Assembly: GCA_947591175.1 (NCBI GenBank)
Contig: CANQDB010000092.1
Span: 1-5,098 of the forward strand
Source of the DNA: an uncultured Bacilli bacterium
GTDB lineage: Bacteria > Bacillota_I > Bacilli_A > RF39 > UBA660
Direction of reading: 5' to 3'
DNA length: 5,098 bases
Each line of letters begins with the position of its first letter. Position 1 is the first letter of the stretch. The notes under the pieces are model-generated. The model worked only from the letters and a program-made list of their open reading frames with translations. It did not search any database and had not been told where the DNA came from. Positions 1 to 5,098 of this stretch are shown here, one piece after another. Both the position numbers and the translations under genes were made by a program.

Positions 1-1691
1 TTGACTAATTTTTGTTTTCCATATACAATTCTTTTGATGAGTTTAAATTTGTTGTTGTTACCTTCAACAAATCCAGAATTTATCTCATTAGATATTGCGT
101 TTTTAACGGGTGCAATATCTTTTTTTAATCCATTACAAAATGAATTAATTTTTGAGTTATATTTTTCAATAAACATATCTAACTCAGTAGGATTATTTCC
201 AAACATTATTTTATGAAAATCATAAAATATATTTTGAACATCTTTAACTATAGGATACTTATCTTTAATTAGATTAATATATTTTTCAGTCTCTTTGTTT
301 TTCTTCTCCTCATCTATTATTAAAATGTTTTTTAAGAGTTCTAATCTAGTAATTACTACAACATCATCTGGATAGGTATACTGTTCAAATATTAACTTTG
401 AACAATTATAAGATAAATTGTTATTTTTTATCAAACTGAATATATATCCTTTTAGGGTACCAATAGAACCAAGATATCCTTTTTGAACTACATACTCAAT
501 AATATATTCTAAAGATATTTTATCTAATAGCATTTTATATATTATATTTGTAAAATTATCTAAAACTCTATTTTCTTTTGTGACATTTATAGAGGATACA
601 TTTTCTACCTCTTCGTCTGTCATTTTTATGTATTTCTTTAGTGTATTTCTAGATACATTGAATTCATCCATTATTTTTTTATGACAAGATTCTTCTTTTG
701 CTCGTTTACGTATTTTTTTAATTTTATCTTTTTTATCATCTCTTTTTTTCTGATATTTTTGATAGATATTGGAATTCTTATTAAGTAAATCCTTATTAAA
801 GTAAATTATATTCCCATCCTTGTCTTTTGGTGGAGAGTTATCATAATCCATTTTTTCTAGTTTCGCATTATCAATGTTTGTTTTAATTGGAATTTTTTTA
901 ATATTATTTTTATCTTCAATTTTAGAATTTTTTATAAATATTTTTTCGGGTATTTCTTTATAAAATATATCTTTTAAATATTCTATTAAATTTTGAAACA
1001 AATGAAATCTGTCTGCTACTTGCATACAATTAGGTAAGACTTCGCTTATTACTGTTGCATAAGCACTAGCTCTATCTCTAGCAACAGTTTTAATTTTAGG
1101 GTGTTTTATTAACCAATCCCGTATGCTATTTGAATCTCTTCCTTCTAAAAGTGCAAGTAAATGATGATCATTTAAATCATATATTGCAGTAGCATAAGTT
1201 TGCCCCTTTCTTATTGCAACATCATCAATTTCAACTTCCTCAATATCTGGATTGTCAATGGCTTCAATTTTATGAATAATTCTATCAATTGTATCAGCAC
1301 TCACTTTAACTCCCAAAAAAGACAATATAAGTGAAGTAGCACTGGAACTCATAAAGATTGAAATGGATAAAATAAGTTGAATTAAATTATCCGTCATGAC
1401 TTTATTTTTTCGAGCAAAAGGCAAAGATTCGTTAAATGTTGTTATTTCACATTCTTCATTAAGACACTCATATTCATAAGCATTTACTACTAACCAAGTT
1501 TCTACATTTTGAATAGGGGTATCTTGTATTTTCCTTTTATATGTTGAATGTTTTTTGCTACTTATTTTTTTACATTTTGGACATTTACAATTTTCTGTAT
1601 TAGATTTTATATATATCATGTTTTTATCGTTTATTTTTTTAATATCTTCGATGTAAAAATTTTCTCCATAACTTAATATTTTTTCTATCAC
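1..1691 (-). CDS. ISL3 family DDE transposase, 3' end outside the window (563 codons visible)
   Basis: Hand translation of the minus strand from GTG at 1689-1691 stays open to position 1. An in-frame TAA at 1707-1709 closes the frame upstream. N-terminal zinc-finger region: NCKCPKCKKISSKKHSTYKRKIQD...YECLNEECEITTF (zf-ISL3-like). DDE core: IDDVAIRKGQTY (DD at 1221-1226), KTVARDRASAY (D at 1074-1076), ADRFHLFQNL (1002-1013). C-terminal signature: SGFVEGNNNKFKLIKRIVYGKQ (E at 63-65). Confidence 0.9.
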   Translation of the reverse strand, partial: MIEKILSYGENFYIEDIKKINDKNMIYIKSNTENCKCPKCKKISSKKHSTYKRKIQDTPIQNVETWLVVNAYEYECLNEECEITTFNESLPFARKNKVMTDNLIQLILSISIFMSSSATSLILSFLGVKVSADTIDRIIHKIEAIDNPDIEEVEIDDVAIRKGQTYATAIYDLNDHHLLALLEGRDSNSIRDWLIKHPKIKTVARDRASAYATVISEVLPNCMQVADRFHLFQNLIEYLKDIFYKEIPEKIFIKNSKIEDKNNIKKIPIKTNIDNAKLEKMDYDNSPPKDKDGNIIYFNKDLLNKNSNIYQKYQKKRDDKKDKIKKIRKRAKEESCHKKIMDEFNVSRNTLKKYIKMTDEEVENVSSINVTKENRVLDNFTNIIYKMLLDKISLEYIIEYVVQKGYLGSIGTLKGYIFSLIKNNNLSYNCSKLIFEQYTYPDDVVVITRLELLKNILIIDEEKKNKETEKYINLIKDKYPIVKDVQNIFYDFHKIMFGNNPTELDMFIEKYNSKINSFCNGLKKDIAPVKNAISNEINSGFVEGNNNKFKLIKRIVYGKQKLV

Positions 1692-1729
1692 ACTAACAAC
1701 TACTCCTTATAGTATAAAGTTTAACATAT

Positions 1730-1756
1730 AAAAAGTAGATTTAAAATCTATCTACT
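1730..1756 (-). terminator. Weak hairpin plus T-run inside the IS leader. It may block read-through from outside into the transposase gene.
   Basis: AGTAGAT (1734-1740) pairs with ATCTACT (1750-1756), giving a 7-bp stem and 9-nt loop. On the minus strand it is followed by TTTT (plus-strand A run 1730-1733). The stem is AT-rich, so predicted stability is low. Confidence 0.25.
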
Positions 1757-2164
1757 AAAAATTACACATATACTTAAACTTGCGGAAGAGCCACTTTTTA
1801 ACCAAATATCAAGAGATTCTTTTTTACCATTTGAATAGTTTGTTTTAATTTTTATTTCACTAGCATTTTTCAAAATAAGTTCTCTTTGCTTTTTAGAATC
1901 AGGTGCTGCATATATTTCTGTAGTAGTTATTGTAGAATGTCCAAGAAAATCTTTTATGTATAAAAGTGGGGTACCATTATTATAAAGATGTGTAGCTTTG
2001 GAATGACGAAAACTATGAGGATGGTAATTTCCTTTAAAATATCTTGGGTATAAAATTTTTAATTTATCTACTAAAGTTTTAATAATAAAATTTATTCCAA
2101 ATCTTGAATATTTAATATGATTTTTAGAATAAAACAAAAATCCATCTCCATAATCAAAATACAA
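1748..2164 (-). pseudogene. Tyrosine recombinase (phage-integrase family) fragment: C-terminal catalytic half only, 5'-truncated and disrupted at the 3' end by the IS
   Basis: HPHSFRHS (2000-2023, the HxxR box), LGHSTITTTEIY with catalytic Tyr at 1910-1912. The N-terminal SAM-like domain and the first catalytic Arg are missing. The ORF-track start is a TTG, but the same frame stays open upstream to 2221 (YNFFSVVELVKLLNKYFKQ...), so there is no real start. The last 14 codons (GSSASLSICVIFSR, 1748-1792) are read from the IS terminus. Confidence 0.85.
1766..1792. repeat. Terminal inverted repeat of the ISL3 element. The outer boundary is supported; the inner extent is a guess.
   Basis: Minus-strand GGCTCTTCCGCAAGTTTAAGTATATGT. 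The partner IR is outside the window, so the length cannot be verified. Confidence 0.5.
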
Positions 2165-2193
2165 CTGTTTAAAATATTTATTTAATAATTTTA

Positions 2194-2886
2194 CTAATTC
2201 GACAACGCTGAAGAAATTATATCATCTTTCCCAAATATTAATAGACAAGCTAAATTAAAGCCTTCTTTACCAGTCTCTAAATTTCTTTCATATAATCCAG
2301 CACTTCTTAACATTTCTTCATTGTTCATTTTTGACCATGGATGATTTGAAGTTCTATTTGAAGCCATTTTTCTAGCTTCATCAATTAAATCTATTCTTAA
2401 ATCATTCATTGTTGCAAATGGATATATTTTATTTTCTATATAAGTACTTCTTTTTCTAATGTACAAATTAGATATTAAAGTAGTATTATTGGTTATATCG
2501 AAATCTCCGTCTTCGTTTCTATCATAAATTTTATTTGCCGTTTTATGAACATCTGAACTTTCGTGAACATAAATATATAATATGTGCTTATCTTCATAAA
2601 TATATTCTTTTATATCAAGATGAACCGTCGGGAATAGTTTTTCAGGATTATTGCATAAATCTACAAATTCTTTTTTCATTGCTTTAGCATAATCTTTATA
2701 TACACCAATTACTTCAGATTCATTATTGACACCTAAAAATATATGTCCACCATTTCTATTTAACATTGAGCAAACAGATTCAAACAAAGAATTAGGTAAA
2801 CTCTTTTTTGCTTCTTTATACTCAATTGTTGTTCCTTCTCCTGCTTCAATAAACTCAATAAGATTATTAGGTAATTTTTCTATCAT
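2194..2886 (-). CDS. AlbA_2 (Schlafen-like, 'divergent AAA') DNA/RNA-binding domain protein, probably 3'-truncated
   Basis: EGTTIEYKEAKKSLPNSLFESVCSMLNRNGGHIFLGVNNESEVIGV matches the E-x-K ... N-x-GG-x-I-x-GV core of AlbA_2 domains. The later ...NLACLLIFGKDDII region matches the (A)GLLLFGK segment that normally leads into a C-terminal ATPase-like/HTH half, which is absent here. Preferred start is ATG at 2884-2886, 9 nt downstream of AGGAG (2896-2900), rather than the ORF-track TTG at 2919, which overlaps the candidate -10 element. Confidence 0.75.
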   Translation of the reverse strand: MIEKLPNNLIEFIEAGEGTTIEYKEAKKSLPNSLFESVCSMLNRNGGHIFLGVNNESEVIGVYKDYAKAMKKEFVDLCNNPEKLFPTVHLDIKEYIYEDKHILYIYVHESSDVHKTANKIYDRNEDGDFDITNNTTLISNLYIRKRSTYIENKIYPFATMNDLRIDLIDEARKMASNRTSNHPWSKMNNEEMLRSAGLYERNLETGKEGFNLACLLIFGKDDIISSALSN

Positions 2887-2909
2887 AGTATGTAGCTCCT
2901 TTTTTATTA

Positions 2910-2918
2910 ATTGTACCA
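2910..2918 (-). promoter_or_regulatory. Candidate extended -10 promoter element for the AlbA_2 gene
   Basis: The minus strand reads TGGTACAAT (TGnTAnAAT-like), about 23 nt upstream of the ATG at 2886. There is no good -35, only a GAC core in AAAGACTT 16 nt upstream. Confidence 0.3.
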
Positions 2919-3131
2919 AATTCCTAACACAAAGTCTTTAGTTTTAGAAAAAATTGGATGCATTTTTTTGTAGGTAAAGACGTTTTTGTAAAAAGACGAG
3001 CAATGGGAAGTTATAATAAAATAATAGTACAACAAAGATTAAAACAAGTAAGAATAGGGTGAAGAATTGATGGTGATAATTATTTAATAATTTTAAGATG
3101 TCATCAAGAAAGTGAGCATTGGGTTGAAATA

Positions 3132-3170
3132 GAAAAAATAGTAATTGATTATTTAAGTCAATAACTACTA
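3132..3170. terminator. Bidirectional intrinsic-terminator-like hairpin between the RT gene and the convergent short plus-strand frame
   Basis: Plus-strand TAGTAATTGA (3139-3148) pairs with TCAAT..TACTA within 3158-3170, giving a 10-bp stem with a 3-nt bulge and a 9-nt loop. On the minus strand it is followed by TTTTTT (plus-strand A run 3133-3138), and on the plus strand by TTTT (3171-3174). It lies about 50 nt downstream of the RT stop. The stem is AT-rich. Confidence 0.35.
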
Positions 3171-3217
3171 TTTTATCCTCCCAAATTTTTTACAATCATG
3201 AAAACAAACCACCTGCA

Positions 3218-4315
3218 TCATGTTATTTTATCCTTACCATACGATAGTTTACAAGACCTAAAAGAATAATTAGGATAATTACCTAGAAAAGTAAATGTCG
3301 AAAATAACTTTCTCTGTAAACAGTAACTATCCGCATGTGAACTATGTCCCAAAAAAGAATTCCAACAAATCAAAACTTGATGAATATCAGAATTCTCTGA
3401 TTCACTCAGACTATTCCAAATTTTAATCTTTTTCTTAATCTTAATAACACTTCTTTTCCTTATTAAACGATGAGTTTCAAAAACTCTATAGCCACAAAAA
3501 TCAATTCCCCTTTTACTGGGGAAATAACAACTTTTAGGGTTTAACTTAAGTTTTAATTCCCAGCATAAAAAGTGTTGTATAGCACTAAATATCCTTTTAG
3601 CTTCTTCTTTAGAAGAAACTAAAAGAACAAAATCATCCATATAACGTAAATAATATTTTATATGTAATTCATGCTTAACAAAGTAATCCAATTTACTTAA
3701 ATATATATTAGCAAAATATTGTGAAGTATAATTTCCGATAGGAATACCTACTTTACCAGCACTATTTTCAAAAATCAATTGATGTGTAAAAGCAAGAAGA
3801 TCCTTATCCTTGATAAACTTTTTTAAAATATCATACAATATATCTAAATCAATCGAATAAAAGAAATGATGAATATCACACTTAATAACATAATATGCAC
3901 CATACTTTCTATTCATAATACGCATATATTTTTGCAAGTTAGTTGATGCTAAATGAATACCCCTATTATCAAGACAAGCATAAGTATCCTTAATAAATCG
4001 TGGCACAATATAAGGTTTAATAAATTCTCCAATATACCACTGTAAAACAATGCGATCTTTATAAGGAAGAGCCAATATCTCTCTTCTCTTTGGTTCATAA
4101 ATTGTAAAATGATAATAAGGGGTTAAATGATAAGTACCATTTTTTATACGCTGAACAAGACTCATTAAATTAGTTTCTAAGTCCAACTCAAAAGTAAGTA
4201 TTTCTTTTGTTAAAGTTTTATGTTTACAAGTTCTCAAATAAGCTTCATAAAAACAAGAGTAATTAAGTTTATCACTTAATTTTACCTTTAGGCTTTTTGG
4301 CACGAAGCAATCCAT
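3218..4315 (-). CDS. DGR-type reverse transcriptase
   Basis: Recognisable RT motifs: IYEPKRREILALPYKDRIV, YACLDNRGIHLA, YVIKCDIHHFFYSID, GIPIGNYTSQYFANIYL (IGNYTSQ at 3719-3739, the DGR-diagnostic [I/L/V]GxxxSQ), YLRYMDDFVLL (YMDD at 3632-3643), LKLNPKS, IDFCGYRVF, and the C-terminal WNSFLGHSSHADSYCLQRKL typical of DGR RTs. There is no maturase/X or endonuclease domain. Start could be ATG at 4315 or GTG at 4303. Confidence 0.93.
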   Translation of the reverse strand: MDCFVPKSLKVKLSDKLNYSCFYEAYLRTCKHKTLTKEILTFELDLETNLMSLVQRIKNGTYHLTPYYHFTIYEPKRREILALPYKDRIVLQWYIGEFIKPYIVPRFIKDTYACLDNRGIHLASTNLQKYMRIMNRKYGAYYVIKCDIHHFFYSIDLDILYDILKKFIKDKDLLAFTHQLIFENSAGKVGIPIGNYTSQYFANIYLSKLDYFVKHELHIKYYLRYMDDFVLLVSSKEEAKRIFSAIQHFLCWELKLKLNPKSCYFPSKRGIDFCGYRVFETHRLIRKRSVIKIKKKIKIWNSLSESENSDIHQVLICWNSFLGHSSHADSYCLQRKLFSTFTFLGNYPNYSFRSCKLSYGKDKIT

Positions 4316-4719
4316 CCTCCTAACAAATTACCAAGATTATAAAGCTTTTTACACCAAGCACTATAATTTTTATTACTAATATACTTTTTTCGATAAGAAA
4401 TACGAGCTAAAGCTTTAATAAATTTTAATTGCACATCCAATTCAAATAAATAATGCAATTTATCTTTTTTTTCATAAAAACGATAAGCAAACAGTATATC
4501 TTTTAAGCCATCGTAAATAGCCTCACGAACATCAGCACTAAGACCATAACGTTCACTTTTAGGATATTTAAGTAATAAAGTAGTTGTATAAATGATCATT
4601 TCTATATATTGCCTATAGATAAGTAGTCCTTCTACCCCTTCATTTTTCTTGAGCACTTCTAAAATATCTTCTTCGCCTTTCTTGATGTCTACTAACGTAA
4701 CTTTATCATTATTACTCAT
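4288..4719 (-). CDS. avd: Avd (accessory variability determinant), four-helix-bundle protein of the 23S rRNA-intervening-sequence protein family
   Basis: YPKSERYGLSADVREA (YPKSERY at 4546-4566) matches the FPKxE+xxLxxQ+RRA-type signature. C-terminal NLGNLLGGWI (GGW at 4312-4320) matches the conserved Avd C-terminus. Size (143 aa), helical heptad-like composition and position directly upstream of a DGR RT all fit. Strong RBS AAGGAGAGG 7-8 nt upstream of the ATG at 4719. Confidence 0.85.
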   Translation of the reverse strand: MSNNDKVTLVDIKKGEEDILEVLKKNEGVEGLLIYRQYIEMIIYTTTLLLKYPKSERYGLSADVREAIYDGLKDILFAYRFYEKKDKLHYLFELDVQLKFIKALARISYRKKYISNKNYSAWCKKLYNLGNLLGGWIASCQKA

Positions 4720-5098
4720 GATTACACCTCTCCTTTAATTCAACTAATATTTGAAAAGCATCCATTGGACTTATTTTATAAATATCTAGTTGTGATAAAT
4801 ATTTTTGAACATCATCGGAAGAATCACAATTAGTGGATTTCAAATGATGTTCTTGATTAATAATCTTATAATTGATTTTTTTATTATTTAATATCTCTTG
4901 ATATTTTGAAAGTGCATTTTTAGGAAATCCACACTTCATAATATCTTTGGTAAAAGATAATTCTTTCAAAGAGAGAATAGAGGACATAATGTGAGAATCT
5001 TCATCGAGAAACAAGTAAAAAGCCCCACATTCAAATAGATAATAACAATCTTTATTTTCTTTTTTTAAATCCAAATACTTTTCGTATATATAACTCAT
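4712..5098 (-). CDS. Mini MutS-like protein (MutS mismatch-binding domain I plus a MutS C-terminal-like helix), a DGR accessory gene
   Basis: YEKYLDLKKENKDCYYLFECGAFYLFLDEDSHIMSSILSLKEL...KCGFPKNALSKYQEILNNKKINYKIINQ aligns by eye to E. coli MutS residues ~13-95 ([42 protein letters not shown]...[28 protein letters not shown]). The C-terminus LDIYKISPMDAFQILVELKE resembles the L-(T/S)P-x-(E/Q)A-x-x-x-L-x-x-LK segment near the end of bacterial MutS. The ATG falls exactly at the window edge, so upstream signals are not visible. Confidence 0.7.
   Translation of the reverse strand: MSYIYEKYLDLKKENKDCYYLFECGAFYLFLDEDSHIMSSILSLKELSFTKDIMKCGFPKNALSKYQEILNNKKINYKIINQEHHLKSTNCDSSDDVQKYLSQLDIYKISPMDAFQILVELKERCNHE

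Follow-up and report, generated by a model that had tools for sequence, protein, structure and literature searches.

The question raised by this locus was whether a MutS-like gene, an avd gene and a reverse transcriptase (RT) gene, lying together without a TR, VR or target gene in view, form a system of their own, the remnant of one, or a part of one whose remainder lies beyond the sequence at hand. The DNA analyzed (5,098 nt, hereafter the window) comes from an uncultured gut lineage of Bacilli with very AT-rich DNA (~25% GC) and carries three intact overlapping open reading frames (ORFs) on its minus strand. Taken together, the results indicated that the window is very probably the protein-coding half of a chromosomal MSL-type DGR, with the TR, the spacer and the target just outside it.

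The RT gene (3218..4315, minus strand) encodes a protein of 365 aa when read from the ATG at 4315. The product matched Pfam RVT_1 (E 9.8e-18) and contained the motifs GIPIGNYTSQ and YMDD. Its best PDB relative over residues 20-333 was 8ub7_A (E 1.6e-46), a 328-aa RT chain which we take to be the Bordetella phage bRT. Group II intron RTs reached only 3e-13 in the same comparison, and 8ub7_A was a better match than any other RT class by about 33 orders of magnitude. IGNYTSQ is an instance of the DGR signature [I/V/L]GxxxSQ, and the alignment with 8ub7_A shows conservation at the positions of bRT Arg74 and Ile181 (PMC7826257). Homologues at 63-66% identity to this RT adjoin verified TR/VR pairs. 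A group II intron RT/maturase, for which a QGxxxSP motif, a maturase (GIIM) domain and a flanking ribozyme were considered, was rejected: TIGR04416 scored 100.6 bits against a cutoff of 300, no GIIM match was found in the window, and the Rfam scan of the window returned no group II intron RNA.

The avd gene (accessory variability determinant; 4288..4719, minus strand) encodes a protein of 143 aa that scored 60.5 bits with Pfam bAvd, above the cutoff of 40, and 72.9 bits with NCBIfam DivGenRetAVD, slightly below the cutoff of 80. Judged by their sequences, the RT is assigned to the DGR class and the 143-aa protein is its Avd accessory, as the preliminary description had proposed from an IGNYTSQ RT lying next to an Avd homologue. 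The overlaps it reported between the three intact ORFs were also confirmed, with 8 nt shared by msl and avd and 28 nt by avd and the RT gene; the latter shrinks to 16 nt if the RT starts at the in-frame GTG at 4303, as called in the relatives L001 and L003 and in sibling L018. Overlaps of 8 nt and 28 nt, identical to those of the window, were found in relative L002.

The third gene, msl (4712..5098, minus strand), encodes a stand-alone MutS-domain-I-like DGR accessory of 128 aa (Pfam MutS_I, E 5.8e-11); in sibling contigs, too, msl is called from this start codon, which is preceded at 9 nt by GGAGG. In the AF2 model of MSL (pLDDT 81), the ~84 N-terminal residues superposed on domain I of MutS/MSH3 with an rmsd of 1.6-1.9 Å and a Foldseek probability of 1.00. 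As in MutS/MSH domain I, the DNA-intercalating Phe of the Phe-X-Glu motif is kept (GAFYL); unlike in MutS/MSH, the Glu is replaced by Leu and the connector, lever, clamp and ATPase domains are absent. TIGR01070 (mutS1) gave 35 bits against a cutoff of 642. Because MSL consists of domain I alone and its Glu is replaced, it is not a repair MutS. The stand-alone MSL family comprised 248 clusters at 50% identity (E <= 1e-10), and a hydrophobic residue stands in place of the Glu in 137 of 141 family representatives, as in the window. Fusions of MSL with Avd were also observed, of 237 aa (L010/P0331) and 227 aa (P0308).

MSL has been described before as an accessory gene of DGRs (PMC5758913; bioRxiv 10.1101/2024.11.15.621889). 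Architecture D of Wu et al. 2018 (PMC5758913) consists of MSL-containing DGRs, in which the MutS-like accessory has 112-283 aa and no HRDC domain, and Msl-encoding DGRs have been described in Bacteroides as Bfr, Bth and Bun (bioRxiv 10.1101/2024.11.15.621889). Like architecture D, the window encodes a 128-aa MutS-domain-I protein, an Avd and a DGR-type RT, all three on the same strand, and no HRDC domain was found in any of its ORFs. The likeness rests on gene content, and the placement of the TR upstream of the accessory genes and of the target upstream of the TR is that of the window's relatives. Unlike the published MSL DGRs, the window belongs to an uncultured gut Bacilli host of ~25% GC and its genes overlap by 8 nt and 28 nt. 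The layout, which had been regarded as a departure from the canonical one in need of explanation, corresponds in its gene content to a published DGR architecture, and the locus is one more member of the MSL-type DGRs already on record.

No imperfect repeat pair with adenine-biased mismatches was found within the window, and the non-coding DNA downstream of the RT gene (2920-3217, 27% GC) holds no AAY-rich template, in line with the earlier statement that neither TR nor VR is in view. The TR of a near-identical sibling had no VR-like copy in the window either. A TR downstream of the RT gene, as in the avd-RT-TR architecture B2, was rejected, since 2920-3217 has no repeat partner and its GC content is unlike the ~50% of the relatives' TRs. 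That the window lacks a TR is very probably an effect of its edge, which falls at the msl start codon, the last three bases of the window being exactly the MSL ATG. The window RT (P0129) is recorded, as an exact match, on an NCBI contig of 5465 nt, of which the window covers 5098 nt, so 367 nt lie outside it at either or both ends. In the exact-product look-up, MSL was the only product found, with no record for the window RT, the window Avd or the 88% RT P0001. No relatives of the RT protein turned up in IMG/VR, so there is no hint of a phage origin, and the whole window gave no megablast match to the plasmids of PLSDB or the phages of INPHARED.

The DNA upstream of position 5098 was recovered from other contigs. 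L012, from the same strain, is identical to window positions 5098-4395 (704/704) and runs 198 nt further upstream into a conserved spacer, within which the contig ends, leaving a 5'-truncated copy. Sibling contig L017 (98.8% identical) continues for 329 nt upstream, across the spacer and on into a TR rich in AAC (…NFNNNGSANDNNSFRLVLAP). The first ~100 nt of this extension are the AAC/AAT-rich TR (GGNYDNTSNVGVFNFNNNGSANDNNSFRLVLAP), alignable to the TRs of the relatives, and the conserved spacer comes next. The 3' part of the TR thus lies directly upstream of msl in L017, and the TR itself was seen only in this 98.8% sibling. Time and again, contigs of the window's lineage stop within or close to the TR; assembly breakage by a second VR copy of almost the same sequence would produce this pattern.

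The spacer of L017 folds with z = -3.4, and the fold places a hairpin with a T-run between the spacer and msl; its loop exceeds 8 nt, and it was therefore missed by the consensus terminator scan. In relative L002 the spacer between TR and msl, outside the window, matched the full model of Rfam RT-14 (RF02921) with 53.6 bits (gathering score 48.1), and weak matches below the gathering score were obtained for L011 (37.2 bits) and for L012 (34.8 bits), where the spacer is 5'-truncated. A 24-nt spacer pattern common to the siblings and L001 had no matches in JGI metagenome contigs or IMG/VR. A structured RNA segment 3' of the TR recruits Avd-RT (PMC6182149). RT-14 was reported without a specific function by Weinberg et al. 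2017, who only speculated that other RT motifs act in DGRs (PMC5737381).

The closest relatives with genomic context (L002, L003 and L010; 63-66% RT identity) are rabbit-gut Bacilli MAGs, in which the order is target gene with VR, TR, structured spacer RNA, MSL, avd and RT. In L002 these are the VR at 8527-8652, the TR at 8793-8918, msl at 9212-9652, avd at 9645-10028 and the RT gene at 10001-11080; in L003, msl is lost and avd is shortened. Mismatches between TR and VR fall at TR adenines in 15 of 15 cases in L002, 16 of 16 in L010 and 21 of 24 in L003. The target lies immediately upstream of the TR in all three, VR and TR being ~140 nt apart. A distance of 3-6 nt separates the end of the VR from the stop codon of the targets, proteins of 654-912 aa with an N-terminal hydrophobic segment, and the L002 target had a weak FGE-sulfatase match (22.6 bits, cutoff 23.3). 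The relatives' elements are chromosomal and flanked by rpsP, ftsH and mscL. These verified pairs, together with the same-strain and sibling contigs, support the option raised in the preliminary description that TR and target lie upstream of position 5098. A search for the VR of the window's lineage was carried out with a profile built from the C-terminal domains of the three relatives' targets and yielded 2014 homologues; none of the 120 listed among them shows the VR pattern to be expected from the TR of the sibling. The target gene and VR of the window's strain were not recovered, and no contig joins either to the window.

The comparison with the BPP-1 DGR (mtd-VR, avd, TR, spacer, brt) is similar in its core: the window RT is homologous over its full length and carries IGxxxSQ, an Avd homologue is present, and in the window's relatives the differences between TR and VR are adenine-specific and the TR is followed at once by a structured non-coding segment. 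Unlike in BPP-1, the TR and spacer stand ahead of msl-avd-RT and not between avd and RT, an additional MSL gene is present, and the relatives' elements are chromosomal and not phage-borne; the spacer matches RT-14 (above the gathering score in L002), in contrast to the RT-10 motif assigned to BPP-1 (PMC5737381).

On the other side of the RT gene the sequence is rearranged. The preliminary description had held that every neighboring gene is damaged, and had taken the intact core among them as a sign of function. Damage was evident in the integrase ORF (1748-2164), a C-terminal fragment covering Pfam profile positions 92-170 of 172; the AlbA_2 ORF (2194-2919), whose only domain is a full-length AlbA_2, is only probably truncated, and the reading frame of the ISL3 transposase (1691 to <1) runs uninterrupted through the 563 codons visible in the window. 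The ISL3 insertion is specific to the window's strain. In four sibling contigs, a tyrosine-recombinase mobile element lies inside the RT gene, inserted at the point corresponding to window position 3735/3736, and splits the RT at the IGNYTSQ codon, which shows that the lineage tolerates loss of the DGR. With the ISL3 transposase not visibly damaged and sibling copies carrying the RT insertion, the step from intactness to function is weak. The integrase fragment was not accepted as kin of the recombinases disrupting the sibling RTs, as the common part is the catalytic-motif region only. Genetic code 4 (TGA = Trp) as the cause of the apparent damage was also rejected because it is TAG/TAA stops that terminate or precede the ORFs of AlbA_2 and the integrase; TGA serves as a stop in the RT gene only, and the Trp codons in view are TGG. 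An AT-rich hairpin with a U-run, detected as a palindrome and then folded (3128..3178, minus strand), lies 40 nt past the RT stop codon and could, with low confidence, be the operon terminator. Sibling L019 has kept this hairpin (repeat I5); the z-score of the whole region is only -0.95, and the consensus terminator scan skips it as it has fewer than 3 G-C pairs.

An orphan or decaying DGR, in which msl-avd-RT and perhaps the TR survive while the target and VR were lost or separated by rearrangements and diversification has ceased, would fit this flank with its integrase fragment, AlbA_2 ORF without further domains and strain-specific ISL3, as well as the split sibling RTs, the eroded L003 and the lack of a lineage VR among the 120 listed of the 2014 target homologues. 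We nevertheless consider it unlikely. All three ORFs are intact, and the residues for catalysis and for adenine mutagenesis are conserved. The rearranged DNA is found beyond the RT gene, at the end opposite to that at which every relative has its TR and target; both the same-strain spacer upstream and the sibling TR are intact, and the repeated contig ends in or near the TR would be accounted for by a second VR copy. Still less probable is a functional DGR that has no adjacent target and diversifies one or several distant genes solely in trans: DGRs whose targets lie elsewhere have been described (PMC5758913) and no target is visible for the window's strain, but the target directly precedes the TR in each of the three closest relatives. 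A TR-less Avd-RT system of another role, such as a defense RT or a retron-like element that merely resembles a DGR, can practically be dismissed, since beside the lack of TR or VR in the window it has only weak NCBIfam matches far below the cutoffs (Drt3a, 66 against 200; Retron St85, 48.9 against 235; Drt2, 45.5 against 390; Drt4, 35 against 450), the best solved relative of the RT is 8ub7_A, and siblings carry TR and spacer directly upstream.

For the MSL-type DGR favored here, the full element would read target gene with C-terminal VR, TR, structured spacer RNA, hairpin with T-run, msl, avd and RT, and we infer that the window copy has an intact VR and target and is active. By analogy with the Bordetella phage system (PMC6182149, PMC7826257), the TR-spacer RNA would be transcribed, Avd-RT would bind and prime on the spacer and copy the TR into cDNA with misincorporation opposite template adenines, and the cDNA would replace the VR at the 3' end of a gene for a surface protein with a lectin-like C-terminal domain. 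The most likely place of action of MSL would be the Avd-RT complex and its substrate the cDNA:VR heteroduplex with its many mismatches, which MSL might, for instance, protect from the host's MutS. One tentative form of this hypothesis is that MSL is a mismatch-binding decoy on the Avd-RT machine, which binds the heteroduplex, blocks host MutS and raises the yield of diversification; on that reading, the Glu lost across the family might, just as tentatively, be the residue that licenses repair. The decoy role is hinted at by the independent MSL-Avd fusions, by the family-wide pattern of Phe kept and Glu lost, and by the 5-10-fold gain in retrohoming on deletion of host mutS in Bacteroides (bioRxiv 10.1101/2024.11.15.621889).

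By itself the locus is of little weight, adding one MSL-type DGR from uncultured gut Bacilli and an example of how a window edge can make a TR seem to be missing. Natural alleles with intact and with insertion-disrupted RT exist in this lineage and are comparable for VR diversity. The large MSL family, with Phe kept, Glu replaced and occasional fusion to Avd, provides a testable hypothesis for a DGR accessory factor, and the position of RT-14 in this clade between the TR and the accessory genes, which is that of a DGR spacer, would give an orphan motif a concrete functional assignment.

The window holds the core of a MutS-like (MSL)-type diversity-generating retroelement (DGR), an already described kind, and its lack of a template repeat (TR) and a variable repeat (VR) is explained by where the window ends. 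The DNA is very rich in AT (20–31% GC), and every gene in view is carried by the minus strand. The msl gene (5098–4712) encodes 128 aa matching Pfam MutS_I (E 5.8e-11). The avd gene (4719–4288), for the accessory variability determinant, encodes 143 aa scoring 60.5 bits with Pfam bAvd (cutoff 40) and 72.9 with NCBIfam DivGenRetAVD (cutoff 80). The reverse transcriptase (RT) gene (4315–3218) encodes 365 aa with an RVT_1 domain and the motifs GIPIGNYTSQ and YMDD. The preliminary description was right that these three ORFs are intact and that they overlap, msl and avd by exactly 8 nt and avd and RT by exactly 28 nt given the ATG at 4315, or 16 nt given the in-frame GTG at 4303.

The IGNYTSQ of the window RT matches the DGR signature [I/V/L]GxxxSQ. 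The closest solved structure was 8ub7_A, a 328-aa reverse transcriptase chain which we take to be the Bordetella phage bRT (E 1.6e-46, residues 20–333), followed by group II intron RTs (E 3e-13). The RT fell far under every cutoff of the NCBIfam group II, retron and DRT RT models. Alignment to 8ub7_A showed that the positions aligned with bRT Arg74 and Ile181 are conserved, two residues demonstrated to promote adenine mutagenesis (PMC7826257). The signature motif, the match to 8ub7_A and the bAvd score above cutoff support a DGR-type RT beside an Avd homologue.

The layout had been taken as non-canonical; MSL, avd and RT together are the published 'Architecture D' (PMC5758913), and no anomaly is left. 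MSL ('MutS-like', 112–283 aa) was defined there as a DGR accessory gene and found in 16 of 372 DGRs, each time with avd (Wu et al. 2018), and three Bacteroides DGRs also encode Msl (bioRxiv 10.1101/2024.11.15.621889). An RT scan over one genome per GTDB species gave ten loci, the nearest being from uncultured Bacilli MAGs of rabbit gut. A repeat search for adenine-biased mismatches, together with ORF maps, showed that three of these loci agree on one architecture. In L002 (66% RT identity), the VR (8527–8652) ends the target ORF (6653–8656), the TR lies at 8793–8918 with 15/15 mismatches at TR adenines, and msl (9212–9652), avd (9645–10028) and RT (10001–11080) follow with the same 8-nt and 28-nt overlaps as in the window. 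In L010 (65%), the VR (8565–8670) and TR (8833–8938) differ at 16 sites, all TR adenines, and an MSL-Avd fusion in a single ORF (9315–10028) precedes the RT. In L003 (63%), 21 of the 24 mismatches between VR (8935–9076) and TR (9193–9334) are at TR adenines and three are not; the region 9335–9984 lacks an msl ORF, avd is shortened and the RT is present, so that this locus could be either a copy in decay or a variant that lacks msl. These maps put the clade's TR on the upstream side of msl rather than between avd and RT. The loci are flanked by housekeeping genes (rpsP, ftsH, mscL and others), indicating that the relatives' DGRs are chromosomal. The TR and VR segments form islands of about 50% GC (L002 8793–8918, L010 8833–8938, L003 9193–9334 and positions 1–100 of the sibling contig L017) in genomes of roughly 25–30% GC.

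A 5465-nt NCBI contig is on record as encoding proteins identical to the window RT (P0129) and MSL (P0121), so 367 nt of the source lie outside the window. Exact-protein look-ups with MSL led to short contigs from ENA and Logan, including contigs that extend past the msl ATG. The same-strain contig L012 is identical to window 5098–4395 (704/704) and continues for 198 nt beyond the ATG on its upstream side, L011 for 239 nt, and the 98.8% identical sibling L017 for 329 nt. Aligned with the relatives, this upstream DNA is a conserved spacer, …CCTAGACTATGGTATA…TTATCATCGAAGATAAATTCCTTTT…TAGTTAGTAAG…GAATATTAGG…, with a GCAGTG/CACTGC hairpin, a T-run and a GGAGG ribosome-binding site at its 3' end. 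L017 opens with the 3' part of a TR, ~100 nt long, AAC/AAT-rich, ~49% GC and reading GGNYDNTSNVGVFNFNNNGSANDNNSFRLVLAP. Of the options first offered, a TR upstream of 5098 is thus supported, by the spacer in L012 and the TR in L017. An orphan core or a TR-less system is unlikely, given a spacer and a TR directly upstream of msl in the siblings.

The L002 spacer (8951–9081) matches Rfam RT-14 (RF02921) at 53.6 bits (gathering score 48.1), and L011 15–179 and L012 1–134 gave weak matches of 37.2 and 34.8 bits. The fold of the L017 spacer beats all 200 shuffles (z = −3.4). RT-14 was published without a specific function (Weinberg et al.); judged by sequence, it takes the spacer's place between TR and msl in the DGR clade of the window. 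In the relative L014 (77% MSL identity), the stretch 1–1540 holds a group II intron (RT and GIIM ORF 166–1455, domain V-like sequence ~1457–1490), which ends ~20 nt short of the msl ribosome-binding site, where the siblings' hairpin and T-run end. This position is expected of a terminator-targeting (IIC-type) intron and lends indirect support to a terminator-like hairpin.

By homology to the Bordetella system (PMC6182149, PMC7826257), Avd-RT would bind the TR-spacer RNA, which would prime cDNA synthesis; template adenines would be copied wrongly, and the cDNA would replace the VR of a surface protein whose C-terminal domain is lectin/FGE-like. The L002 target has a weak FGE-sulfatase match. 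A search for the target and VR of the window strain gave no match in JGI metagenomes, IMG/VR, plasmids and phages, and a profile of the relatives' target domains gave 2014 homologues, with none of the 120 listed fitting the VR that the sibling TR predicts. Several contigs of the lineage terminate in or near the TR, and we infer that a near-identical VR copy may have disrupted their assembly.

Downstream of the intact core, the flank is rearranged. After 298 nt of non-coding DNA come an AlbA_2/Schlafen-domain ORF (2919–2194, minus strand; AlbA_2 complete, no other domain), a tyrosine recombinase C-terminal fragment (2164–1748, minus; Pfam profile positions 92–170 of 172) and a partial ISL3 insertion sequence (1792–1, minus), whose end GGCTCTTCCGCAAG… starts at 1792. 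The claim that every neighbour is damaged fails for the ISL3 transposase, whose ORF is open for 563 codons from the GTG at 1691 to the window edge, without visible damage; it carries Zn_ribbon_ISL3 and a DDE_Tnp_ISL3 domain interrupted by a Lys-rich insert. The insertion truncates the integrase-fragment ORF at its 3' end. The junction of AlbA_2 ORF and integrase fragment (1748–2919, ~30 nt apart, AlbA_2 upstream) is shared by the sibling L020, and is therefore older than the ISL3 insertion; L020, whose homology to the window ends at 1793, lacks ISL3, indicating an ISL3 insertion particular to the strain of the window. Four sibling contigs (95.6–98.9% identical), each from a different sample, have an RT gene split exactly at window 3736/3735, within the Gly codon of IGNYTSQ, by a mobile element (L015 1487–1572, L016 1415–1461, L019 1–2369, L020 1–80). 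Its terminal inverted repeats match perfectly for 86 nt or more, one end bears a 32-nt palindrome, and it encodes two or more tyrosine recombinases (328 and 405 aa) in overlapping ORFs; the element is possibly 'recombinase in trio'-like. The window carries the uninterrupted allele (empty site 3735/3736).

The window MSL, modelled with AF2 (pLDDT 81), has ~84 residues that superpose on domain I of MutS/MSH3 (rmsd 1.6–1.9 Å). The stand-alone family is large, with 248 clusters at 50% identity (E <= 1e-10) and a median length of ~132 aa; at E <= 1e-3 there are 1209 such clusters, among which genuine MutS proteins may be counted. Five MSL-like stretches (best 1440–1524) occur in P0294, a protein of 2323 aa. 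Of the 150 best representatives of the family (P0250–P0399), 141 have the G-x-F-Y-x motif, with Phe invariant, and 137 of these have I, L or V at the position of MutS Glu38 (Phe-X-Glu motif). MSL-Avd fusions occur in at least two representatives (P0331 of L010, 237 aa, ORF 9315–10028; P0308, 227 aa), implying that the two proteins act together. Deletion of host mutS raises Bacteroides DGR retrohoming 5- to 10-fold (bioRxiv 10.1101/2024.11.15.621889). The fusions, the kept Phe with the lost Glu and this deletion effect suggest a speculative role, rather improbable as it stands, in which MSL would be a mismatch-binding subunit, unable to signal repair, that protects the heteroduplex. The remaining interest of the element lies in what MSL does and in identifying Rfam RT-14 as a probable DGR spacer RNA.

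Follow-up and report, generated by a model that had tools for sequence, protein, structure and literature searches.

A DGR Cassette with Overlapping MSL, avd, and Reverse Transcriptase Genes

The window (the whole 5,098-nt stretch of DNA analyzed here, 25% G+C) carries at one end three consecutive genes on the minus strand: MSL (MutS-like), avd, and the gene for a reverse transcriptase (RT) of the type found in diversity-generating retroelements (DGRs). The MSL gene (4712–5098) consists of 128 codons plus TAA, with its ATG at 5098–5096 and its stop codon at 4714–4712, and its 128-amino acid (aa) product matches the Pfam MutS_I family. The avd gene (4288–4719, minus strand) encodes a protein of 143 aa that scores 60.5 bits against Pfam bAvd (cut-off 40) and 72.9 bits against NCBIfam DivGenRetAVD. 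The third gene (3218–4315, minus strand) encodes a 365-aa RT (Pfam RVT_1, 65 bits) with YMDD and IGNYTSQ in its translation; DGR RTs are characterized by the signature (I/L/V)GxxxSQ, where group II intron RTs have QGxxxSP, and the window RT conforms to the DGR type through IGNYTSQ. The translational coupling of the small gene, put forward in an initial annotation of this DNA, is supported by its arrangement with avd and the RT gene. At the MSL/avd junction (4712–4735, minus strand), the avd ATG (4719–4717) overlaps the end of MSL by 8 nt and AAGGAGAGG (4735–4727) lies within the MSL coding sequence, 7 nt 5′ of this ATG; avd and the RT gene in turn overlap by 28 nt, so that MSL, avd, and RT are all read from one strand.

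The RT gene is followed on its 3′ side by a noncoding stretch (3217–2920), then by an ORF with an AlbA_2/Schlafen domain and, further downstream, by the C-terminal part of a truncated tyrosine recombinase and by an ISL3 transposase gene that runs off the window. No long ORF had been seen in 216–1748, and recoding of TGA (code 4) had been suspected; the region is the ISL3 transposase ORF that leaves the window. None of the five window proteins scanned with Pfam matched HRDC, the sixth large ORF being the ISL3 transposase. A repeat search combined with an adenine-bias scan detected no pair of template and variable repeats (TR/VR) within the 5,098 nt. Because related Bacilli-type loci place both elements upstream of MSL, the TR and VR of this cassette probably lie beyond position 5098. 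For the same reason, we dropped a plus-strand segment (2960–3080), whose translation loosely resembles a C-type-lectin VR, as a TR candidate.

The MSL start codon coincides with the edge of the window. An identical gene was present on two metagenome contigs, in both of which GGAGG is found a few nucleotides 5′ of the ATG and is itself preceded by a terminator-like hairpin. Moreover, the N-terminus MSK(L/I)Y is almost invariant across the MSL family. The GGAGG on both contigs and the conserved N-terminus together indicate that the start is real rather than an artefact of the window edge. The search for more upstream flank returned the exact protein solely from these two contigs, which are short and extend no more than 239 nt upstream; an exact-match metagenome scan added none, and a metagenome profile scan yielded just relatives of at most 51% identity.

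In such AT-rich DNA, and next to other gene fragments (the truncated recombinase and the IS element), the MSL ORF might be suspected of being a dead mutS remnant or a chance ORF. Comparison with a 77%-identical ortholog gave a dN/dS of 0.19, and the gene is thus not a decaying fragment but is under purifying selection. The start, the RBS, and the avd overlap are conserved as well, and the 248 clusters of relatives and the confident fold described below also stand against a dead or fortuitous ORF, an explanation that conservation effectively refutes and to which we give almost no credence.

A MutS Domain I without the Mismatch-Verifying Glutamate

The initial annotation regarded the protein as a MutS from which domains II–V had been removed, and proposed to examine it by a Pfam MutS_I search, by superposition of an AlphaFold model on MutS domain I, and by a survey of its co-occurrence with Avd-RT pairs. 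Profile, fold, and family evidence all bear out this view. MutS_I (PF01624) is the sole Pfam match in the protein (43 bits, E-value 5.8e-11, gathering cut-off 20.6), residues 6–89 aligning to profile positions 5–92 of 113. The AlphaFold2 model, for which 120 family sequences served as input, has a mean pLDDT of 85, with 10-residue block means of 94–96 across residues 11–80 and of 87 at residues 1–10. In this model, the domain I core (residues 1–83; 4850–5098, minus strand) is made of a helix (3–14), a beta-hairpin (19–24/27–31), a second helix (32–41), a strand (54–59), a third helix (60–72), and a last strand (77–80). All 50 of the 50 Foldseek matches in the PDB at an E-value of at most 1e-3 were MutS, MSH3, or MSH6, and the listed alignments extended over ~70–110 columns, mostly ~80, with an rmsd of 1.5–2 Å.

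When compared with MutS (TIGR01070; Escherichia coli and Thermus aquaticus), MSL has the same domain I fold and retains the majority of the positions conserved in it, namely G-x-F-Y, (D/E)DA, L-T-K, and G-(I/F)-P. On the other hand, its domain I stops at the "EQ" position, ~20–30 residues early, and the connector, core, clamp, and ABC ATPase domains (II–V) are all absent, in line with a score of 35 bits against the full-length TIGR01070 model, whose cut-off is 641.7. MSL can neither hydrolyze ATP nor make a sliding clamp, and it is not known to bind MutL.

The mismatch-recognition motif of MutS appears in MSL as GAFYLF (5009–5026, minus strand), with F27 encoded at 5018–5020 and L29 at 5012–5014. 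This position and the reading of the motif, with the Phe kept and Glu38 changed to Leu, had been given correctly in the initial annotation. In HMMER alignments of the family profile with the Taq and E. coli MutS proteins there is no gap through the motif, and F27 therefore corresponds to E. coli F36 and L29 to the Glu38 position: G25-A-F27-Y-L29-F-L of MSL aligns with G-D-F36-Y-E38-L-F of MutS, so that the window protein has Leu for Glu38 and Ala for Asp35. A census of the motif found the pattern G-x-F-(Y/F)-x in 260 of 269 collected sequences, the Phe being invariant. At the position equivalent to Glu38, these 260 members have Ile (216), Leu (31), Val (9), Tyr (2), His (1), or Asn (1), and none of them has Glu. 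The loss of the glutamate is thus a trait of the family and not a quirk of the window gene. The Phe is also kept in the divergent MSL-B paralogs (see below), and its invariance in ~270 relatives together with MSL-B argues that a base-stacking role is still selected.

In E. coli MutS, F36A abolishes specific binding and E38Q the discrimination between matched and mismatched DNA; Glu38 also takes part in signaling to the ATPase (reviewed in PMC3848065). The E. coli E38A, E38Q, and E38T mutants (PDB 1wbb, 1wbd, and 1wb9) resemble MSL in having the Phe without the Glu, and the E38T, E38A, and E38Q chains score slightly above wild-type E. coli MutS against the MSL profile. These mutants are, however, full-length, laboratory-made proteins whose ATPase is intact, and the hydrophobic residue of MSL lies outside the substitutions they cover.

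A Tail Homologous to the MutS C-Terminus

Domain I is followed by a poorly conserved and probably disordered linker (residues 84–93; 4820–4849, minus strand), whose length varies in alignments and whose pLDDT is below 50 at residues 84–91, and then by a helix-loop-helix (residues 94–128, LDIYKISPMDAFQILVELK; 4715–4819, minus strand) with helices at 94–103 and 111–127 in the model. Since no Pfam family models the MutS C-terminus, a Pfam search with the tail alone was uninformative, and we used the NCBIfam full-length MutS model and a purpose-built profile instead. Searched against 18,950 NCBIfam models, the 37-residue tail matched a single one, TIGR01070 MutS (E-value 0.02–0.05), over positions 811–839 of 840, that is, the last ~30 positions of the profile. 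Likewise, 21 of 46 diverse family tails matched TIGR01070, every other NCBIfam family being matched at most once. A profile built from MSL tails only retrieved the E. coli MutS C-terminal structures 3zlj_C and 2ok2_A (residues 827–852, E-value ~0.1) and, among 4,057 ORFs of related loci, one genuine MutS of 880 aa (E-value 4.9e-9), which it matched over residues 853–878; the next non-MSL match had an E-value of 0.083. The motif (L/I)D..x(L/I)(T/S)P..A(L/F)..L..LK is common to the MSL and MutS tails; D835 and R840 are among the details of the E. coli MutS helix-loop-helix.

The MutS-type motif was detected in 84–89 of 235 full-size family members. In ~60% of the family, the tail has diverged and is missed by the MutS-type tail profile; the largest subfamily has such a diverged tail, of similar length and with an apparent helix-loop-helix pattern. 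These comparisons show that the MSL tail and the helix-loop-helix at the MutS C-terminus are homologous, and the tail is predicted to oligomerize. The MutS C-terminal homology recognized in the initial annotation is therefore confirmed, whereas the single helix joined directly to domain I that it described is in fact a helix-loop-helix, separated from domain I by the low-confidence linker. The region of this type in E. coli MutS is a helix-loop-helix that stabilizes dimers and forms tetramers, and the C-terminal 53 residues mediate a tetramerization that matters for the suppression of recombination (PMC3848065).

These properties raise the question of whether the tail is the active part of the protein. 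The MSL helix-loop-helix could mix with the C-terminal domain of host MutS, domain I being secondary, and either poison the assembly of MutS dimers or tetramers, the latter being needed for anti-recombination, or tether host MutS to the DGR particle. The 4.9e-9 match of the tail profile to a genuine Firmicute MutS C-terminus and the role of the E. coli tail in tetramerization and recombination suppression (PMC3848065) are in agreement with this idea. So is locus L035 from a Clostridia MAG, which encodes both a genuine MutS with GDFYEMF and an MSL with GIFYIF, the two proteins being 50% identical over 22 residues of the tail and 28% identical in domain I. The gap is nevertheless modest when 57 MSLs are compared with the L035 MutS (median identity 37% for the tail and 30% for domain I), and the window MSL displays no difference (30% vs. 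33%). Evidence for co-evolution of MSL and host MutS tails thus comes down to one same-locus pair and a small family-wide difference. Moreover, a leading role of the tail does not account for the invariant Phe, and natural fusions (see below) swap the tail for Avd yet keep domain I. We consider it unlikely that MSL acts primarily through its tail.

Distribution of the MSL Family and Its Association with DGRs

A profile search of 5.8 billion proteins gave 325 matches, the best 120 of which are all 85–156 aa long and contain PF01624. An exhaustive HMMER search of 1.84 billion cluster representatives identified 248 clusters (50% identity) at an E-value of at most 1e-10; among the best 150 of these clusters, nearly all proteins are 75–237 aa long, and in most cases the alignment spans the query entirely or for the greater part. 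By scanning one genome per prokaryotic species, we found 78 MSL loci, whose hosts are nearly all gut MAGs (uncultured Bacilli, Tenericutes/Mollicutes, and Clostridia), with two Muribaculaceae in addition. Searches of 50,697 phage records gave no match and IMG/VR a single one, which suggests that this MSL branch is mainly chromosomal. A few small MutS_I-only proteins are present among predicted viral structures.

The association with DGRs anticipated in the initial annotation holds across the family. Profiles seeded from the window Avd and RT and run on the ORFs of the loci placed both avd and an RT gene within 5 kb of 59 of the 67 MSL genes that have enough flank. Four of six loci lacking avd and RT end at a contig edge, and the two others, L006 (which adjoins spoIVA) and L053, are true orphans. 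At 49 related loci, avd starts at or just past the MSL stop codon on the same strand, and ~40 loci contain repeat pairs in which 80–100% of the mismatches fall at adenines of one copy, the hallmark of DGRs. The order of the Bacilli-type cassettes is target (VR), TR, about 240 nt, MSL, avd, and RT.

MSL genes are one of the four classes of DGR accessory genes defined by Wu et al. (2018; Nucleic Acids Res 46:11; PMC5758913), who found them in 16 of 372 DGRs, including that of Legionella, encoding proteins of 112–283 aa; avd accompanied them in every case and HRDC in none. The window protein is a new member of this family (Architecture D): it is small, homologous to MutS, and encoded in a DGR cassette with avd and without HRDC, and nothing sets it outside. 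Its pI is 5.8 (family median 6.3), lower than the 7.2 ± 1.7 given by these authors but within one SD of it. The published description of MSL goes no further than "homolog of MutS": it is silent on the absence of the Glu throughout the family, on the C-terminal helix-loop-helix shared with MutS, on the fusions to Avd, and on the loci with two paralogs. The initial annotation had stated that such genes were listed in DGR surveys and that it knew of no functional study, and this is what the literature contains: after Wu et al. (2018; PMC5758913), later papers mention MSL in passing, and it is called simply "MutS-like" in a review from 2021, in a study of Bacteroides from 2024, and in a preprint from 2026. 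A search of 8 million full texts brought up no experiment with an MSL protein. With respect to the literature searched, four features are new: an invariant Phe combined with the absence of the Glu across the family, the retained MutS tail, the reproducible MSL::Avd fusions, and the two-paralog loci.

Avd Fusions and Paired Paralogs

Two independent clusters of the family, P0201 (237 aa) and P0178 (227 aa), are MutS_I-bAvd fusions, in which domain I is kept and Avd stands in place of the helix-loop-helix tail. The P0201 protein is identical on nine independent contigs and the P0178 protein on four, each time with an overlapping RT gene after it, and these MSL::Avd fusions are not assembly errors. 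At one fusion locus, L107, the VR and TR differ at 16 positions, every one of which is an adenine in the TR. The replacement of the tail by Avd suggests that domain I is essential and that the tail serves as a tether that can be exchanged.

Seven loci encode two MSL paralogs, a typical copy just before the RT gene and a divergent one before avd on the opposite strand. The divergent paralog is marked by the motif F-x-Asn/Arg/His/Tyr and by "YGKDAY." Another cluster, P0170, is fused at its N-terminus to a Cro/C1 HTH domain (HTH_26), the sole N-terminal extension with Pfam support; the ~70-aa N-terminal extensions of P0221, P0227, and P0253 look like mis-called starts and were not retained as fusions. 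Considered together, these variants argue that domain I would be essential, that the tail would be a tether or oligomerizer, and that MSL probably works physically with Avd-RT. More specifically, the MSL::Avd fusions point to a probable action inside the RT-Avd particle, and not as a free decoy.

Such an action might have no link with host mismatch repair. MSL could simply serve the RT-Avd ribonucleoprotein, for example by holding on to mispaired primer ends of the RNA:cDNA hybrid so that synthesis proceeds beyond misincorporations at adenines, or by aiding the search for and invasion of the variable region by the cDNA. A role of this kind would fit the tight operon coupling, the conserved position of MSL between TR and avd in Bacilli-type cassettes, the two-paralog loci with one copy before the RT gene and the other before avd, and the natural fusions, which concern not only Avd but also the RT, since RTs with MutS_I-like C-terminal extensions exist (Wu et al. 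2018; PMC5758913). However, MSL function is not generally required, and the retention of a MutS oligomerization tail would be left unexplained. A cofactor role unconnected to repair therefore seems to us unlikely.

A Possible Role of MSL against Host Mismatch Repair

In mutagenic retrohoming, a cDNA with a dozen or more mismatches has to get past the mismatch repair of the host, and MSL is the sole DGR-encoded protein with an obvious link to this problem. In Bacteroides, deletion of host mutS raises retrohoming 5–10 fold and leaves the mutation pattern unchanged, a result that the authors take to mean that the heteroduplex is repaired either entirely or not at all (Macadangdang et al., bioRxiv; 10.1101/2024.11.15.621889). 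This effect makes it more plausible that A:N mismatches would be shielded or channeled away from host MutS/MutL, as the initial annotation had imagined. The gene under test in that study was host mutS, not msl, and the Bacteroides Msl proteins (of the Bfr, Bth, and Bun DGRs) belong to another host phylum than the relatives of the window gene.

We tentatively favor, with a confidence that falls somewhat short of even, a model in which MSL, as an ATPase-less mismatch binder carried on the Avd-RT particle, prevents host MutS from erasing the mutagenized heteroduplex. MSL would be a MutS reduced to its mismatch-probing domain I and C-terminal helix-loop-helix and turned into a DGR accessory subunit, and the overlapping genes would yield MSL, Avd, and RT in fixed proportion. 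The helix-loop-helix would render MSL oligomeric, dock it onto a partner, or both, and MSL would ride along with the Avd-RT-RNA particle. Where the adenine-mutagenized cDNA anneals to the variable region, domain I would use its invariant Phe wedge to stack on mispaired or distorted bases. With a hydrophobic residue in place of the Glu that verifies mismatches and signals to the ATPase, and with the ATPase, clamp, and connector (MutL-binding) domains absent, we propose that this binding could not license repair. As long as MSL occupied the heteroduplex, it would keep MutS-dependent repair or rejection by the host from bringing back the parental sequence, until the changes were fixed by replication. 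The model draws on the fold, the motif, the homology of the tail, the operon coupling, the DGR association, the purifying selection, and the natural fusions to Avd; nucleic-acid binding, oligomerization, and the anti-repair outcome are the properties that we infer for MSL.

A related scenario, which we hold to be possible though doubtful, is that MSL is a natural dominant-negative MutS fragment that the Avd-RT particle would deliver to the cDNA:target heteroduplex. Its Glu-less Phe wedge would sit on mismatches while its tail would cap or disrupt host MutS oligomers, so that repair and heteroduplex rejection would be turned off locally without producing a whole-cell mutator.

Several observations run against the shield model. 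The MSL proteins are acidic to neutral (pI 5.8 in the window, family median 6.3), and the tail has diverged in ~60% of family members. Many hosts of MSL-type DGRs are reduced-genome Bacilli/Tenericutes MAGs, which may lack mutS. Bordetella phage retrohoming proceeds independently of mutS (PMC5758913). The clamp domain supplies much of the grip of MutS on DNA; domain I isolated from it, as in MSL, may therefore bind DNA weakly. Finally, DGR activity in Bacteroides goes the wrong way, the Msl-encoding elements being the low ones, in a comparison confounded by transcription level.

This last observation could instead be read as the signature of a brake or gate: bound to the heteroduplex or to the particle, MSL would limit retrohoming and make diversification rare or conditional. 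In agreement with this, three Msl-encoding Bacteroides DGRs have low activity in vitro and in mice, whereas two without Msl are constitutively highly active (10.1101/2024.11.15.621889). However, the sample amounts to five elements, and lower transcription of avd, TR, and rt is at least partly responsible according to the same study (10.1101/2024.11.15.621889). In addition, a brake has no obvious need for a Phe wedge or for a fusion to Avd, and we regard this explanation as distinctly improbable.

The shield model has a parallel in laboratory systems, because E. coli DGR reconstitutions were performed with mutS deleted or with a dominant-negative MutL added, such engineered systems needing repair to be disabled. 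The proposed likeness between MSL and such engineered repair blockers (MutL E32K or mutS deletion) is a local relief from repair that lets heavily mismatched cDNA edits persist. The engineered blockers are artificial and act on the whole cell, whereas MSL is a natural protein, not related to MutL, with a putative effect on repair. If MSL were a local repair blocker, it could supplant whole-cell repair inactivation in DGR- or retron-based continuous-evolution tools, and what had been called "MutS-like" is now resolved into specific traits open to cheap experiments.

MutS-like genes fused to avd or present as paired paralogs

Natural fusions of a MutS_I domain to bAvd, represented by the family proteins P0201 and P0178, were found on 9 and 4 independent contigs, respectively (loci L107, positions 5001-5714, and L108-L113), and every fusion gene is followed by, and overlaps, an RT gene. 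At L107, where VR lies at 4251-4356 and TR at 4519-4624, 16/16 of the mismatches between the two repeats are located at TR adenines. The MAG from which this locus derives, CANQST (Lapin-032 bin60), contains a second DGR, in which MSL, avd and RT are unfused (L079).

Other DGR loci encode two MSL paralogs each (L034, L037, L047, L048, L051, L061, and L073). The typical copy lies immediately upstream of the RT gene, and the divergent copy precedes avd on the opposite strand. The divergent paralog retains the Phe equivalent to F36 of Escherichia coli MutS, has Asn, Arg, His, or Tyr at the position equivalent to E38, and contains the motif YGKDAY. Such paired paralogs are reminiscent of asymmetric MutS dimers.

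Orphan genes and other MutS_I architectures

Two members of the MSL family (L006, 2357-2746; L053, 7535-7960) are orphans, with neither avd nor RT detected within 10 kb. One neighbors spoIVA, and the other is flanked by a FIST-domain gene and a gene for a cadherin-like surface protein; these orphans either serve a DGR located elsewhere or have a different role.

The giant protein P0164 (2,323 aa) combines DUF285 repeats and four or five MutS_I domains, one of which keeps F-Y-E and another of which has F-Y-H, with an ArdC N-terminal domain, an anti-restriction, ssDNA-binding module; this makeup resembles that of a polyvalent protein from a mobile element. In P0170 (202 aa), a Cro/C1-type HTH (HTH_26, 41.6 bits) is fused N-terminally to an MSL with a MutS-type tail.

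Strain variation and genomic surroundings

Contig L001 represents a near-identical strain variant, whose MSL gene is the same as that of the window at the nucleotide level. Its Avd (619-1014) differs from the window Avd (4288-4719) by the absence of 12 residues, FAYRFYEKKDKL, and by one A-to-V substitution. L001 extends beyond window position 5098 and there shows, at its positions 181-239, a terminator-like hairpin (aaaaagcagtg...cactgcttttt followed by a T-run) directly preceding the MSL RBS. In related loci, TR and MSL are separated by about 240 nt, a spacer that could hold RNA elements needed by the RT for priming.

Immediately downstream of the RT gene, a minus-strand ORF of 241 aa (2194-2919) encodes a Schlafen/AlbA_2 domain (65 bits), for which we know of no tie to the DGR; because it ends just short of a recombinase fragment, it may itself be truncated. 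Of the tyrosine recombinase fold, this fragment, a minus-strand ORF of 138 aa (1748-2164), covers just the C-terminal half (positions 92-170 of 172 in the Phage_integrase profile), and it is probably a truncated integrase adjoining an IS element, an ISL3-family transposase ORF of >568 aa being found at 3-1706 on the minus strand, open past the window start (DDE_Tnp_ISL3, 84.6 bits; Zn_ribbon_ISL3, 33 bits).
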